Source: an uncultured Burkholderiales bacterium (GTDB lineage: Bacteria; Pseudomonadota; Gammaproteobacteria; Burkholderiales; Burkholderiaceae_C). Taken from it: a stretch of DNA of 64,000 nt. The position numbers were made by a program, and so were the translations under genes. The notes under the pieces were generated by a model, which had not been told where the DNA came from, ran no database searches, and worked only from the letters and a program-made list of their open reading frames with translations. Location: contig CADEDE010000004.1 in NCBI GenBank assembly GCA_902825995.1, positions 3,977-67,976 of the forward strand, written 5' to 3'. Positions 1 through 64,000 of the stretch are shown here, piece after piece (position 1 is the stretch's first letter; the number at the start of each line of letters is the position of its first letter).

Positions 1-684
1 GCCCTGCGCATCATCGAAGCGGTGGTCGCGGCCTGCGCGCCGCGCGGCGTGCCCGTGACCTTGAAGATGCGCAGCGGGCGCAACGCGGCCGAGAAGAACG
101 CCGTCGCACTGGCCCGCATGGCCGAGCAGGCCGGCGTGGCGATGTTGGCCGTGCACGGCCGCACGCGCGAGCAGGGCTTCAAGGGCCTGGCCGAGTACGA
201 CACGGTGGCGGCGGTGAAGGCCGCGCTGTCGATTCCGGTGGCGGCCAATGGCGATATCGATTCGCCCGAGAAGGCGCGCGCTGTGCTGACCTATACGCAG
301 GCCGACGCGCTGATGATCGGCCGCGCGGCGCAAGGCCGGCCGTGGATCTTCCGCGAAGTGGCGCATTTCCTGGCCACCGGCGATCGCCTCGCGCCGCCCA
401 CGGTGGTTGAAGCGTCGACCTGGCTCGGCGAACACCTGCACGACCACTACGCGCTGTATGGCGAGCACATCGGCGTGCGCAGCGCGCGCAAGCATATCGG
501 CTGGGCCCTGCGCGAGCTGCCCGGCGGCGAGGCCTTTCGCGCCGAAATGAATCGGATCGACGATGGCGCGGCGCAGCTGGCCGCCGTCACGCAATGGTTT
601 GCCCAATTGGCTGCACAACATGAACGACTGCCACGCATCGGCGTGCCGGCCGCCAACAACGACCTGATCGAATTGACGGCATGA
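1..684 (+). CDS. dusB: tRNA-dihydrouridine synthase B, C-terminal part (5' end lies outside the window)
   Basis: Frame open from base 1. Dus-type motifs present (VTLKMRSG, AVHGRTR, ANGDI, MIGRAAQGRPWIF). Stop overlaps the fis ATG (ATGA at 681-684), and dusB-fis is a conserved gene pair. Confidence 0.85.
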   Translation, partial: ALRIIEAVVAACAPRGVPVTLKMRSGRNAAEKNAVALARMAEQAGVAMLAVHGRTREQGFKGLAEYDTVAAVKAALSIPVAANGDIDSPEKARAVLTYTQADALMIGRAAQGRPWIFREVAHFLATGDRLAPPTVVEASTWLGEHLHDHYALYGEHIGVRSARKHIGWALRELPGGEAFRAEMNRIDDGAAQLAAVTQWFAQLAAQHERLPRIGVPAANNDLIELTA

Positions 685-917
685 CGAAGAAACATATCGA
701 CGCCTGCGTGCGTGAAAGCCTCGAACAGTATTTCAAGGATCTGCGCGGCGCCGAACCGCATTCCTTGCACGACATGCTCATCGCCGCCGTCGAAAAGCCA
801 CTGCTCGACGTGGTCATGAACCACGCCGACGGCAACCAGAGCAAGGCCGCCGAATGGCTCGGCCTGAACCGCAATACGCTGCGGCGAAAATTGCTCGCCC
901 ACAAGTTGATCAAATGA
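681..917 (+). CDS. fis: DNA-binding protein Fis
   Basis: 78 aa with the Fis C-terminal HTH ([21 protein letters not shown]). Lies directly downstream of dusB. Confidence 0.95.
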
Positions 918-2491
918 CGCTCACCGCGCTGATCTCGGTGTCGGACAAGACCGGCATCGTCGAATTTGCCCGCTCGCTGCACCTGGCCGGCGTCAAGCTG
1001 CTGTCCACCGGCGGCACTGCCAAACTGCTGGCGCAGAACGACCTGCCGGTCACCGAGGTCGGCGAAGTCACGGGCTTCCCCGAGATGCTCGACGGCCGCG
1101 TGAAGACCCTGCACCCGCGCATTCACGGCGGCCTGCTGGCACGCCGCGACGTGCCGGCGCACATGGCCGCCCTGCAGGAGCACGGCATCGGCGCCATCGA
1201 CCTGCTGGTCGTCAACCTCTACCCCTTTGCGCAGGCCACCGCCAAGGCCGATTGCACGCTCGACGAGGCGATCGAAAATATCGATATCGGCGGCCCGGCG
1301 ATGCTGCGCGCCGCGGCCAAGAACTGGCAGGACGTGACGGTGCTCATCGATCCCGCCGACTACCCGCCGGTGCTCGGCGAATTGAAGGCCGGCGCCATTG
1401 GGCGGGCCACGAAGTTCAGACTCGCGAAGAAGGTTTTCGCGCACACCGCCGCCTACGACGGCATGATCGGCAACTACCTGAATGCCATCGAAGCCGGTGC
1501 CGGAAACGCTGGCGACACGGTACCCGCGCGCACCGAGTACCCGACCGTATTAACGCTGCAACTGACCAAGACGCAGGACATGCGCTACGGCGAGAACCCG
1601 CACCAGCGTGCGGCGTTTTATCGCGACGCCGCGGCGCCGCGCGGCCTGCTCGCCGACTGGTCACAACTGCAAGGCAAGGAACTCAGCTACAACAATATTG
1701 CCGACGCCGACGCGGCCTGGGAATGCGTCAAGACCTTCACCGACACGCCCGCCTGCGTGATCGTCAAGCATGCCAACCCCTGCGGCGTGGCGGTCGGCTC
1801 GACAGCAGGCGCGGCCTACGCCAAGGCGTTGAAGACCGATCCGACCTCGGCCTTCGGCGGCATCATCGCTTTCAACACCCCGCTCGACGGCGCGGCAGCG
1901 GCGCATGTGGCCAGGCAGTTCGTCGAAGTCATCATCGCCCCCGGCATCACACCCGAAGCGCGGGCCGTGTTCGCGGCCAAACAGAACGTGCGCTTGCTCG
2001 AAGTGCCGCTGGCGCACAACACCAACGCGTTCGATTTCAAGCGTGTCGGCGGTGGTCTGCTGATGCAATCGGCCGACGCCCGCAATGTGTCGCGGGACGA
2101 GTTGCGCGTGGTCACCCGGCAGACCCCGAGCGCCGCGCAACTCGACGACCTGCTGTTCGCCTGGAAGGTGGCCAAGTTCGTCAAGAGCAATGCCATCGTC
2201 TTCTGCGCCGGCGGCATGACCCTGGGTGTCGGCGCCGGCCAGATGAGCCGCATCGACAGCGCGCGCATGGCCTCGATCAAGGCCACCAACGCCGGCCTCA
2301 CGCTGGCCGGATCGGCTGTCGCCAGCGACGCCTTCTTCCCCTTCCGCGACGGCCTGGATGTCGTCGTGGATGCGGGCGCCGCTTGCGTGATCCAGCCCGG
2401 CGGCTCGATGCGCGATGCCGAAGTCATAGCGGCAGCCGACGAGCGCGGCATCCCGATGGTGTTCACCGGCGTGCGCCACTTCCGGCACTGA
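914..2491 (+). CDS. purH: Bifunctional AICAR formyltransferase / IMP cyclohydrolase
   Basis: Start taken at ATG 914 ([19 protein letters not shown]), which overlaps the fis stop. 525 aa with MGS-like and AICARFT domains ([30 protein letters not shown]). The track ORF starting at 854 is an upstream in-frame extension. Confidence 0.95.
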
Positions 2492-2713
2492 CCGGGTGCA
2501 ATCACCGGGTCAACGCCACGATACAGGGGAACGACAACATGGCTATGGACCTTGTCGATGACGAAATCAAGGGCGACGACTTGCGCACGCTCGGCGGTAC
2601 GCTGAGTTGCCAGAAGGATGCCTTTCTGTGCGCCGCCCGTGGCGTGTCGCTGGGCATCCACTTCCAGCAAAAGCTCGGCGCCGGATTGCTCGGCTCGGTG
2701 CTTGGTGGCGACA

Positions 2714-3517
2714 GTGAAGATTGAGCGCCCGCACGCGCTATGGCTGACGGTCTTGCTGTGCGTCGTAGCGGGTGCGCAGGCCGCAGCCGTGCAACTCGAA
2801 GACCTGAGCTGGACCGAGTTGCGCGAGCGCATTGCCGCCGGCACGACGACGGTGCTCGTGCCGATCGGCGGCACCGAGCAGAACGGCCCGCACATGACGC
2901 TCGGCAAGCACAACGTGCGCGTGAAATTGCTGGCTGCGCGCATCGCCGAACGGCTGGGCCATACCGTCGTCGCGCCGGTGATCGCCTATGTACCGGAAGG
3001 CGCGGTCGAGCCGCCGACCCAGCACATGCGCTACGCCGGCACGATCTCGATTTCGGATACCGCCTTCGAGGCCACGCTCGAAGGCGCGGCGCGCAGCCTG
3101 CGCCGGCACGGCTTGCGCGATGTCGTCTTCCTGGGCGACCACGGCGGCTATCGCGCCAGCCTCGATCGCGTCGCCGCCAAACTCAACCTGGAGTGGGGCG
3201 CCGCCGCCCGGGTGCATGCGCTGCCCGAGTACTATCGCGCAACGCAAGCAGACTTTGCCGCGACGCTGAAGGCGCGCGGATTCAGCAGCGACGAAATCGG
3301 CCTGCATGCCGGCCTGGCCGATACCGCGCTGATGCTGGCGCTGGACCCGACGCAGGTGCGCATGGACGCCGTCGCCGCCCGCCCTCGCGGCAGCGCAGCC
3401 GATGGCGTGGCCGGCGACCCGCGTCGCGCCAGCGCCGAGCTCGGGCGGGTGGGCGTCGAACATATCGTCCAAGCCACGGTGGCGGCGATTCGCGCCCGCG
3501 CGCAAGAACCGAAATAA
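2714..3517 (+). CDS. Creatininase-family amidohydrolase
   Basis: [20 protein letters not shown] and FLGDHGGY motifs are typical of the creatininase family. Start assigned to in-frame GTG 2714, ahead of a hydrophobic N-terminus; the start is uncertain. Confidence 0.7.
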
Positions 3518-3554
3518 TTCGACGGACCAACGATTTATTGACGGAGTGCCCGGC

Positions 3555-4865
3555 ATGGATACGAGCGTGATGAAGGCGATCGGCGGCACGGCCGTTCTGG
3601 CCGTGGCTGGCGGCCTGCTGTGGCTGGGTTCGCAGCCGAATGCGGCCGTGGCGCAGACGCCGGCAGCGTCGGCCGTAGCCGTGCCACCGACAACCCCCGT
3701 GAGCACCGTCGCCGGCATGCCGGCGGTGCCCGATGCGCGCAACCTGTACAGCGAAACCGCCGCCGGCAAGATCGGCCCGGCGCTGGCCGGCGACCTGGCG
3801 CGCATCTACGTGCCCAACCTGCGCTCGAACGACGTCTATGTCGTCGATCCGCAGGCCATGAAAGTCGTCGATCGCTTCAAGGTCGGCATCGGCCCGCAGC
3901 ACATCGTGCCGTCGTGGGATCTGCGCACGCTGTGGGTCACCAACAATGCCGAGGGCCGCAGCGACGGCAGCCTGACACCGATCGACCCGCGCAGCGGCAA
4001 GCCCGGCAATCCGGTGAAGGTCGATGACCCGTACAACATGTACTACACGCCCGACGGCCAATCGGCGATCGTGGTCGCCGAGGCCAGGAAGCGCCTGGAT
4101 TTCCGCGACCCAAAGACGATGACCCTGCAGTATTCGATCGATGTGACCGACTGCCCCGGCGTCAACCACGCCGACTTTGCGATCGACGGCCGCTTCGCGA
4201 TCTTCACCTGCGAGTTCTCCGGTACGCTGGCGAAGATCGACCTGGTCGAGCGCAAGGTGCTCGGCTACCTGAAGCTGACGCTGCCGGCCACGCGGTTGAA
4301 GGAAACACCCGGCGCACCGCGAACGAAACCCGGCCAGGCCTGGGAGCCCGGCCAAACCGAGTTTTGCACCGTGACCAAGGGCATGCCGCAGGACATTCGC
4401 AGCTCGCCCGACGGCAAGCGTTTCTATATCGCCGACATGCATGCCGACGGCGTACACGTCGTCGATGGCGCCTCGTTCAAAGAGGTCGGCTTCATCGCCA
4501 CCGGCCTGGGCGCGCATGGCCTGTACCCGAGCCGCGACGGCAAGCGCCTGTACGTGGCCAACCGCGGCTCGCACAAGATCCACGGCTCACGCCTGGGCAA
4601 CGGCGGTGTCACGGTGATCGACTTCGCCAGCGAGAAAGTGGTGGCGCGCTGGGCCGTTCCCGGCGGCGGCAGCCCCGACATGGGCAACGTCAGCGCCGAC
4701 GGCAAGTACCTCTGGCTGGCCGCGCGTTACGACGACGTGATCTACCGCTTCGACACCGCCAACGGCGACGTGGCGCAGGTCAAGGTGGGCGCCGAGCCGC
4801 ACGGCCTGACGGTGTGGCCACAGCCGGGGCGCTACTCGCTGGGGCATACCGGCAACCTGCGTTGA
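3555..4865 (+). CDS. YVTN-type beta-propeller repeat protein (secreted)
   Basis: ATG 3555 followed by a signal-like segment (AIGGTAVLAVAGGLLWLG). Repeated blades with LYVxN / LWVTN / FYIADM / LYVANRGS motifs. Confidence 0.7.
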   Translation: MDTSVMKAIGGTAVLAVAGGLLWLGSQPNAAVAQTPAASAVAVPPTTPVSTVAGMPAVPDARNLYSETAAGKIGPALAGDLARIYVPNLRSNDVYVVDPQAMKVVDRFKVGIGPQHIVPSWDLRTLWVTNNAEGRSDGSLTPIDPRSGKPGNPVKVDDPYNMYYTPDGQSAIVVAEARKRLDFRDPKTMTLQYSIDVTDCPGVNHADFAIDGRFAIFTCEFSGTLAKIDLVERKVLGYLKLTLPATRLKETPGAPRTKPGQAWEPGQTEFCTVTKGMPQDIRSSPDGKRFYIADMHADGVHVVDGASFKEVGFIATGLGAHGLYPSRDGKRLYVANRGSHKIHGSRLGNGGVTVIDFASEKVVARWAVPGGGSPDMGNVSADGKYLWLAARYDDVIYRFDTANGDVAQVKVGAEPHGLTVWPQPGRYSLGHTGNLR

Positions 4866-5731
4866 TGGCCCAGGACAGCGGCGTGACCCCGTTGCTCGAC
4901 GCCTTCTGGCGCGCCGCCGCGTATTGCCTGCACCCGCGGGTGATCCTGCTGTCGCTGGCGCCGCTGCTGCTGGCCGGCGGGCTGACGCTCGCACTGGGCT
5001 GGTTCTATTGGGAGCCCGCCGTGGCGGGCGTGCGAGCGACGCTCGAAGCCTGGTCGTCGCTCGAGGTGCTGCTGAAATGGCTCGAGTCGATCGGCCTCAA
5101 TGGCTTGCGCGCATTGATCGCGCCCCTGATCGTGCTCGCACTGGCGCTGCCGCTGATCGTCGTGCTGTCGCTGTTGGTGGTGGCCTTGTCGATGGCCCCG
5201 GCCCTGGTGTCGCTGGTCGCCCGACGGCGCTTTGCCGAGCTCGAAGCCAAACGCGGCGCGGCGCTGTGGCAATCGGTGTTGTGGTCGCTCGGCTGCACGC
5301 TGGTTGCCGTTATCGCCCTCGTGCTCAGCCTCCCGCTGTGGTTCGTGCCGCCGCTGATCTTGTTGATACCACCGCTGATCTGGGGCTGGCTGACCTGCCG
5401 CGTGATGGCCTTCGACGTGCTGGCAGAGCACGCCAGCGCCGACGAGCGGCGCACGATCCTGCGTGAGCAGCGCTGGCCACTGCTGGCCATCGGTGTGGTC
5501 TGCGGCTACCTCGGCGCTGCACCGACGCTGTTGTGGGCGGTGAGCGCGGCAACCCTGATTTTTGCGCCGCTGCTGGTGCTGATATCGGTGTGGCTCTATA
5601 CGTTGGTGTTTGCCTTCGCGGCGCTGTGGTTCGCCCATTTCGCGCTGGCGGCATTGCAGCGCCTGCGACAATCGACGATGCCGGTGCCACCGGCTCCTCT
5701 TCAACCCATCGAAATACTGCCTCTGTCATGA
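4865..5731 (+). CDS. EI24/CysZ-like polytopic inner-membrane protein
   Basis: 288 aa, 6-7 hydrophobic helices, high GC3. ATG overlaps the previous stop by 1 nt. The family assignment is from memory of similar annotations and is tentative. Confidence 0.6.
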   Translation: MAQDSGVTPLLDAFWRAAAYCLHPRVILLSLAPLLLAGGLTLALGWFYWEPAVAGVRATLEAWSSLEVLLKWLESIGLNGLRALIAPLIVLALALPLIVVLSLLVVALSMAPALVSLVARRRFAELEAKRGAALWQSVLWSLGCTLVAVIALVLSLPLWFVPPLILLIPPLIWGWLTCRVMAFDVLAEHASADERRTILREQRWPLLAIGVVCGYLGAAPTLLWAVSAATLIFAPLLVLISVWLYTLVFAFAALWFAHFALAALQRLRQSTMPVPPAPLQPIEILPLS

Positions 5732-5798
5732 CCAACCCCAAGCTCACTTCGTTCGCAGCCCCCCAAGGGGGCGTCAGCACGCTTGGGGCGGCCCGGCG
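5729..5798 (+). repeat. Family-1 GC-rich hairpin element, copy A (intergenic)
   Basis: TGACCAACCCCAAGCTCACTTCGTTCGCAGCCCCCCAAGGGGGCGTCAGCACGCTTGGGGCGGCCCGGCG. The 7-bp stem is CCCCAAG (5761-5767) paired with CTTGGGG (5782-5788). Its TGA is the stop codon of the upstream CDS. Confidence 0.85.
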
Positions 5799-5807
5799 CG
5801 TACTGGC

Positions 5808-6602
5808 ATGAACTTCGGCCTGATCATCGTCGGCGACGAAATCCTCTCCGGCAAACGCCAGGACCAGCACCTGCCCAAAGTCATCGAACTGCTCGGCGCT
5901 CGCGGCCTGTCGCTGGCCTGGGCGCGCTATGTCGGCGACGACCGCCGGCTCATCACCGAAGCCTTGCGCCACGCTTTCGCCAGCGGCGACGCGGTCTTCA
6001 GTTGCGGCGGCATCGGCGCCACGCCCGACGATCACACGCGCCAGTGCGCCGCGGCGGCGCTCGGTGTGGCGCTCGAATTGCATCCCGAGGCCAAGGCCCT
6101 GATCACGCAGCGCATGCAAGACCGGGCGGCGGAAAAGGGCCTGCCCTTCGATGCCGATGCGCCCGACAACATCCACCGTCTGAATATGGGTGTATTCCCG
6201 GCGGGCGCCTCGATCATCGCCAACCCGTACAACCAGATTCCCGGCTTTACGGTTGGCGAGGTGCATTTCGTGCCAGGCTTCCCGGTGATGGCGCACCCGA
6301 TGATCGAAACCGTGCTCGACACCCGCTACCGCGCGCTGCACGGTTCGCTGCGCGAGGCCGAATACTCGGTGATCGTCTATGGGTCGATCGAGGCCGCACT
6401 GACGCCGCTGATGGAAGCCGTCGAGCGCGACCACGCCGGCGTGCGCGTGTTCAGCCTGCCCAGCGTCGATCACCCGGTGCATGGGCGGCACATCGAGCTC
6501 GGCGTCAAGGGCGGCGAAACCTTGCTGCCTGCGGCCTATGCCGCGCTGCGCGCCGGGCTGGCCGCCCTGGGCGCGCAGACAGGCCCCGAACTGGTGCGCT
6601 GA
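5808..6602 (+). CDS. CinA-like competence/damage-inducible protein (MoCF-biosynthesis domain)
   Basis: [19 protein letters not shown] and [14 protein letters not shown] motifs are typical of the CinA N-terminal domain family. Confidence 0.75.
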
Positions 6603-6693
6603 AATACGAAGAACAGCCCAACGTTGGTGCTATTGAACGCCTCCATTTGGGGCATTCCGTCAGAGCGCACAATAGGCCATTGCGCACCGGCTG

Positions 6694-6711
6694 CGGGCAT
6701 GCTTTCTGCTA
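6694..6711 (+). promoter_or_regulatory. Candidate sigma-54 (-24/-12) promoter of glnA
   Basis: GG at 6696-6697 and GC at 6708-6709 are separated by exactly 10 nt (GGCATGCTTTCTGC), matching TGGCAC-N5-TTGC spacing. It lies ~45 nt upstream of the glnA ATG, and ntrBC is encoded downstream. Confidence 0.4.
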
Positions 6712-6754
6712 CATTCGCCTGCGCTTTTTTCACCCCCTCCCAGGAGAAGCCTTG

Positions 6755-8173
6755 ATGGCCAGTAAGAACGTCGCTGACGTGATGAAGATGGTGAAGGACA
6801 ACGAGATCAAGTTCGTTGATTTCCGTTTCACCGATACCCGCGGCAAAGAACAACACGTCACCGTGCCGGTATCGCACTTCGACGAAGACAAATTCAGTGC
6901 CGGCCACGCCTTCGACGGTTCGTCGATCGCCGGCTGGAAGGGCATCGAAGCCTCCGACATGCTGCTGATGCCCGACCCGGCCACGGCCAACGTCGACCCC
7001 TTCTTCGAAGAGCCGACCCTGTTGTTGACCTGCGATGTGCTCGAACCCGGCGATGGCAAGCCCTACGAGCGCGACCCGCGTTCGCTGGCCCGCCGCGCCG
7101 AGGCCTACCTGAAGAGCAGCGGCATCGGCGACGCCGCCTTCTTCGGGCCCGAGCCCGAATTCTTCGTCTTCGACAGCGTGCGCTGGAACGTCGATATGTC
7201 GGGCAGCTTCTCGAAGATCGAATCCGAAGAAGCGGCCTGGAACAGCGGCAAGGAATACGAGCACGGCAACTCAGGCTACCGCCCGGGTGTCAAGGGCGGT
7301 TATTTCCCGGTGCCGCCGGTCGACAGCTTCCAGGACATGCGCTCCGAAATGTGCCTGCTGCTCGAACAGCTCGGCGTGCCGGTCGAAGTGCACCACCATG
7401 AGGTTGCCACCGCCGGCCAGATGGAACTCGGCACCAAGTTCAGTACGCTGGTTCAGCGCGCCGACTGGCTGCAACTGCAGAAGTACGTGATCCACAACGT
7501 GGCCCACGCCTACGGCAAGACGGCGACCTTCATGCCCAAACCGATCGTCGGCGACAACGGCAGCGGCATGCATGTGCACCAGAGCGTGTGGAAAGACGGC
7601 AAGAACCTGTTCGCCGGCGACGGCTATGCGGGCCTGTCGGACTTTGCCCTGTACTACATCGGCGGCATCATCAAGCACGCCCGCGCGCTGAATGCCATCA
7701 CCAACCCCGGCACCAACAGCTACAAGCGCCTGGTGCCCGGTTTCGAGGCGCCTGTGAAGCTGGCGTATTCGTCGAAGAATCGCTCGGCCTCGATCCGTAT
7801 TCCGTACGTCGCCAACCCCAAGGGCCGCCGTATCGAGGCTCGCTTCCCGGATCCGCTGTGCAACCCCTACCTGGGCTTCTCGGCGCTGCTGATGGCCGGC
7901 CTGGACGGGGTGGAGAACAAAATCCACCCCGGCGAAGCGGCAACCAAAGACCTGTACCACCTGCCGCCCGAAGAAGACGCGAAGATCCCGACCGTCTGCC
8001 ACAGCCTGGACCAGGCCCTCGATTATCTGGACAAGGGCCGCGCCTTTCTGACCAAGGGCGGGGTCTTCACCGACAGTTATATCGACGCCTACATCGAGCT
8101 GAAGATGCAGGAGGTCACGCGTTTTCGCATGACCACCCACCCGCTCGAGTTCGACATGTACTACGCGGCCTGA
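6755..8173 (+). CDS. glnA: Glutamine synthetase type I
   Basis: 472 aa starting [27 protein letters not shown]. Contains GSGMHVHQS and NPYL, plus the adenylylation-loop region ([10 protein letters not shown]). AGGAGA RBS upstream. Confidence 0.97.
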
Positions 8174-8191
8174 CCCACGAATCGGTCACAC

Positions 8192-8221
8192 GGCAAGGGG
8201 CGGCGCATGCCGCCCCTTGCC
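8192..8221 (+). terminator. Stem-loop downstream of glnA
   Basis: GGCAAGGGGCGGC-GCAT-GCCGCCCCTTGCC: a perfect 13-bp stem beginning 19 nt after the glnA stop. No U-tract follows, which is common in high-GC genomes. Confidence 0.5.
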
Positions 8222-8246
8222 ACTTGTGCACCAGGCGTGGGCCACA

Positions 8247-8780
8247 ATGCGTCGAATGGCCATGAAAAACCTCCTTGCAATCGCTTCCTGGGTCGGCGCG
8301 CTGGCCGGGGCCACCGCGGCTGCCGCGGCCACCCAGGCCGGCACCGTTTACCGTTGCCCGGGGCCGCCCGTGCTCTACACCGACCAGATCACGGCGCCGG
8401 AGGCCAAGGATCGCAACTGCCGCACGATTGAGGGTGCGCCGATCACGGTGGTGTCACCGCCCAAGCCGCGACCGCTGCCCAGCGCCTCGAACGCAGGCGC
8501 CCCGCGCCCATCGGAAGGCAAGGTCGGTGCCGGCGAGCAGCGCGCACGCGACAGCGACGCGCGCAAGATTCTCGAAGCCGAACTGAGGCGTGAGGAAACC
8601 AAGCTGGCTGAACTGCAGAAAGAGTTCAACAACGGACAGCCGGAGCGCCGTGGCGAAGAGCGCAATTACCAGAAATACCAGGATCGCGTCGAAGAGATGA
8701 AGGCGGCCATTGCGCGCAAGGAAAGCGACGTCGAAGCCCTGAAGCGTGAGTTGACCAAACTCCCCGCGACCAAGGAATAG
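8247..8780 (+). CDS. DUF4124-type secreted protein
   Basis: Signal peptide followed by GTVYRCPGPPVLYTDQ (DUF4124-like) and a charged coiled-coil C-terminus. The start could be 8247, 8256 or 8262. Confidence 0.65.
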   Translation: MRRMAMKNLLAIASWVGALAGATAAAAATQAGTVYRCPGPPVLYTDQITAPEAKDRNCRTIEGAPITVVSPPKPRPLPSASNAGAPRPSEGKVGAGEQRARDSDARKILEAELRREETKLAELQKEFNNGQPERRGEERNYQKYQDRVEEMKAAIARKESDVEALKRELTKLPATKE

Positions 8781-8782
8781 CG

Positions 8783-9868
8783 ATGTCGCGGATGGCCGCG
8801 GAGACGACCGACCCGCTGGCCGCCTTCGATCTGCTGGCCACGATGGTGGCGCTGGTGCAGCCCGACGGTCTGTGCCTGCACGCCAACACGGCCTTCGAAA
8901 ATCTGCTCGGCGTGGCCCGCCGCGCCCTGATGGGCACCATGTTGCCCGATTGGCTGGCCGACGCGCAGCCGCTGCGCGAGACCCTGGCGGCCGTGTCGGC
9001 CAACCGCATCGCCAGCGGCCGCTTCGACGCCCAGTTGCGCCGGCCCGCCGGCGGCCAGCATGAGCTGCTGCCGGTGCATGTGATCGTCAACCAGACCGAA
9101 GACGCCGAGCGCGTGCTGGTCGAGATGATCGAGATCGAACAGCAAACTCGGCAAGACCGCGAGGAGCGCACCCAGGGACAGGCCCAGGCCAACAAGGAAC
9201 TGGTGCGCAACCTGGCGCACGAGATCAAGAACCCGCTCGGCGGCATCCGCGGCGCGGCGCAGTTGCTGGGCATGGAGCTCGAAGGCAAGCGTGAACTCAC
9301 CGAGTACACCCAGGTCATCATCGCCGAGGCCGACCGCCTGCAGTTGCTGGTCGATCGCCTGCTGGCGCCACACCGGCGTGCGCACATCGTGGCCGACGTG
9401 AATATCCACGAAGTCTGCGAGCGGGTGCGCGCGCTCGTCGTGGCCGAGCATCCACGCGGCCTCGCGGTCAAGCGCGACTACGATACCTCGATTCCGGAGT
9501 TTCGCGGCGACCGCGAGCAGTTGATCCAGGCCGTGCTCAATATCGCCCACAACGCCGTACAGGCGCTGGAGCCGCGCATTCAGGCCGGCGACGCCGAGAT
9601 GCGCTTGCGCACGCGCATTGCCCGACAAGTGACGATCGGAAAGCTGCGTTGGCGCCTGGCACTCGAATTGCTTATCGAAGATAACGGGCCCGGCGTGCCC
9701 GGGGCGATCCGCGAGCGCATCTTCTTCCCGCTGGTGACGGGGCGCGAGGGCGGATCGGGCCTCGGGCTGACCCTGGCGCAGACTTTCGTGCAGCAACACC
9801 AGGGCACGATCGAATGCGCCAGCCAGCCGGGCCGCACGCTATTCACGATCCTCATCCCGCTGCCATGA
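8783..9868 (+). CDS. glnL: Nitrogen regulation sensor histidine kinase NtrB
   Basis: PAS N-terminus, H-box (LAHEIKNPLGGIRGAAQLL), and N and G boxes (DNGPGVP, GGSGLGL). Positioned between glnA and ntrC. Confidence 0.9.
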   Translation: MSRMAAETTDPLAAFDLLATMVALVQPDGLCLHANTAFENLLGVARRALMGTMLPDWLADAQPLRETLAAVSANRIASGRFDAQLRRPAGGQHELLPVHVIVNQTEDAERVLVEMIEIEQQTRQDREERTQGQAQANKELVRNLAHEIKNPLGGIRGAAQLLGMELEGKRELTEYTQVIIAEADRLQLLVDRLLAPHRRAHIVADVNIHEVCERVRALVVAEHPRGLAVKRDYDTSIPEFRGDREQLIQAVLNIAHNAVQALEPRIQAGDAEMRLRTRIARQVTIGKLRWRLALELLIEDNGPGVPGAIRERIFFPLVTGREGGSGLGLTLAQTFVQQHQGTIECASQPGRTLFTILIPLP

Positions 9869-9887
9869 CCTCCTACCAACCCCGCGC

Positions 9888-11354
9888 ATGAAACCCATCT
9901 GGGTCGTCGATGACGATCAATCGATCCGCTTCGTGCTCGAAAAAGCACTGGCGCGAGAACAGTTCGCAGTGCGCGCCTTCGCCAATGCCCGCGATGTGCT
10001 GGCCGCGCTCGACGACGACGAGCCGCAGGTGTTGGTCAGCGATATCCGCATGCCCGGCGGCTCGGGGCTGGATTTGCTGGCCAAGATCAAGCAGCGCCTG
10101 CCCGGCCTGCCGGTGATCGTGATGACGGCCTACTCCGACCTCGACAGCGCGGTATCGGCGTTCCAGGGCGGGGCCTTCGAATACCTGGCCAAACCCTTCG
10201 ACGTGCCCAAGGCGGTCGAACTGATCCGCCGCGCGGTCGAGGAAAGCCTGCGCGAAGCGGTGGCCAGCGAGCGCCCGGGCGATACGCCCGAGATGCTCGG
10301 CCAGGCGCCGGCGATGCAGGATCTGTTTCGCGCCATCGGGCGCCTGTCGCAGAGCCACGTCACGGTGCTGATCACCGGCGAGAGCGGCTCGGGCAAGGAA
10401 CTGGTGGCGCGCGCACTGCACAAGCACAGCCCGCGCAGCAACGGCCCCTTCGTCGCCATCAACACCGCGGCGATCCCGAAGGATTTGCTCGAAAGCGAAT
10501 TGTTCGGCCACGAGCGCGGCGCCTTCACCGGTGCGCAGACGATGCGCCGCGGCCGCTTCGAACAGGCCGACGGCGGCACGCTCTTCCTCGACGAAATCGG
10601 CGACATGCCCTTCGACCTGCAGACGCGCCTGTTGCGCGTGCTGTCCGACGGCCAGTTCTACCGCGTCGGCGGGCACCAGCCACAAAAGAGCAATGTGCGC
10701 GTGATCGCGGCCACACACCAGAACCTCGAACAACGTGTGAAGGACGGCATCTTCCGCGAAGACCTGTTCCACCGCCTGAACGTGATCCGCCTGCGCCTGC
10801 CGGCGCTGCGCGAGCGCCGCGACGACATTCCGGTGCTGGCGCGCCAGTTCCTGCAAAAGAGCGCCAGGGATCTCGGCGTCGAGGCCAAGCGTTTGTCGGA
10901 TCCCGCGCTGGCGCGGCTGGCAGCCTTCGACTACCCCGGCAACGTGCGCCAGCTCGAGAACATCTGCCACTGGCTGACCGTGATGGCCCCGACGCAAGTG
11001 GTCGAGGCCAAGGATCTGCCGCCCGAGTTGGTGAGCGACATGGTGGCCGCACCGGATGCGCACGCGGCAGCGATCGCGCCGCCGCCGCCGACCGCGCCGG
11101 GCACGCAAACCATGCCCGCCGCGAGCCCCGTCGCCGGTAGCGGCTGGCTTGCCGATCTCGAACACGAAGCCCGCGCGTTGCTCGACGCCGGCACCCCCGA
11201 AGTCTGGAACACCCTGACGCGGCAGTTCGAAGCCAGGCTGATCCTCGCCGCGCTCGACAGCACCCGCGGCCGCCGCATCGAAGCCGCGCAGCGCCTGGGC
11301 ATCGGCCGCAACACCATCACGCGCAAGATTCAGGATCTCGGCCTGGACGATTGA
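9888..11354 (+). CDS. glnG: Nitrogen regulation response regulator NtrC (sigma-54 activator)
   Basis: Receiver domain (DDDQSIR...DIRMPG), AAA+ domain with GESGSGKE and GAFTGA, and a C-terminal Fis-type HTH. Confidence 0.93.
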   Translation: MKPIWVVDDDQSIRFVLEKALAREQFAVRAFANARDVLAALDDDEPQVLVSDIRMPGGSGLDLLAKIKQRLPGLPVIVMTAYSDLDSAVSAFQGGAFEYLAKPFDVPKAVELIRRAVEESLREAVASERPGDTPEMLGQAPAMQDLFRAIGRLSQSHVTVLITGESGSGKELVARALHKHSPRSNGPFVAINTAAIPKDLLESELFGHERGAFTGAQTMRRGRFEQADGGTLFLDEIGDMPFDLQTRLLRVLSDGQFYRVGGHQPQKSNVRVIAATHQNLEQRVKDGIFREDLFHRLNVIRLRLPALRERRDDIPVLARQFLQKSARDLGVEAKRLSDPALARLAAFDYPGNVRQLENICHWLTVMAPTQVVEAKDLPPELVSDMVAAPDAHAAAIAPPPPTAPGTQTMPAASPVAGSGWLADLEHEARALLDAGTPEVWNTLTRQFEARLILAALDSTRGRRIEAAQRLGIGRNTITRKIQDLGLDD

Positions 11355-11391
11355 GCCAACGGCGACGATCGAATTTGCGACGTGCGGTCGT

Positions 11392-12156
11392 TCAAGCCAG
11401 CGTCAGCAGCACCGGCGCATGGTCGCTCGGACGCTCGTTCTTGCGCGTGGCGCGGTCGATGCTGCAGGCCTGCACCGAGGCCTTCAGCGCCTCACTGACC
11501 AGGATCAGGTCGATGCGCAGGCCCTGGTTCTTGCGGAAGGCCAGGTTGCGGTAATCCCACCAGGACCAGGATTTCGGCGCTTGATCGAAGAGGCGAAACG
11601 CATCGACCAGGCCGAGTGCGATCAGCTTCTTCAAATGGTCGCGCTCCTCGTCGGTGCAATGGATCTGGCCGGCCCAGGCGACCGGGTCGTAAACGTCGCG
11701 GTCGTCGGGCGCGATATTGAAGTCGCCCAGCAGCACCAGCTTCGGGTGCAGCGCGATTTCATCCGCCAACCAGTCGCGCAGCGCGCGCAGCCACTGCATC
11801 TTGTAGTCGAACTTGTCGCTGCCCGGCGCCTGGCCGTTGGGAAAATAGGCACCGACCATGCGCAGGCCCTCGACCGTACCGGTGATGACGCGCGCCAATG
11901 GGTCGGCGAAGCCGGGAATGTTACGCACGATATCGGCGGCTTCGGTCTTCGACAGCAGCGCGACGCCGTTGTAGGTTTTCTGCCCGAACCACTGCACGCG
12001 CCAGCCGGCAGCCTCGATCTCGGCGTGCGGAAATTTGTCGTCGCTGAGCTTGGTCTCCTGCAAGACCATCGCATCGGGCCGGTGCAGGGCCAGCCAGGCG
12101 AGCAGTTGCGGCAGGCGCACGGCGAGCGAATTGACGTTCCAGGTGGCGAGTTTCAT
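11392..12156 (-). CDS. xthA: Exodeoxyribonuclease III
   Basis: 254 aa of the EEP family (MKLATWNVNS, LQETK, GDFNIAP, SDHAPV). Confidence 0.9.
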   Translation of the reverse strand: MKLATWNVNSLAVRLPQLLAWLALHRPDAMVLQETKLSDDKFPHAEIEAAGWRVQWFGQKTYNGVALLSKTEAADIVRNIPGFADPLARVITGTVEGLRMVGAYFPNGQAPGSDKFDYKMQWLRALRDWLADEIALHPKLVLLGDFNIAPDDRDVYDPVAWAGQIHCTDEERDHLKKLIALGLVDAFRLFDQAPKSWSWWDYRNLAFRKNQGLRIDLILVSEALKASVQACSIDRATRKNERPSDHAPVLLTLA

Positions 12157-12430
12157 CGTAGCGCTTTGATGTTGATTTTGTTGTGATGTGTCTTCAGCTT
12201 GTCTGGCGATACCCCAAGTCGTACCCCCATCGGAAAAGGATCATGTGGAACGACGCAGGTTCCCGTCGCCGAGCTGCTGCTCGGCGGCTTGCAGGCGCTG
12301 CAACAGAACATCAAAGTCGATCGGAGAGCCGATAAACATCGGTGCCATCGTCGCATAGTCCTTCGCCAATGCAGCATGGCGCGCAGGCGGCGGAACGAGC
12401 CTGAACGTGCCTGGCATGGCGGTCTCGTAG

Positions 12431-12733
12431 TGGGTCCAGCCTGACGAGAAGAAGCGGCTCATCTGGGACGGTCTGAAGGCGCATCGCAGCAAGCTCGTGC
12501 GCGACTACCTGGACTCCACCGACGGGGACGTGCAGATGGCGTTCCTGCCGCCGTACTCGCCGGACTTGAACCCCGTGGAGTACCTATGGGCATGGCTCAA
12601 GCGCCATGCATTGGCCAACTTCTGCCCGGCCAATCTCGACGAACTCAACGTCACTGCCCGCAACAAGCTCAAGAGCGCACAACACCGCCCCTCCATCATC
12701 ACCGCGTGCTGGGTTCAAGCTGGCCTGTGGTGA
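12431..12733 (+). mobile_element. IS630-family transposase remnant (C-terminal ~95 codons only)
   Basis: LIWDGLKAHRSKLVRDYL...FLPPYSPDLNPVEYLWAWLK is the third catalytic-acid region of IS630/Tc1-mariner DDE transposases. There is no N-terminal part and no recognisable inverted repeats. Confidence 0.75.
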
Positions 12734-12784
12734 TGTCGCCATTTACGGAAAGCTCAATAAGCCACAGACTGCCACGATAACAAG

Positions 12785-13270
12785 ATGCGATCCAACTTTC
12801 CTGCCGTGGTACACGTCGCAGCGCGGCGGGGCCATGCGGCCAGCGTTGCCGCGCTCGTCGCGCTGGCCTGCGCGACGGCGCAGGCCGACGACGAAGCCCC
12901 TGCCGAGCCGCCGCCGACCGCACCCGTTTCGCGCTGGCTCCTGGGCGTGGCCGCGATCCGCTCGCCCGACTATCCGGGCGCGGATCACAGCTCGGCCAAG
13001 CTGTGCCCTCTGTGGGCCTGCCAGGACGGGTGCTTTCGCTTTCGGCGTCAGCGATGCTTCGGCCTTGCAGACCGGCATCGCGGCCTATACGCCGCGCGCG
13101 GGCCGGCGCGATATCCACGCCGGCATCGGCATCACCTCGGCACTCACGCCGCACTGGATCGGCTTTGCCGGCCTCTCCGCGGCTTCGTTGCGCGGCCAGG
13201 CCGCGGACAGCCCCTTGACGCGCGCCGCCTTCAGCACCTCGGCTTCGACCGGCATCGCCTACCGCCCGGG
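12785..13270 (+). pseudogene. Decayed MipA/OmpV-family outer-membrane protein gene
   Basis: Signal peptide plus AIRSPDYPGADHS in one frame. The family C-terminus (ALTPHWIGFAGLSAASLRGQAADSPLTR...TGIAYR) is in another frame. Total length is about half of the intact paralogue at 20717-21547. Confidence 0.55.
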
Positions 13271-13279
13271 GGCCTTGAT

Positions 13280-13801
13280 TCACGTCGGCGCCGCGGCGTC
13301 GATGCGGCGGTAGGTGACGAAGGCATAGGCTACGCCGCTGGCGCTGTGCCGCGACTCGCGCGCGGTTTCGCCGAATCGGCTGCGATCGATGGCGGGCAGG
13401 AAAGTGTCGGCGCCGTCGAACGCGGCATCGATTTCGGTCAGCACCAATTCATCGGCCAGCGGCATGGCCTGTGCATACAATTCGCCGCCGCCGATGACGA
13501 AGACCTTGGCAGCGTTTGCCGTGAGCGCCAGTGCCGCCGCCAGCGACGGCGCGATTTCAGCGCCGTCGGCACACCACGCGGCGTTGCGCGTGAGCACGAT
13601 ATTGCGCCGCCCCGGCAGCGGTTTGAATTTTATCGGCAGCGAATCCCAGGTCTTGCGGCCCATGATCACCGGGCAGCCCATCGTCACGGCGCGAAAGTGT
13701 TTTTGGTCCTCGCGCTCATGCCACAGCAATTCGCCGCCGCGACCGATGGCGCGGCGGCGGTCGATGGCGGCGATCAATGCGAGCTGGGAGCCTGGCTTCA
13801 T
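13280..13801 (-). CDS. folA: Dihydrofolate reductase
   Basis: 173 aa (LIAAIDRRRAIGRGGELLW, VIMGRKTWDSLP, VIGGGELY). The track ORF extending to 14038 is an upstream in-frame extension. Confidence 0.9.
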   Translation of the reverse strand: MKPGSQLALIAAIDRRRAIGRGGELLWHEREDQKHFRAVTMGCPVIMGRKTWDSLPIKFKPLPGRRNIVLTRNAAWCADGAEIAPSLAAALALTANAAKVFVIGGGELYAQAMPLADELVLTEIDAAFDGADTFLPAIDRSRFGETARESRHSASGVAYAFVTYRRIDAAAPT

Positions 13802-13925
13802 GGCGCCGCATTGTCGCTGCCCGCCGACCGTGTGGCCCGCCCCGTGGCGCTGGCGCGCGCAATGCACCGCGCGGCCAGCCAGTCGGTGGCCCACGGCAGC
13901 AGCAGCCACTGGCGGCGCGTCAGCG

Positions 13926-14846
13926 TCATGACGAGCGCCGCGCCGATACGGCGATGCCCGCGACGATGAGCGCAAAGGCCAGTGCGTGGTAGCCGCGCGG
14001 CGTTTCGCCGAGCAACAGCGCCGACAACAGCGCGGCAAACAGCGGCGTCAGGTTGGCGAAAAATGCGGCCAGTGCCGGACCGCCGAGCGCCACGCCCAGG
14101 CCCCAGCAGCGGTAGGTCAGGATCGACGGACCGATGGCCACGAACAGCAAGGCCGCCAGCACCCAGTCATTGCGCCAGTCGATGCTTGCGCTGTGCGCCA
14201 GCGCGACTTCGCCCGCTGTCGCGGCGGCGGCCGCGAGCAAGCCGAACAAGATCTGCACCAACAACAGACCGGCCCAACCCCAGGCCTGCAAGGTATCGCG
14301 CGAAGGCGGCCGCAGCCACGCAGGCGGCCGCACCAACAACCAGCTATAGACCGCCCAGGCCAACGCGGCGATCAGGATGTAGATATCGCCCGCCACCGGT
14401 TGCAGCTGGGCCAGGGCGGCCCACGACCCGCGCGCAACCACCAACACCACGCCGGCCAGCGACAGCACGGCACCGGCCATCTGCCGTGGCGCTGTCGGTT
14501 GGCCGAACGCCAGGGCGCCGACCGCCAGCATCCACAGCGGGCCCGATGCGGCGATCAGGGTCACGTTGAGCGGTGTCGAAGTTGTCAGGGCGAGGTACTG
14601 CAATGCGTTGTAGGCCCCAACGCCCAGGCTGCCAATCACCAACAGGTAGGGCCACGACACGACGATCCTGCGCGCATCGCGCAGCACATGCCAGCCGAGC
14701 GGCGCGAGCAGCAACGCGGCCAGCACCCAGCGCACGAGGTTCAGCGTCAGCGGCGGCACGTGGCCGACGAGCAGGCGGTCGACCACGGCATTGCCGGCCC
14801 ACATCAGCGGCGGCAGGGTCATCAACAGGGCGGTGCGCGGCCTCAT
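13926..14846 (-). CDS. DMT-superfamily (EamA-like) transporter
   Basis: 306 aa with ten hydrophobic helices in two EamA-like halves. ATG 14846 overlaps the stop of the upstream gene (ATGA). Confidence 0.8.
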   Translation of the reverse strand: MRPRTALLMTLPPLMWAGNAVVDRLLVGHVPPLTLNLVRWVLAALLLAPLGWHVLRDARRIVVSWPYLLVIGSLGVGAYNALQYLALTTSTPLNVTLIAASGPLWMLAVGALAFGQPTAPRQMAGAVLSLAGVVLVVARGSWAALAQLQPVAGDIYILIAALAWAVYSWLLVRPPAWLRPPSRDTLQAWGWAGLLLVQILFGLLAAAAATAGEVALAHSASIDWRNDWVLAALLFVAIGPSILTYRCWGLGVALGGPALAAFFANLTPLFAALLSALLLGETPRGYHALAFALIVAGIAVSARRSS

Positions 14847-15148
14847 TCCGGCATCGCCGCGCCGCATGACCAGCATTGGTCGAAGGGTCCGTCGATGCGC
14901 TCGCCGCAGCCGCGGCAGACCCAGTGTCGCCACGCAGGATGCTGCAGTTGTGCGAGCAGCGCACGGGCGGTGTCGAGCTGCTCGTCGTCCTCGACCCAGA
15001 TCTCGGGCAAGGCCTGGTCGGGCGGGATTTCGCCGGCGATGCTGCTGGCAAAGGCGCGTTGCACGCTGACGGCCAAGCCGGCTTGCGCCAGCATGTCGCA
15101 CCACAACGAGGCCAGCGCGAGATTGGGAGCTTGGGCAAGGCGTTTCAT
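14843..15148 (-). CDS. DUF2007-like small protein with C-terminal CxxC...CxxC
   Basis: 101 aa starting MKRLAQAPNLALASLWCDMLAQAG, with C-terminal VCRGCGERIDGPFDQCWSCG. Confidence 0.65.
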   Translation of the reverse strand: MKRLAQAPNLALASLWCDMLAQAGLAVSVQRAFASSIAGEIPPDQALPEIWVEDDEQLDTARALLAQLQHPAWRHWVCRGCGERIDGPFDQCWSCGAAMPE

Positions 15149-15213
15149 CGGCAACGCGATTCTCGCCGCTCGCGTAACCTCGCGGTGTTGTCCGTTAACC
15201 CAGGAGGTGCGCG

Positions 15214-16197
15214 ATGAGCAAGGCGATTCAGATCCAGCAATACGGCGGCCCCGAAGTAATGCAGGTGGTGGACCTCGAAGTTGGCGCACCGGGGGCCGGC
15301 GAAGTTCGCATCCGGCACCACGCCTGCGGCCTGAACTTCATCGATGTCTATCAGCGCACGGGCCTGTACCCCAACCCGCTACCGCTGACGCTGGGCCTGG
15401 AAGGCGCCGGCGTTATCGAGGCCGTGGGCGCGGGCGTGACGCACCTCGCGGCCGGCGACCGCGCGGCCTATGCCGGCAACCCGCCGGGGGCCTACAGCGA
15501 AGTGCGCGTGATGCCGGCCAAGACGGTGTGCAGGCTGCCCGACGGCATCGCTTTCGATACCGCGGCGGGCATGATGCTAAAGGGCCTGACGGCGCAGTAT
15601 TTGCTGAAGCGCACGCTGCCGGTCGAAGGCCTGCAGGCCGGCGATTTCGTGCTCTTCCACGCGGCGGCAGGCGGCGTCGGGTTGATCGCCTGCCAGTGGG
15701 CCAGGGCACTGGGTTTGCAGCTCATCGGCACGGCCGGCAGCGCAGCCAAGTGCGCGCTGGCGCTGGAACACGGCGCGGCGCATGCGATCGACTACAGCCA
15801 GGAAGATTTCGTCGCCCGCGTCAAGGCCATCACCGCCGGCAAGGGCGTGAAGGCGGTCTATGACTCGATCGGCCAGGACACCTTCGAGGCTAGCCTCGAC
15901 TGCCTGCGCCCCTTCGGCCTGCTGGCCAGTTTCGGCAATGCCTCGGGGCCGGTAGCGCCCTTTGCACCGGGCCTGCTCGGGCCCAAAGGTTCGCTGTACC
16001 TGACGCGGCAGACCCTGTTCACGCACATCGCCACGCGCGAGGCGACCCAGGCCATGGCCGACGAGCTGTTCGCGGTGGTCGGCAGCGGCGCGGTGAAGAT
16101 CCGCATCGACCAGCGCTATGCCCTGGCCGACGTGGCCCAGGCGCACCGCGACCTGGAGGCGCGCAAGACCACCGGCTCGACCGTGCTGATGCCCTGA
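15214..16197 (+). CDS. qor: NADPH:quinone oxidoreductase (zeta-crystallin type MDR)
   Basis: 327 aa with GLNFIDVY and AAAGGVG Rossmann motifs and an end typical of Qor (HRDLEARKTTGSTVL). Confidence 0.85.
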   Translation: MSKAIQIQQYGGPEVMQVVDLEVGAPGAGEVRIRHHACGLNFIDVYQRTGLYPNPLPLTLGLEGAGVIEAVGAGVTHLAAGDRAAYAGNPPGAYSEVRVMPAKTVCRLPDGIAFDTAAGMMLKGLTAQYLLKRTLPVEGLQAGDFVLFHAAAGGVGLIACQWARALGLQLIGTAGSAAKCALALEHGAAHAIDYSQEDFVARVKAITAGKGVKAVYDSIGQDTFEASLDCLRPFGLLASFGNASGPVAPFAPGLLGPKGSLYLTRQTLFTHIATREATQAMADELFAVVGSGAVKIRIDQRYALADVAQAHRDLEARKTTGSTVLMP

Positions 16198-16198
16198 C

Positions 16199-16966
16199 TC
16201 AGGCCTTGACCGCGCTGCGGTAGGCGTGCCATGAGGCATGCCCGAGCACCGGCCCGACCACCAGCAGCCCGGCAAACCAGGGCAGCATCGCAAGCACCAC
16301 CAGCAGCGTGATCAATGCGCCCCACAGCAGCATCACGCCAGGCTGTGTGACGACCAGGCGCAGGCTGGTCAGGGCGGCGCTGATGGCATCCACCGGGCGG
16401 TCGAGGATCATCGGCATGGCCACCACGCTGATAGCGAAGATCAGCCCGGCGAAAACGCCGCCGATGGCCAGGTAGGCGGCGATGAAGCCCAGGTTTTCGG
16501 GGTCGAACAGGGCCAGGATAGAGCCCTTGAAATCGGGCATGCCGTCGAAGCTGACCGCGAAGATCACCAGCGCGGCCCGACCCCACAGCATCTCGAGCAC
16601 CAGCAACACGAAGGCGAAGATCGCCAGCGTGCCGGTGCGTGTGTCCCAGGCCAGCAGGGAATCGCCTAAGTCGGGTTGCTCGCCGCGTTCGAGACTCTGG
16701 CTGGCGCGATAAAGGCCCAGGCACACGACGGGCCCGGCGAGCAGGAAACCTGCCGACAGCGCCAGCACATAGGCCGGTGCGCGCTCGAAAACCTTGAGCA
16801 AGGCCCAACCCATGGCCGTAAAGCAACTGCCGTAGAACAGGCCGATGCCCGGGCAGCGTGCGAAGTCGCGCGCACCCAGGCGCAGCCAGCGCAGCGGGTC
16901 GCTCCAGCGCAGGGTATTGAGTTCGATCGCCGGAGGGGCGCTTTCGCGGGTCGGGGTGTCGTTCAT
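16199..16966 (-). CDS. DUF2189-type integral membrane protein
   Basis: 255 aa from ATG 16966 (MNDTPTRESAPP) with the characteristic LRWLRLGARDF... start and 5-6 TM helices. Confidence 0.7.
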   Translation of the reverse strand: MNDTPTRESAPPAIELNTLRWSDPLRWLRLGARDFARCPGIGLFYGSCFTAMGWALLKVFERAPAYVLALSAGFLLAGPVVCLGLYRASQSLERGEQPDLGDSLLAWDTRTGTLAIFAFVLLVLEMLWGRAALVIFAVSFDGMPDFKGSILALFDPENLGFIAAYLAIGGVFAGLIFAISVVAMPMILDRPVDAISAALTSLRLVVTQPGVMLLWGALITLLVVLAMLPWFAGLLVVGPVLGHASWHAYRSAVKA

Positions 16967-17118
16967 GGTGGTCGGATGGGGTTGCGCTCGACGCCGGTCT
17001 CGCCGCGTTGCAGCCGCTGCGCGGCCCATCGGCTGAGATCCAGGTTCGCATAGTGCCCGGTCGCGCTGCGCTTGGCCAGCAGCACCGCTCGTGCTGTGGC
17101 GCTGACGGCCGATGCCGC

Positions 17119-17619
17119 TCAGCCGCCCCGGCGCACGCGGCGCAACTCGTCGGCGATCAGCAGGGCGGCGCCCAGCGTGATGGCGCTGTCGGCGAGGTTG
17201 AAGCTGGGGAAGTACCAGCCGCGCCAATGCAGCTGGATGAAATCCACCACATGGCCGTGCAGCAGGCGGTCAACGACATTGCCCAGGGCCCCGCCCATGA
17301 TCATCGTGACCGCGAAGCAGAACAGTTTCTGCGTCGGATGGCGGTGCAGCATCCAGGCGATGAAGCCGGCCGCGACGATGCCCAGCGCGACGAAGAACCA
17401 GCGCTGCCAGCCCGCCGCGCCGGCCAGGAACGAGAATGCCGCGCCGCTGTTGTGCACGCGCACGAGATTGAAGAACGAGGTCACATGGCGGCTGTCGCCG
17501 AGCTGGAAATAACCCAGGATCAGGGTCTTGGTGAACTGGTCGAGGACGATGACCAACAGCGCCAGGCCGAGCCAGAGGGCGAGGCCGGGAGCGCCGGAGG
17601 AAGAGCGGGCCGCGCTCAA
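17119..17619 (-). CDS. lspA: Lipoprotein signal peptidase (signal peptidase II)
   Basis: [14 protein letters not shown] and [15 protein letters not shown] motifs. Start proposed at TTG 17619, overlapping the ileS TGA and giving 166 aa. An upstream ATG at 17673 would overlap ileS by 58 nt. Confidence 0.85.
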
Positions 17620-20549
17620 GCGATGCTGCGGACTTCGCCCGCGCCGTAGAGGTTGCTTGTACAACGCCCGCAAAGGGCCGGGTGCGCGGCGTCATGGCCG
17701 ACGTCGCTGCGCCAGTGCCAGCAGCGTTCGCACTTGGCGGCGGATGACGGTGTCACGGTGATGACCAGTGCAGCGCCGCACCGCAGCCTCGCCTGCGAAG
17801 TGATCAACACGAACTTCAGGTCTTCGCCCAGCGTGGCCAGCAGTTCATGGTCGGCCTCGTTCAGCGTCAGTGTGACTTCGGCTTGCAATGACGAACCGAC
17901 GCTGCCTTCGCTGCGCACCGCCTCGATGGCCTTGTTGACCTCGTCGCGGATGGTGCGGATGCGCTGCCACTTGGCGAGCAGCGCCGCATCGGGTGCGTCG
18001 AAACGCCAGAAAGTTTCGGTGAAGATCGACGGCGACTGGCCCGGCGCAAGCACCGGCCAGGCCTCCTCGGCCGTGAACGACAGGAACGGCGCCATCCAGC
18101 GCAGCATCGCGTGCGTGATCTGCCACAGCGCCGTCTGCGCCGAGCGGCGGGCGAGCGATTTCGGCGCGGTGGTGTAGAGGCGATCCTTCAGCACGTCGAG
18201 GTAGAACGCGCCCAAATCTTCGCTGCAAAAGAGCTGTAGCTTGGCGACCACCGGGTGGAACTCGAAGCGCTCGTAGTGGGCCAGCATTTCGGCCTGCAAC
18301 TCGGCCGCGCGCGACAGGGCCCAGCGGTCGATCTCGAGCATGTCAGCCACGGGCACGGCGTCGCGCCCGGCGTCGAAGTCGGCGATATTGGCGAGCAGGA
18401 AGCGCAGCGTATTGCGGATGCGCCGGTAGCTGTCGACCACCCGGGCCAGGATCTTCTTGTCGATCGGCGGGTCGCCGGCATAGTCGGTCGAGGCGCACCA
18501 CAGGCGCGCCACCTCGGCGCCCGGATCCTTGGCGAACTCGCGGATTTCGATGATGTTGCCGAGCGACTTGCTCATCTTGCGGCCCTGGCCATCGACCGTA
18601 AAACCGTGTGTGAGCAGGCCGCGATACGGTGCATGGCCTTCGAGCGCGCAGCCCAGCAGCAGGGCCGAATGAAACCAACCGCGGTGCTGGTCGTGGCCTT
18701 CGAGGTAGAGATCGGCTTCAGGGCCGGTTCGGTGGTGCCCGTCGGGATGCGAGCCGCGCAGCACGTGGAAGAAGGTCGAGCCGGAGTCGAACCAGACTTC
18801 GAGGATGTCGCTGCCTTTCGTATAGTCCGCAGCGTCTTTGGCACCGAGGATTTCTTCCGCAGTCACGCGACTCCAGGCCTCGACGCCGCCCCGCTCGACG
18901 ATATCCGCAGCACGGTCGAGTATGGCCATCGTGTCCGGATGCAGTTCGCCCGAATCCTTGTGCAGGAAGAAGGGCAGCGGCACACCCCAGCTGCGCTGGC
19001 GGCTGATGCACCAGTCGGGCCGGTTGGCGATCATGTCGCGCAGGCGGGCCTGGCCGTTGTCGGGGAAGAACGCGGTGGCGTCGATCGCCTCGAGCGCCAT
19101 TGCACGCAAGGTGCGCGGCGCCTTGTCCTTGGTGAAGACGCCCGCCGTTGACACATTTGCTTCGTCCATGCGGATGAACCACTGCGCGGCGGCGCGGTAG
19201 ATCACCGGCGTCTTGTGGCGCCAGCAATGCGGGTAGCTGTGGGTGATGGGCGAGGTGGCAAACAGGCGCCCGGCCTCGCGCAGCGCTTCGATGACGACCG
19301 GCACCGCCTTCCAGATATTCAGCCCGCCGAACAGCGGGAAGTCGGGTGCGTAGCTGCCGTGGCCCTGCACCGGGTTCAGGATTTGATCGACCTGCATGCC
19401 ATGCGCGGTGCATGAGTGGAAGTCATCCACGCCATAGGCCGGCGACGCATGCACGATGCCGGTGCCGTCGTCGGCGGTGGCGTAGTCGGCCAGATAGACC
19501 GGCGCGAGGCGGTCGTAGCCGGCGTCTATGTGCGCAAGGGGGTGGCGGAACAGGATGCCGCCGAGCTTCTCGCCCCGGGTCGTTGCGACCACATGGCCCT
19601 GCAGAGCGTAACGCCCGAGACATTTCTCGACCAGCGATGCCGCGAGCACGAGCTGCCCGCGCTCGGTGTGCACCAAGGCGTAGTCGAGTTCGGGATGGAG
19701 GTTGAGTGCCTGGTTGGCGGGAATCGTCCACGCGGTGGTGGTCCAGATCAGCGCAAAGGTTTCACCGACGATTTCAGGCAGACCGAAGGCTGCGGCCAGC
19801 TTGTCGGGCTCGGCGCACAAAAAGCCGACATCGAGCGTCTGCGATTTCTTGTCGGCATATTCGATCTCGAATTCGGCCAGCGACGAGCCGCAATCGAAGC
19901 ACCAATAGACCGGCTTCAGGCCGCGATAGACGAAGCCGCGCTCGATCACGCGCTTCAGGGCCCGCAACTCGCCGGCCTCGTTGGCGAAATCCATCGTGCG
20001 GTACGCATGCTCCCAATCGCCGAGCACGCCCAGGCGCTGGAAATCGGCCTTCTGCTGCGCGATTTGTTGGCTGGCGTAGGCCCGGCTCCTGGCCTGCATC
20101 TCGTCGCGGCTGAGCTTGCGGCCATGCGCCTTCTCGATCGCATTTTCGATCGGCAAGCCGTGGCAGTCCCAGCCCGGCACATAGCGCGCATCGAAGCCCG
20201 CCAGTTGCTTGGACTTGACGACCATGTCCTTCAGGATCTTGTTCACCGCGTGGCCGATGTGCAGCACGCCGTTGGCATACGGCGGGCCGTCGTGCAGGAC
20301 GAACAGCGGCGCACCGTGGCGCGCGTCGCGCAGCTTCTTGTACAGGCCTTGTTCGTTCCAATCCGCGATCCAGCCCGGCTCGCGCCTGGGCAAATCGCCG
20401 CGCATCGGAAACGGGGTGTCGGGCAGGTTCAGCGTAGCGCGGTAGTCGGGCCGGCAACTGCCGCCGGGCCGCCCCAAGGCCGTTGCGCTCCCCTCGGGGG
20501 ACGACGCCGTAGGCGTCCTGGGGCGGTCATTTGATTTCGGTTCGGACAT
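17616..20549 (-). CDS. ileS: Isoleucine--tRNA ligase
   Basis: 977 aa with HIGH ([11 protein letters not shown]), KMSKS ([10 protein letters not shown]) and a C-terminal zinc-finger pair (CERCWHW...CGRC). The N-terminus carries ~30 extra residues that include repeat copy B. Confidence 0.95.
20461..20529 (-). repeat. Family-1 element, copy B (inside the ileS 5' coding region)
   Basis: Minus-strand read: TGACCGCCCCAGGACGCCTACGGCGTCGTCCCCCGAGGGGAGCGCAACGGCCTTGGGGCGGCCCGGCGG. Translated as [23 protein letters not shown]. Confidence 0.85.
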
Positions 20550-20716
20550 GGTGCGGGTGCGGCGGGTGGCGTCTGGTGTTCGTGACGCCTGTTTCAGGCA
20601 CCGGCCTGATCGGGATCAAGCCAGTCGGTGGTTCGCGAGTGGAACCCGGCTAAATTCGATCCCGTGTGGTTTGCCGACACGTCGTCGTGCGCCAGCGCAG
20701 GAGATCGAGTCGAACC

Positions 20717-21547
20717 ATGCAAGCAACCATGCGGCAGATTCTACCGGTGGCCATCTGGATGCTGGCCGGGACGCCGTTGCCTGCGTGCGCGCAGGTGGAG
20801 GCTTCCCCGTCGCCGAGCGCGCGGCCGAACTTCGGAGGTGCGATCGGCCTGCAGTGGAGCAACGCGCCGCGGTACCAGGGCTCGAACTTGCGCGAAAACT
20901 CGTTGCAGCCGGGTATCTACCTGCGCTGGGGTCGTTTCTGGGTGGCCACGGCCGGCAATTTCGTGACCCGCCAGGACGGTGAGGTGCTGCGCGGTGTGGG
21001 TGCCGAACTGGTGCAGCGCGATGACCTGCGCGTGCGGCTCGGATTGCGCTTGGACCCCGGACGCAAGACCCGTGACAGCCCTGAACTCGCCGAACTCGAC
21101 GACATACGGCCGACGGTGCGCGCACGCCTGTCGGCGACCTGGCGTTTCAAGCCCGATTGGCAGTTGGGTACCGGATGGAGCACCGATGTGCTCGGCCGCC
21201 AGGGCGGGAGCCTGGTCGATCTGTCCATCTCGCACAGCATTCGCCTCAGCCAGCGCACGCATTGGTCGCTCGGCAGCAGCCTGTCCTGGGCCGACGAGCG
21301 CTACATGCTCGCCCGCTTCGGCATCAGCCCCGCGGCCGCTGCCCGCACGGGCCGGCCAGCCTATGAGCCAGGAGGCGGTTGGCGCGACGCCGCCCTGAAC
21401 ACGGAATTGCGCACCGACATCGATCGGCGCTGGTCAGTCTGGGCCGGTGCCAGCGTGAGTCGATTGCTTCGTCCGGCGCTGGCCAGTCCACTGACCCTGA
21501 AACCGACGCAAGTGGCGACCGGCGCAGGATTCGCCTGGCGATTCTGA
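20717..21547 (+). CDS. MipA/OmpV-family outer-membrane protein
   Basis: Signal peptide ending ACAQ, alternating beta-strand pattern and a terminal aromatic residue (FAWRF). Confidence 0.8.
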   Translation: MQATMRQILPVAIWMLAGTPLPACAQVEASPSPSARPNFGGAIGLQWSNAPRYQGSNLRENSLQPGIYLRWGRFWVATAGNFVTRQDGEVLRGVGAELVQRDDLRVRLGLRLDPGRKTRDSPELAELDDIRPTVRARLSATWRFKPDWQLGTGWSTDVLGRQGGSLVDLSISHSIRLSQRTHWSLGSSLSWADERYMLARFGISPAAAARTGRPAYEPGGGWRDAALNTELRTDIDRRWSVWAGASVSRLLRPALASPLTLKPTQVATGAGFAWRF

Positions 21548-21567
21548 TCCGACACGCCGGTGTGTCC

Positions 21568-22542
21568 TCAGGCGCGTCCCGGCTCGGCAAACCAGGCGCG
21601 CGCATCGGCACTGTCCTGCGCAATGCCTTCGCGCAAAGACGCCAAGCACGCGTAGATGCGCTCGTCGTGCAATTTGTGCAGCAGTTCGACCTTGACCACG
21701 TGACCGTAGGCACCATCGCGGCCGAGTTCGCCTGGCCAGTCCAGGCAATGCACCTCGAGCAGGATGCGCCCACTGGCATCGACCGTCGGCCGCCGGCCCA
21801 GGCTGGCGACGCCGGGCAAAGCTTGCGCAGCCAGGCCATGCGTGCGGGCCACAAAGATGCCCATCGCCGCGGGCGGATGGGGCAGGCGCAGGTTGAGGGT
21901 CGGGAAGCCCAGCTCGCGCCCGAGCCGGGCACCGTGCTGGACATGGCCGCTGATACTGTAGGGGCGGCCCAGCAGGGCCGCGGCGCGGACCATATCGCCG
22001 TTGGCCAAGGCCTCGCGCACGGTCGAACTCGATACGCGCTGACCATGCACTTCATAGCTTTGCATGCGCGCCACGTCGAAGCCGAGTGCGTCGCCGGCAG
22101 CGTCGAGCATGGCGTAGTCGCCGGCCCGCCTGGCGCCAAAGCGGAAGTCGTCGCCCACCAGCACGTAGCGCACGCCGAGGCCGCGCAGCAACACTTGCTC
22201 AATGAAGGCCTGCGGCGTCAACGCCGCCAAGCGTTCATCGAAGCGCAGCAGCACCGCCTGCTCGATACCGCAGCGTTCGAGTTCGGCGAACTTGTCGCGC
22301 AGCGTTGCGATGCGCGCCGGGGCGTCGGCAGAGCGACCCGCGGACCTGGCCCGGGCAGCGAAGAAATCGCGCGGATGCGGCTCGAAGGTCAGCACACAGG
22401 ATGGCAGGCCGCGGTGGCGGGCTTCGTTGATCAGCAAGGCCAGCATGGCCTGGTGGCCGCGGTGGACACCGTCGAAGCTGCCGATCGTGGCAGCGCAGGC
22501 CGGCGCCAGATCAGGATGGTGGAAACCGCGCAGGACTCGCAT
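21568..22542 (-). CDS. ribF: Bifunctional riboflavin kinase / FMN adenylyltransferase
   Basis: 324 aa (IGSFDGVHRGH, FEPHP, GFPTLNL, EVHCLD). ribF-ileS-lspA is conserved synteny. Confidence 0.93.
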   Translation of the reverse strand: MRVLRGFHHPDLAPACAATIGSFDGVHRGHQAMLALLINEARHRGLPSCVLTFEPHPRDFFAARARSAGRSADAPARIATLRDKFAELERCGIEQAVLLRFDERLAALTPQAFIEQVLLRGLGVRYVLVGDDFRFGARRAGDYAMLDAAGDALGFDVARMQSYEVHGQRVSSSTVREALANGDMVRAAALLGRPYSISGHVQHGARLGRELGFPTLNLRLPHPPAAMGIFVARTHGLAAQALPGVASLGRRPTVDASGRILLEVHCLDWPGELGRDGAYGHVVKVELLHKLHDERIYACLASLREGIAQDSADARAWFAEPGRA

Positions 22543-22600
22543 GAGCGCGATTATTGCGGCGCTGCCGGCGCCGCAGCGCTGAAACTCGCCGCTTCAGTCG

Positions 22601-22679
22601 GCGCTGGGCCGCTCCCGAGCCGACCGAGCGCCCCCTCGGGGGGGGCAGCCAGCCAAGCCAGCGTGGGGGCGGACATTCA
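22601..22679 (-). repeat. Family-1 element, copy C1 (intergenic hisA-ribF)
   Basis: Minus-strand read: TGAATGTCCGCCCCCACGCTGGCTTGGCTGGCTGCCCCCCCCGAGGGGGCGCTCGGTCGGCTCGGGAGCGGCCCAGCGC. The stem CCCGAG/CTCGGG is fully Watson-Crick. Confidence 0.8.
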
Positions 22680-22685
22680 GGCCAG

Positions 22686-22761
22686 CGCCGGGCCGCCCCA
22701 AGCGGCCTGAGTGCCCCCTCGGGGGGCAGCGAGCGCAGCGAGCGTGGGAGCGGATATTTCA
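22686..22761 (-). repeat. Family-1 element, copy C2 (its TGA is the hisA stop codon)
   Basis: Minus-strand read: TGAAATATCCGCTCCCACGCTCGCTGCGCTCGCTGCCCCCCGAGGGGGCACTCAGGCCGCTTGGGGCGGCCCGGCG. It lies 6 nt from copy C1. Confidence 0.85.
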
Positions 22762-23502
22762 GGCCTCGGCCAGTTGGTCGGCGCGCTGCTGGGCCGCCGC
22801 GAAATCGAGCGCGCCGGTGTAGATCGCACGTCCGCAGATCACGCCGTCAACGCCCTCGCCTTGGATCGCGCACAGGCGCTCGATATCGGCCATGCCGGCC
22901 AACCCGCCCGAGGCGATCACCGGGATCGTCAGCGCCTGCGCCAGCTTCAAGGTGGCCTCGATATTGATGCCGGTGAGCATGCCGTCGCGGCCGATATCGG
23001 TATAGATCACGCCTTCGACGCCGTAGTCCTCGAATTTCCTGGCCAGGTCGATGACCTCGTGCCCGGTGAGCTTGCTCCAGCCATCGGTGGCCACCTTGCC
23101 GTCCCTGGCGTCGAGGCCAACGATGATGTGGCCGCCGAAGGCGGTGCAGGCGTCGCGCAGAAAACCGGGGTTCTTGACCGCGGCGGTGCCGATGATGACG
23201 TAGCTCAAGCCGTCGTCGAGGTAGCGTTCGATGGTGTCGAGGTCGCGCAGACCGCCGCCGATCTGCACCGGAATTTGATCCCCCACCGCACGAACGATGG
23301 CCTTGACCGCCGACTCGTTGACCGGCTTGCCGGCAAAGGCGCCATTCAGATCCACCAGGTGCAGGCGCCGCGCACCGGCGGCGAGCCAGCGCCGCGCCAT
23401 CGCCGCGGGATCTTCGCCGAAGGTGGTGGCGGCTTTCATGTCGCCCTGTTCGAGGCGCACGCAGTGGCCGTCCTTGAGGTCGATCGCGGGTATCAGCAGC
23501 AT
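22759..23502 (-). CDS. hisA: ProFAR isomerase (1-(5-phosphoribosyl)-5-[(5-phosphoribosylamino)methylideneamino]imidazole-4-carboxamide isomerase)
   Basis: 247 aa ([30 protein letters not shown]). Confidence 0.95.
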
Positions 23503-23527
23503 GGTGGGGAATGGGGGAGAGGAACGC

Positions 23528-24187
23528 TCAGGGCTTCCATTGCAGGAAGTTGCGGTACAGCGTCAGGCCGTCGGCGGCGCTCTTCTCCGGGTGGAACTGG
23601 GTGGCAAAAATGTTATCGCGTGCCATCGCCGAGGTAAAGGGCGCACCGTAGTCGGTGAGGCCGGCACTGTGGCGCGCCTCCGACGGCTCGGCGTAGTAGC
23701 TGTGGACAAAGTAGAACCAGGCGCCGTCGGGGATGCCGGCCCAGAGCGCGTGGCGATGTTGGCCGTGGCGCGCCTGGCGCACGCGGTTCCAGCCCATCTG
23801 CGGCACCTTGTAGCGGCTGCCGTCGGGTTGCAGCCGGCCATCGAGCAAAAATTTCCGCACGCGCCCGGCGATCAGGCCCAGGCAAGGCGTGTCCTGCTCC
23901 TCGCTGTGGTCAAGCAGCATCTGCATGCCCACGCAGACGCCAAAAAGCGGCTTGTTGGCGGCGGCGTGCAGCACGGCATCTTGCAGGCCCGATTCGCGCA
24001 ATTCACGCATGCAATCGCGAATGCCGCCCTGGCCGGGCAGCACCACGCGCTCGGCGGCCATGACATCCTGCGCACGCTGCGTGATCAAGACCTCGACGCC
24101 GCTGCCCGCGGCCACATGCAGCACCGCCTGCGACACCGAGCGCAGGTTGCCCATGCCGTAATCGACGACGGCAACGGTTCTCGACAT
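23528..24187 (-). CDS. hisH: Imidazole glycerol phosphate synthase, glutaminase subunit
   Basis: 219 aa class-I GATase (LPGQGG, GVCVGMQ, QFHPEKS). Confidence 0.95.
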
Positions 24188-24191
24188 GGCG

Positions 24192-24785
24192 CTACAAGGT
24201 TCCCTTGGTGGACGGAATCACACCCACGCTGCGCGCGTCGATCGCCAGCGCCATGCGCAGCGCGCGGCCGAAGGCCTTGAACACCGTCTCGCACTGGTGG
24301 TGGGCGTTGGCGCCCTTCAGGTTGTCGATATGCAGCGTGGCCAGGGCATGGTTGGCAAAACCTTGGAAGAATTCGTAGGTGAGCTGGGTATCGAAGCCGC
24401 CGACCATGCCGCTCTTGAACGGCACTTCCATGTGCAGGCCCGGCCGCCCCGAAAAATCGATCACCACGCGCGACAGGGCTTCATCCAGCGGCACATAGGC
24501 GTGGCCATAGCGCGTGAGGCCGGCCTTGTCGCCCACGGCCTTGGCAACGGCCAGGCCCAGCGTGATGCCCACGTCTTCCACCGTGTGGTGGCCATCGATG
24601 TGCAGATCGCCCTGGGCGTCGATCTCGATATCGATCAGGCCATGCCGCGCCACCTGATCCAGCATGTGGTCGAAAAAGCCGATGCCCGTGGCCAGCTTGG
24701 CGACGCCCGTTCCGTCGAGATTCACCCGCGCGCGGATCTGCGTTTCCTTGGTATTGCGCTGGACTTCGGCGATACGTTGGGTCAT
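24192..24785 (-). CDS. hisB: Imidazoleglycerol-phosphate dehydratase
   Basis: 197 aa ([23 protein letters not shown]). Confidence 0.95.
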
Positions 24786-25862
24786 CTAGAGGCTCTCTTT
24801 CAGGGCATCGATCATCAGCGCATTTTCCTCGGGAGTGCCCACCGTCAGGCGCAGGCAGTTGGCCAGCAGCGGGTGCAGCGCCTCGACATTCTTCACCAGC
24901 ACGCCGCGCTGTTTCATGCCGGCGAAGGCGCGCTTGGCGTCGGGCACGCGCACGAGGATCATGTTGGCTTCGCTGGGATAGTGTTTTACGCCGGGCAGCG
25001 CCTGGAGCAGCGCTTGCAGGCGATCGCGCTCGCTGCGGATTACCGCCGCCTGGCGCGCGTACTCGTCGGCATGTTCGAGCGCGAACAGCGCCGCCTCGCA
25101 GTTCAGCACGCTGACGTTGAACGGCGGACGCAGCTTGTCGAGCTCGGCGATCAATTCGCGCCGGCCGATCAGGTAGCCGATACGCACGCCAGCCAGGCCG
25201 AATTTGCTCATCGTGCGCATCAGCAACACATGCGCGTGGCGTTGCAATCGCGCCAGCGAGTCGCGCGCGGCAAAGGGCTGGTAAGCCTCGTCCATCACCA
25301 CCAGGCCCGGCGCGGCCTCGATGATCGCGTCGATGGCCGCGTCGTCCCACAGATTGGCCGTGGGGTTGTTCGGATAGGCCAGATAGACGATCGCCGGGCG
25401 GTGCTCGCGCACGGCGGCCAGCATGGCGGGCAGGTCGAGCTCGAAATCCGGCGTCGTCGGCACACCGACGAATTTCAGGCCCTGCAATTGAGCCGCCATC
25501 GCATACATCACGAAGCCCGGCAGCGGCGCGAGCACCGTGGCGCCGGACACATCGCAGGCCAGCGCCAGCAGCGAAATCAGCTCGTCGGAGCCGTTGCCGA
25601 GCATGATTTCGTTGCCCTCGGGCATCCGCGCATGGCGGGCCAATGCGGCGCGCAAGACATCGCTGCGCTCGGCCGGGTAGCGGTTGAGCGCCACCTCGCC
25701 CAGGCGTTCGCCCAGGGCCTTGCGCAGCGGCGCCGGCAGCGCGAACGGGTTTTCCATCGTATCGAGCTTGACCATGCCCGCGCTGGGTTGCACGGCATAG
25801 GCGTGCATGGCCTGGACATCCTGGCGCAGCACGCGCGCCATGCGTTCGGCCAGCAGGCTCAT
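24786..25862 (-). CDS. hisC: Histidinol-phosphate aminotransferase
   Basis: 358 aa from ATG 25862 (MSLLAERMARVLRQDV) with MSKFGLAGVRIGY carrying the PLP lysine. The ATG overlaps the vapC TGA (ATGA). Confidence 0.93.
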   Translation of the reverse strand: MSLLAERMARVLRQDVQAMHAYAVQPSAGMVKLDTMENPFALPAPLRKALGERLGEVALNRYPAERSDVLRAALARHARMPEGNEIMLGNGSDELISLLALACDVSGATVLAPLPGFVMYAMAAQLQGLKFVGVPTTPDFELDLPAMLAAVREHRPAIVYLAYPNNPTANLWDDAAIDAIIEAAPGLVVMDEAYQPFAARDSLARLQRHAHVLLMRTMSKFGLAGVRIGYLIGRRELIAELDKLRPPFNVSVLNCEAALFALEHADEYARQAAVIRSERDRLQALLQALPGVKHYPSEANMILVRVPDAKRAFAGMKQRGVLVKNVEALHPLLANCLRLTVGTPEENALMIDALKESL

Positions 25863-26308
25863 TCCGAAAGCCCGATCTGCTGCGGCGTGGACTTGAAAGG
25901 GTTCACGATATCGACGCCGTCGATCTGCTGGCCGTGCTGCAGGTCTTCGCTGAGCAGGTGGCCGCAGCCCTGCTGCTGCGCGGCGGCAACGATCAGCGCA
26001 TCCCAATAGTTCAGATCGAAGCGGCTCTCGATGGCCCAGGCCGATTCCACCGTCGCGTGATCGATCGCCCACGGCTGCCAATGCTGGTAGCGGCGCACCT
26101 CGGCGCGTGCATCGCCGGCCGCGATCGCGTTGCTGAACTTCTTGCGCGCGTTGCTATAGAACTCGTTCAGAACCTGGGTGCTGATGCGCCCGCACTGGTG
26201 CTGCCAGCAATAGGCCACCCAGGCCCGTGCACCGGCTTGCTTGGCGGGCTCGCGCGGATCGAAGCAATACAGCAGCACATTGGTATCGACGAAGACCGTA
26301 CGGCTCAC
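25859..26308 (-). CDS. vapC: PIN-domain ribonuclease toxin (VapC-like)
   Basis: 149 aa with the acidic PIN quartet in context (FVDTNVLLY, VLNEF, YWDALIVAAA, LLSEDLQHG). The start overlaps the antitoxin stop by 4 nt. Confidence 0.85.
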   Translation of the reverse strand: MSRTVFVDTNVLLYCFDPREPAKQAGARAWVAYCWQHQCGRISTQVLNEFYSNARKKFSNAIAAGDARAEVRRYQHWQPWAIDHATVESAWAIESRFDLNYWDALIVAAAQQQGCGHLLSEDLQHGQQIDGVDIVNPFKSTPQQIGLSE

Positions 26309-26538
26309 CGCGCACCCCGCGTGTACATCTCGTCGCGCGTGAGGTAGCGCCCTTTGCTGGGCCCCCAGCTCTTGAACTCCAGGGCCTCGCGCATGGCGCG
26401 CTCGTAGGCATCGTTGCGGTGCATCTTTTCAGCCACCAGTTCGCCGACCAGGCGCGACACGCTGGTATTGCGCCGCGCGGCTTCCATGCGCGCCCAGTCG
26501 GCGGCGCCGTCTTCCATCGTGATAGTCACGTTTTTCAT
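26305..26538 (-). CDS. vapB: Antitoxin partner of VapC (ribbon-helix-helix-like)
   Basis: 77 aa. MKNVTITMEDGAADWARMEAARRNTSVSRLVGELV fits a beta-strand followed by helix-helix. It lies immediately upstream of, and overlapping, the PIN gene. Confidence 0.75.
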   Translation of the reverse strand: MKNVTITMEDGAADWARMEAARRNTSVSRLVGELVAEKMHRNDAYERAMREALEFKSWGPSKGRYLTRDEMYTRGAR

Positions 26539-26547
26539 GGCGCGTCT

Positions 26548-26605
26548 TTCGTGGCAATGTCACTGGTTTCGTGTTCCACTATTTTCGTGTTGCACGAACT
26601 TCGTG
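26548..26605 (-). promoter_or_regulatory. Candidate vapBC operator / internal promoter region
   Basis: The 67-bp, relatively AT-rich gap between the hisD stop and the vapB ATG holds four TTCGTG direct repeats (26548, 26568, 26584, 26600). The last forms the 13-bp palindrome CACGAACTTCGTG (26593-26605). Confidence 0.35.
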
Positions 26606-28389
26606 TCAACCCGTCAATGGCAACACCATCTCGCGCTCGCCGTCATTCACCTTGCCGGTGTAGGCAAACCCAAAGCCTTCGTAGAAAGCCCCCACCGGGT
26701 TCTCGGGCAGGTGCGACAAAGCAATCTGTGCCACGCCCATGCGCCTGGCCTCGCCGATCAACCAGCGCATCGCCGCCTGGCCGTGGCCTTGGCGCTGGTA
26801 ACGCGCATCGATCATCAGGCGCCAGATATAGAGCTGGTCGGCCGGCTCGTCGGGATCGCGGCGCGCATCCCAGAGCAACAGGAAGCCGACGGGCTCGCCG
26901 TTCGAGTACAGGCCCATCGGCCGGCCGGCCGGCTTGTACGCGGCCTGCGCGAGGGACTTTGCATTCGTCGCGACGAAACGCGCCTGCTCGGGCGTGATGC
27001 TCAGCGCGATGAGTGAGTCGACATCGGCGTCGCGCACCGGCCGCACTTCAAAGTGCGGCGGCGCCGCGGCTACCGGCACCGCGCCGAGCCGCATTTCGGC
27101 CGCGCGCGCGTGGGCTTGCAGGCCCTCGCCATAGGCCAGTTCGGCGGCAATCGGACCCAGCGTATTGGCGCCCGCCGCGCTCACCTCGATCAGGCTCGTG
27201 CGCTTTTGAAAGTCATATACGCCCAGCGGCGATGAGAAGCGCGCCGTGCCCGAGGTCGGCAGCACGTGGTTCGGGCCGGCGCAATAGTCGCCCAGGCTTT
27301 CGCTGGTGTAGGCCCCGAGAAAAATCGCGCCGGCATGCTTGAGCAGCGGCTCCCAGCGCTGCGGCTCGGCACTCGACACTTCGAGATGCTCGGGCGCGAT
27401 GCGGTTGCTAAGCGTGCAAGCTTCTTCCATCGAGCGCGTGAGGATCAGCGCGCCGCGGCCTTCGAGCGAGGCGCGGATGATTCCTTCGCGCGGCAGCGTC
27501 GGCAACAGCCGTTCGATGGACTCGCGCACCGCGTCGAGATAGGCTGCATCGGGGCACAGCAGCAGGCTCTGCGCCAGTTCATCGTGCTCGGCCTGCGAAA
27601 ACAAATCCATCGCCACCCAGTCGGGTGGCGTCGTGCCATCGGCAATGACGAGGATTTCGCTGGGGCCGGCGATCATGTCGATGCCGACCTGGCCGAAGAC
27701 ATGCTTCTTCGCGCTGGCCACATAGGCGTTGCCGGGGCCGGTGACCTTGTCCACGCGCGGGATCGTTGCCGTGCCATAGGCCAGCGCGGCGATCGCCTGC
27801 GCGCCGCCGATCGTGAAGGCGCGCGTGATACCGGCCACATGCGCGGCGGCGAGCACGAGGGCATTCTTCTCGCCGCGCGGCGTCGGCACGACCATCACGA
27901 TCTCGCCCACGCCCGCCACTTGAGCTGGCACCGCATTCATCAACAGGCTCGACGGGTACGCCGCCTTGCCGCCCGGCACATAGATGCCCACGCGATCCAG
28001 CGGCGTGACCTTCTGGCCAAGCAGGCTGCCGTCTTCGTCGCGGTAGCGCCACGATCGGCCGCAGGCATCGAGCTGGCGCTCGTGGTAGTTGCGGATTCGC
28101 GCGGCCGCCGCTTGCAGGGCATCGCGCTGCGCGGGGGTGATCGAGCCAAAAGCCGCGCGCATTTCGTCGCGCGTGAGCGTCAGCGCCGCCATCGACGCGG
28201 CCGCCAATGCATCGAAGCGCGCAGTGCACTCGAGCACGGCGGCATCGCCGCGGGTGCGCACGTCGGCGAGGATTTGGACCACGCGCGATTCGATCTCACC
28301 GTCGGCCTGCGCCGACCAATGCCGCAGGCGCGCGAATTCGGCCTCGAAATCGGCGTTGCGGGTGTCGAGGCGGCGCAGCTTCATTTGGC

Positions 28390-28393
<4 letters not shown>
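26606..28393 (-). CDS. hisD: Histidinol dehydrogenase fused to a C-terminal GNAT acetyltransferase domain
   Basis: 595 aa. Residues 1-~436 are HisD ([15 protein letters not shown], ending [10 protein letters not shown]). An 11-aa linker ([11 protein letters not shown]) is followed by a 148-aa GNAT fold ([29 protein letters not shown]). The reading frame is continuous with no stop. Confidence 0.85.
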
Positions 28394-30760
<2,367 letters not shown>

Positions 30761-30826
30761 CGTGGGCGGATTGTAGGTCGTCGGCTGTCGTACATTGCGG
30801 CGCTGCCCCCGAAGAGGATCTTGTCG

Positions 30827-31420
30827 ATGAGTACAACGCAGATTGTCACCTGGGTCGTTCTGGTCACGCTGGCCCTGTGGCTGCTGGCCGCCTACAACCG
30901 CCTGGTGCGCAGCCGCAACGAGATTGCCAACGCCTTTGCGCAGATCGACGTGCAATTGAAGCGCCGCTACGACCTGATTCCGAACCTGGTCGAAGTGGCG
31001 CGCAAATACGTGCAGCACGAACGCGACACACTCGAAGCCGTGATCGCAGCGCGCAACACGGCCAAGAGCGCCGGCGACGCAGCGCGTGCCAAGCCGGCCG
31101 ACGCGGCCCGCATCGGCGCGCTGGCCGGCGCCGAGGGCGCGCTGGCCGGGGCGATGAAGCAGCTGGCCGTCGTCGTCGAGGCCTATCCCGAACTGAAGGC
31201 CGACGCCACGCTGCGCGAATTGAGCGAAGAACTCGGCCACACCGAAAACCGCATTGCCTTCGCGCGCCAGGCCTTCAACGACAGCGTGCTCGACTACAAC
31301 AATGCCGCCCAGCAGGCACCGACCAATATCGTCGCCGGCCTGTTCGGCTTCAAGCAGGCAGCGCTGCTCGAAGCGACCTCGAGCGACGCTGAGCGCAGCG
31401 CGGTCCGCGTCAATCTGTAG
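30827..31420 (+). CDS. lemA: LemA-family protein
   Basis: 197 aa with an N-terminal TM helix, then YNRLVRSRNEIANAFAQIDVQLKRRYDLIPNLVE and YPELKAD. Confidence 0.88.
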   Translation: MSTTQIVTWVVLVTLALWLLAAYNRLVRSRNEIANAFAQIDVQLKRRYDLIPNLVEVARKYVQHERDTLEAVIAARNTAKSAGDAARAKPADAARIGALAGAEGALAGAMKQLAVVVEAYPELKADATLRELSEELGHTENRIAFARQAFNDSVLDYNNAAQQAPTNIVAGLFGFKQAALLEATSSDAERSAVRVNL

Positions 31421-31434
31421 GCGCCACCGGCACG

Positions 31435-33510
31435 ATGCGCTTTCGCCAGCACGAGCGCACGGCCCGGCAATCCACGCTGCGCCTGCTGGCCCTGTTTGCG
31501 CTGGTCGTCCTTGGCCTGCTGGTCGCTGTCAATGCGGTATTGGCGCTGATCTACTGGGCAACATTTCCATTCGCACGCGGCTTCCCGACGCTTTTCTTCG
31601 AGACCAACAGTGCGCTGGTGCTGTTGTTCGTGCTGGGTGGTTGCTGGGTCGAGTCGATGCGCCTGCGCGAGGGCGGCGCGCATGTCGCGCGCCTGGCCGG
31701 CGGGCGCGCGGCGCAGCTGTCCAGTGGCGGCGAACTGGGCCTGCTGGAACGGCGCTTCACCAACATCGTGCAGGAAATGAGCCTGGCCAGCGGCTATCCC
31801 GGCTGGCCGCCCGCCTGGGTGCTGCCCAAGGACGATGCGATCAACGCCTTCGCCGCCGGCTGGGGTGCAGACGACGCGGTGGTCGCCGTCACGCGCGGCG
31901 CACTCGAGCGCCTGACGCGCGCCGAGTTGCAGGGTGTCGTCGCGCACGAGTTCAGCCATCTGGTGCATGGCGATACGCGCCTGAATATGCGCCTGATCGG
32001 CCTGGTCTGGGGCCTGCAGATGATCTGGGGCCTGGGCCTCTCGCTGTGGGAGCCCGACGAGCAGGGCCGCCGCGGCGTCGGCAGCCTGTTCGGCCTGGGC
32101 CTGATGGCGGTCGGCTCGTTGGGCTGGGCCGCGGGGCGCCTGTTGCAGGCCGCGGTGAGCCGGCAGCGCGAATTCCTGGCCGATGCCTCGGCGGTGAAAT
32201 ATACGCGCGTCGTGGATGGCCTGGGCGGCGCGCTGCGCAAGATCGCCGACCAGCAACTGCAGGGCCGCGCCGGGCTGCAAAGCGCGCATACCACGAGCCT
32301 GGCGCACCTGCTCTTGAGCGCCCCCGGACCTGCCGCTTCGCGTCAGCCCCCCCGAGGGGGTCAAGGAAACTTGGGAGCGGCCCGGCGTTTCCTCGAGAGC
32401 GATCGCGGTGCGGGCGCCGGCTGGCGGGCGCTGTGGCACACGCACCCGCCCTTGGCTGAGCGGCTGCGCCGCTTGTACGGGCGCGAAATGTTGCCGCTGG
32501 CGGCGCCGGTGCTCGCGGTCGGTGCTGACGCCATCGAACCGCCGATGCGTCTGGCACCAGGCCCGTTAGCGCACGCCCGCGGGCCCACCGGCGCGAGCCA
32601 GCCCAGCGGCGCGAGCCCCGACGCCGAGCGCCACGACGCGCTGCAAAACCCGGCTTCCTTCGACGCACGGGCGCGCGAACAAGAGGCCCTGGCCCGCATC
32701 GAACATTGGCACGGTCCCGGCGAATGGCAGGCCGCGATGCTCGCGCTGGCACTCGATTTCGATGCACCCGAGGCCACGCTGCGCTGGCTCGAATGGCGCA
32801 ACGCCACCGCCGATCTCGGCGTGGCCGCATCAGTGCAGCGCGAGATCGAGGCCCTCGGCGCCAACGCGCGGCGGCAGGTCTTCACGACGCTGATGCACCG
32901 GGCGCGCAGCGCAACGCCCACGCAACGCCGCATCTTGCGGCTCGCGCTGCGGCAGCGCTGGTCGGCGCTGCCGCCGTCAGCGGCCACGCAATGGCGCGCA
33001 CTCGGGCTTGGGTTGCTGCTGAGCGCCCCCGGACCTGCCGCTTCGCGTCAGGCCCCCCGAGGGGGTCAAGGAAACTTGGGAGCGGCCCGGCGTTTCCTCG
33101 AGAGCGACAAGCGTCGGCCCCTCACGCGTGCCGACACGGCCGCATCACTGGCGCTGCACTCCGATCCCGCGCACGCCGCCACCGGGCTGCTCGCGCGCGC
33201 CCTGGGCGCTACGCCCGCTGCGGCCCAGGCCTGGCACAACGCAGCCACACAGGCGCTGGCCGAACTCGGCGCCGCCGCGCCGCGCGGCCCTGCCGCGGGC
33301 CTGGCGCCGGCCACGCGGCCGCGAAACCTTCATCTTGCCTTGCGCGTGCGCCGCATCGCGCCGATGCAGCGGCCGCTGCTGTTGCGGGCTTGGCTGGGCG
33401 CCGCCGAGCGCGGCGGCCTGTTCAGCCACGCCGGCACCGGCGATGCGCTGCACCTGGCCTGCCTGCTGCTCGAGGTGCCGGTGCCCGAGAGCCTGGTGCC
33501 CAGGCCCTGA
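31435..33510 (+). CDS. M48-family zinc metallopeptidase with a long C-terminal extension
   Basis: 691 aa with N-terminal TM helices, HEFSHLVHGD (HExxH), REFLADASA and THPPLAERLRRL. Adjacent to lemA. Contains two in-frame repeat copies. Confidence 0.8.
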   Translation: MRFRQHERTARQSTLRLLALFALVVLGLLVAVNAVLALIYWATFPFARGFPTLFFETNSALVLLFVLGGCWVESMRLREGGAHVARLAGGRAAQLSSGGELGLLERRFTNIVQEMSLASGYPGWPPAWVLPKDDAINAFAAGWGADDAVVAVTRGALERLTRAELQGVVAHEFSHLVHGDTRLNMRLIGLVWGLQMIWGLGLSLWEPDEQGRRGVGSLFGLGLMAVGSLGWAAGRLLQAAVSRQREFLADASAVKYTRVVDGLGGALRKIADQQLQGRAGLQSAHTTSLAHLLLSAPGPAASRQPPRGGQGNLGAARRFLESDRGAGAGWRALWHTHPPLAERLRRLYGREMLPLAAPVLAVGADAIEPPMRLAPGPLAHARGPTGASQPSGASPDAERHDALQNPASFDARAREQEALARIEHWHGPGEWQAAMLALALDFDAPEATLRWLEWRNATADLGVAASVQREIEALGANARRQVFTTLMHRARSATPTQRRILRLALRQRWSALPPSAATQWRALGLGLLLSAPGPAASRQAPRGGQGNLGAARRFLESDKRRPLTRADTAASLALHSDPAHAATGLLARALGATPAAAQAWHNAATQALAELGAAAPRGPAAGLAPATRPRNLHLALRVRRIAPMQRPLLLRAWLGAAERGGLFSHAGTGDALHLACLLLEVPVPESLVPRP
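32315..32387 (+). repeat. Family-1 element, copy D1 (in frame inside the M48 peptidase gene)
   Basis: TGAGCGCCCCCGGACCTGCCGCTTCGCGTCAGCCCCCCCGAGGGGGTCAAGGAAACTTGGGAGCGGCCCGGCG. Translated within LLLSAPGPAASRQPPRGGQGNLGAARRFLESD. Confidence 0.85.
33020..33092 (+). repeat. Family-1 element, copy D2 (in frame inside the M48 peptidase gene)
   Basis: Near-identical to D1: about 3 mismatches over the ~96 bp shared block 33013-33108 versus 32308-32403. Confidence 0.85.
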
Positions 33511-33556
33511 GCGCACTCAGTGCGAAGGCCCGATCCGCAATGACCGCAGGTTCGCA

Positions 33557-34318
33557 TCAACTCCTGATCTTGTAGCCCGTGGCGAGCAGGCGCAACGCAA
33601 TCGCCGACACCATGATAAAGCTGGCGCCGACCACCCCCAGACTCAGCCACGGCGAGACGTCGCTGGCGCCGAAAAAGCCGCGCCGAAAACCGTCGATCAT
33701 GTAGAAAAACGGGTTCAGGTGCGACAGGCCCTGCCAGAAGCCGGGCAGCGAATGAACCGAATAAAACACGCCCGACAAAAAAGTCATCGGCATGATCAGG
33801 AAATTCTGGAACGCCGCCGTCTGGTCGAACTTCTCGGCCCACAGCCCCGAAATCAGGCCCAGGGTGCCGAGCATGCCGGCCCCGAGCACGGCAAACACGA
33901 CGATCCACCACGGCTCGGCAAATTGTGCCGGCGCAAACCACACCGTGACCGCGAACACGCCCACGCCCACCGCCAGCCCGCGCACCACGCTCGCGCCGAC
34001 ATAGGCCGCGAACCAGGCCCAGTGCGACAAGGGCGAGACCAGCAGAAATACCAGGTTGCCGCTGATCTTGCTCTGGATCAGCGAGCTGCTGGTGTTGGCG
34101 TAGGCGTTCTGCAGCACGCTCATCATCACCAGGCCCGGGATCAGGAAGCTGGTGTAGCCCACGCCAGGGAAGACCTGCACATGGGCTTCGAGCACATGGC
34201 CGAAGATCAGCAGGTAGAGCACGGCGGTGAGCACCGGCGCCGCGACAGTCTGCACGCTGACCTTCCAGAAGCGCAGGATTTCCTTGTTGAACAAGGTGCG
34301 CGCGCCAGCGAGGTTCAT
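33557..34318 (-). CDS. ABC-2 type transporter permease
   Basis: 253 aa from ATG 34318 (MNLAGARTLFNKEILRFWK) with six TM helices. The start overlaps the ATPase stop. Confidence 0.85.
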   Translation of the reverse strand: MNLAGARTLFNKEILRFWKVSVQTVAAPVLTAVLYLLIFGHVLEAHVQVFPGVGYTSFLIPGLVMMSVLQNAYANTSSSLIQSKISGNLVFLLVSPLSHWAWFAAYVGASVVRGLAVGVGVFAVTVWFAPAQFAEPWWIVVFAVLGAGMLGTLGLISGLWAEKFDQTAAFQNFLIMPMTFLSGVFYSVHSLPGFWQGLSHLNPFFYMIDGFRRGFFGASDVSPWLSLGVVGASFIMVSAIALRLLATGYKIRS

Positions 34319-35226
34319 GCAGGTTCCTTCTGCATGATCCCGATGAACACATCTTCGAGATCGGCGCGGCCGATCTCGAGGTCTTCGACCTTCACTCCGG
34401 CCTGGCGCAACTGGCCGAGAATGGTTTCCACCTCGCCCGCGTCGTGCGCCGTCACCTGCGCCACGCGGCCGGTCACGCGCGCATGCCCGGCCACCACGGC
34501 CGGCAGTGCAGCGTCGGTCTTGAAGCGCAGCATCGTGCTCGCGGTGCCGGCGAGCAGGTTGGCCGTGCGGTCCAGCGCCACCACCTTGCCCTGCTTCAAC
34601 ATCGCAATGCGGCCGCACAGGGCCTCGGCTTCTTCGAGATAGTGCGTCGTCAGCAGCACCGTGTGGCCCTGCTTGTTGAGGTTGGCGATGAAACCCCACA
34701 GGGTCTGGCGCAGCTCGACATCGACGCCCGCGGTGGGCTCGTCGAGCACGATCACCGGCGGCCTGTGCACCAGCGCCTGCGCCACCAGCACGCGGCGCTT
34801 CATGCCGCCCGAGAGCTGGCGCATGTTGACGTCGGCCTTGTCGGCCAGGCCCAGGCCAGCGAGCAGTTCGTCGATCCAGGCGTCGTTGCGACGGATGCCG
34901 AAATAGCCGCTCTGGATCGCCAGGCATTCGCGGACCGAGAAGAAAGGGTCGAACACCAGTTCCTGCGGCACGATGCCGAGCGACTTGCGCGCGGCCGCGT
35001 AGTCGGCTACCACGTCGTGGCCCATCACGGCCACGCGGCCGCTGCTGGCGCGCGTGAGGCCGGCCAGGATCGAGATCAGCGTGGTCTTGCCAGCGCCGTT
35101 GGGGCCCAGCAGGCCGAAGAACTCGCCCTGCCCGATCGTGAAGGCCACGCCGTCGAGCGCGCACACGTTGCCGCGGGCGCTCGCATAAATCTTGGCAACA
35201 TGGTCGAATACAACGGCAGCGGGCAT
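34315..35226 (-). CDS. ABC transporter ATP-binding protein
   Basis: 303 aa with Walker A (GPNGAGKTT), signature (LSGGMKRR) and Walker B (VIVLDEPTAG). Confidence 0.9.
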   Translation of the reverse strand: MPAAVVFDHVAKIYASARGNVCALDGVAFTIGQGEFFGLLGPNGAGKTTLISILAGLTRASSGRVAVMGHDVVADYAAARKSLGIVPQELVFDPFFSVRECLAIQSGYFGIRRNDAWIDELLAGLGLADKADVNMRQLSGGMKRRVLVAQALVHRPPVIVLDEPTAGVDVELRQTLWGFIANLNKQGHTVLLTTHYLEEAEALCGRIAMLKQGKVVALDRTANLLAGTASTMLRFKTDAALPAVVAGHARVTGRVAQVTAHDAGEVETILGQLRQAGVKVEDLEIGRADLEDVFIGIMQKEPA

Positions 35227-35301
35227 GGCGGACGATTGTAGGCAGCGCCCCCAGGACGGCGACGAAGCCCACGGCGACGCGGCGCGTGGCATCATGCTTT
35301 C

Positions 35302-35589
35302 ATGAACCACGGCTTCGGTATCGAAACCCCGGGCGAGCGCCACGGCACACTGCGGCCGGTCGCGCGCTACCTGGTGCTGATCGAGGCGGCAGGCGCCACG
35401 CTGGCGCGGCTGTTCCTCGACGACCGCAGCCAGGTAGCCGAGTTCGATGCCGGTACCGAAGAGGTGGCGCTGATGACGCAAGGCCTGGCCCCGACCCTCG
35501 GCGCCGACGGCCCCGAGTGGGACCGTGCGCTCGAAGGCCACAGCACCGACGAACGCCGGGCCGCCGAGGTTTACACCCTGGACGTGTAG
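35302..35589 (+). CDS. Hypothetical small protein
   Basis: 95-aa ORF with high GC3, ending 8 nt before the TetR-family gene. No recognisable motif. Confidence 0.4.
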   Translation: MNHGFGIETPGERHGTLRPVARYLVLIEAAGATLARLFLDDRSQVAEFDAGTEEVALMTQGLAPTLGADGPEWDRALEGHSTDERRAAEVYTLDV

Positions 35590-35597
35590 AAATTCGC

Positions 35598-36266
35598 ATG
35601 CCGACCCTGACGCCCAGGAAGCCGCCACGCCGCACCGCCGAGCGCATTCTCGAAGTCACGCTCGAGTTGTTCAACCGCTTCGGCGAGCCGAATGTGAGCA
35701 CAACCGCGATTTCGGCCGAGATGAAGATCAGCCCCGGCAATCTGTACTACCACTACCCGGCCAAGGACGAGCTGATCAACAGCCTGTTCGGCCGCTACGA
35801 AAAGGCGCTCGACGAACTGCTGCGCGCGGCCGACGACGTGCGCAACGTCGAAGATGCGTGGTTGTTCTTTCACATGCTGTTCGAGTTGATCTGGCAGTAC
35901 CGTTTCCTGTACCGCGACCTGAACGACCTGCTCAGCAAGAACCGCAAGCTCGAAACGCATTTCCAGGGCGTGCTCGAGAACAAGGGCCTCGCAGTGCAGG
36001 CCGTGCTGGGCGGCCTGGCGCGCGGCAGCGCGGTCAAGATCGACGCCCACGAAGCCGAGCCGGTGGCCACCGCGATGGTGGTGGTGCTGACCTACTGGCT
36101 CAGCTACGAATACGTGCGCGACCCGCGCAAGGCCCTCGAGCCCGAGAGCGCCGGCACCGCGCTGGCCCGCGGCGCCTACCACGTGCTGAGCCTGCTGATG
36201 CCTTACCTGGAACCCGCCGAGCGCGACCATCTGCATGCGCTGGTTGCGCCGTACCGCCGCAGCTGA
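35598..36266 (+). CDS. TetR/AcrR-family transcriptional regulator
   Basis: 222 aa with an N-terminal HTH (RILEVTLELFNRFGEPNVSTTAISAEMKISPGNLYYHY). Confidence 0.88.
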   Translation: MPTLTPRKPPRRTAERILEVTLELFNRFGEPNVSTTAISAEMKISPGNLYYHYPAKDELINSLFGRYEKALDELLRAADDVRNVEDAWLFFHMLFELIWQYRFLYRDLNDLLSKNRKLETHFQGVLENKGLAVQAVLGGLARGSAVKIDAHEAEPVATAMVVVLTYWLSYEYVRDPRKALEPESAGTALARGAYHVLSLLMPYLEPAERDHLHALVAPYRRS

Positions 36267-36290
36267 ATCATTCGAACGAGGAGCGACCCG

Positions 36291-37058
36291 ATGGCCCAAT
36301 GGACGTCTTTTCCCTACGACCTGTACGCCTTCGACGCCGGCAAGCTGAAGAAACAGTGGGGTCGCCTGCATGCCGGCGACGTCGAGCCGCTGCCCAAAGA
36401 GGCCAAGGTACTCGACGCCTGGACGCTGTTTCACACCGGCGAATTCCAAAAGGCCTTCGATGCCGGATTGAAAGCCGGCGGCGCCGGCATCACCGTGGCC
36501 AACAAAGCCCAATCGATCTACGCCAACTACCTGGAAAAGAACGAGAAGACCAAGCTCGCGATGTTCCAGGAAGTGATGGCGCGCGCCGAAGCCCAAGCCG
36601 CCGAGGCGCCCAGGAACCCCAACGCGCACTACTGGATGGCCTACGCCATCGGCCGCTACAGCCAGGGCATCAGCGTCGCCAAGGCCTTGTCGCAGGGCCT
36701 GGGCGCCAAGGTGAAAACCGCGCTCGAAACGACCCTCGAGCTGGCCCCCAGGCATGCCGACGCACACATCGCACTCGGCGCCTTCCACGCCGAAGTGATC
36801 GACAAGGTGGGCTCGCTGCTGGGCAAGACCCAGGGCGCGAGCAAGGCCACCGGTCTGGCGCTGTTCCAGCAGGCGCTGAAGCTCACGCCCGGCAGTGCGA
36901 TCGCCATGGTCGAGTACGCCAACGGGCTGGTGATGCTCGAAGGCGACAAGAAGATGGCTGAGGCCGAGCAGCTCTACGCCGACGCCGCGGCCTGCACGCC
37001 GGCCGATGCGATGGAGCGGCTGGATGTGGAAATGGCCAAGGCCGAGTTGGAAACCTGA
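36291..37058 (+). CDS. Conserved hypothetical protein (helical, TPR-like)
   Basis: 255-aa ORF with coding-like GC3 and repeated helical segments. No family recognised. Confidence 0.6.
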   Translation: MAQWTSFPYDLYAFDAGKLKKQWGRLHAGDVEPLPKEAKVLDAWTLFHTGEFQKAFDAGLKAGGAGITVANKAQSIYANYLEKNEKTKLAMFQEVMARAEAQAAEAPRNPNAHYWMAYAIGRYSQGISVAKALSQGLGAKVKTALETTLELAPRHADAHIALGAFHAEVIDKVGSLLGKTQGASKATGLALFQQALKLTPGSAIAMVEYANGLVMLEGDKKMAEAEQLYADAAACTPADAMERLDVEMAKAELET

Positions 37059-37061
37059 TGG

Positions 37062-37166
37062 GTTGACGTACTCGCTGCCGTTGTCGGCGTGGAAACCCAG
37101 GATCGCAAACCGGGACTGCGCCAGCCTCTGCTCGATCACCGGCCGTAGATGCGCCTCGTCGAAAAG
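37062..37166 (-). mobile_element. DDE (rve) integrase/transposase fragment (scar)
   Basis: Minus-strand peptide LFDEAHLRPVIEQRLAQSRFAILGFHADNGSEYVN contains the rve-core motif around the second catalytic D (DNGSEY/F). Only ~35 codons remain, truncated on both sides. It marks the left edge of the metal island. Confidence 0.5.
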
Positions 37167-37200
37167 TCTGCACGGAAGCCACCACCCCCGACTGCGTCCG

Positions 37201-40200
37201 CTACGCACCCCCACCCCGCCGCCTCATCAACAAATACGCCGCCGGCACGACGAACATCGACAGCAGCGGCGCGCTGATCATGCCGCCGAGCATCGGCGCC
37301 GCGATCCGGCTCATCACCTCGGCCCCCGTGCCGCTGGCCCAGACGATCGGCACCAGGCCGGCCAGGATCACGGCCACCGTCATCGCCTTCGGGCGCACGC
37401 GCAGCACGGCGCCTTCGCGGATGGCGTCGTCCACCACGGCTTGCGAGGCCACCGCACCGGCGGCAAGGCGCGCTTGCAGCGCCTGCTTCAGGTACAGCAG
37501 CATCACGACGCCGAACTCGGCCGCCACGCCGGCCAGCGCGATGAAGCCCACCCCGGTCGCGACCGACAGGTGGTAGCCCAGCAGGTACATGAACCACACA
37601 CCGCCAGTCAGCGCGAAGGGCAGGGTGGCCATGATCAGCAGGGCCTCGTCGAGGCGGCTGAAGGTCAGGTAGAGCAGCACGAAGACGATCATCAAGGTGG
37701 CAGGAACGACGAGCTTCAGGCGCGCATTGGCGCGTTCGAGGAATTCGAACTGGCCGGAGTAGGCGATGCTCATGCCGGGCTCGAGTTTCACTTCGGCGGC
37801 CACCGCGCGGCGCAGGTCGCCCGCCACCGCGGCCAGGTCGCGCCCGCGCACATCGACATAGACCCAGCCTGAAGGCCGCGCGTTTTCGCTTTTCAGCATC
37901 GGCGGGCCGTCGGTGATGGCGATGGTTGCAACGCTGGCCAGCGTGATCTGCTGGCCCATGGCGGTGAGGATCGGCAAGGCCGCCAGGCGCTGCGGCGTAT
38001 CGCGCCACTCGCGCGGGTAGCGCAGGTTGACCGGGAAGCGCGCCCGGCCTTCGATGGTTTCGGTGACGTTTTCGCCGCCCACCGCACCAGCGATCAGGGC
38101 CTGCACATCGGCGATATTCAGGCCGTAGCGCGCGGCCGCGGCGCGGTCGATCTGCACATCGATATAGCGCCCGCCGGTCAGGCGCTCGGCCAGCGCCGAC
38201 GAGACCCCTGGCACGCCCTTGGCCACCTGCTCGATGCGCGCCGCGACACGGTCGATCGCGGCGAGTTCGCCGCCGGTGACCTTGACCCCGATCGGGCTCT
38301 TGATCCCGGTGGCCAGCATATCGATGCGGTTGCGAATCGGCGGCACCCAGATATTCGACAGCCCCGGCACTTGCACTGCGCGGTCGAGTTCTTCGACCAG
38401 CTTGTCGGGCGTCATGCCGGCGCGCCATTGCTCGCGGGGTTTGAGCTGGATGGTGGTCTCGAACATCTCCAGCGGCGCCGGGTCGGTGGCGGTTTCGGCG
38501 CGGCCGGCCTTGCCGAAGACGCGCTCGACCTCGGGCACGGTCCTGATCATGCGGTTGGTCAGTTGCAGCAGCTCGCTGGCCTTCTGCGCCGACAGCCCCG
38601 GCAGGGCCGAGGGCATATACAGCAGGTCGCCCTCGTCGATCTTGGGCAGGAACTCGCCGCCGAGTTGCGAGAGCGGCCAGGCGGTGGTGGCCAGCACGAG
38701 CACCGCGATGCCCAGCGTCGCCTTGGGCCAGCGCAGCACCCACTCCAGCGCCGGCCGATAGACGGCGATCAGTCCGCGCGTGATCGGATTCTTCTGCTCG
38801 TCGGGAATGCGCCCGCGGATCCAGTAGCCCATCAGCACCGGGATCAGCGTCACCGACAAGCCGGCCGCTGCCGCCATCGCATAGGTCTTGGTGAAGGCCA
38901 GCGGGCCGAAGAGGCGCCCCTCCTGGGCTTCGAGCGTGAAGACCGGGATGAACGACAGCGTGATGATCAGCAGCGAAAAGAACAGGGCCGGGCCGACCTC
39001 GGCCGCGGCCTCGGTCATCACCTGCCAGCGCTCTTCGCCTTCGAGTTTGGCGTCTGCGTGGGTATGCTGCCAGGCCTCGATTTTCTTGTGCGCGTTCTCG
39101 ATCATCACCACCGCGGCATCGACCATCGCGCCGATGGCGATGGCGATGCCGCCCAGCGACATGATATTGGCGTTGATGCCCTGGTAGCGCATCACCAGGA
39201 AGGCTGCGAGCACGCCCAGCGGCAGTGCGATGATGGCCACCAGGGCCGAGCGCAGGTGCCACAGGAAGACCACGCAGACGGCGGCCACGACGAGAAATTC
39301 CTCGACCAGCTTTTCCGACAGGTTGCGCACCGCGCGCTCGATCAGCGCACTGCGGTCGTAGGTGGTGACGACTTCGACGCCCTGCGGCAGGCTACCCGCC
39401 AACTCGGCGAGCTTGGCCTTCACCGCGGCGATCGTCGCCTGCGCGTTCTTGCCCGAACGCAGGATCACGATGCCGCCGGCAACCTCGCCTTCGCCGTCGA
39501 GCTCGGCGATGCCGCGGCGCATTTCGGGGCCGACCTGCACCGTGGCCACATCGCCCAGGCGCACCGGAATGCCGCCCTTGGCCGACAGCGGGATCGCGCG
39601 AAAGTCGTCCAGCGTTTTCAGGTAGCCGCTGGCGCGCACCATGTACTCGACCTCGGCGAGTTCGAGCACCGAGCCGCCGGTTTCCTGGTTGGCGGCCATC
39701 AAGGCATCGCGCAATTGCGCGTAGGTCACGCCGTAGGCCGCGAGTTTGGTCGGATCGGGCAGCACCTGGTACTGGCGCACCATGCCGCCCACACTCGCCA
39801 CCTCGGCCACATTCGGCAGGCTCTTCAACTCGTATTTCAGGAACCAGTCCTGCAAGGTACGCAACTGCGACAGGTCGTTGCGGCCGGATCGATCGACCAG
39901 CGCGTACTGGAAGATCCAGCCGACACCGGTGGCATCGGGGCCGAGCGAGGTCTTCGCGCTCGCCGGCAGCCGGCCCTGCACCTGGTTCAGATATTCGAGA
40001 ACGCGCGAGCGTGCCCAGTACAGATCGGTGCCGTCGTCGAACAGCACATAGACGAAGCTGTCGCCGAAGAACGAAAAGCCGCGCACGGTCTTCGCCCCCG
40101 GCACCGAAAGCATGGTGGTGGCCAGCGGATAGGTGACCTGGTTCTCGACGATCTGCGGCGCCTGGCCCGGGTAGCTGGTGCGGATGATGACCTGCACGTC

Positions 40201-40329
40201 CGACAGATCGGGCAGCGCATCGATCGGTGTGCTGCGCAGGCTGACGACACCCCACACCGCGATGAAGACGCTGGCCAGCAGCACCAGGAAGCGATTCGCC
40301 ACCGACCAGTGGATCAGGCGCGCGATCAT
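37201..40329 (-). CDS. cusA: Heavy-metal efflux RND pump, CusA/CzcA family
   Basis: 1042 aa starting [18 protein letters not shown]. 12-TM HME-RND architecture. The start overlaps the cusB stop. Confidence 0.93.
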
Positions 40330-41864
40330 CGCGTCGCTCCGCTGGCGGCGGCCGGTGCGGCCCGGGTCAGCACATAGTCGTCACCCTGCTTCGCAAAACC
40401 GAAGTCGATGACCTGGCCCTTCTTCAGGCCTTTGGCGAGCGACTTGTCGGCGAGCTTGAACGGCATCGTCATCGCCGGCCACTTCAGCGCCGGCACGGCC
40501 TCATGCTCGAGCGTGATGCTGTCGGCCGCGATCTCGACGACGGTGCCGCGGGTGCCATAGCCGGCCGCGGCCGACGTCGGCGGCGTCGAGGCTGCCGCCG
40601 CGGCTGCAACCGCCGGCGCCGCAGCGCGCGCCAGCACGCCCTGCAGGCTGGCTTCCGAGTCGATCAGGAACTGGCCCGAGGCGACGACCTGCTGGCCTGC
40701 ACTCAGGCCGCTGCGGATGACGATGCGCTCACCGGCCTGCTCGCCGAGCTCGACCTCGACCGGGCGGTAGCGCCCGGGCGCCTCCGACAGATAGACCAGG
40801 CTGCGCCTGCCGGTGCGGATGACGGCCTCGGCCGGCACCACCAGTGCGGGCCGCTGCGCGCCTTGCAGGCTGACCTGCGCGAACAGGCCGGCCTTCAGGC
40901 GCTGCTTCGGGTTCGGCAGCTCGATGCGCAGGCGCAGCGTTCGCGTCTCGCGGTTGCCCTCGGGCAGGATCGCCGCGACGCGGCCCTTGACCACTTCACC
41001 CGGCAGCGCCGGAAAGCGGGCCTCGACCACTTGCCCCGGCTGGATCACCGCCGCCTGCGCCTCGGGCAGCGCCGCTTCGAGCCACACCGTGCCCAGGCCG
41101 TTGATGCGTGCCAGCGTCATGCCCGGCGCGACGGTCATGCCGGCGCGCACCATCAGCTCGCTGATCACGCCGCCGGCCGGGGCGCCGATGGTCTGCACCG
41201 CCACCGGTTGACCCGAGCGCTCGACGCGGTCGATCATCGCCGCGGGCAGGCCCAGCAGCACCAGGCGCTGGCGCGCGGCCTGTGCCAGCGCGGCGTCGCC
41301 GGTGGCCCTGACCGCCAGATATTCCTGCTGCGCGCCGAGCCACTCCGGGTTCAACACATCGACCAGCGGCGCGCCGGCCGCCACCACATCGCCCGGCGCG
41401 CGCGCATAGACACGCTCGACGAAGCCGGCGCTGCGCGCCTGCACGATGCTGACATCGCGCTCATTGAGCTGCACCGTGCCGACGGCCTCGACCGCCGCGC
41501 CAATGGCCTGCATCTGGACCGTGGCCAGACGCAAGCCGAGCGCCTGCCGGGCCTGTGCCGAAACGGCCAGTGCCGGCGTCGCATCGCCTGGGGCGGCTTC
41601 GGCCTGGCCTTCGTCGGCGTAGCGCGGGACCAGTTGCATATCCATGAACGGCGACTTACCGGGCTTGTCGAACTTCTGCGTCGGCGACATCGGGTCGTAC
41701 CAATACAGAACCTTGCGCTCGGCCGATGCCGCCGCCGCGGGCGCCTGCACTGCGCCGCCGCTGGCGCCGTGCTGCGCGGCGCCGCGCCAAGAGGCGATGC
41801 CCCAGCCGGCGGCGATGCCGATGGCCAGTGCGATCGAGGCGAAAGTGAGTTGCTTGGTGATCAT
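40326..41864 (-). CDS. cusB: Efflux RND periplasmic adaptor fused to a C-terminal CusF-like Cu(I)/Ag(I) binding domain
   Basis: 512 aa from ATG 41864 ([16 protein letters not shown]). The adaptor core starts with [26 protein letters not shown]. The C-terminal ~90 aa ([32 protein letters not shown]...VIDFGF) match the CusF WPxMTMxF signature. Confidence 0.88.
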
Positions 41865-42004
41865 GTCAGTTGCTCCAATGCGCTTTGCGCGACCCACGAT
41901 GCGAGGGACGCGAGGTCGTTCCAAGCAACCGCAGCGGATCCGGCTCTGCCGGTCCGCCAGCGTGCCTTGCGGGCCGCATGGCCGCGAGATGCGGCCATTC
42001 CTCG

Positions 42005-42093
42005 GCCCGTCCAAGCCGACGCAGGTCGGCTCGGAGCCGCGGGCCTTGGCCCCCTTGAGGGGGAGCGGCGAAGCCGCTTCGGGGGTGGTCTCA
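42005..42093 (-). repeat. Family-1-related element, copy F (cusC-cusB intergenic, divergent and longer)
   Basis: Minus-strand read: TGAGACCACCCCCGAAGCGGCTTCGCCGCTCCCCCTCAAGGGGGCCAAGGCCCGCGGCTCCGAGCCGACCTGCGTCGGCTTGGACGGGCCGAG. It keeps the TGA start, C-tract, CCCC..AAGGGGG core and CTTGG..GGCC end, but carries an extra internal hairpin. Confidence 0.55.
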
Positions 42094-42094
42094 A

Positions 42095-43336
42095 TTACTG
42101 CTCCGCGATCAGGGTGGTCAGGCGCACGCGCAAGGCCGCGCGTTGGGCATCGAGGTCGATTAATCGCAGCCGCGTTTCCACGGCCTCGCGCCGGGCGGTC
42201 AATACCGCTGCCAAGTCGCCGCGCCCGGCCTGGTAGCTGGCCAGGGCCAGGGCCACGCGCTCGGCTGCCAGCGCCAAGCCGCTGCCGTCGAGCCGCGCGC
42301 GCTGCGCATCGAGCGCCTGCAGTTCGGCGAGCTGGCCTTCGATCTCCTCGCCATGTTTGCGCAGCGTCTCGTCGCGCTCGGCCTCGACGCGTTGCACCTC
42401 CGCCTGTTTGGCGGCGATCTGCGGCTGCTGGCGCCGGCCTTTCTGCCACGGCAGGTCGAAGCTGAACTGGAACGACAGCATGTCGCTGAATTGCGGCCCG
42501 CGGCGCTGGTAGGCCAGCTCCCACGACCAGTCGCCGCGCTGCTCGGCATCGGCCTCGCCGACTTCCGCCTGCGCCATCGCCTGCATCGCCGCATAGGGCG
42601 CGATCTCGGCGTGGCGGTGCAGGCCGGTGCGCACGGCCTCGGCCTCGACGGCGACCGTTGGCGGCTCGCCCGCCAGCGCCTCGTCGGCGCGCGCACCGAC
42701 CCAGCGGCGCAGCGCGGCCCGCGCCTTGGCCACATCGCGCACGGCGTCGTCGCGGCGGTCGGCCAGCGCCAGCGCCTCCTGTCGCGCCATCGTGCGCTCG
42801 GCCGGCATGGCCTTGCCGGAAACGACGCGCGCATCCAGCGTCTCCTGCACGACGCGGTTCTCGCGCTCGAGCTCCGTCAATTGCGCCGCACGGCGTTCGG
42901 CAAAAAATACGCCGAGCCAGGCCAGCGCCGCCTCGCGCTGCACGGCGAGTTGCGCCACCACCAGCATCGCGCGCTCGCGCTCGATGCGCGCCAGCGCGCC
43001 GGCCGCACGCGCCTCGCGCTTGCCGCGATTGGGCACTTCCTGCATCACCCCGATGCGCTGCATGGTCATGAAGTCGCGCGTCAGGCTGAAGCGGTCGGCG
43101 CCGCTGATCGGCAGGTTATCGATGCCGACGGACAGGCGCGGATCGGGCAGCGCCGTCGCCGCTGGTTGCACGGCGCGGGCGCCGGCCAGCGCGTGCTGTT
43201 GCGCGGCCAGCGAGGGCGCCTGCTCGCGCGCCAAGCGGCCGGCTTCGTCGAAGCTCAGCGCGGCGTGGGCCGGCAGCGGCCCGGCGAGCGCCGCTGCGGC
43301 GAGAACCGCGCAGGCGCGGTGAGGGGAGAAAAGCAT
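42095..43336 (-). CDS. cusC: Outer-membrane efflux protein (CusC/CzcC, TolC family)
   Basis: 413 aa from ATG 43336 with a signal peptide (AVLAAAALAGPLPAHA) and a two-repeat TolC-like coiled-coil pattern. Confidence 0.85.
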   Translation of the reverse strand: MLFSPHRACAVLAAAALAGPLPAHAALSFDEAGRLAREQAPSLAAQQHALAGARAVQPAATALPDPRLSVGIDNLPISGADRFSLTRDFMTMQRIGVMQEVPNRGKREARAAGALARIERERAMLVVAQLAVQREAALAWLGVFFAERRAAQLTELERENRVVQETLDARVVSGKAMPAERTMARQEALALADRRDDAVRDVAKARAALRRWVGARADEALAGEPPTVAVEAEAVRTGLHRHAEIAPYAAMQAMAQAEVGEADAEQRGDWSWELAYQRRGPQFSDMLSFQFSFDLPWQKGRRQQPQIAAKQAEVQRVEAERDETLRKHGEEIEGQLAELQALDAQRARLDGSGLALAAERVALALASYQAGRGDLAAVLTARREAVETRLRLIDLDAQRAALRVRLTTLIAEQ

Positions 43337-43418
43337 GGTCTGTCCTTCGAGGCAATCCGAGCGGGGAAGTCCGGCACGCCGCGCCTGCATCGATGCAGAC
43401 GCGGCCGCACGGTCCACG

Positions 43419-43814
43419 CTAGTTGCGAAGGACGAGCAGGCGCAGGTACAGCGGTGGCGAACCCGGCGGCGCGGCGCCGGCCGGCAGCATCGACCCGCGT
43501 TCCGCGGGCTGCACCGGCAGGTGCATGGCTTGCCCCCAGTCGAGCACCGCCAGCAAGACGGGGCTGCCCGGCACATCGGCGGCCGGTGTCGGCTGCGGCG
43601 TCTGCGCGCCCTGCTGGCAATGCGCCTGGCACAGCAGCGGCTGATCCGGGTCCATCGCGCCGGGCATATTGCCGGCGCAGCCCGGCATCTCGGCCATCGC
43701 CGCCGCGGCCTGGGCTTGCGCCAACGCGGCCGGGCAGGCGTAGGCCGCCAGCGCGAACTGCACCGACAGCAGCGCCACGGACAGGCAGCGAATCAGGCAG
43801 CGATGAAAACGCAT
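43419..43814 (-). CDS. Small secreted Cys/Met/His-containing protein heading the cusCBA cluster (CzcI/CopL-like)
   Basis: 131 aa with a signal peptide, then AYACP...MPGCAGNMPGAMDPDQPLLCQAHCQQG and a C-terminal PPLYLRLLVL motif shared with the ORF at 49771-50202. Confidence 0.6.
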   Translation of the reverse strand: MRFHRCLIRCLSVALLSVQFALAAYACPAALAQAQAAAAMAEMPGCAGNMPGAMDPDQPLLCQAHCQQGAQTPQPTPAADVPGSPVLLAVLDWGQAMHLPVQPAERGSMLPAGAAPPGSPPLYLRLLVLRN

Positions 43815-43882
43815 GAGCGAAGTCTAAGTGTTCCGAGGGCCATGCGCTTGACCCACGACAAGCGTTGCGCACGGATCATGTC

Positions 43883-43908
43883 GCGGCGGCGTGAGCGAAT
43901 GCCGCCGC
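43883..43908 (-). terminator. Stem-loop after the DUF457-like gene
   Basis: GCGGCGGC-N10-GCCGCCGC: an 8-bp GC stem located 12 nt past the stop of the 43920-44459 CDS. Confidence 0.35.
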
Positions 43909-43919
43909 CCTGGTCGAGA

Positions 43920-44459
43920 TCAGCCAGGGCGGACTTTCCTGCCGCGCCACAGCCAGCCGGCGACGGTGGCCAGCGCGAGATAGTTGAGGGCCATGAACCA
44001 CGGCGTATTCCAGGCCAGGCCATCGAAGCCGCGTTCGCTGAACGGGTACAGGATCGGGGTCGAAAAGAAGGCCGCCGAATGCGTGAAGACATCGATCACC
44101 AGATGCGACCACCAGCCGAGCAGCGGCAGCCACAGGGATCGCAATACCGCCCACGACAGCAGCGTGACCGCGCCGGCCACGAGGGCGCTGTGCAGCGTGC
44201 AATGCAGGTGGTAGGACCAGGCCGCGACCAGCGGCGGCAGCGCGGGCAGTTGGCCCGGTACCGGGAACGCATGGGCCAGCACGGCGCTGGCTGAGCCCTT
44301 GCCGAAGAGCCACCAGGCGGCGATCGGCAGCAGGTGCAGCAGATCGGGCAGAGCGGCCAGCGCCATCGCCGCGGCGATCGTGCGCGGTGCGACGGGGACG
44401 CGCCGGCCCAGCGCCGCCATGCCCGCGCCGGCCCACAGGGTATGCGCGACGATATCCAC
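43920..44459 (-). CDS. Membrane-bound metal-dependent hydrolase (DUF457/YdjM-like)
   Basis: 179 aa starting MDIVAHTLWAGAG, with histidines embedded in TM helices (HLLP, YHLHCTLHS, WWSHLVIDVFTH). Confidence 0.7.
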   Translation of the reverse strand: MDIVAHTLWAGAGMAALGRRVPVAPRTIAAAMALAALPDLLHLLPIAAWWLFGKGSASAVLAHAFPVPGQLPALPPLVAAWSYHLHCTLHSALVAGAVTLLSWAVLRSLWLPLLGWWSHLVIDVFTHSAAFFSTPILYPFSERGFDGLAWNTPWFMALNYLALATVAGWLWRGRKVRPG

Positions 44460-44465
44460 GGCCGC

Positions 44466-46643
44466 TCAGCCTCGGCCCTGAATCAGCGCGGCTCGGCGCA
44501 GGCGCAGGGCATTGCCGATCACCGAAGCCGAGCTGAAGCTCATCGCCAGCGCGGCGATCAGCGGCGACAACAGCCAGCCGGTCAGCGGGTACAACAGGCC
44601 GGCGGCGATCGGGATGCCGAGCGCGTTGTAGAGGAAGGCGAAGAGCAGGTTCTGCTTCATATTGGCCACGGTGGCTTGCGACAGCGCGCGTGCGATGGCG
44701 ATGCCACGCAGATCGCCTTTGACGAGAGTGACCTGGGCGCTGTTCATCGCCACATCGGTGCCGGTGCCCATCGCGATGCCGACATCGGCCTTGGCCAGCG
44801 CCGGCGCATCGTTGATGCCGTCGCCGGCCATCGCCACCACGCGGCTCTCCTTTTGCAGCCGTTCGACCAGGATCAGCTTGTCGGCGGGCTTGACCTCGCC
44901 ATGCACCTCGTCGATGCCGAGCTTTGCTGCGACCGCCCTGGCTGTGGTCAGGCCATCGCCGGTGGCCATCACGATGCGCAGGCCGGCGGCTTTCAGCGTC
45001 GCCAGCGCCTCGGGTGTGCTCGGCTTGACCGGGTCGGAGACGGCCAGCAGGCCGAGCAGGCGGCCATCGGCGGCCAGATGCATCACGCTGGCGCCTTGCG
45101 CACGCAGCGCCTCGGCCTGCGGCAGCAGGACGTCCACCGCAACGCCGATCTGCTGCATGAGAGCGGTATTCCCGAGCGCGAGTTGGTGCCCCGCGACCTG
45201 GCCGCGCACGCCGATGCCGGAGGACGATTCGAAGCTCTCCGGTTTGTCCAGCGCCATGCCGCGCTCGCGCGCGGCGCGCACGATGGTTTCGGCCAGAGGG
45301 TGTTCGCTGCCCTGGTCCAGGCTGGCGGCCAGGCGCAGCACTTCATCAGCCTCGAAGCCGGGGGCCGGGACGGCACGCTCGAAGGCCGGCCGGCCCTCGG
45401 TCAGGGTGCCGGTCTTGTCGATGATCAGGGTGTCGATCTTGCGCAGGTTCTCGATCGCCGAGGCATCGCGAAAGAGCACGCCCTGCGTCGCGCCGCGGCC
45501 GCTGGCGACCATGATCGACATCGGAGTGGCCAGGCCCAGGGCGCAGGGGCAGGCGATGATCAAGACCGCCACGGCATTGATCAGGCCATAGACCCAACTC
45601 GGCTCGGGGCCGAACCAACCCCAGGCGAAGAAGGTCAGCAAGGCGATGCCGACCACCGCAACGACGAAATAGCCCGCGACCACGTCGGCCATGCGCTGCA
45701 TCGGCGCCTTGGAGCGCTGCGCCTGGGCGACCATCTGCACGATCTGCGCGAGCACCGTTGCCGAACCAACCCGCTCGGAGCGCATCACCAGCGCGCCGCT
45801 GGTATTGAGCGTCGCGCCGATCAGCTTGTCGCCGATGCGCTTGCTCACCGGCAGCGGCTCGCCGGTGAGCATCGATTCATCGACCGCGCTGCCGCCTTCG
45901 ATGACCGTGCCATCGACGGGCACCGTCTCGCCAGGCCGGATTCGCAGCCTGTCGCCGACATGGACGTTGGCCAGCGGGATATCTTCGTCCGTGCCGTCGT
46001 CGCGGATGCGCCGCGCGGTCTTCGGCGCCAGGCCGAGCAGCGAGCGGATCGCAGCCGAGGTCTGCGACCGCGCCTTCAACTCCAGCACCTGCCCGAGCAG
46101 GGTCAGCGAAACGATGACCACGGCGGCCTCGAAATAGACGGCGACCCGGCCCATCGAGACGAACGATGCCGGAAAGACCTGCGGCGCAACGGTGGCCACC
46201 ACGCTGTAGAGAAACGCCGCACCGGTGCCCAGGCCGATCAATGTCCACATATTCGGGCTGCGGTTCACCACCGATTGCCAGCCGCGGGCGAAGAACGGCC
46301 AGCCCGCCCAGAGCAAAATCGGCGCCGACAGCACCAGCTCGACCCAGCTTTGCGTCGCCATGTCGAGCCCCTGCAGGCGCTGGCCGAACATCGCGATCAG
46401 GGTGACGACCACGGTCAACGGCAGGGTCCACCAGAAGCGGCGCTGAAAGTCCAGCAGCTCCGCGTTCTCGCCTTCTTCGAGTTCGGGCAACAACGCTTCG
46501 AGCGTCATGCCGCACTTGGGGCAATGGCTTGGGCGGTCCTGTCGGATCTCCGGGTGCATCGGGCAGGTGTAGATCGTTCCGGCAGCGGTCGCCGCGATCG
46601 GGGCGGCGGGGCTGCCTGTATGTGTCATGCGCTCGGCATTCAT
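44466..46643 (-). CDS. copA: Copper/silver-translocating P1B-type ATPase
   Basis: Motifs [31 protein letters not shown]...P and [15 protein letters not shown]. The N-terminal metal site is the [22 protein letters not shown] type rather than a GMTCxxC HMA domain. The start could be 46643 or 46676. Confidence 0.92.
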
Positions 46644-46663
46644 CGGCTCGCTCCTTCGGGCGC

Positions 46664-47097
46664 TCAGAGCTGCCACTTGAATGTGCGCGCGGCGGCTTCA
46701 CCCGGCCGCACGATCCGCAGTTCGATCGACGCCGGCCGCGGCGCAGGCACGTCGAAGGCCAGCACGCCTTCGCGGTGGTGACTGCCTGGGACCGTCTCAA
46801 CCCAGCTCGAGGGCTTGAGCGTGCGCCCGTCGTCGGTCGTCAAGCTGGCGCTTCGAGCCAGGTCGTCGTTCAGATCGGCGCTGTGGGTGTCGAGCACGAT
46901 GCTGAATTCCCAGCGGCTGCCGGCAGCGCCGATCGCCTTGGGCGTCACCTTGACCGTGACCCCGCCATCGACCGACGACTGGGTGGCCGGCGCCGCGCCA
47001 GCCGCCGGTGCCGTTGCCGCCAGCGGCGATGCAGCCAGCAGCAGCGCGGCCAGCGACACGGCGATCCTGGCTCTGGACATGCTTCGTAGCGATGACA
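46664..47097 (-). CDS. Secreted hypothetical protein
   Basis: 144 aa with a signal peptide ([15 protein letters not shown]), beta-rich sequence and a conserved-looking LDTHS...GSHHREG segment. Confidence 0.6.
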
Positions 47098-47189
47098 TGA
47101 ATGCTCCTTGGCAACAGTGGATGAGTGCCGCTGGTAAATGCGTCAAGCGGCGCTCGATGGCGTGCCTGTGGCCGAATAACACAGGCGCT

Positions 47190-47411
47190 TCACTCCCGGC
47201 CCCGATCTCGCTGAGTCGGCGGCGGTCCGGCCGCTGCGCCGCGCCCGTCGTGCCACAGGACGAGCAAGAGCAGCACCGGACACAGGGCCAGCAGAACCCA
47301 GGGCAGCGCGCCGAAGGCATGCGCGCGGTGTTCCGTCACCATGAAGAACAGGCCGATGGCGACGAAGGCGGCGAGAACGGCCTGGGCGATGCTCGAGCGG
47401 TGGATGCGCAT
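47190..47411 (-). CDS. DUF2933-type small membrane protein
   Basis: MRIHRSSIAQAVLAAFVAIGLFFMVTEHRAHAFGALPWVLLALCP. AGGAGAG RBS upstream. Confidence 0.7.
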   Translation of the reverse strand: MRIHRSSIAQAVLAAFVAIGLFFMVTEHRAHAFGALPWVLLALCPVLLLLVLWHDGRGAAAGPPPTQRDRGRE

Positions 47412-47427
47412 GGAGGCTCTCCTGCTG

Positions 47428-47898
47428 TCAGCGCGTTTCACGCTGAGGCGACCACGCTGACAGCGTGAACTCGATAGCGCCGCTGCGGCCCGGCAGCTTG
47501 ACCAGAATGCGGAACTGGCGCGGCCCGCCCTTGGCGGTCGAGAACAACTGGCCGTAGGAGGCCTGGCCGTCGATCGTCATCGGCGTCAGATATTTCGGCG
47601 CCGCATCGACGATCCCGACCTCATGCAGCCGGGCCTGCACCACGGCATCCCCGATGCGTTGGCCGTCGGCCTTGAACAGCGCGACCACGAGGTGCTGGTT
47701 CTGACCGCCGTCCCTGGGCACGACGCCGTGCATTTCTTCGAGCGCGTGCTTGCCCGACACGACGGCCGCCGGCACCAGGCCCCAGTACAGCACCACGCCG
47801 TCGCGCTCGAGGCGCGCTTGCGCCGAGGCAAGAGGTGATGCGATGGCAGGCAGCATCGCCGTAAAGAGGCTGGCGATCCTGGCGTGGCTGAATGTCAT
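47428..47898 (-). CDS. Secreted hypothetical protein (possible periplasmic metal-binding fold)
   Basis: 156 aa from ATG 47898 (GGAGA RBS) with a signal peptide ending ASAQA. The pattern HLVVALFKADGQRIGDAVVQARL...LTPMTIDGQASYGQLF resembles periplasmic metal-binding beta-sandwich proteins; this is tentative. Confidence 0.55.
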   Translation of the reverse strand: MTFSHARIASLFTAMLPAIASPLASAQARLERDGVVLYWGLVPAAVVSGKHALEEMHGVVPRDGGQNQHLVVALFKADGQRIGDAVVQARLHEVGIVDAAPKYLTPMTIDGQASYGQLFSTAKGGPRQFRILVKLPGRSGAIEFTLSAWSPQRETR

Positions 47899-47971
47899 GG
47901 CAATCTCCGGGTTCATCGCGATGTATCGGGGCAGTGGCTTTCGGTGGCGCAATACGTATTCGGCGTCAACA

Positions 47972-48130
47972 TCACGCATCGCGGCGAGCCGGACCGGATG
48001 CACCGAAGCCGGGAAAGAAGCGCGGCGTCTGGCTCGCGTAGCGCTCCCACTCAGCGCCGAAACGCTCAGCCGCTTCGCGCTCTTCCGCGATCGACAGGCG
48101 CACATACATCGCGCACAGGATCGGGAACAT
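47972..48130 (-). pseudogene. Remnant of an isoprenylcysteine carboxyl methyltransferase (ICMT)-family gene (last ~50 codons)
   Basis: The peptide VRLSIAEEREAAERFGAEWERYASQTPRFFPGFG matches the ICMT-family C-terminus. The remaining ~150 N-terminal codons are absent. Confidence 0.45.
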
Positions 48131-48152
48131 CTCATGACATCTCCTGGCTCGC

Positions 48153-48401
48153 TCAATGCGAATGGCGCGGCGGCGATTCATCGTTGGGTGGCGCCGCATC
48201 GGGCGAGCGATCCTGCCGCGGCTGGCCATGCCCGCCGTGGCCGCCGTGGCCGAACAAATGCATCAGCGGGCAGGCCAGGATGATCAGAAACGGCGCCACC
48301 TCCCACAGGTGGGCGCCGTGGTTGACGACCAGCCAGGCGACCGCGGCCGCCAGGCCGAGCCACAGCAGCCATTGATTCCACTTCGACCAGTCGCGGTTCA
48401 T
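48153..48401 (-). CDS. DUF2933-type small membrane protein with a His-rich tail
   Basis: MNRDWSKWNQWLLWLGLAAAVAWLVVNHGAHLWEVAPFLIILACPLMHLFGHGGHGGHG. Confidence 0.7.
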   Translation of the reverse strand: MNRDWSKWNQWLLWLGLAAAVAWLVVNHGAHLWEVAPFLIILACPLMHLFGHGGHGGHGQPRQDRSPDAAPPNDESPPRHSH

Positions 48402-48426
48402 GCGTCTCTCCTTGGAAAGCTCTCGA

Positions 48427-48903
48427 TCATGGGCGGGCCTGCCGGTTGATCTCGTCATGCCGCGCGCGAACCTCGGCAGGCCATTGCGATTTGATCCACG
48501 ACAGCGCGGCGACGATCTCTTCGTCGCCGAGCACGCCGCCGTAGGCCGGCATCGCCGAGGCGTAGTCCTTCAGCTTCGCGGCCTTGGCGACGCCGTCCTT
48601 GGTCAGGCGGAACAGCAACTCGTCGGCGTGGTGCCAGGTGTGGCCGCCGGCATCGTGCGGCGGCGCGGGCAGGCGGTCGTCGGGTCCGCGCACGCGCCAG
48701 TTCGGCTGGCCTTCGAGGCGCGCGCCGTGGCAGGCAGCGCAGTGGGCCCGATAGACCCGCTGGCCCTGCGCCAGCACGCGCGCGTCGTCGGGCCGCAAGG
48801 CGTGGCCCGCGGACGGGCGGCCGAAGGGGTCGGCGACGAGCAGCAAGCCCAGGCCAGCCAGTATCGCGAGGCCGACCGCCAGATGGGCAGGGCGCAGCTT
48901 CAT
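48427..48903 (-). CDS. Membrane-anchored c-type cytochrome
   Basis: 158 aa from ATG 48903 with an N-terminal anchor, haem-binding CAACHG and a distal Met (SAMPAYG). Confidence 0.8.
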   Translation of the reverse strand: MKLRPAHLAVGLAILAGLGLLLVADPFGRPSAGHALRPDDARVLAQGQRVYRAHCAACHGARLEGQPNWRVRGPDDRLPAPPHDAGGHTWHHADELLFRLTKDGVAKAAKLKDYASAMPAYGGVLGDEEIVAALSWIKSQWPAEVRARHDEINRQARP

Positions 48904-48934
48904 CGTGCCGACCTCTCGAGCCACCGAGCGCTGC

Positions 48935-49201
48935 TCATCGCGCCAGCCGGTTGAGCAACCATGCAAAGAACATCCCGGCCAGCATCGCCCAGGCGCTCAG
49001 CACCAGCAGCGCCACGCCGAACCCCGGCCACGCGAACGGCCGCGGCTGGACCAGGGCGCTGAAGTCCATGCCGTGGAACAGGTTGTTCATGAAAGCCAGG
49101 AACGGGCCGGGCGCCAGCGCCCAGACCAGCGCGCACAGGGCATAGAACAGGCCGACGGTGATCGCCAGCGCGATGCCGGTGCGAAGCGGTGTCGTGGTCA
49201 T
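48935..49201 (-). CDS. DUF5676-type small membrane protein
   Basis: 88 aa with three hydrophobic helices (GIALAITVGLFYALCALVWALAPGPF...). Confidence 0.6.
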   Translation of the reverse strand: MTTTPLRTGIALAITVGLFYALCALVWALAPGPFLAFMNNLFHGMDFSALVQPRPFAWPGFGVALLVLSAWAMLAGMFFAWLLNRLAR

Positions 49202-49208
49202 GGCGGCC

Positions 49209-49631
49209 TCACTTCGCCGGCGCCGCGGGCATGCGGTCGATCATCATCTGCATCATCGACTGCATCATCTCCATGCGCTTTTCCATCATCTGCTGGCGCC
49301 CGCCCATATCGGCCGGCTGTGCGCCCATGCCGGGCATGCCCTTCATGCCGCCCATGCCGCCCATGCCGCCCATCATGGCCATGCCGTCCTGCATCAACTT
49401 CATCTGCTCGGCCATCAAGGCGTTGCGCTCTTCGGGCGTGCGCGCACGCATCATCTTGTCGTGCATCTCGCGCATGGCCTTCATCTGCTTGTCCATCATG
49501 GCCATGCCGTCGGCGGGGGCGGGCGCGCTGGCGGCGGGCTTGGCCGCGGGGCGGTCGGCGGGGGTCTGCGCCTGAGTGGACAGGGCCAGGGCCAGGGCGG
49601 TGGCGATCGAAAACTTGTACAGCAAAGTCAT
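49209..49631 (-). CDS. Methionine-rich periplasmic protein (probable Cu(I) binding)
   Basis: 140 aa with a signal peptide, then more than 30 Met including MAMMGGMGGMGGMKGMPGMG and MMEKRMEMMQSMMQMMIDRM. Contains three tandem CATGCCGCC units at 49344-49370. Confidence 0.75.
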   Translation of the reverse strand: MTLLYKFSIATALALALSTQAQTPADRPAAKPAASAPAPADGMAMMDKQMKAMREMHDKMMRARTPEERNALMAEQMKLMQDGMAMMGGMGGMGGMKGMPGMGAQPADMGGRQQMMEKRMEMMQSMMQMMIDRMPAAPAK

Positions 49632-49770
49632 GATGAACTCCAAAGGGTCGAGGAATATTTGAGGGCGACGCGAATTCGCTTCGGCATCGACCGGCGGTCG
49701 TGCGAAGCAGGGAGCGCGAGCCAGCGCGGGCGCGGACAAAGTCCATGCCCTCGGCAGCCCGGCGAGCCGG

Positions 49771-50202
49771 CTATAGCGTCAGGCGCAGGTACTGGATCGC
49801 CGGCGCAAGCTGGCGCGGTGGTGCGGCAGCCAGCCACCACGCAGCTTCTTCATCGGCGCACGGCGCGACGCGCAGCCGCCACGCGCGCGTGGCCACGGGG
49901 CACGGCGCCATGTCCGACAGGTCCGGGGCCTCGGCGTTCTTGGTCTTGGCGACCGTGCTGCGCTCGCTGTCGCAAAAGCTCTTGCAGGCCGCCGGGCAGG
50001 CGCCGGGCTCCTGGCCGATGTCGTGCGCCGCAATCGCACCGGGCGCTGCAAGCGCCGGCGAGGCCGCGACATGCGCGGCCAGGGACGTGGCGGCACGGCT
50101 CGCCGACAAGATACAGGCATTGGCCGTGCTGACAGCCAGGCTGAACAGCCAGATGAAGCTCATCAGCCTGGCGAAACGTTTCAGGTGGCTTGTGCGCGGC
50201 AT
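49771..50202 (-). CDS. Small secreted Cys-containing protein (CzcI/CopL-like), paralogue-like of 43419-43814
   Basis: Signal-like FIWLFSLAVSTANA, four Cys (ANACIL, EPGACPAACKSFC) plus a further Cys pair (MAPCP, VAPCADEE), and a C-terminal PP...YLRLTL motif. The start could be 50211, 50202 or 50163. Confidence 0.5.
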   Translation of the reverse strand: MPRTSHLKRFARLMSFIWLFSLAVSTANACILSASRAATSLAAHVAASPALAAPGAIAAHDIGQEPGACPAACKSFCDSERSTVAKTKNAEAPDLSDMAPCPVATRAWRLRVAPCADEEAAWWLAAAPPRQLAPAIQYLRLTL

Positions 50203-50320
50203 GGGTCTCATCGGAATCGGTGGAGTATGTACCGCGAGCCTTGCATGAAGAAGAGAATAGGAGCGCTTGGATCGCACCGGTTGATCGGCATCAAAGCCGG
50301 CTTTTGGGCTCGAGCCCTTT

Positions 50321-53300
50321 TCAACCCACCCAGCGCCGTGCGTTGTGGAACATGCGCATCCACGGGCTGGACGCGCCGATGTCGCCACCCGTCCAACTCA
50401 TCTGCAGATTGCGAAATACGCGCTCGGGGTGCGGCATCAGCACGGTGAAGCGGCCGTCGGCGGTGGTCACCGCGGTCAGGCCGTCGGGGCTGCCGTTGGG
50501 GTTGGCCGGGTAGGTCTCGGTCGGCCGGCCGGCATTGTCGACGAAACGCATCGCACGCTGTACGGCTCGGGCGTCGCCGCGCTGCGAAAAATCGGCGAAA
50601 CCTTCGCCATGCGCCACCGCGATCGGGATGCGGCTGCCCGCCAGGCCCTTGAAAAACAGCGAGGGCGATTCGAGCACTTCCACGAGCGACAGACGGGCCT
50701 CGAACTGCTCGCTCTTGTTGCGGGTGAACTTTGGCCAAGCCGAAGCGCCGGGGATGATCGGCGACAGCGCCGCCATCATCTGGCAGCCGTTGCAGACGCC
50801 GAGCGCGAAGCTGTCGTTGCGGTTGAAGAAGGCTGCGAATTGTTCGGCCAGGGTCGGGTTGAACAGGATCGAGCGCGCCCAGCCTTCGCCGGCGCCGAGC
50901 GTATCGCCGTAGCTAAAACCGCCGCAGGCGACAACGCCGATGAACTGGTCCAGCCGTGCGCGGCCGGTTTGCAGATCGCTCATGTGCACGTCGAAGGTAT
51001 CGAAGCCGGCACGGTCCATCGCATAGCTCATTTCGAGCTGCGAGTTGACGCCTTGTTCGCGCAGGATGGCGAGTTTGGGGCGCGTGGTGTGAATGGCCGG
51101 CGCGCCCTCCCTTGCAGGGCGCGTGCCGGCTTGCAAGCCGGCACCGCTCAGCGGGCTCGCCGCATGCGGCTCGAAACCCCCGCTTTGCCCCCGGCCCTCT
51201 CCCAGAGGGAGAGGGAGAGAAAATGCGAGATGCAGATGCAGACCCGGGTCGTCGGCACGCCCCGCCTGGGTATGTTCCGCATCGGCGCAGGCCGGGTTGT
51301 CGCGCTGGCGGGCGATGCGCCAGCTCACTTCGTCCCAGGTCTGGTGCAGATCGGCGAGCGGTGCGGCGAAGACCGCCTTTGCGTCGCGCCAGACCTCGAT
51401 CACGCCGCGCGCATTCGGTTTGCCGATCGCGTGCGAGTGCTTCGACAGGCCGCGCCCGCGCAGCACCGCCATCACGGCGTCGCGGTCGGCCGTTCGCACC
51501 TGGATCACGGCGCCGAGCTCTTCATTGAACAGGGCCGCGAGCGTGCGTTCGTTGCGCCGCTCGCTGATCTGGTGGGCCCAGTTTTTCGAGTCGCCGACAT
51601 CGGCGCGACTGTCGGCGATGCCGTCGCCTTCGGTGACCAGCAGATCGACATTCAGGCTCACGCCGCGGTGGCCGGCGAAGGCCATTTCGCAGACCGTCGC
51701 CCACAGGCCGCCGTCGCTGCGGTCGTGGTAGGCCAGCAGCATGCCGTCGCGGCGCAGTTGGTTGATGGCCATGACCAGCGCCTTCAACATTTGCGCATCG
51801 TCGAGGTCGGGTACCCCATCCTTTTCGTTGCAGCCGAACTGGCCTAGCACCTGCGCCAGCATCGAGCCGGCCAGGCGCATCCTGCCGGCGCCGAGGTCGA
51901 TCAGGATCAGCGCGGTATCGCCGTCCTGCAACTGCGGTGTCAGCGTGCCACGCACATCGTCGAGCGTGACGAAGGCCGTCGCGATCAGTGACACCGGTGC
52001 GGTGACCTGCTTGACCGCATCGCCGTCGCTCCAGCGCATGCGCATCGACAGCGAATCCTTGCCCACCGGAACGCCGATGCCCAGCGCCGGGCAGAGTTCC
52101 ATTCCGACCGCGCGCACCGTGTCGTAGAGCGCGGCATCCTCGCCCGGCTCGCCGCAGGCGGCCATCCAGTTGCAGCTCAGCTTCACGTGCGACAGCTCGA
52201 TCGGCGCAGCGAGCAAATTCGTGATCGCCTCGGCCACCGCCATGCGGCCCGAGGCCGGCGCGTCGAGGGCTGCCAGCGGCGCGCGCTCGCCCATGCTCAT
52301 CGCCTCGCCGCGATAGCCGCGGTAGTCGGCCAGGGTCACCGCGCAATCGGCCACCGGCACCTGCCACGGCCCGACCATCGGATCGCGGTGCGAAAGGCCG
52401 CCGACCGTGCGATCGCCGATGGTGATCAGGAAGCGCTTGCTGGCCACCGTGGGGTGGCGCAGCACATCGAAGGCCACCTGGTCGAGCTTGACCCCGGTGA
52501 GCCGCAGCGCCTCGCCGCGGCGCTCGATGCGCCGCACATCGCGGACCATCTTCGGCGGCTTGCCCAGCAGCACGTCCATCGGCATGTCGATGGCGCGCGT
52601 CGATGGGTTCGCCAGTACCAACTGCTTTGCCTGTGTCGCCACACCCACCACCGCGAACGGGCAGCGCTCGCGCGCGCACATCTGCTCGAACAGCGGCAGC
52701 AGGTCGGGATTCAGCGCGATGACATAGCGCTCCTGGCTTTCGTTGCACCAGATTTCCTTCGGCGCCAGGCCGCTTTCTTCGAGCGGCACCTGGCTCAAAT
52801 CGAAGACCGCGCCGCGGCCCGCGCCATCGACGAGTTCGGGAAACGCGTTGCTGATGCCGCCCGCGCCGACATCGTGGATCGCCAGGATCGGATTGTTGGT
52901 GCCCAGCGCCCAGCAATGGTCGATGACCTCCTGCGCGCGGCGCTGGATTTCCGGGTTGCCGCGCTGCACCGAATCGAAATCCAGCGCGGTGGCATTGCTG
53001 CCCGCGGCCATCGAACTCGCCGCACCGCCGCCCATGCCGATGCGCATCCCCGGGCCGCCGAGCTGGATCAGCAATGTGCCGGCCGGGAAGACGATCTTCG
53101 TCGTCTGGCCTTCGACGATCGTGCCCAGGCCGCCGGCAATCATGATCGGCTTGTGATAGCCGCGCTGCACGCCGGCCACGCTCTGCTCGAAGACGCGGAA
53201 ATAGCCGCCCAGGTTCGGGCGCCCGAATTCGTTGTTGAAGGCCGCCCCGCCCAGGGGCCCCTCGGTCATGATCTGCAGCGCCGAGGCGATATGCGCGGGC

Positions 53301-54418
53301 TTGCCGACCTGCGGTTGATCAGGTGTGCGCTCCCAGGGCTCGTCGGTCCCCGGCAAGTGCAGGTTGCTGACCGAAAATCCCGTCAGGCCGGCCTTGGGCT
53401 TGGCGCCACGCCCGGTTGCGCCCTCGTCGCGGATCTCGCCACCGGCGCCAGTGGATGCGCCGGGAAAGGGCGAGATCGCCGTCGGGTGGTTGTGCGTCTC
53501 GACCTTCATCAGCACATGCGCGACTTCCTCGCGCGCGGCATAGATCGGCGCATTGGTGAAGCCCTGCGGCAGCCAGCGTTCGATGGCGCCGCCCTGCATC
53601 ACCGCCGCGTTGTCGTTGTAGGCGATCAGCGTCTGCTGCGGCGACAACTTCTCGGTGTTGCGGATCATGCCGAACATCGATAGCGGCTGCGGCTTGCCGT
53701 CGATGACGAACTCGGCGTTGAAAATCTTGTGCCGGCAATGCTCGCTGTTGGCCTGCGCGAACATCATCAGCTCAACATCGGTCGGGTTGCGGCCGATTTT
53801 CTTGAAGGCCGCGGCGAGGTAATCGATCTCGTCGGCCGACAAGGCCAGGCCCCACTCGCGATTGGCCGCCTCGAGCGCAGCAGCGCCGCGCCCAAGAATA
53901 TCCACCTGCGCCATCGCTGCGCCTTCGCGCTCGTCGAACAGATGCCGCGCCGCCTCGCGCTCGAAAGCCACGCTTTCGGTCATGCGGTCGTGCAGGGCCT
54001 CGGCGGCGGCCTGCAACTCGTCGGTCGACAGCGGCTGGTTGCCGATCAAGCCGGCCTTGACTCGCAGGTGGAATTCGGTGACCCGCTCGATGCGGTGCAG
54101 CGCCAGACCGCAGTTGTGCGCGATATCGGTGGCCTTGCTGGCCCACGGCGACACCGTGCCCAGGCGCGGCATCACGACCACCAACGCGCCCTCGCTCAAA
54201 ACCGGCGCGCCATCGCCATACGCCAACAAGGCCGCCAGCTTGTCGCGCGCGCCGCCGTCCAGCGCCGCATCGCTCCAGGCCCAATGCACGAAGCGCGCGC
54301 TGAGGCCGTCGATCCGCGGGCAGGTCACGCGCAGGTGTGCCAGCAAGGCCTGGGCGCGAAACGTGGACAAGGCGTTGCCGCCCTCGAAGTGCAGCAGATG
54401 CTTGGGCGAAGCGGACAT
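50321..54418 (-). CDS. purL: Phosphoribosylformylglycinamidine synthase (large single-chain form)
   Basis: 1365 aa from ATG 54418 ([23 protein letters not shown]). FGAM synthetase core plus a C-terminal GATase ([14 protein letters not shown]). The interdomain linker carries a repeat-derived insert. Confidence 0.95.
51095..51235 (-). repeat. Family-2 multi-hairpin insert translated within the purL linker
   Basis: Hairpins and palindromes: GCGCCCT/AGGGCGC (51102-51122), a perfect 22-nt palindrome GTGCCGGCTTGCAAGCCGGCAC (51123-51144), GCCGCATGCGGC (51159-51170), and CCCTCTCCC-AGA-GGGAGAGGG (51195-51215). Confidence 0.75.
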
Positions 54419-54488
54419 CGGGGCGTGGGGAAGGGTTGAAACCGGCAGAGGCGGCGATTTTACGGGGCCGATGGGATAATTCGCGCCC

Positions 54489-55340
54489 ATGACGATGACC
54501 ATCAAGACAGCCGCCGATATCCAGGGCATGCGCGTGGCCGGCCGCCTGGCTTCGGAAGTGCTGGACCTGCTGACGCCGCTGATCAAGCCGGGCGTGACCA
54601 CGATCGAGATCGACCGCATCGCCCACGAACATATGGTCAAGGTCCAGGGCACCGTGCCGGCCACGCTGAACTACGCGCCGCCCGGCTACCCGCCCTATCC
54701 GGCCTCGCTGTGCGCATCGGTCAACCACGAGGTCTGCCACGGCATCCCGAATGCGAAGCCGCTGAAGAACGGCGATATCGTGAATATCGATATCACCGTG
54801 ATCACGCCCGAGGGCTGGCACGGCGACAACAGCCGCATGTATATCGTCGGTGAAGGCAGCATCGCGGCCAGGCGCCTGTGCAGCCTGACCTACGACGCGA
54901 TGTGGAAGGGCATCGTTCGCGTCAAGCCGGGCGCGCGCCTGGGCGATATCGGCCACGCGATCCAGGTCTTCGCCGAGCAGCAGGGCTTCTCCGTGGTGCG
55001 CGAATTCTGCGGCCACGGCATCGGCAAGCGCTTCCACGAAGAGCCGCAGGTGCTGCATTACGGGCGCCCCGGCACGCTCGAAGAGCTGGTGCCGGGGATG
55101 GTCTTCACGATCGAGCCGATGATCAATGCCGGCAAGCGCGATATCCGCGAAGACCGCAAGGGCGGCAGCTATGACGGCTGGACCATCGTCACGCGCGATC
55201 GCTCGCTCTCGGCGCAGTGGGAGCACACCGTGCTGGTGACCGATAGCGGCTACGAGGTGCTGACGCTCTCGGCCGGCAGCCCGGCCTTGCCGGCGTTCGT
55301 GACGACTGCTGCGCGCACACCCGCCACCGCGACGGCCTGA
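54489..55340 (+). CDS. map: Methionine aminopeptidase type I
   Basis: 283 aa ([36 protein letters not shown]). Confidence 0.95.
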
Positions 55341-55344
55341 GCCG

Positions 55345-57954
55345 ATGTCCGCCCTTGGCCAGCCAGCAAGTGGGGTGGCCAGCCTGCGGCTGCGCCTGGC
55401 CGTTGACAAGTCGGGGCTGATCGAATGTTTCGCCGCGGCGCGGCCCAGCACCACGGCGGCCACGACGCTGACCCGCGGCCTGGCCAGATTGGTCGATGCC
55501 ACGCTCGGCGAGTTGTGGGTTGCAACGATGATGCCGGCCGGCGCGGCCCTGGTGGCCTGCGGCGGCTATGGCCGCGGCGAGCTGTTTCCCTATTCCGATG
55601 TCGATGTGCTGGTGCTGCTGCCCGACGGTCTGCCGGCCGAAGAGGCGCGCCCGGCCGTCGAGCGTTTCATCACCGCCTGCTGGGACATCGGCCTGGAAAT
55701 CGGCTCCTCCGTGCGCAGCATCGACGAATGTGCGAGCGAATCCGCGCGCGACGTGACGGTGCAGACCGCGCTGCTCGAGAGCCGCCTGGTGCACGGCCCG
55801 AAGAAATTGTTCAACGCCCTGCACGAGCGCCTGCTCGCCGAGCGCGACCCGCACGCCTTCCTGCGCGCCAAGACGCTCGAGATGGGCCAGCGCCACACCA
55901 AATACGAAGACACGCCGTACTCGCTCGAACCGAATTGCAAGGAAAGCCCGGGCGGCCTGCGCGATCTGCAATTGCTGATCTGGGTCGCGCGCAGCGCCGG
56001 CCTGGGCCGCACCTGGAACGAGCTGGCGGCCAACGGCCTGGTCACGCCCTTCGAGGCCCGACAATTGCAGCACAACGAAGGCGTGCTGAAGCTGATCCGC
56101 GCGCGCCTGCACATGATTGCCGGGCGGCGCGAAGACCGCCTGGTATTCGACTTGCAGACCGCCGTGGCCGAGAGCCTGGGCCTGCCGGTCCACAAGGGCC
56201 AACGCGTGTCGGAGCTGCTGATGCGGCGCTACTACCGGGCCGCCAAGGCGGTGGTCCAACTCAACCAGATCGTGCTGTTGAACATCGAGGCCCGCATCGG
56301 GGGCCGTGAAGCCGAGGCCATGCGGCCGATCAACGAGCGCTTCTTCGACCGTGCCGGCATGCTCGAAGTGGCCAGCGACGATCTGTACCAGCGCCAGCCG
56401 CACGCGATTCTGGAAACCTTTCTGCTCTACCAGCAAACCGCCGGCATCGAGGGCCTGTCGGCGCGCACGCTGCGCGCGCTGTACAACGCGCGCCTGGTGA
56501 TGACCGCGGCCTTTCGCAGCGACCCGGTGAACCGCGCGCGCTTCGTCGAAATCCTGCGGCAGCCCGAGGGCCAGACCCACGCCTTCAGGCTGATGAACCA
56601 GACCTCGGTGCTGGGGCGCTACCTGTGGGTCTTCCGCCGCATCGTCGGTCAGATGCAGCACGACCTGTTCCACGTCTATACCGTCGATCAGCACATCCTG
56701 ATGGTGCTGCGCAATGTGCGCCGTTTCCTGATTCCCGAGCACGCCCATGAGTACGCCTTCTGCTCGCAACTGGCGGCCCAGTTCGAGCGACCGTATGTGC
56801 TGTACGTCGCGGCCCTGTTCCACGACGTGGCCAAGGGCCGCGGCGGCAACCATTCGCAGCTCGGCGGGGCCGAGGTGCGGCGCTTCTGCCGCGACCATGC
56901 GCTGCCGCGCGAGGATGCGGCGCTGATCGAATTCCTGGTTCGCCACCACCTGACGATGAGCCACATCGCGCAGAAGGAAGACCTCGCCGACGCCGATGTC
57001 ATCGCAGCTTTTGCCAAGCAGGTGCGCGACGAGCGCACGCTCACCGCGCTGTACCTGCTGACCGTGGCCGATATCCGCGGCACCAGCCCCAAGGTCTGGA
57101 ATGCCTGGAAGGGCAAGCTGCTCGAAGATTTGTTTCGCCTCACGCTGCGCTCGCTCGGCGGCACCCGCCCCAACCTCGACGCCGAACTCGAAGCACGCAA
57201 GGCCGAAGCGCGATCCCTGCTGGCGCTGGCCTCGCAACTGCCGGGCACCGAAGCGCCGCTGTGGAAAACGCTCGAAGTCAGCTATTTCGCGCGCCACGAC
57301 GCCACCGATCTGGCCTGGCATGCGCGCGTGCTCTGGCGCCATGTGAAGACCGCTGCGCCTGTCGTCAGCGCGCGCGCCTCGTCGGTCGGCGAAGGCTTGC
57401 AGGTGCTGGTCTATGCACCCGATATCCCCGACCTGTTCGCGCGCATCTGCGGCTATTTCGACAATGCCGGCTTCTCGGTGCTCGACGCCAAGGTCCACAC
57501 CACGCGCGCACATTTCGCGCCCGATACCTTCCAGCTGGTGCACCCGAATGTCGAGGCCGGCGACCCGGCCGGCTACCGCGACCTGATCTCGCTGGTCGAG
57601 ACGCAATTGGCGCAAGCCCTGGCCGCCACCGGCGCGCTGCCCGAGCCGCGCCGCGGGCGCGTCTCGCGGCGCGTGAAAAGTTTCCCGGTCACGCCGCGCG
57701 TGTCGCTGCGCCCCGACGAGCGCGCGCAGCGCTGGCTGCTCAGTGTCAGCGCGAGCGACCGCGCCGGCCTGCTCTATGGCATTGCGCGCGTGCTGGCGCG
57801 GCACCATATCAACCTGCAACTGGCGAAGATCAGCACCCTGGGCGAGCGCGTCGAAGATACCTTCCTGATCGACGGGCCCGAGCTGCAACACAACCGCGCG
57901 CAGATCGCCATCGAGAGCGAGCTGCTCGATACGCTGGCGGCGCAAGCGGCATGA
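55345..57954 (+). CDS. glnD: [Protein-PII] uridylyltransferase / uridylyl-removing enzyme
   Basis: 869 aa with a nucleotidyltransferase domain (GGYGRGELFPYSDVDVLVL), an HD domain (LFHDVAKGRGG) and two C-terminal ACT domains. map-glnD is conserved synteny. Confidence 0.95.
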   Translation: MSALGQPASGVASLRLRLAVDKSGLIECFAAARPSTTAATTLTRGLARLVDATLGELWVATMMPAGAALVACGGYGRGELFPYSDVDVLVLLPDGLPAEEARPAVERFITACWDIGLEIGSSVRSIDECASESARDVTVQTALLESRLVHGPKKLFNALHERLLAERDPHAFLRAKTLEMGQRHTKYEDTPYSLEPNCKESPGGLRDLQLLIWVARSAGLGRTWNELAANGLVTPFEARQLQHNEGVLKLIRARLHMIAGRREDRLVFDLQTAVAESLGLPVHKGQRVSELLMRRYYRAAKAVVQLNQIVLLNIEARIGGREAEAMRPINERFFDRAGMLEVASDDLYQRQPHAILETFLLYQQTAGIEGLSARTLRALYNARLVMTAAFRSDPVNRARFVEILRQPEGQTHAFRLMNQTSVLGRYLWVFRRIVGQMQHDLFHVYTVDQHILMVLRNVRRFLIPEHAHEYAFCSQLAAQFERPYVLYVAALFHDVAKGRGGNHSQLGGAEVRRFCRDHALPREDAALIEFLVRHHLTMSHIAQKEDLADADVIAAFAKQVRDERTLTALYLLTVADIRGTSPKVWNAWKGKLLEDLFRLTLRSLGGTRPNLDAELEARKAEARSLLALASQLPGTEAPLWKTLEVSYFARHDATDLAWHARVLWRHVKTAAPVVSARASSVGEGLQVLVYAPDIPDLFARICGYFDNAGFSVLDAKVHTTRAHFAPDTFQLVHPNVEAGDPAGYRDLISLVETQLAQALAATGALPEPRRGRVSRRVKSFPVTPRVSLRPDERAQRWLLSVSASDRAGLLYGIARVLARHHINLQLAKISTLGERVEDTFLIDGPELQHNRAQIAIESELLDTLAAQAA

Positions 57955-59039
57955 GCCTTGTCACGTTGAGCGCCGCCGAGGCGATGCAGCGCCTGGCCGC
58001 CTTCCACACGATCATCGACGCCCGCTCGCCCGCCGAATTCGCCGAAGACCATTTGCCCGGCGCCGTCAACTGGCCGGTGCTCGACGACGACGAGCGCCGC
58101 GAAGTCGGCACCGAGCACAAACAGGTCTCGCCCTTCGATGCCAAGAAGGTCGGCGCCGCGATGGTGGCCGCTCGCATCGGCGAACTGCTGCAGGCCCATG
58201 TGCAGGACAAGCCGCGCGACTGGTTGCCGCTGGTCTATTGCTGGCGCGGCGGCAAGCGCAGCGGCACGCTGGCCTGGTTTCTCGATCAGATCGGCTTTCG
58301 CACGACGCTCCTGCAAGGCGGCTACAAGGCGTTCAGGGAGCAGGTGCGCGAGCAGCTGACAACGCTGCCGTCGAAGTTCGATTACCGCGTGATCGCCGGG
58401 CGCACCGGCAGCGGCAAGACGCGCCTGTTGCAAGCCCTGGCCGCGGCCGGCGCGCAGGTGCTTGACCTCGAAGGCCTGGCCAGACACCGCGGTTCGGTGC
58501 TCGGCGGCCTGCCCGACCAGCCGCAACCGACGCAGAAAGCCTTCGAGACCCAGCTCTGGCACGGCCTCGCGGCCTTCGACGCGGCACGGCCGGTCTATGT
58601 CGAAAGCGAAAGCCGCAGGATCGGCCAATTGCAGCTCCCCACCGCCCTGCTCGATCGAATGCGCAGCACTGGCCGGGTGGTCATGCTGACCATGCCGGAC
58701 ACCGCACGCGTGCAATTGCTGCTCGAGGAGTACGGCTTCTTCGCCGGGCAAGTCGAACGCTTTTGCGGCCACTTGCAAACCTTGGTCGAGCTGCGCGGGC
58801 TCGATGCCGTCGAGCACTGGCAATCCCTGGCCCGCGAGGGCCGATGGGCCGAGGTCTTTGCGGAGCTGATGCACCGGCACTACGACCCGATGTATCTGAA
58901 ATCGATGCAGCGCAACTATGCCGGCGTGGCGAATGCGCAGACGATTGTGCTGCGCGACGGCGGCGAGCAGGCGCTGCGCGAAGCGGTACAGGCGCTGTAC
59001 CCGGCCCCTGCGCACGCGCCCTTTCCAGCGGCCGGCTGA
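57951..59039 (+). CDS. mnmH: tRNA 2-selenouridine synthase
   Basis: 362 aa with a rhodanese domain (IIDARSPAEFAEDHLPGAVNWP, YCWRGGKRS) and a P-loop (GRTGSGKT). The ATG overlaps the glnD TGA. Confidence 0.88.
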   Translation: MSLVTLSAAEAMQRLAAFHTIIDARSPAEFAEDHLPGAVNWPVLDDDERREVGTEHKQVSPFDAKKVGAAMVAARIGELLQAHVQDKPRDWLPLVYCWRGGKRSGTLAWFLDQIGFRTTLLQGGYKAFREQVREQLTTLPSKFDYRVIAGRTGSGKTRLLQALAAAGAQVLDLEGLARHRGSVLGGLPDQPQPTQKAFETQLWHGLAAFDAARPVYVESESRRIGQLQLPTALLDRMRSTGRVVMLTMPDTARVQLLLEEYGFFAGQVERFCGHLQTLVELRGLDAVEHWQSLAREGRWAEVFAELMHRHYDPMYLKSMQRNYAGVANAQTIVLRDGGEQALREAVQALYPAPAHAPFPAAG

Positions 59040-59128
59040 CGGCCCCGCCTGGCCAGACCCCACCCGTTCCGGGTCTCGCGCCGCCGTGGGCGGGTCCACA
59101 CAATTGCCCGCTCGGAGGGGCGAGGACA

Positions 59129-60070
59129 ATGTTCGGCAGCGCGTGGATGCGATATGGGCTGCTGCTCGCCGCGGTCGGCCTGTTCGCGGCGGCGGCCACC
59201 CCGGCCGCGGAGCGCGAGGCGCGCGCCCACGGCGAGCGCCTGGTCGCGCAATACCGCCTGCCGCCGGATTCGATCGCCCGTTACGCCGCCCTGGCGGCGG
59301 GCCAGGCGCTCGACACCGTGCGCAACGAGCAATCGATGTTTGCCGACCGCTCGCCGTGGATCGGCCCCGAGCAGCGCGCGGGCGTCGGCCACAACCCCTA
59401 CACCCTGGTATTGACCGTCAGCGGCGTGGCCAAAGCCGCCGGCGATGTGCACGCGCAGTGGCAAGCCGGCTGGCGGCTGCGCGAGTCGGTGACTGCCAGC
59501 CGCGAGCTGGTGCTGGCGCTGCCGCGCATCGCCCGCGCCGGCCTGGCAGCGGGCCAGCCGGTGACCCTCAGCGCCATCAGCACGCGGGTGAGTTTTCGCG
59601 GCGAGCGCAACGTGGCGCCGATGCTCGGCCTGATGCAGATGGGCAACCTCGACCTCGACGCTGTGCAGGTTCAAGTCTGGTCGGGCGCCGCGCCGCCGGC
59701 CTGGGCCGAATGGCCGCGCCTGCGCAAGGAATGGCTGGCGCTGGGCCTGGCGTGCCTGTTGGCGGCGTGGGGCTTCAAAGCCTGGACCACCGCGCCGCGG
59801 GCCGCCGCACAGCCGCTGCGCAGCACCCTGCCGCCGCCCGAGCCCGCGTGGCGCCCGTGGCCAGAGGCTGCCAGGCCCGTGGCGCGCGCGGCCAGACGCG
59901 ATGCGATGGCTCCGGCGCCAATGCCGCCGCCGGTGCCGCGCCCTGCCGCGCAGAGCCACGAAGACCGGGTCATCGCGGCCCTGCATCAGGTGCTGACGGT
60001 CGGCCTGACTGTTCACACCGTGCTCGACGAGGCACGCATGCAACGCCGCCGCCGCGCGCCTCAACGGTAG
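59129..60070 (+). CDS. Hypothetical secreted/membrane protein with a Pro-rich C-terminal half
   Basis: 313 aa from ATG 59129 with a signal peptide (LLLAAVGLFAAAATPAA), one internal TM (WLALGLACLLAAWGF) and coding-like GC3. Confidence 0.55.
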   Translation: MFGSAWMRYGLLLAAVGLFAAAATPAAEREARAHGERLVAQYRLPPDSIARYAALAAGQALDTVRNEQSMFADRSPWIGPEQRAGVGHNPYTLVLTVSGVAKAAGDVHAQWQAGWRLRESVTASRELVLALPRIARAGLAAGQPVTLSAISTRVSFRGERNVAPMLGLMQMGNLDLDAVQVQVWSGAAPPAWAEWPRLRKEWLALGLACLLAAWGFKAWTTAPRAAAQPLRSTLPPPEPAWRPWPEAARPVARAARRDAMAPAPMPPPVPRPAAQSHEDRVIAALHQVLTVGLTVHTVLDEARMQRRRRAPQR

Positions 60071-60942
60071 TCGGTTTGCCAGCAGTTGCGCTGTGGGTAC
60101 GCAGCGTTGTGCACCCAGTACTCCCTGCCACCGGCGAGCCTGAAGACGCCACCGAGGCTGGAAGACTCCAGCACGCGGAAACCCGCACCCAAGGATTGCG
60201 CGCAGGCCTGATCGGCTTGCGTGCGGGTTGCGAACTCGCTGCCCCGGAAATCGCTGCCGGTTGCCGCGATGTCGAGCCAGCGGCTGTTGCCTTCCTCCAC
60301 GTCTCGACCGCAAGCCACGGGCCGCGGCGTGACGCAGCTTTGCGGCTTGACGCACTGGAATCCGCAGTGGTTCAGATCCGCCGCGTTCGGCGGCGCCACC
60401 ACGACGCTGCCGGCGGCCACGCCTGAAGGCAACTCGACGCCCGAGGCGCTGACGATCGCCGGCATCGCGGATAGGGTCCTGGCGTTCGCCTGCAGCTGCG
60501 CGGGGATGTCGGCGACGGACCGCAGCACGTCGGCGTGGCAGAACCTGCCGATGTGGGCCGTCGATGTCGTGCTAGCGCAGTCGTAGAAGGCAGCGTCGGC
60601 CGTGCGAACGACCGGCACATAGTTGAGCACCACCCAATCGCCGTCCACCCTGGCATCCAACGCCACCCGCAGGATCGAGTCCTTGTCGATCGACCACGCC
60701 TTGACCCCGATCCCTGTTGGCACTGGCGGCAGGGCGGTATCGCCCGGCCCAGCCGGCCTGCGGGTTTCCAGGAAGTACTGCAGAAGCGGCCGAATCAGCA
60801 CGCCCGACCCACCCGCCGACCACTCCTCGAAGCGCTCCAGATTGACGCGCGATTTCTGCGCCTGAAGCTGCGACCAGCCCAGCAGCATCAATATCGGCAG
60901 GCTCAGCGCCAACAGCAAACCCCAACCGCGTTTACGCGTCAT
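60061..60942 (-). CDS. Hypothetical membrane-anchored Cys-rich protein
   Basis: 293 aa with an N-terminal TM (WGLLLALSLPILMLLGW) and 10 Cys in the extracytoplasmic part. The 3' end overlaps the convergent gene by 10 nt. Confidence 0.55.
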   Translation of the reverse strand: MTRKRGWGLLLALSLPILMLLGWSQLQAQKSRVNLERFEEWSAGGSGVLIRPLLQYFLETRRPAGPGDTALPPVPTGIGVKAWSIDKDSILRVALDARVDGDWVVLNYVPVVRTADAAFYDCASTTSTAHIGRFCHADVLRSVADIPAQLQANARTLSAMPAIVSASGVELPSGVAAGSVVVAPPNAADLNHCGFQCVKPQSCVTPRPVACGRDVEEGNSRWLDIAATGSDFRGSEFATRTQADQACAQSLGAGFRVLESSSLGGVFRLAGGREYWVHNAAYPQRNCWQTDYR

Positions 60943-61201
60943 ACAGCCCAGCCTCGATCATCGCGGATGGAAGTTCGACCGCATCGGTTCGAGTATCACG
61001 CCTTCGACGGCCCCAGCGCCCGGCCATCGACTGCCCGACAGGCCGCAAACAGACGCTCCGCTTGCCGAGTTGCCCAACGGCGTGTGCGTGCTCGCCTTGC
61101 CCTTGCCGCAGCTGCAAACCACCGCGGTCAGCGCCTTCGTGCACACCGCCGCCACGCTGAAGACGCTGGCGAAAGCGGTGAAGGTGCCGCTGGACGCGAT
61201 A

Positions 61202-61429
61202 TCAGGCGCCGCAGCTCGAGCACCCGCGCTGCATCTGCACCGGCGGGCACTTGATCGTGCCGTAGGAACAGAAAACGCAGCAGTCGCCTGCCTTCGGGCG
61301 CAGCACGGCCTTGCAGTGCCCGCATTCGTAGAAGAACTGGCAAGCGTCGGTCGGCATGACTTCGCGCTTGGCGTGGCCGCATTGCGGGCAGGTCAGCACC
61401 GACTCGAGAGCGGGAGTGCCTGCCGTCAT
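61202..61429 (-). CDS. GDCCVxC-domain small metal-binding protein
   Basis: 75 aa with CPQCGH, CQFFYECGHC, GDCCVFCSYG and a C-terminal CSSCG. The start overlaps the merP stop (ATGA). Confidence 0.8.
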   Translation of the reverse strand: MTAGTPALESVLTCPQCGHAKREVMPTDACQFFYECGHCKAVLRPKAGDCCVFCSYGTIKCPPVQMQRGCSSCGA

Positions 61430-61704
61430 TTGCGGGCCGCCGACGGGTAGCCCGCCTCGGTCGTGGCCTTGACCAAGGCCGCGGCGGTGGTCTTGTCGGC
61501 ATCGAAGGTCACGGTCGCCGTTTTCTTCGCGAAATCGATCTGCGCCTGGCTGACCCCGGGCACTTTCTCCAGCGACTTCCTGACCGTGACCGGGCACAGC
61601 TCGCAGGTCATATTCTGCACATCGAGGACGGCCGTGCGCGGCGTCGCGGCGGCTGCGGCCAGCGGCATCAGTGCGGCAAGCCCGGCGGCGATGAAGTGGC
61701 GCAT
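61426..61704 (-). CDS. merP: Periplasmic mercury-binding protein MerP
   Basis: 92 aa with a signal peptide and an HMA fold. The metal motif is MTCELCPVTV, a GMTCxxC-type motif with G replaced by N. Confidence 0.88.
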   Translation of the reverse strand: MRHFIAAGLAALMPLAAAAATPRTAVLDVQNMTCELCPVTVRKSLEKVPGVSQAQIDFAKKTATVTFDADKTTAAALVKATTEAGYPSAARK

Positions 61705-61715
61705 GAGGGATCCTT

Positions 61716-62063
61716 TCAGAGGAAGAACGGCGCCAACCAAGGCACCGACAACAACGCGAGCAGCGCCAGCGCAACGATCCAGAAGATCAGACGCTGGCGC
61801 CCAAGGACGATCGGCTCTGCGCACACCGCGCCCGGCTCGCACACCTGCGGCTGCAAATACAGGCGCCGGAACGCCAGGCCGAGGAACAGCAGCGTCGCCG
61901 CGATAAGCCACGGTCGCATCGGCTCCAGTGCCGTGAGATGGGCGATCCAGGCCCCGCCGATGCCCAGCGTGAGCAGCAGCAGCGGCCCGACGCAGCACAC
62001 CGAGGCGCCGATGGCGGCCAGCGCGCCGGCGACCAGCGAGCCCCTGAACTTGAACGATGGCAT
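61716..62063 (-). CDS. merT: Mercuric ion transporter MerT
   Basis: 115 aa from ATG 62063 with the first-TM CC pair (GASVCCVGPLLLL) and a second Cys pair (CEPGAVC). Confidence 0.88.
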   Translation of the reverse strand: MPSFKFRGSLVAGALAAIGASVCCVGPLLLLTLGIGGAWIAHLTALEPMRPWLIAATLLFLGLAFRRLYLQPQVCEPGAVCAEPIVLGRQRLIFWIVALALLALLSVPWLAPFFL

Positions 62064-62101
62064 TCGTGCGATTGAACAGCTGAACCAATCCGATGGCGTG
62101 C

Positions 62102-62133
62102 AGTCTAGAGACCGTACCATGGTACGGAGTCAA
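62102..62133 (-). promoter_or_regulatory. mer operator/promoter (MerR dyad between -35 and -10)
   Basis: Minus-strand read: TTGACT (62133-62128), then the perfect 16-bp palindrome CCGTACCATGGTACGG (62112-62127), then TAGACT (62107-62102). The 19-20 bp spacer is typical of MerR-family promoters. Confidence 0.8.
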
Positions 62134-62145
62134 GGGGTGCAGACG

Positions 62146-62541
62146 ATGGCCGCGCTGACCATAGGGCGACTGGCCGATGAAGCCGGCGTCAACGTCGAGA
62201 CGATCCGCTATTACCAGCGCCGCGGCCTGATGCCCCAGCCGGACAAGCCGGTCAACGGCCAGCGCCGCTATGCCGCCGATGCGCTCAGGCGCGTGCACTT
62301 CATCAAGCGGGCGCAGGTGCTGGGCTTCACCCTGGAAGAAGTCGGCAGCCTGCTCGAACTCGACGCGGCCCACGCCTGTGGCGAGACACGCGAACTGGCC
62401 GCGCACAAGCTGGCGGTCATCGACAGCAAGCTTGGCGACCTGAAGGCGATGCGCAAGGCGCTGGTCGCGCTGCTGCGCCAGTGCGACAGCGGTACGGCCA
62501 AGGGCAACTGCCCGATCATCCACGCCTTGGCAGCCGATTGA
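62146..62541 (+). CDS. merR: Hg(II)-responsive transcriptional regulator MerR
   Basis: 131 aa with an HTH ([25 protein letters not shown]) and Hg-ligand cysteines ([20 protein letters not shown]). Divergent from merT. Confidence 0.9.
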
Positions 62542-62569
62542 CGCCCCTGCCCTGCGGCCTGCGGGCGCT

Positions 62570-63100
62570 TCACGCGCGCCAGCGTTCGCCCTCGCGGCGC
62601 GCCCGGCCCAGGGCTTCCAGCGTCTGCAGGATTTGCGGCAGGCGTTTCTTCCACGCGCCGCGGCCGCTGAAGCGTTCGGCCAACGCGGCTTCGGCGTGGG
62701 CACCGGGAGTCGCGGCCAGCATGTCGGCCACAGTGCGCATCTGCTCGGGCAATGTCGCGGGCCAGGGCTGGCGTCAGACCGGTGTCGTCCGAGGGGAACG
62801 GGAAGGTCTCGAAGCAGCGAGTCTTGTTGTAGTGAGGGTCATTGCCGATGCCGAGCCGTCCGCCCGCGGCCAGTGCCCATTCGACATGAACCCGACTGGA
62901 TAACACGCCGTGATGCATCGCATCAGCGCTCGCGATCGCGATCGCGATCGCGATCACCATATTGTCTGGGAGGATGCTGGCATCGAGAAACTGAATCGTG
63001 CGGTGCCTACTCGTTTCAACCGTGGCGATGTAGCGCGACAAGCCGAACAGCGCCGGTCGCAGTTCCCTGCGGGGCTCGCCGAATAACCACCCGTTGGATA
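62570..63100 (-). pseudogene. Decayed DNA methyltransferase gene (C-terminal region only; frameshift or internal deletion)
   Basis: One frame reads [43 protein letters not shown]...[18 protein letters not shown]. The C-terminal [26 protein letters not shown] is in another frame (62570-62752). The catalytic N-terminal half is missing. Confidence 0.6.
62932..62955. repeat. Hexanucleotide microsatellite (GCGATC)x4
   Basis: Four perfect tandem GCGATC units inside the methyltransferase remnant, read there as IAIAIAIA. Confidence 0.9.
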
Positions 63101-63186
63101 GACCGACGGGAACCGCTGCCGAGCCTCGTCGACCGACAAGCCAAAGAGGTCGATCACAAAGCCCGAGGCGCCGGCAAACAGCCTTC

Positions 63187-63966
63187 TCAGGTGGCGGCGA
63201 ACAGCGTCGCAGCACCCCAGATGATCAGCAACAGTCCGGCGCCGCGGCCGACCCAGTGGCCGGCGGGGCTGAGTTTTTCGACCAGCACGAACAGGGCGAT
63301 GCCGGCGATCCAGGCCAGGTTCATCACGCCGCCGACGAACAGCAGCAGCATCAGCAGCCAGCAACAGCCGACACAGACGCTGCCATGGCGCAAGCCCATC
63401 GCGAAGGCGCCGCGCGGGCCCGGGCGCCAGTGGGCCATGACGAAGTCGAGCGGCGAGCGGCAATGGCGCAGGCAGGCCTGCTTCAGCGGCGTCCACTGGT
63501 ACAGCCCGGCGGCGATCAGCACCGCGGCGGCGAGCACGCGGCTGCTGGTTTGCATCATCGGCGACAGCAGCGCGGCTTGTTCGAGGCCGTACTGCAGCGT
63601 CGTCGCCGCCCCACTGAAGGCGGCCCAGACCGCGAGGTAGCCTGCCGCAACGGCGCCCGAGGCCATGGCCGGCGCAGCGCGTTCGCCCTGGCGCCGCGCC
63701 AGCGTGGCATGCAGCAGGATCATCGGCGCGGCGCTGGGCAGCATCATCGCGGCCATCATCACGGCCCACATCACGAGCACGACCAGCGCATGGCCCGGCG
63801 TCCACGGCCCGCTGCTCATCGGCATCAGCATGTCGCCCATCGCTTGCATCATGCCGGCGCCGCTGAGCAGGTAGGCCCAGGACAAGGCCATCACGAACAG
63901 CAGGCAGCCGACGACGACAACGCGATCGCGCCGCAACGCCACTTCGATCAGCGTGCCGGCCGTCAT
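63187..63966 (-). CDS. DUF2182-type integral membrane protein (putative metal-binding)
   Basis: 259 aa, Met-rich TM helices ([17 protein letters not shown]), a CLRHCRSP motif and CVGCCW. Confidence 0.75.
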
Positions 63967-64000
63967 GTCGGCGCCGTATGCCGTGCGCGGTCCGCGCTAG

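Follow-up and report, generated by a model that had tools for sequence, protein, structure and literature searches.

A histidinol dehydrogenase fused in frame to a BltD-like acetyltransferase domain in Burkholderiales, and its possible link to histidinol

The sole histidinol dehydrogenase (HisD) of a Sphaerotilaceae-type Burkholderiales bacterium with Aquincola and Rubrivivax MAGs as its named relatives is, we conclude with high confidence, a genuine and evolutionarily maintained two-domain protein, in which a flexible Ala/Pro-rich linker carries a folded and apparently active C-terminal GNAT acetyltransferase domain. The wider statement, that this real and maintained fusion has a GNAT domain that acetylates a histidinol-type substrate, is one we advance tentatively, as a possibility suggested by sequence comparison that may well prove wrong. 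The fusion gene lies in the window, by which we mean the whole 64,000-nucleotide stretch of DNA that was analyzed, and belongs to an operon with the order murA-hisG-hisD-...-hisC-hisB-hisH. Its parts, and the histidine genes to either side, are as follows.

28390 to 29106, reverse strand: hisG (ATP phosphoribosyltransferase), the upstream operon gene, identified as an ORF; murA-hisG-hisD synteny holds in all relatives
27086 to 28393, reverse strand: HisD domain, residues 1 to 436 of the fusion ORF (PF00815, E 8.6e-164; NCBIfam hisD equivalog TIGR00069, 512.9 bits for the fusion protein against a cutoff of 243.8)
27053 to 27085, reverse strand: Ala/Pro-rich linker, residues 437 to 447, of a length and sequence that vary among relatives
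26609 to 27052, reverse strand: GNAT domain, residues 448 to 595, assigned to the BltD family of N-acetyltransferases (PF00583; EfBltD profile match; AlphaFold model)
26780 to 26797, reverse strand: acetyl-CoA binding motif QRQGHG, residues 533 to 538, with Q533, G536, and G538 invariant in 41 fusion proteins
26606 to 26608, reverse strand: stop codon TGA of the fusion ORF, read from the sequence
24786 to 25862, reverse strand: hisC (histidinol-phosphate aminotransferase; PF00155), whose ATG overlaps the vapC stop (ATGA)

The fusion ORF (26606 to 28393, reverse strand) encodes 595 amino acids, comprising HisD (residues 1 to 436), an 11-residue linker, and a GNAT domain of 148 residues. Pfam places Histidinol_dh at residues 28 to 436, covering positions 5 to 411 of the 411 in PF00815, and Acetyltransf_1 (PF00583) at residues 482 to 576 (E 1.6e-11; 44.9 bits against a gathering cutoff of 20.7). 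No stop codon was found in the junction DNA, and no obvious Shine-Dalgarno sequence and start within the linker. A preliminary description of this DNA had HisD running without a stop through an 11-residue linker into a complete 148-aa GNAT fold, which the ORF, the Pfam matches, and 22 of 24 loci in relatives confirm; the interval that it assigned to this feature, 26606 to 27085, runs from the linker through the GNAT domain to the end of the stop codon and includes nothing else. It had also read RQGHGQAAM as the acetyl-CoA motif. This was borne out: the string occupies residues 534 to 542, and the overlapping QRQGHG, which fits the GNAT Q/RxxGxG/A acetyl-CoA motif, is invariant in the 41 fusion proteins.

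The preliminary description had suggested a search for HisD-GNAT fusions in relatives, and such fusions were readily found. When the GNAT part was used as the query, at least 235 database proteins were returned, at least 120 of which have both domains; among the matches listed, PF00815 and PF00583 occurred together in all 120, mostly in proteins of ∼595 aa. HisD continues into GNAT in one frame at 22 of the 24 independent loci from relatives, and at the other two the frameshifts, which are most likely assembly errors, fall within HisD and away from the junction. The comparative evidence argues decisively against an assembly or sequencing artifact, in which a hidden stop or an indel would disguise two separate genes: 22 independent assemblies, as well as hundreds of metagenomic proteins, share the same in-frame junction, with linkers that range from ∼11 to 50 aa and differ in sequence while the frame is kept every time. 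We consider this explanation scarcely credible.

The domain was present in 16 of 24 genomes of the same genus. Across the GTDB family, 9 of the 201 genera sampled had it, represented by 14 of 301 genomes; in these, apart from one frameshifted assembly, it lies within open frames of at least 600 aa. In a HisD tree, 18 of 23 fusions fell within one well-supported clade of 25 rows together with seven HisDs that lack GNAT, while a second fusion group (L016, L037, L045, and L046) and L043 were placed elsewhere. To account for the well-supported branches, the domain must have been gained or lost at least four times. Three close relatives (G004, G020, and G006) carry hisD without GNAT, which implies that the GNAT domain is dispensable for HisD function. 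The architecture is very likely common to a set of Sphaerotilaceae-type Burkholderiales (Aquincola/Rubrivivax-like) and lost again in some close relatives. A search for the locus of P0139, a stand-alone-looking protein inside the clade of HisD-fused GNATs, found none. Within closely related pairs (dS, ∼0.27 to 0.54), dN/dS for most was 0.12 to 0.25 in GNAT versus 0.05 to 0.13 in HisD; one close pair had a higher dN/dS in both domains. These ratios point clearly to purifying selection on the GNAT domain. The GC content of GNAT was 0.64 to 0.72, the same as that of hisD.

In the HisD part, residues Q267, H270, E335, H336, D369, and H428 are invariant among the 41 fusion proteins, and the sequence contains SQAEHDE, APEHLE, GDYxAGxNHVLPT, and a C-terminal His, which we take, by comparison with Escherichia coli HisD, to be metal-binding and catalytic motifs. 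No second hisD was found, the fusion gene being the single hisD match in the genome, and it is therefore the fusion protein that serves the pathway. In the full-length AlphaFold model (pTM, 0.65), linker residues 442 to 445 had pLDDT values below 50, and confident packing between the domains was absent. A disordered and variable linker without confident packing favors simple tethering, and we suggest that the linker ties GNAT to HisD rather than forming a fixed channel, as the model argues for.

The GNAT domain itself was modeled as a mixed alpha/beta GNAT fold with pLDDT 93.2 and pTM 0.87. Foldseek matched it with probability 1.00 to PaiA, RimI, SpeG, and BltD, with Ard1 also matched, and thus to generic small GNATs; GNAT toxins were absent from the top 50. 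A family profile searched against the PDB was more discriminating, finding Enterococcus faecalis BltD (EfBltD; 2fl4/9dsb) at E 7e-25 and 91 bits over profile positions 2 to 143 of 147, ahead of 8osp (62 bits) and PaiA (59 bits). The single-sequence match of the domain to EfBltD had an E value of 1.4e-7. EfBltD is a characterized spermine/spermidine N-acetyltransferase (PMC11808394). On these matches we place the domain among the small-amine (spermine/spermidine) N-acetyltransferases of the BltD family, at ∼25% identity, which is too low for the substrate to be inferred from it. It resembles EfBltD and Bacillus subtilis BltD in its full-length homology, its size of ∼150 aa, and its QxxGxG motif, W-R-(L/F)-M-I-D strand, and C-terminal F-Y...G-F...T-G motifs. 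It differs from them in that identity is just ∼23 to 27%, in that BltD is free-standing whereas this domain is fused to HisD, and in that the HisD-fused clade has an insertion of its own (residues 508 to 520) and the substitutions G490, R491, W544, E548, H561, and Y578. The acetyl-CoA motif positions Q533, G536, and G538 are 96 to 99% conserved across the family, and by its sequence the domain looks catalytically competent. A family search at E≤1e-3 gathered 2227 representatives, mostly stand-alone proteins of 145 to 165 aa or tandem pairs; ∼17 fusion partners other than histidine enzymes were seen, including DinB, GST, glyoxalase, cupin, beta-lactamase-like, M20, and methyltransferase domains.

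Two further fusions connect this GNAT family to histidine biosynthesis. HisC makes histidinol phosphate, HisN makes histidinol from it, and HisD consumes histidinol. P0186 and P0271, from two soil MAGs and 84% identical to each other, are GNAT::HisC proteins; in P0186, the C-terminal part scores 313 bits with the hisC equivalog, above the cutoff of 276.55. In two his operons, the GNAT::HisC gene is flanked by hisD and hisB; the operon described for P0186 is a full one, and its hisD, of 438 aa, is normal. GNAT::HisC occupies the same operon position as HisD::GNAT, with the domain joined to the downstream gene instead. P0288, P0314, P0315, and P0316 are GNAT::HisN proteins, with identities down to 64%, and all four pass the HisN (histidinol-phosphatase) equivalog (275.8 to 283.2 against 275.15); the one context seen was beside ferrochelatase, outside any his operon. 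Together with the HisD fusions, these proteins mean that members of this GNAT family are joined, in one lineage or another, to each of the three consecutive enzymes around histidinol. Among named genomes, searches for GNAT::HisC and GNAT::HisN retrieved only HisC-only or HisN-only relatives. One apparent GNAT-HisC locus, L066, was rejected, being another HisD::GNAT.

In domain trees, which were weakly resolved, the HisD-, HisC-, and HisN-fused GNATs did not cluster. The free tree parts the HisD-fused from the HisC-fused GNATs, and an AU test does not reject a joint clade (p 0.68); in a poorly resolved 240-row tree, the HisN-fused set was placed elsewhere. Either topology fits a functional link, as a dedicated subfamily or as repeated recruitment. 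We found no residue column common to all three his-linked groups yet rare in the background, and H561 and Y578 were shared only by the HisD-fused and HisN-fused sets. No his genes were found within ∼5 kb of any of 10 stand-alone homologues.

The preliminary description knew of no functional rationale for the fusion. That view can now be amended to the extent that a candidate, histidinol N-acetylation, may be proposed. As a primary amine with another basic group, histidinol could plausibly be acetylated by a diamine-type acetyltransferase. N-acetyl-L-histidinol accumulates in histidine-requiring mutants of Streptomyces coelicolor (Ballio et al. 1966, PMID 6004798, as cited in PMC10181443), and our literature searches did not find an enzyme that makes it, nor is there a curated family for a histidinol N-acetyltransferase. 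In the proposed scheme, GNAT would transfer an acetyl group from acetyl-CoA to the amine of L-histidinol or of a closely similar pathway intermediate, such as histidinol phosphate, and would serve as a valve for overflow or detoxification once histidinol accumulates faster than HisD can oxidize it. Fusion would ensure one-to-one coexpression and proximity to the enzymes that produce and consume histidinol. That the domain is a histidinol-type N-acetyltransferase is, in our estimation, quite possible while falling short of likely. The more specific idea, in which a BltD-like GNAT is the missing histidinol N-acetyltransferase, an overflow or damage-control valve tethered separately to HisC, HisN, and HisD, we offer as a speculative possibility. 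How far coincidence could account for the pattern depends on how the fusions are counted: by rough post-hoc estimates, it is ∼0.005 if the HisD and HisC fusions are independent, and p is ∼0.1 if they represent one insertion, which leaves two independent events and only the coincidence with HisN to be explained.

The region between hisD and hisC bears on both the proposed function and its rivals. In the window, it contains three further elements.

26539 to 26605, no strand assigned: AT-richer spacer of 67 bp upstream of vapB (GC 0.555 to 0.59 here), absent where hisC directly follows GNAT
26305 to 26538, reverse strand: vapB antitoxin, belonging to an optional cassette that is separate from GNAT, found with vapC at GNAT-less hisD/hisC junctions; no DUF1778 match
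25859 to 26308, reverse strand: vapC PIN-domain toxin of the same optional cassette (PF01850, E 6.9e-11)

The vapB and vapC genes overlap. The preliminary description had treated GNAT, the AT-richer gap, and vapBC as a single inserted cassette. This did not hold up, as their distributions are independent and GNAT matches hisD in GC content. In most relatives, the order is murA-hisG-hisD::GNAT and then, after 10 to 90 bp, hisC-hisB-hisH; among the GNAT-bearing loci examined, vapBC follows GNAT only in the window and in L014 and L015. A VapC orthologue is present in 89 of the 301 family genomes versus 14 of 301 for GNAT, with an overlap of only two (G000 and G283), and at least 8 of 11 loci from other genera have vapBC between a GNAT-less hisD and hisC. 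The AT dip is limited to 26400 to 26700, which corresponds to the start of vapB and the spacer upstream of it; the 67-bp spacer is part of the vapBC cassette and not of GNAT. Other genes also enter this site, among them an opposite-strand YoeB/YefM-like pair in L035 and a flavoprotein with an Mrr-like gene in L037; a comparable gap, of 2.4 to 3.7 kb, is seen in L045 and L016. The variety of inserted genes identifies the junction as an insertion hot spot, at which GNAT and vapBC are separate arrivals and vapBC is one of several accessory elements. Reading frames merged at this junction include HisD::GNAT, GNAT::HisC, and an apparent HisD::HisC.

Such a junction also supplies the main rival of the histidinol reading, in which a general polyamine or xenobiotic amine acetyltransferase of the BltD family arrived at a permissive site, lost the stop codon that separated it from hisD, and now exploits steady operon expression for a function unrelated to histidine. 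We regard this as a serious contender, if somewhat less than probable. The closest characterized relative acetylates spermine and spermidine, the family is often joined to detoxification-type domains, and the site accepts vapBC, YoeB/YefM, and a flavoprotein with an Mrr-like gene, all of which such a passenger would lead one to expect, as it would a disordered and variable linker, a domain that close relatives can do without, and the lack of shared specificity residues. Much of this also counts against a role in histidinol acetylation. A promiscuous family with ∼17 other partners could have acquired some histidine partners by chance; the three his-linked groups share no residue signature that is absent from the rest of the family, and thus no common specificity residues; 10 stand-alone homologues have no his genes within ∼5 kb, and the junction is a landing site for unrelated accessory genes; and close relatives G004, G020, and G006 manage without the domain. 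A histidinol-consuming enzyme attached to HisD also looks wasteful unless its Km is high. A passenger at this junction nonetheless leaves unexplained the HisN fusion, four diverged proteins found outside any his operon in the one context examined, and the HisC fusion in another lineage.

Two other functions can be weighed against histidinol acetylation. The domain might acetylate a lysine or the N terminus of HisD or of another protein and so make histidine synthesis responsive to acetyl-CoA; RimI, Ard1/Naa, and other protein acetyltransferases appear among the Foldseek and profile matches with similar scores, and tethering to a target would suit regulation in cis. We consider this improbable: the best sequence match, and the sole one over the full length, is to a polyamine acetyltransferase acting on small molecules, RimI-type matches are limited to the acetyl-CoA core, and there was no indication of a conserved target lysine. 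Less probable by far, and in our view very unlikely, is the relationship that the preliminary description had raised between GNAT as a tRNA-acetylating toxin and the adjacent RHH protein, with GNAT and vapBC as one cassette. The GNAT fold and the RHH-like vapB next to it in the window, L014, and L015 do recall TacAT, AtaRT, and KacAT. However, similarity to the toxins is confined to the cofactor motif region (29.5 bits for KacT and 29.1 for AtaT, versus 91 bits for the full-length BltD match), and VapB, coupled to vapC, lacks DUF1778, having only a subthreshold DUF6364 match. GNAT toxin genes follow their antitoxin gene, whereas here the order is wrong: the gene upstream of GNAT is HisD rather than a DUF1778-type antitoxin, and GNAT precedes vapB, which lies 67 bp downstream. 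Nor do GNAT and the RHH gene covary across genomes; the other GNAT-bearing loci examined lack vapBC, vapBC occurs without GNAT in many genera, and the composition of GNAT is native.

Comparison with known fusions places the histidinol proposal in context. ArgH(A) and ArgA are amino acid pathway enzymes with a small C-terminal GNAT that makes N-acetylglutamate, and the present protein is built in a similar way, with a C-terminal GNAT that would likewise acetylate a pathway amine. The same genome encodes classical ArgA (602 bits) and ArgJ, so an N-acetylglutamate-making role for the GNAT domain is not needed, and we ruled out a short N-acetylglutamate synthase of the ArgH(A) kind. The classical his fusions (hisIE, hisNB, HIS4 as hisI-E-D, and HIS7 as hisH-F) likewise join a his enzyme to a neighboring frame in a compact operon, and fusions of this sort probably arise by loss of a stop codon. 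They join two his enzymes, whereas the present fusion joins HisD to an acetyltransferase from outside the pathway. Full-text literature searches found no mention of a HisD-acetyltransferase fusion, and reviews on his gene fusions and operon organization (PMC1963479, PMC10138114) do not mention an acetyltransferase. Annotation pipelines label the fusion proteins plainly "histidinol dehydrogenase," one NCBI record calls such a protein only bifunctional histidinal/histidinol dehydrogenase, and no NCBIfam model spans the HisD-GNAT architecture. The architecture is thus visible in databases and appears to be unstudied.

How gene fusion shapes pathways is a question for which histidine biosynthesis serves as a model. 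Even if GNAT is only a passenger, the hisD/hisC junction is a hot spot for accessory genes that readily merges reading frames. If the domain does acetylate histidinol, the excretion of N-acetyl-L-histidinol by histidine auxotrophs reported in 1966 would be explained and an orphan metabolite would gain its enzyme; the textbook "unbranched" pathway would have a safety valve or side branch; and one domain carried on three successive enzymes would make a clean Rosetta-stone case.

We compared the window's fusion gene (26609-28393) with four relatives' loci, L033, L129, L027 and L035. The HisD domain was nearest to those of the relatives G001 and G004 (88-89%), and the GNAT domain was nearest to the L027/L035 group (77-80%), the GNAT domain of G001 being just 62% identical. 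This mosaic pattern points to either recombination at the junction or unequal rates there. Within the HisD domain itself, two relatives' assemblies carry frameshifts (below), which are probably sequencing errors; one of the two is a long-read MAG.

L014 ~4504-4506: frameshift in the HisD domain
L031 ~7533-7541: frameshift in the HisD domain

The same acetyltransferase family is also found fused to other histidine pathway enzymes, HisC and the histidinol-phosphatase HisN, at the following loci:

L127 6001-7617: GNAT::HisC fusion, 538 aa (soil MAG GCA_965609575.1)
L128 6001-7635: GNAT::HisC fusion, 544 aa (soil MAG GCA_965609625.1)
L146 7001-8251: GNAT::HisN fusion, 416 aa (Logan ERR15087778)

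Both GNAT::HisC genes are flanked by a 438-aa hisD, with a 14-nt overlap, and by hisB, in an otherwise standard operon, murA-hisGDCBHAF(IE). The GNAT::HisN gene adjoins ferrochelatase at a locus containing no his operon, and three more diverged copies of this fusion are present in databases (P0314, P0315 and P0316). A seemingly stand-alone GNAT of 159 aa from the representative library, P0139, lies on a long branch within the HisD-fused clade. Gene fission or a truncated gene call could account for this protein; a search for its genomic locus found none.

Among close relatives whose hisD lacks the GNAT domain, G004 (L129) has a normal hisD stop codon. In two others of the same genus, G020 (L130 1501-3957) and G006 (L131), the hisD frame is open, without a stop, and a spacer of ~29 aa (ERPRSIAAAHVQWQCAIARGRDQRM...) leads into hisC in the same frame, so that each of these two species appears to carry a HisD::HisC fusion ORF.

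The hisD-GNAT/hisC junction holds other cargo in two relatives, and a comparable gap of 2.4-3.7 kb in L045 and L016:

L035 4483-5024 (G016), opposite strand: YoeB-like toxin and YefM/Phd-like antitoxin
L037 6051-8088 (G058): 440-aa flavoprotein and 247-aa protein with an Mrr-like C terminus

At this junction in the window, the vapC stop codon and the hisC start codon ATG share the sequence ATGA (25859-25862); judging from this overlap, hisC translation may be coupled to that of the inserted vapC.

Follow-up and report, generated by a model that had tools for sequence, protein, structure and literature searches.

Two in-frame 81-nt insertions in one M48 peptidase gene of a Burkholderiales bacterium, probably copies of a BRE-type interspersed repeat

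The window analyzed here, a 64,000-nucleotide stretch of Burkholderiales DNA (67.7% GC), carries the gene of a membrane protease, an M48 peptidase, into which two copies of an 81-nt, GC-rich, non-coding interspersed repeat, of the type known as the Beta-proteobacterial repeat element (BRE), have very probably inserted, to persist as what would be tolerated passengers. Each insert adds exactly 27 codons and is absent from every orthologue examined. This is a fresh example and not a new phenomenon, as in-frame repeats are known in Rickettsia and have been noted briefly in Betaproteobacteria. The colonization of protein genes by selfish repeats that keep the reading frame is best documented in Rickettsia, with its reduced intracellular genome. 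The same process is now apparent in free-living, GC-rich Burkholderiales, where one gene has been entered twice, one insert lies in a catalytic domain, and the same peptide is found in other enzymes.

The host gene and its two inserts

The host gene (31435..33510, + strand) encodes an intact, HtpX-like M48 zinc metallopeptidase of 691 amino acids with a C-terminal helical extension, and lies directly 3' of its operon partner, a LemA-family gene (30833..31420, + strand; Pfam PF04011, E 3.6e-50). The same LemA-M48 gene order is found in a syntenic relative, here called L002. The Peptidase_M48 domain (PF01435) occupies residues 106-350 (E 1.9e-25) and covers positions 5-185 of the 186 in the profile. 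The HExxH motif of an M48 peptidase, its downstream Glu zinc ligand and its C-terminal xHPxxxxR motif are present as HEFSH (171-175), E246 within REFLAD, and T336-H337-P-P-L-A-E-R343. These motifs are invariant across 105 sequences, and the protein retains every residue that is invariant in that set. The 104 orthologues range from 627 to 668 amino acids. In the databases searched, the nearest relative shares ~81% aligned identity, and since none is closer, what stood exactly at either site of insertion in the ancestor can only be inferred.

Positions 32309-32402 and 33014-33107 form a 94-nt direct repeat of 97% identity with three mismatches, the copies lying 705 nt apart; the runners-up among direct repeats of the 64-kb window measure just 40-44 nt at ~70% identity. 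Two of the mismatches fall in flanking Leu codons and only one, a C/G difference that exchanges P for A, lies within the element. Both copies share one frame of the host gene and are translated LLLSAPGPAASRQ(P/A)PRGGQGNLGAARRFLESD, exactly as they had been read from the sequence beforehand. Insert 1 (32316..32396, + strand; subfamily HMM E 2.5e-26) is a net 81 nt that encodes S295-E321 (SAPGPAASRQPPRGGQGNLGAARRFLE), residues that follow the REFLAD helix of the M48 domain and precede its THPPLAERL helix, lying ~14 residues N-terminal of the THP motif in an alignment with 3C37. Insert 2 (33021..33101, + strand; subfamily HMM E 7.2e-27), also a net 81 nt, lies in the helical domain at the C-terminus and encodes S530-E556 (SAPGPAASRQAPRGGQGNLGAARRFLE). 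The sequence-only reading, which had put the first block between the HExxH/REFLAD region and the THP motif and the second in the C-terminal extension, was correct on both counts. As read from the sequence, a 4-nt GAGC direct repeat bounds each insert on the + strand, with left and right copies at 32316-32319 and 32397..32400 for insert 1, and at 33021-33024 and 33102..33105 for insert 2.

Clean 27-column gaps stand opposite both inserts in 104/104 orthologues (19 in the first alignment), and on either side of each insert the gene stays in frame and aligns collinearly with its orthologues. Accordingly, each block is a clean, lineage-specific insertion of 81 nt, or 27 codons. Both are inserted in the sense orientation, in the sole sense frame of the element that is fully open. 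They also carry a window-specific variant, GGA together with CTCGAG, which was found neither among the other copies of the element nor in metagenomes; metagenome scans gave 0 matches each for this variant and for the insert-1 junction.

The protein was modeled with AF2 from 105 sequences, which supersedes an earlier run on 20 sequences that was too shallow (mean pLDDT 67.5). Both inserts appear in the model as non-helical, low-confidence segments, and the 27-residue peptide itself is of low complexity and predicted to be disordered. Insert 2 forms a dip in pLDDT (50-62) between two confident helices (93-97), one of residues 516-530 and the other from residue 565 onwards. Around insert 1, pLDDT is <50 across residues 277-337, and as low confidence thereby reaches into the conserved flanks, insert 1 is not demonstrated to be a surface loop. 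A Foldseek search of the model against the PDB returned no significant match, the best being selecase (4qhi; probability 0.96, E 0.5), over the catalytic core only.

Dispersed copies and insertion sites

The exact 22-nt core of the element was found in 49 copies at 46 loci of Piscinibacter, Rubrivivax, Methylibium, Caldimonas and unnamed Burkholderiales MAGs, with 18 of these copies in one Piscinibacter MAG; Burkholderia arboris has one related copy. Nucleotide identity between the M48 blocks and copies dispersed through other genomes is ~90-96%. One unit measures 81 nt (roughly 85-90 nt with its terminal repeat), and at three loci the element is paired in tandem with a period of 81 nt. For 17-19 of the 49 copies, a genuine ORF lying upstream has the element's first TGA as its stop codon, while at least four lie in frame within other proteins, two of them inside Pfam domains and the two M48 copies not included; the copies that are neither at stop codons nor in frame are intergenic. 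One sense in-frame copy lies inside the AMP-binding domain of an acyl-CoA synthetase (locus L021), another splits the HisKA domain of a histidine kinase, and a third is in a membrane protein; an RluB-like protein and a PHB esterase each contain a copy read in the antisense frame. Independent metagenomes also contain the filled allele of the acyl-CoA synthetase, and each of these in-frame cases is confined to one lineage. A search of a 5.8-billion-protein collection with a dimer of the 27-residue peptide gave five weak matches among 21 candidates and missed the peptide's own protein, the word index being ill-suited to such a query.

The ends of the element are seen in a filled and an empty allele, L021 and L050 (88% amino acid identity), in which the inserted copy is of the same subfamily as the M48 inserts. 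The empty allele reads GACCTCTC-GAGC-CTGCGC, with a single GAGC, and the filled one reads GACCTCAC-GAGC-(77 nt)-GAGC-CTGCGC, so that GAGC stands on both sides of a 77-nt body as a flanking direct repeat and the net gain is 81 nt. The left flanks of the copies share the consensus C-T-W-C-T-GAGCG and are homologous to the right end of the unit, CTTGAGAGCG, in tandem arrays; CTNNNGAGC precedes 5/5 of the sense in-frame copies. Once the M48 gene is reconstructed without its inserts, it contains CTNNNGAGCG at two places only, the sites of insertion, a count with some circularity, as the reconstruction itself leaves GAGCG in place. Two orthologues read CTC AGC GAT (LSD) at site 2, making AGCGA plausibly ancestral there, whereas orthologues have GCC/TCG AAC instead of AGC GAT at site 1, for which the GAGC duplication model is therefore not shown. 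Roughly six other sites with the motif are unfilled in the window.

TGAGCG was also considered as a sufficient target and was ruled out, since both the gene and the window contain other sites of TGAGCG or CTNNNGAGCG that are unfilled. The element has no terminal inverted repeats, its ends being direct repeats; internally, it has the inverted repeats TCAAGGAAAC/GTTTCCTTGA and the palindrome CCCCCCGAGGGGG. A strong palindrome or RNA structure was ruled out by folding-energy z values of -0.5 to -1.3.

More diverged relatives are present in the window as well. The core CCCCYNRGGGGG, common to these copies, occurs at six sites in the window where 0.1 would be expected, and their approximate extents are 5728-5811, 20461-20530, 22601-22681, 22686-22763 and 29025-29102. 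Sharing of this core with the window copies, together with the absence of the blocks from all 104 aligned orthologues, bears out the earlier proposal that the blocks are related to the intergenic repeats and are not ancestral protein sequence. The copy at 29025..29102 (- strand) is situated at the ATGA overlap of the murA stop and hisG start. Here the site is empty in the syntenic L002 (GG ATGA TCAC), and in the window 78 nt with a terminal TGA separate GG ATGA from TCAC; the ancestral hisG ATG has become CTG, TGA is duplicated in this diverged subfamily, and HisG gains a new ATG and a 26-residue N-terminal extension from the element. Another copy, at 5728..5811 (+ strand; M48-subfamily HMM E 0.006), is a 27-codon mini-ORF whose ATG overlaps the upstream TGA and whose TGA overlaps the downstream ATG, each as ATGA. 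Two further copies stand in tandem (22601..22763, - strand), directly 3' of the stop codon of a minus-strand gene ending at 22759. At the 5' end of ileS, a copy (20461..20530, - strand) is read in a third frame, and since the sole in-frame start codons upstream of a conserved 17-residue sequence lie inside or upstream of the element, translation must begin there. The earlier reading of the hisG case is confirmed. For the element to be open in several frames, as noted across ileS, hisG and the M48 gene, is not special: four of six frames open is the mode of composition-matched shuffles, and several open frames as a sign of selection were ruled out.

Relation to known repeat families

Across the whole window, Rfam yielded no family at gathering thresholds, and a literature search by sequence strings returned nothing relevant. 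The closest counterpart in architecture is the BRE, a ~90-bp element that forms tandem copies and of which some copies lie "entirely within coding sequences" (Hot et al. 2011, BMC Genomics 12:207, PMC3110155); about nine genes with internal BRE inserts have been listed (Delihas 2011, PMC3184786). These reports overturn the suggestion of the sequence-only reading that such inserts had not been described for organisms of this kind. Both elements are hosted by Betaproteobacteria, the BRE by Burkholderia and Comamonadaceae among others, and the present element by Piscinibacter, Rubrivivax, Methylibium, Caldimonas and Burkholderia. They agree in size and composition (75-91 bp and ~69% GC for the BRE; 81 nt and GC-rich here) and in forming head-to-tail tandems, here the pairs of 81-nt period and the diverged pair at 22601-22763. 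Like the BRE, the element is mostly intergenic, with some copies across ORF ends and some wholly intragenic. The two also share collinear blocks, namely CGGGCCGC-CCAAG, a spacer of ~9 nt, CCCCCTCGGGGGGC, a spacer of ~20-26 nt, and TGGGGGC.

Membership of the BRE family was defined by Hot et al. as a YASS score >50 and >70% identity to the Bordetella BRE consensus. An nhmmer model built from 12 published Bordetella BREs and run over the window matched 22690-22750 (E 0.001) and, at E 0.2-0.5, 5751-5794, 29039-29097 and 22630-22670, with no match to either M48 copy. In Smith-Waterman alignments of consensus sequences against shuffles, both the M48 subfamily and the BRE aligned to the copy near 22700 with 0/2000 shuffles, while the direct alignment of subfamily to BRE gave 11/2000 and was driven mostly by the central palindrome. 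The architecture of the M48 subfamily matches that of the BRE, and its sequence link to the family is only transitive, by way of the 22700 copy. Features that set the M48 subfamily apart from the BRE are its right arm (TCAAGGAAAC...GTTTCCTTGA) and the absence of flanking T-runs. In the account of the BRE by Hot et al. (2011; PMC3110155), no frame, target site, GAGC duplication or stop-codon association is described.

The earlier comparison with the Rickettsia palindromic elements (RPEs) stands in part. Like the element, RPEs as recounted from Ogata et al. (2000) in PMC10969869 are short repeats that lie in frame in unrelated protein genes, add a conserved peptide and keep the ORF, and that occur in non-coding DNA as well. 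ORF-preserving, in-frame insertion was found here in the M48 gene (twice), the acyl-CoA synthetase, the histidine kinase, the membrane protein, the PHB esterase and the RluB-like protein. The palindromic character is true only weakly, as the element has internal hairpins only, whereas RPEs are given in that account as markedly palindromic and about 105-150 bp long. RPEs, as described there, belong to AT-rich, obligate intracellular Alphaproteobacteria, and the element to free-living betaproteobacteria of ~68% GC. Of the 44 RPE copies in R. conorii, the same account places almost half inside ORFs; copies of the element in ORFs are the minority, ~3/18 in the best-sampled MAG. With differences in host phylum, in GC content and in length, the element counts as an analogue of the RPEs and not as one of them, and no sequence relationship between the two would be expected.

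Mycobacterial interspersed repetitive units (MIRUs) offer a second parallel, in the terms in which Delihas (2011; PMC3184786) summarizes Supply et al. (1997): GC-rich units of 40-100 bp repeated in tandem in variable number, direct repeats of four nucleotides where a site is filled, and small ORFs that overlap the stop and start codons of neighbors in operons, as do the 5728-5811 mini-ORF, the hisG copy and the TGA stops. MIRUs differ in belonging to another phylum, in having no sequence similarity to the element, and in being intercistronic and not known to insert inside catalytic domains. With MITEs and REP/BIME sequences the element shares small size, non-autonomy, multiple copies, GC-rich hairpins and an occasional in-frame position within genes (PMC10969869, PMC3184786). 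A target-site duplication, as in MITEs, is seen as GAGC in L021/L050 and as TGA at hisG in the diverged subfamily. The element differs from MITEs in its want of terminal inverted repeats, and from REPs in its longer unit (REP, about 35 bp).

Origin and persistence of the inserts

In the favored explanation, insertion of two copies of a BRE-type repeat, the element would integrate at short CTNNN-GAGC sites that resemble its own right end, leaving GAGC on both sides. The ancestral M48 gene would have offered a pair of these sites, CTC TTG AGC and CTG CTG AGC, each coding for Leu-Leu-Ser, and each would have been hit. The inserts would have persisted owing to a length that is a multiple of three, an open frame, and the placement of a Pro/Gly/Arg-rich 27-residue peptide in flexible loops, properties that would make them tolerated passengers and neither ancestral nor adaptive protein sequence. 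Elsewhere the family may survive mostly where it does no harm, at TGA stop codons, ATGA stop/start overlaps and intergenic DNA.

The second copy may alternatively have arisen within the gene, from a single true insertion that was then copied to a similar Leu-Leu-Ser-Asp site through microhomology or ectopic gene conversion, which is possible but unlikely. The copies differ at one position only within the element, CTNNNGAGCGA is common to both sites, and the derived states CCCCCGGACC and CCTCGAG that they share are found together in 0/49 other copies and in no metagenome. These shared variants may, however, simply represent the local master sequence, and the element inserts independently at CTNNNGAGC sites of unrelated genes. 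Copying of this kind would give the same outcome as two insertions. Decay of the M48 gene into a pseudogene, such that inserts are tolerated as the gene no longer matters, is improbable, notwithstanding the position of insert 1 in the catalytic domain, ahead of the THP motif, and the low AF2 confidence there. Its 691-codon ORF is intact, the M48 profile is matched end to end, and dN/dS is 0.20 and 0.23 against two orthologues, as compared with 0.20 between insert-free orthologues; the invariant residues are also kept. The gene is without signs of decay at the sequence level, and the pseudogene condition that would have told against the earlier reading finds no support there. Moreover, similar in-frame inserts lie within the acyl-CoA synthetase and histidine kinase domains of other genomes, and the filled allele of the former recurs in independent metagenomes.

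Co-option of the inserts, either in the protein, as a loop close to the active site with a flexible or regulatory character, or in the RNA, as hairpins that modulate translation or mRNA stability, has still less to recommend it and is regarded as very improbable. The same peptide does occur in frame in several enzymes, and insert 1 falls within the segment preceding the THP His, which in BepA forms a mobile regulatory loop; the precise placement of the family elsewhere on stop codons and ATGA junctions suggests a role at the RNA level. Against this, the inserts are known from one lineage only and the other in-frame cases are likewise lineage-private, the peptide is of low complexity and predicted disorder, open frames are expected from base composition, folding energy is unexceptional, and a scan detected no terminator or promoter site created by the inserts. 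The view that the blocks are an ancestral internal protein repeat, or an artefact of assembly, is essentially refuted. It has in its favor the repeat itself and a contig from a draft or MAG-type assembly; the blocks are missing from every orthologue, closely match dispersed DNA copies in other genomes, have flanks that all stay in frame and follow the orthologous gene collinearly, and have analogues inserted in frame in independent assemblies.

A bolder form of the two-insertion explanation would make the element a novel site-specific mobile repeat of GC-rich Burkholderiales, one that targets CTNNN-GAGC, duplicates GAGC, has a unit fixed at 27 codons, is carried preferentially on TGA stops and on ATGA junctions within operons (with a possible part there in translational coupling or the stability of mRNA), and repeatedly seeds the same 27-residue loop into the catalytic domains of unrelated enzymes. 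This is doubtful and is put forward as a speculation; if true, the element would be a free-living, high-GC counterpart of the RPEs, its integration possibly independent of a transposase. The filled and empty pair, the GAGC duplication and the stop-codon association offer an entry point to the mechanism by which BRE-type elements are mobilized. For annotation, the insertion of such repeats accounts for odd Pro/Gly/Arg-rich blocks of 27 residues and for N-terminal extensions in genomes of this kind, and cautions against taking the 27-residue blocks as protein motifs. Within the M48 gene itself, the pair of 81-nt direct repeats, spaced by 705 nt (235 codons), constitutes a potential hotspot for in-frame deletion.

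A repeat pair within the M48 peptidase gene

A repeat search of the whole window identifies positions 32309-32402 and 33014-33107 as a direct repeat of 94 nt, 97% identical and 705 nt apart, while the remaining direct-repeat families in the window are of 40-44 nt and about 70% identity. Both copies are carried in the same frame by a single ORF (31435..33510, 691 aa), where they are translated as LLLSAPGPAASRQ(P/A)PRGGQGNLGAARRFLESD. Pfam assigns Peptidase_M48 to aa 106-350 of this protein (E 1.9e-25) and LemA to the ORF upstream (30833-31420). The first copy is situated between HEFSH/REFLAD and THPPLAERL, and the second in the C-terminal extension. The two in-frame repeat copies claimed by the sequence-only reading are real, and its coordinates, translation and placement of both agree fully with the repeat search, ORF translation and Pfam. 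That a single protease gene carries two copies, one of which falls inside its catalytic domain, is new here.

On the evidence of orthologue alignments, the M48 blocks are insertions and not ancestral protein sequence. Of the thousands of homologues recovered in a protein search, the best 120 are 627-668 aa long, versus 691 aa for the window protein, which was aligned with 19 of them and later with 104. In both alignments the blocks appear as clean 27-column gaps, corresponding to S295-E321 (insert 1, nt 32316-32396) and S530-E556 (insert 2, nt 33021-33101), each a net gain of exactly 81 nt. Ancestral orthologue sequence, the finding that would speak against an inserted repeat, was looked for in the 104 orthologues and the blocks were absent: at most 1-4 residues align within either block in any orthologue, and the peptide motif of the inserts occurs in none of them. 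Without the inserts, the junctions read HLLLSDRGA and LLLSDKRR, in agreement with the orthologue patterns HLLL(S/A)(N/H)RGA and LLL(S/G)(D/R). As in-frame direct repeats 705 nt (235 codons) apart, the copies at 32316-33101 also have the potential to be a deletion hotspot; recombination between them would remove aa 295-529 in frame, the THPPLAERL motif included.

The M48 ORF is intact and keeps every residue that is invariant across the 105 aligned sequences, among them HEFSH171-175, E246 and H337-P338. The dN/dS values of the window gene against two orthologues are 0.20 and 0.23, and 0.20 between those two insert-free orthologues; because dN/dS averages over a long history, these values are compatible with very recent inactivation. 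The inserts create nothing that resembles a promoter or a terminator. An AF2 model computed with 105 sequences (mean pLDDT 76.8) is confident for the N-terminal part of the M48 domain (aa 1-250, pLDDT about 85-93) and for a C-terminal helical domain (aa 410-690, pLDDT 93-97). Insert 2 is placed in a pLDDT dip of 50-62 with confident helices at both sides. Insert 1, about 14 residues ahead of the THP motif by alignment to PDB 3C37, lies within a region of pLDDT <50 (aa 277-337) that reaches past the insert into conserved residues. Both inserts are therefore predicted to be compatible with loops, insert 2 alone convincingly. The C-terminal extension itself (aa 410-690, nt 32662-33507; about 280 residues) is modelled as all-helical and is conserved in all orthologues. 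Neither a Pfam family nor a significant structural match in the PDB was found for it, and it constitutes an uncharacterised domain joined to LemA-linked M48 peptidases.

An 81-nt element and its integration sites

A scan of one genome per GTDB species for exact matches to the 22-nt core GGGGGTCAAGGAAACTTGGGAG gave 49 occurrences at 46 loci, in MAGs of Piscinibacter, Rubrivivax, Methylibium, Caldimonas and further Burkholderiales; 18 copies are spread over 15 contigs of one Piscinibacter MAG. Over about 87 nt, the copies share 82-97% identity with the window copy, and they give the consensus (C)TWC-TGAGCGCCCCCAAACCTGCCGCTTCGCGTCAGGCCCCCCGAGGGGGTCAAGGAAACTTGGGAGCGGCCCGGCGTTTCCTTGAGAG(CG). Three loci have copies in tandem, with a period of exactly 81 nt. 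At one of these (L047) identity between the two units is 98% over 81 nt, CTTCTGAGCG against CTTGAGAGCG included, and the conserved "left flank" is thus homologous to the right end of the unit itself. The element contains internal hairpins (CCCCCCGAGGGGG; TCAAGGAAAC/GTTTCCTTGA). Its folding energy does not stand out (z -0.5 to -1.3), and it has no match in Rfam. It has no terminal inverted repeats, which sets it apart from MITEs. A copy in Burkholderia arboris (L049, NZ_CP101525.1, 1414391-1414473) is 86% identical and matched by the subfamily HMM (E 7e-16), with an ATG starting 12 nt downstream; this host falls outside the family of the Piscinibacter group, and its record, given as a 3.5-Mb "plasmid", is almost devoid of annotation. 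Together, the copies of the Piscinibacter/Rubrivivax group and of Burkholderia form a distinct subfamily with an 81-nt unit, newly recognised here.

In-frame copies in other proteins were identified by GC3 analysis and Pfam scans. In an acyl-CoA synthetase of Piscinibacter sp. SMAG_U4617 (L021), the same 27-aa insert lies inside the AMP-binding domain (PF00501), whose single-stretch match runs through it. In a PAS/HisKA/HATPase/receiver hybrid histidine kinase (L040, about 413-500, minus strand of the locus), the copy splits HisKA, the phospho-acceptor domain, between its two helices. A further copy, in a membrane protein (L029), is assigned from GC3 only, with no Pfam match. Two further proteins, a PHB-depolymerase-type esterase (L037) and an RluB-like pseudouridine synthase (L043), carry antisense-frame copies in their N-terminal regions. 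Every sense-strand case shares the frame of the M48 gene, the sole sense frame fully open in the consensus. Four of the six frames of the circularised unit are open, which is the modal value of composition-matched shuffles, and so this openness is no evidence of selection.

The acyl-CoA synthetase offers a filled and empty pair. The filled protein (P0126, 595 aa), also found in JGI metagenomes, has as its closest relative a protein of 88% identity with exactly 27 residues fewer (P0127, 568 aa). The empty allele (L050) reads GACCTCTC|GAGC|CTGCGC with a single GAGC, and the filled allele (L021) reads GACCTCAC-GAGC-[77 nt]-GAGC-CTGCGC; the insertion is therefore of 81 nt with the 4-nt direct repeat GAGC at both sides, a duplication that is new here. 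All five sense in-frame copies (the two M48 copies, L021, L029 and L040) are preceded by CTNNNGAGC. Reconstructed without its inserts, the M48 gene contains CTNNNGAGCG in the sense direction exactly twice, at the two insertion sites (CTC TTG AGC GAT and CTG CTG AGC GAC), a count that is partly circular because GAGCG is left over by construction. About six further motif sites in the window are unfilled, and the motif is thus permissive, not sufficient. AGCGA is plausibly ancestral at site 2, since two orthologues (L051, L052) carry CTC AGC GAT there; at site 1, orthologues have GCC/TCG/GCG AAC/CAC. Integration may target sites like the unit's own end, and either a site-specific recombination step or microhomology-mediated copying would fit.

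Stop codons, start codons and gene junctions

For 17-19 of the 49 copies, the element opens with a TGA that serves as the stop codon of a long upstream ORF running in the same direction, whose GC3 is typical of coding sequence (0.82-0.96); TTC or TAC usually precedes this stop codon. These left ends are found at L003, L010, L014, L017, L020, L026, L028, L030, L031, L038, L039, L041 and L044-L048. This strong association with TGA stop codons is new here and has no counterpart in the description of the Beta-proteobacterial repeat elements (BREs).

The diverged copies in the window sit similarly. One (29025-29106, minus strand) lies exactly in the ATGA overlap of the murA stop and hisG start: the empty site of a syntenic relative (L002) is GG ATGA TCAC, and its counterpart in the window is GG ATGA [78 nt ending in TGA] TCAC. 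CTG now stands in place of the ancestral hisG ATG, and the start codon therefore comes from the element, together with an N-terminal extension of 26 aa. Another (20461-20530, minus strand), at the 5' end of ileS, is read in a third frame; in-frame starts 5' of a conserved 17-residue segment occur only inside or upstream of the element, and a predicted N-terminus of 34 residues precedes that segment. The gene that ends at 22759 has two tandem copies beyond its stop codon. The copy at 5728-5811 forms a 27-codon mini-ORF bounded by ATGA...ATGA. At one end its ATG overlaps the TGA of the membrane-protein gene upstream, and at the other its TGA overlaps the ATG of the gene downstream, a layout that would keep translational coupling.

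Relationship to known repeat elements

The BREs, so named by Hot et al. 2011 (PMC3110155), are about 90 bp long (range 75-91 bp), have a GC content of about 69%, and are often tandem with zero or few bases between units. They are described from Bordetella, Polaromonas, Delftia, Acidovorax, Rhodoferax, Azoarcus and Burkholderia, usually as intergenic, sometimes overlapping ORF ends and, "surprisingly", at times wholly within coding sequences (PMC3110155); about nine genes with internal BRE inserts were counted by Delihas 2011 (PMC3184786). Published Bordetella BREs and the elements here have collinear blocks in common (CGGGCCGC-CCAAG, then CCCCCTCGGGGGGC, then TGGGGGC). A Bordetella-BRE HMM matches window positions 22690-22750 (E 0.001) and does not match the M48 copies, and the M48-subfamily HMM matches the 5728 copy (E 0.006). 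In shuffle tests, the subfamily consensus and BRE are each significant against the 22700 copy (0/2000 in both cases), and 11/2000 was obtained for subfamily against BRE directly. These HMM and shuffle results make it likely, though only through transitive sequence links, that the M48 subfamily belongs to a BRE superfamily.

Rickettsia palindromic elements (RPEs) insert in-frame into unrelated genes (PMC10969869), as does the element described here. The analogy with RPEs drawn from the sequence was therefore apt, and its supposed novelty for such organisms does not hold, since repeats of this kind inside coding sequences were already reported for Betaproteobacteria. The mycobacterial interspersed repetitive units (MIRUs) are tandem VNTR units; their filled sites show tetranucleotide direct repeats, and their mini-ORFs overlap the neighbouring genes (PMC3184786). 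The present element resembles them in all three respects, the last exemplified by the ATGA...ATGA arrangement at 5728-5811.
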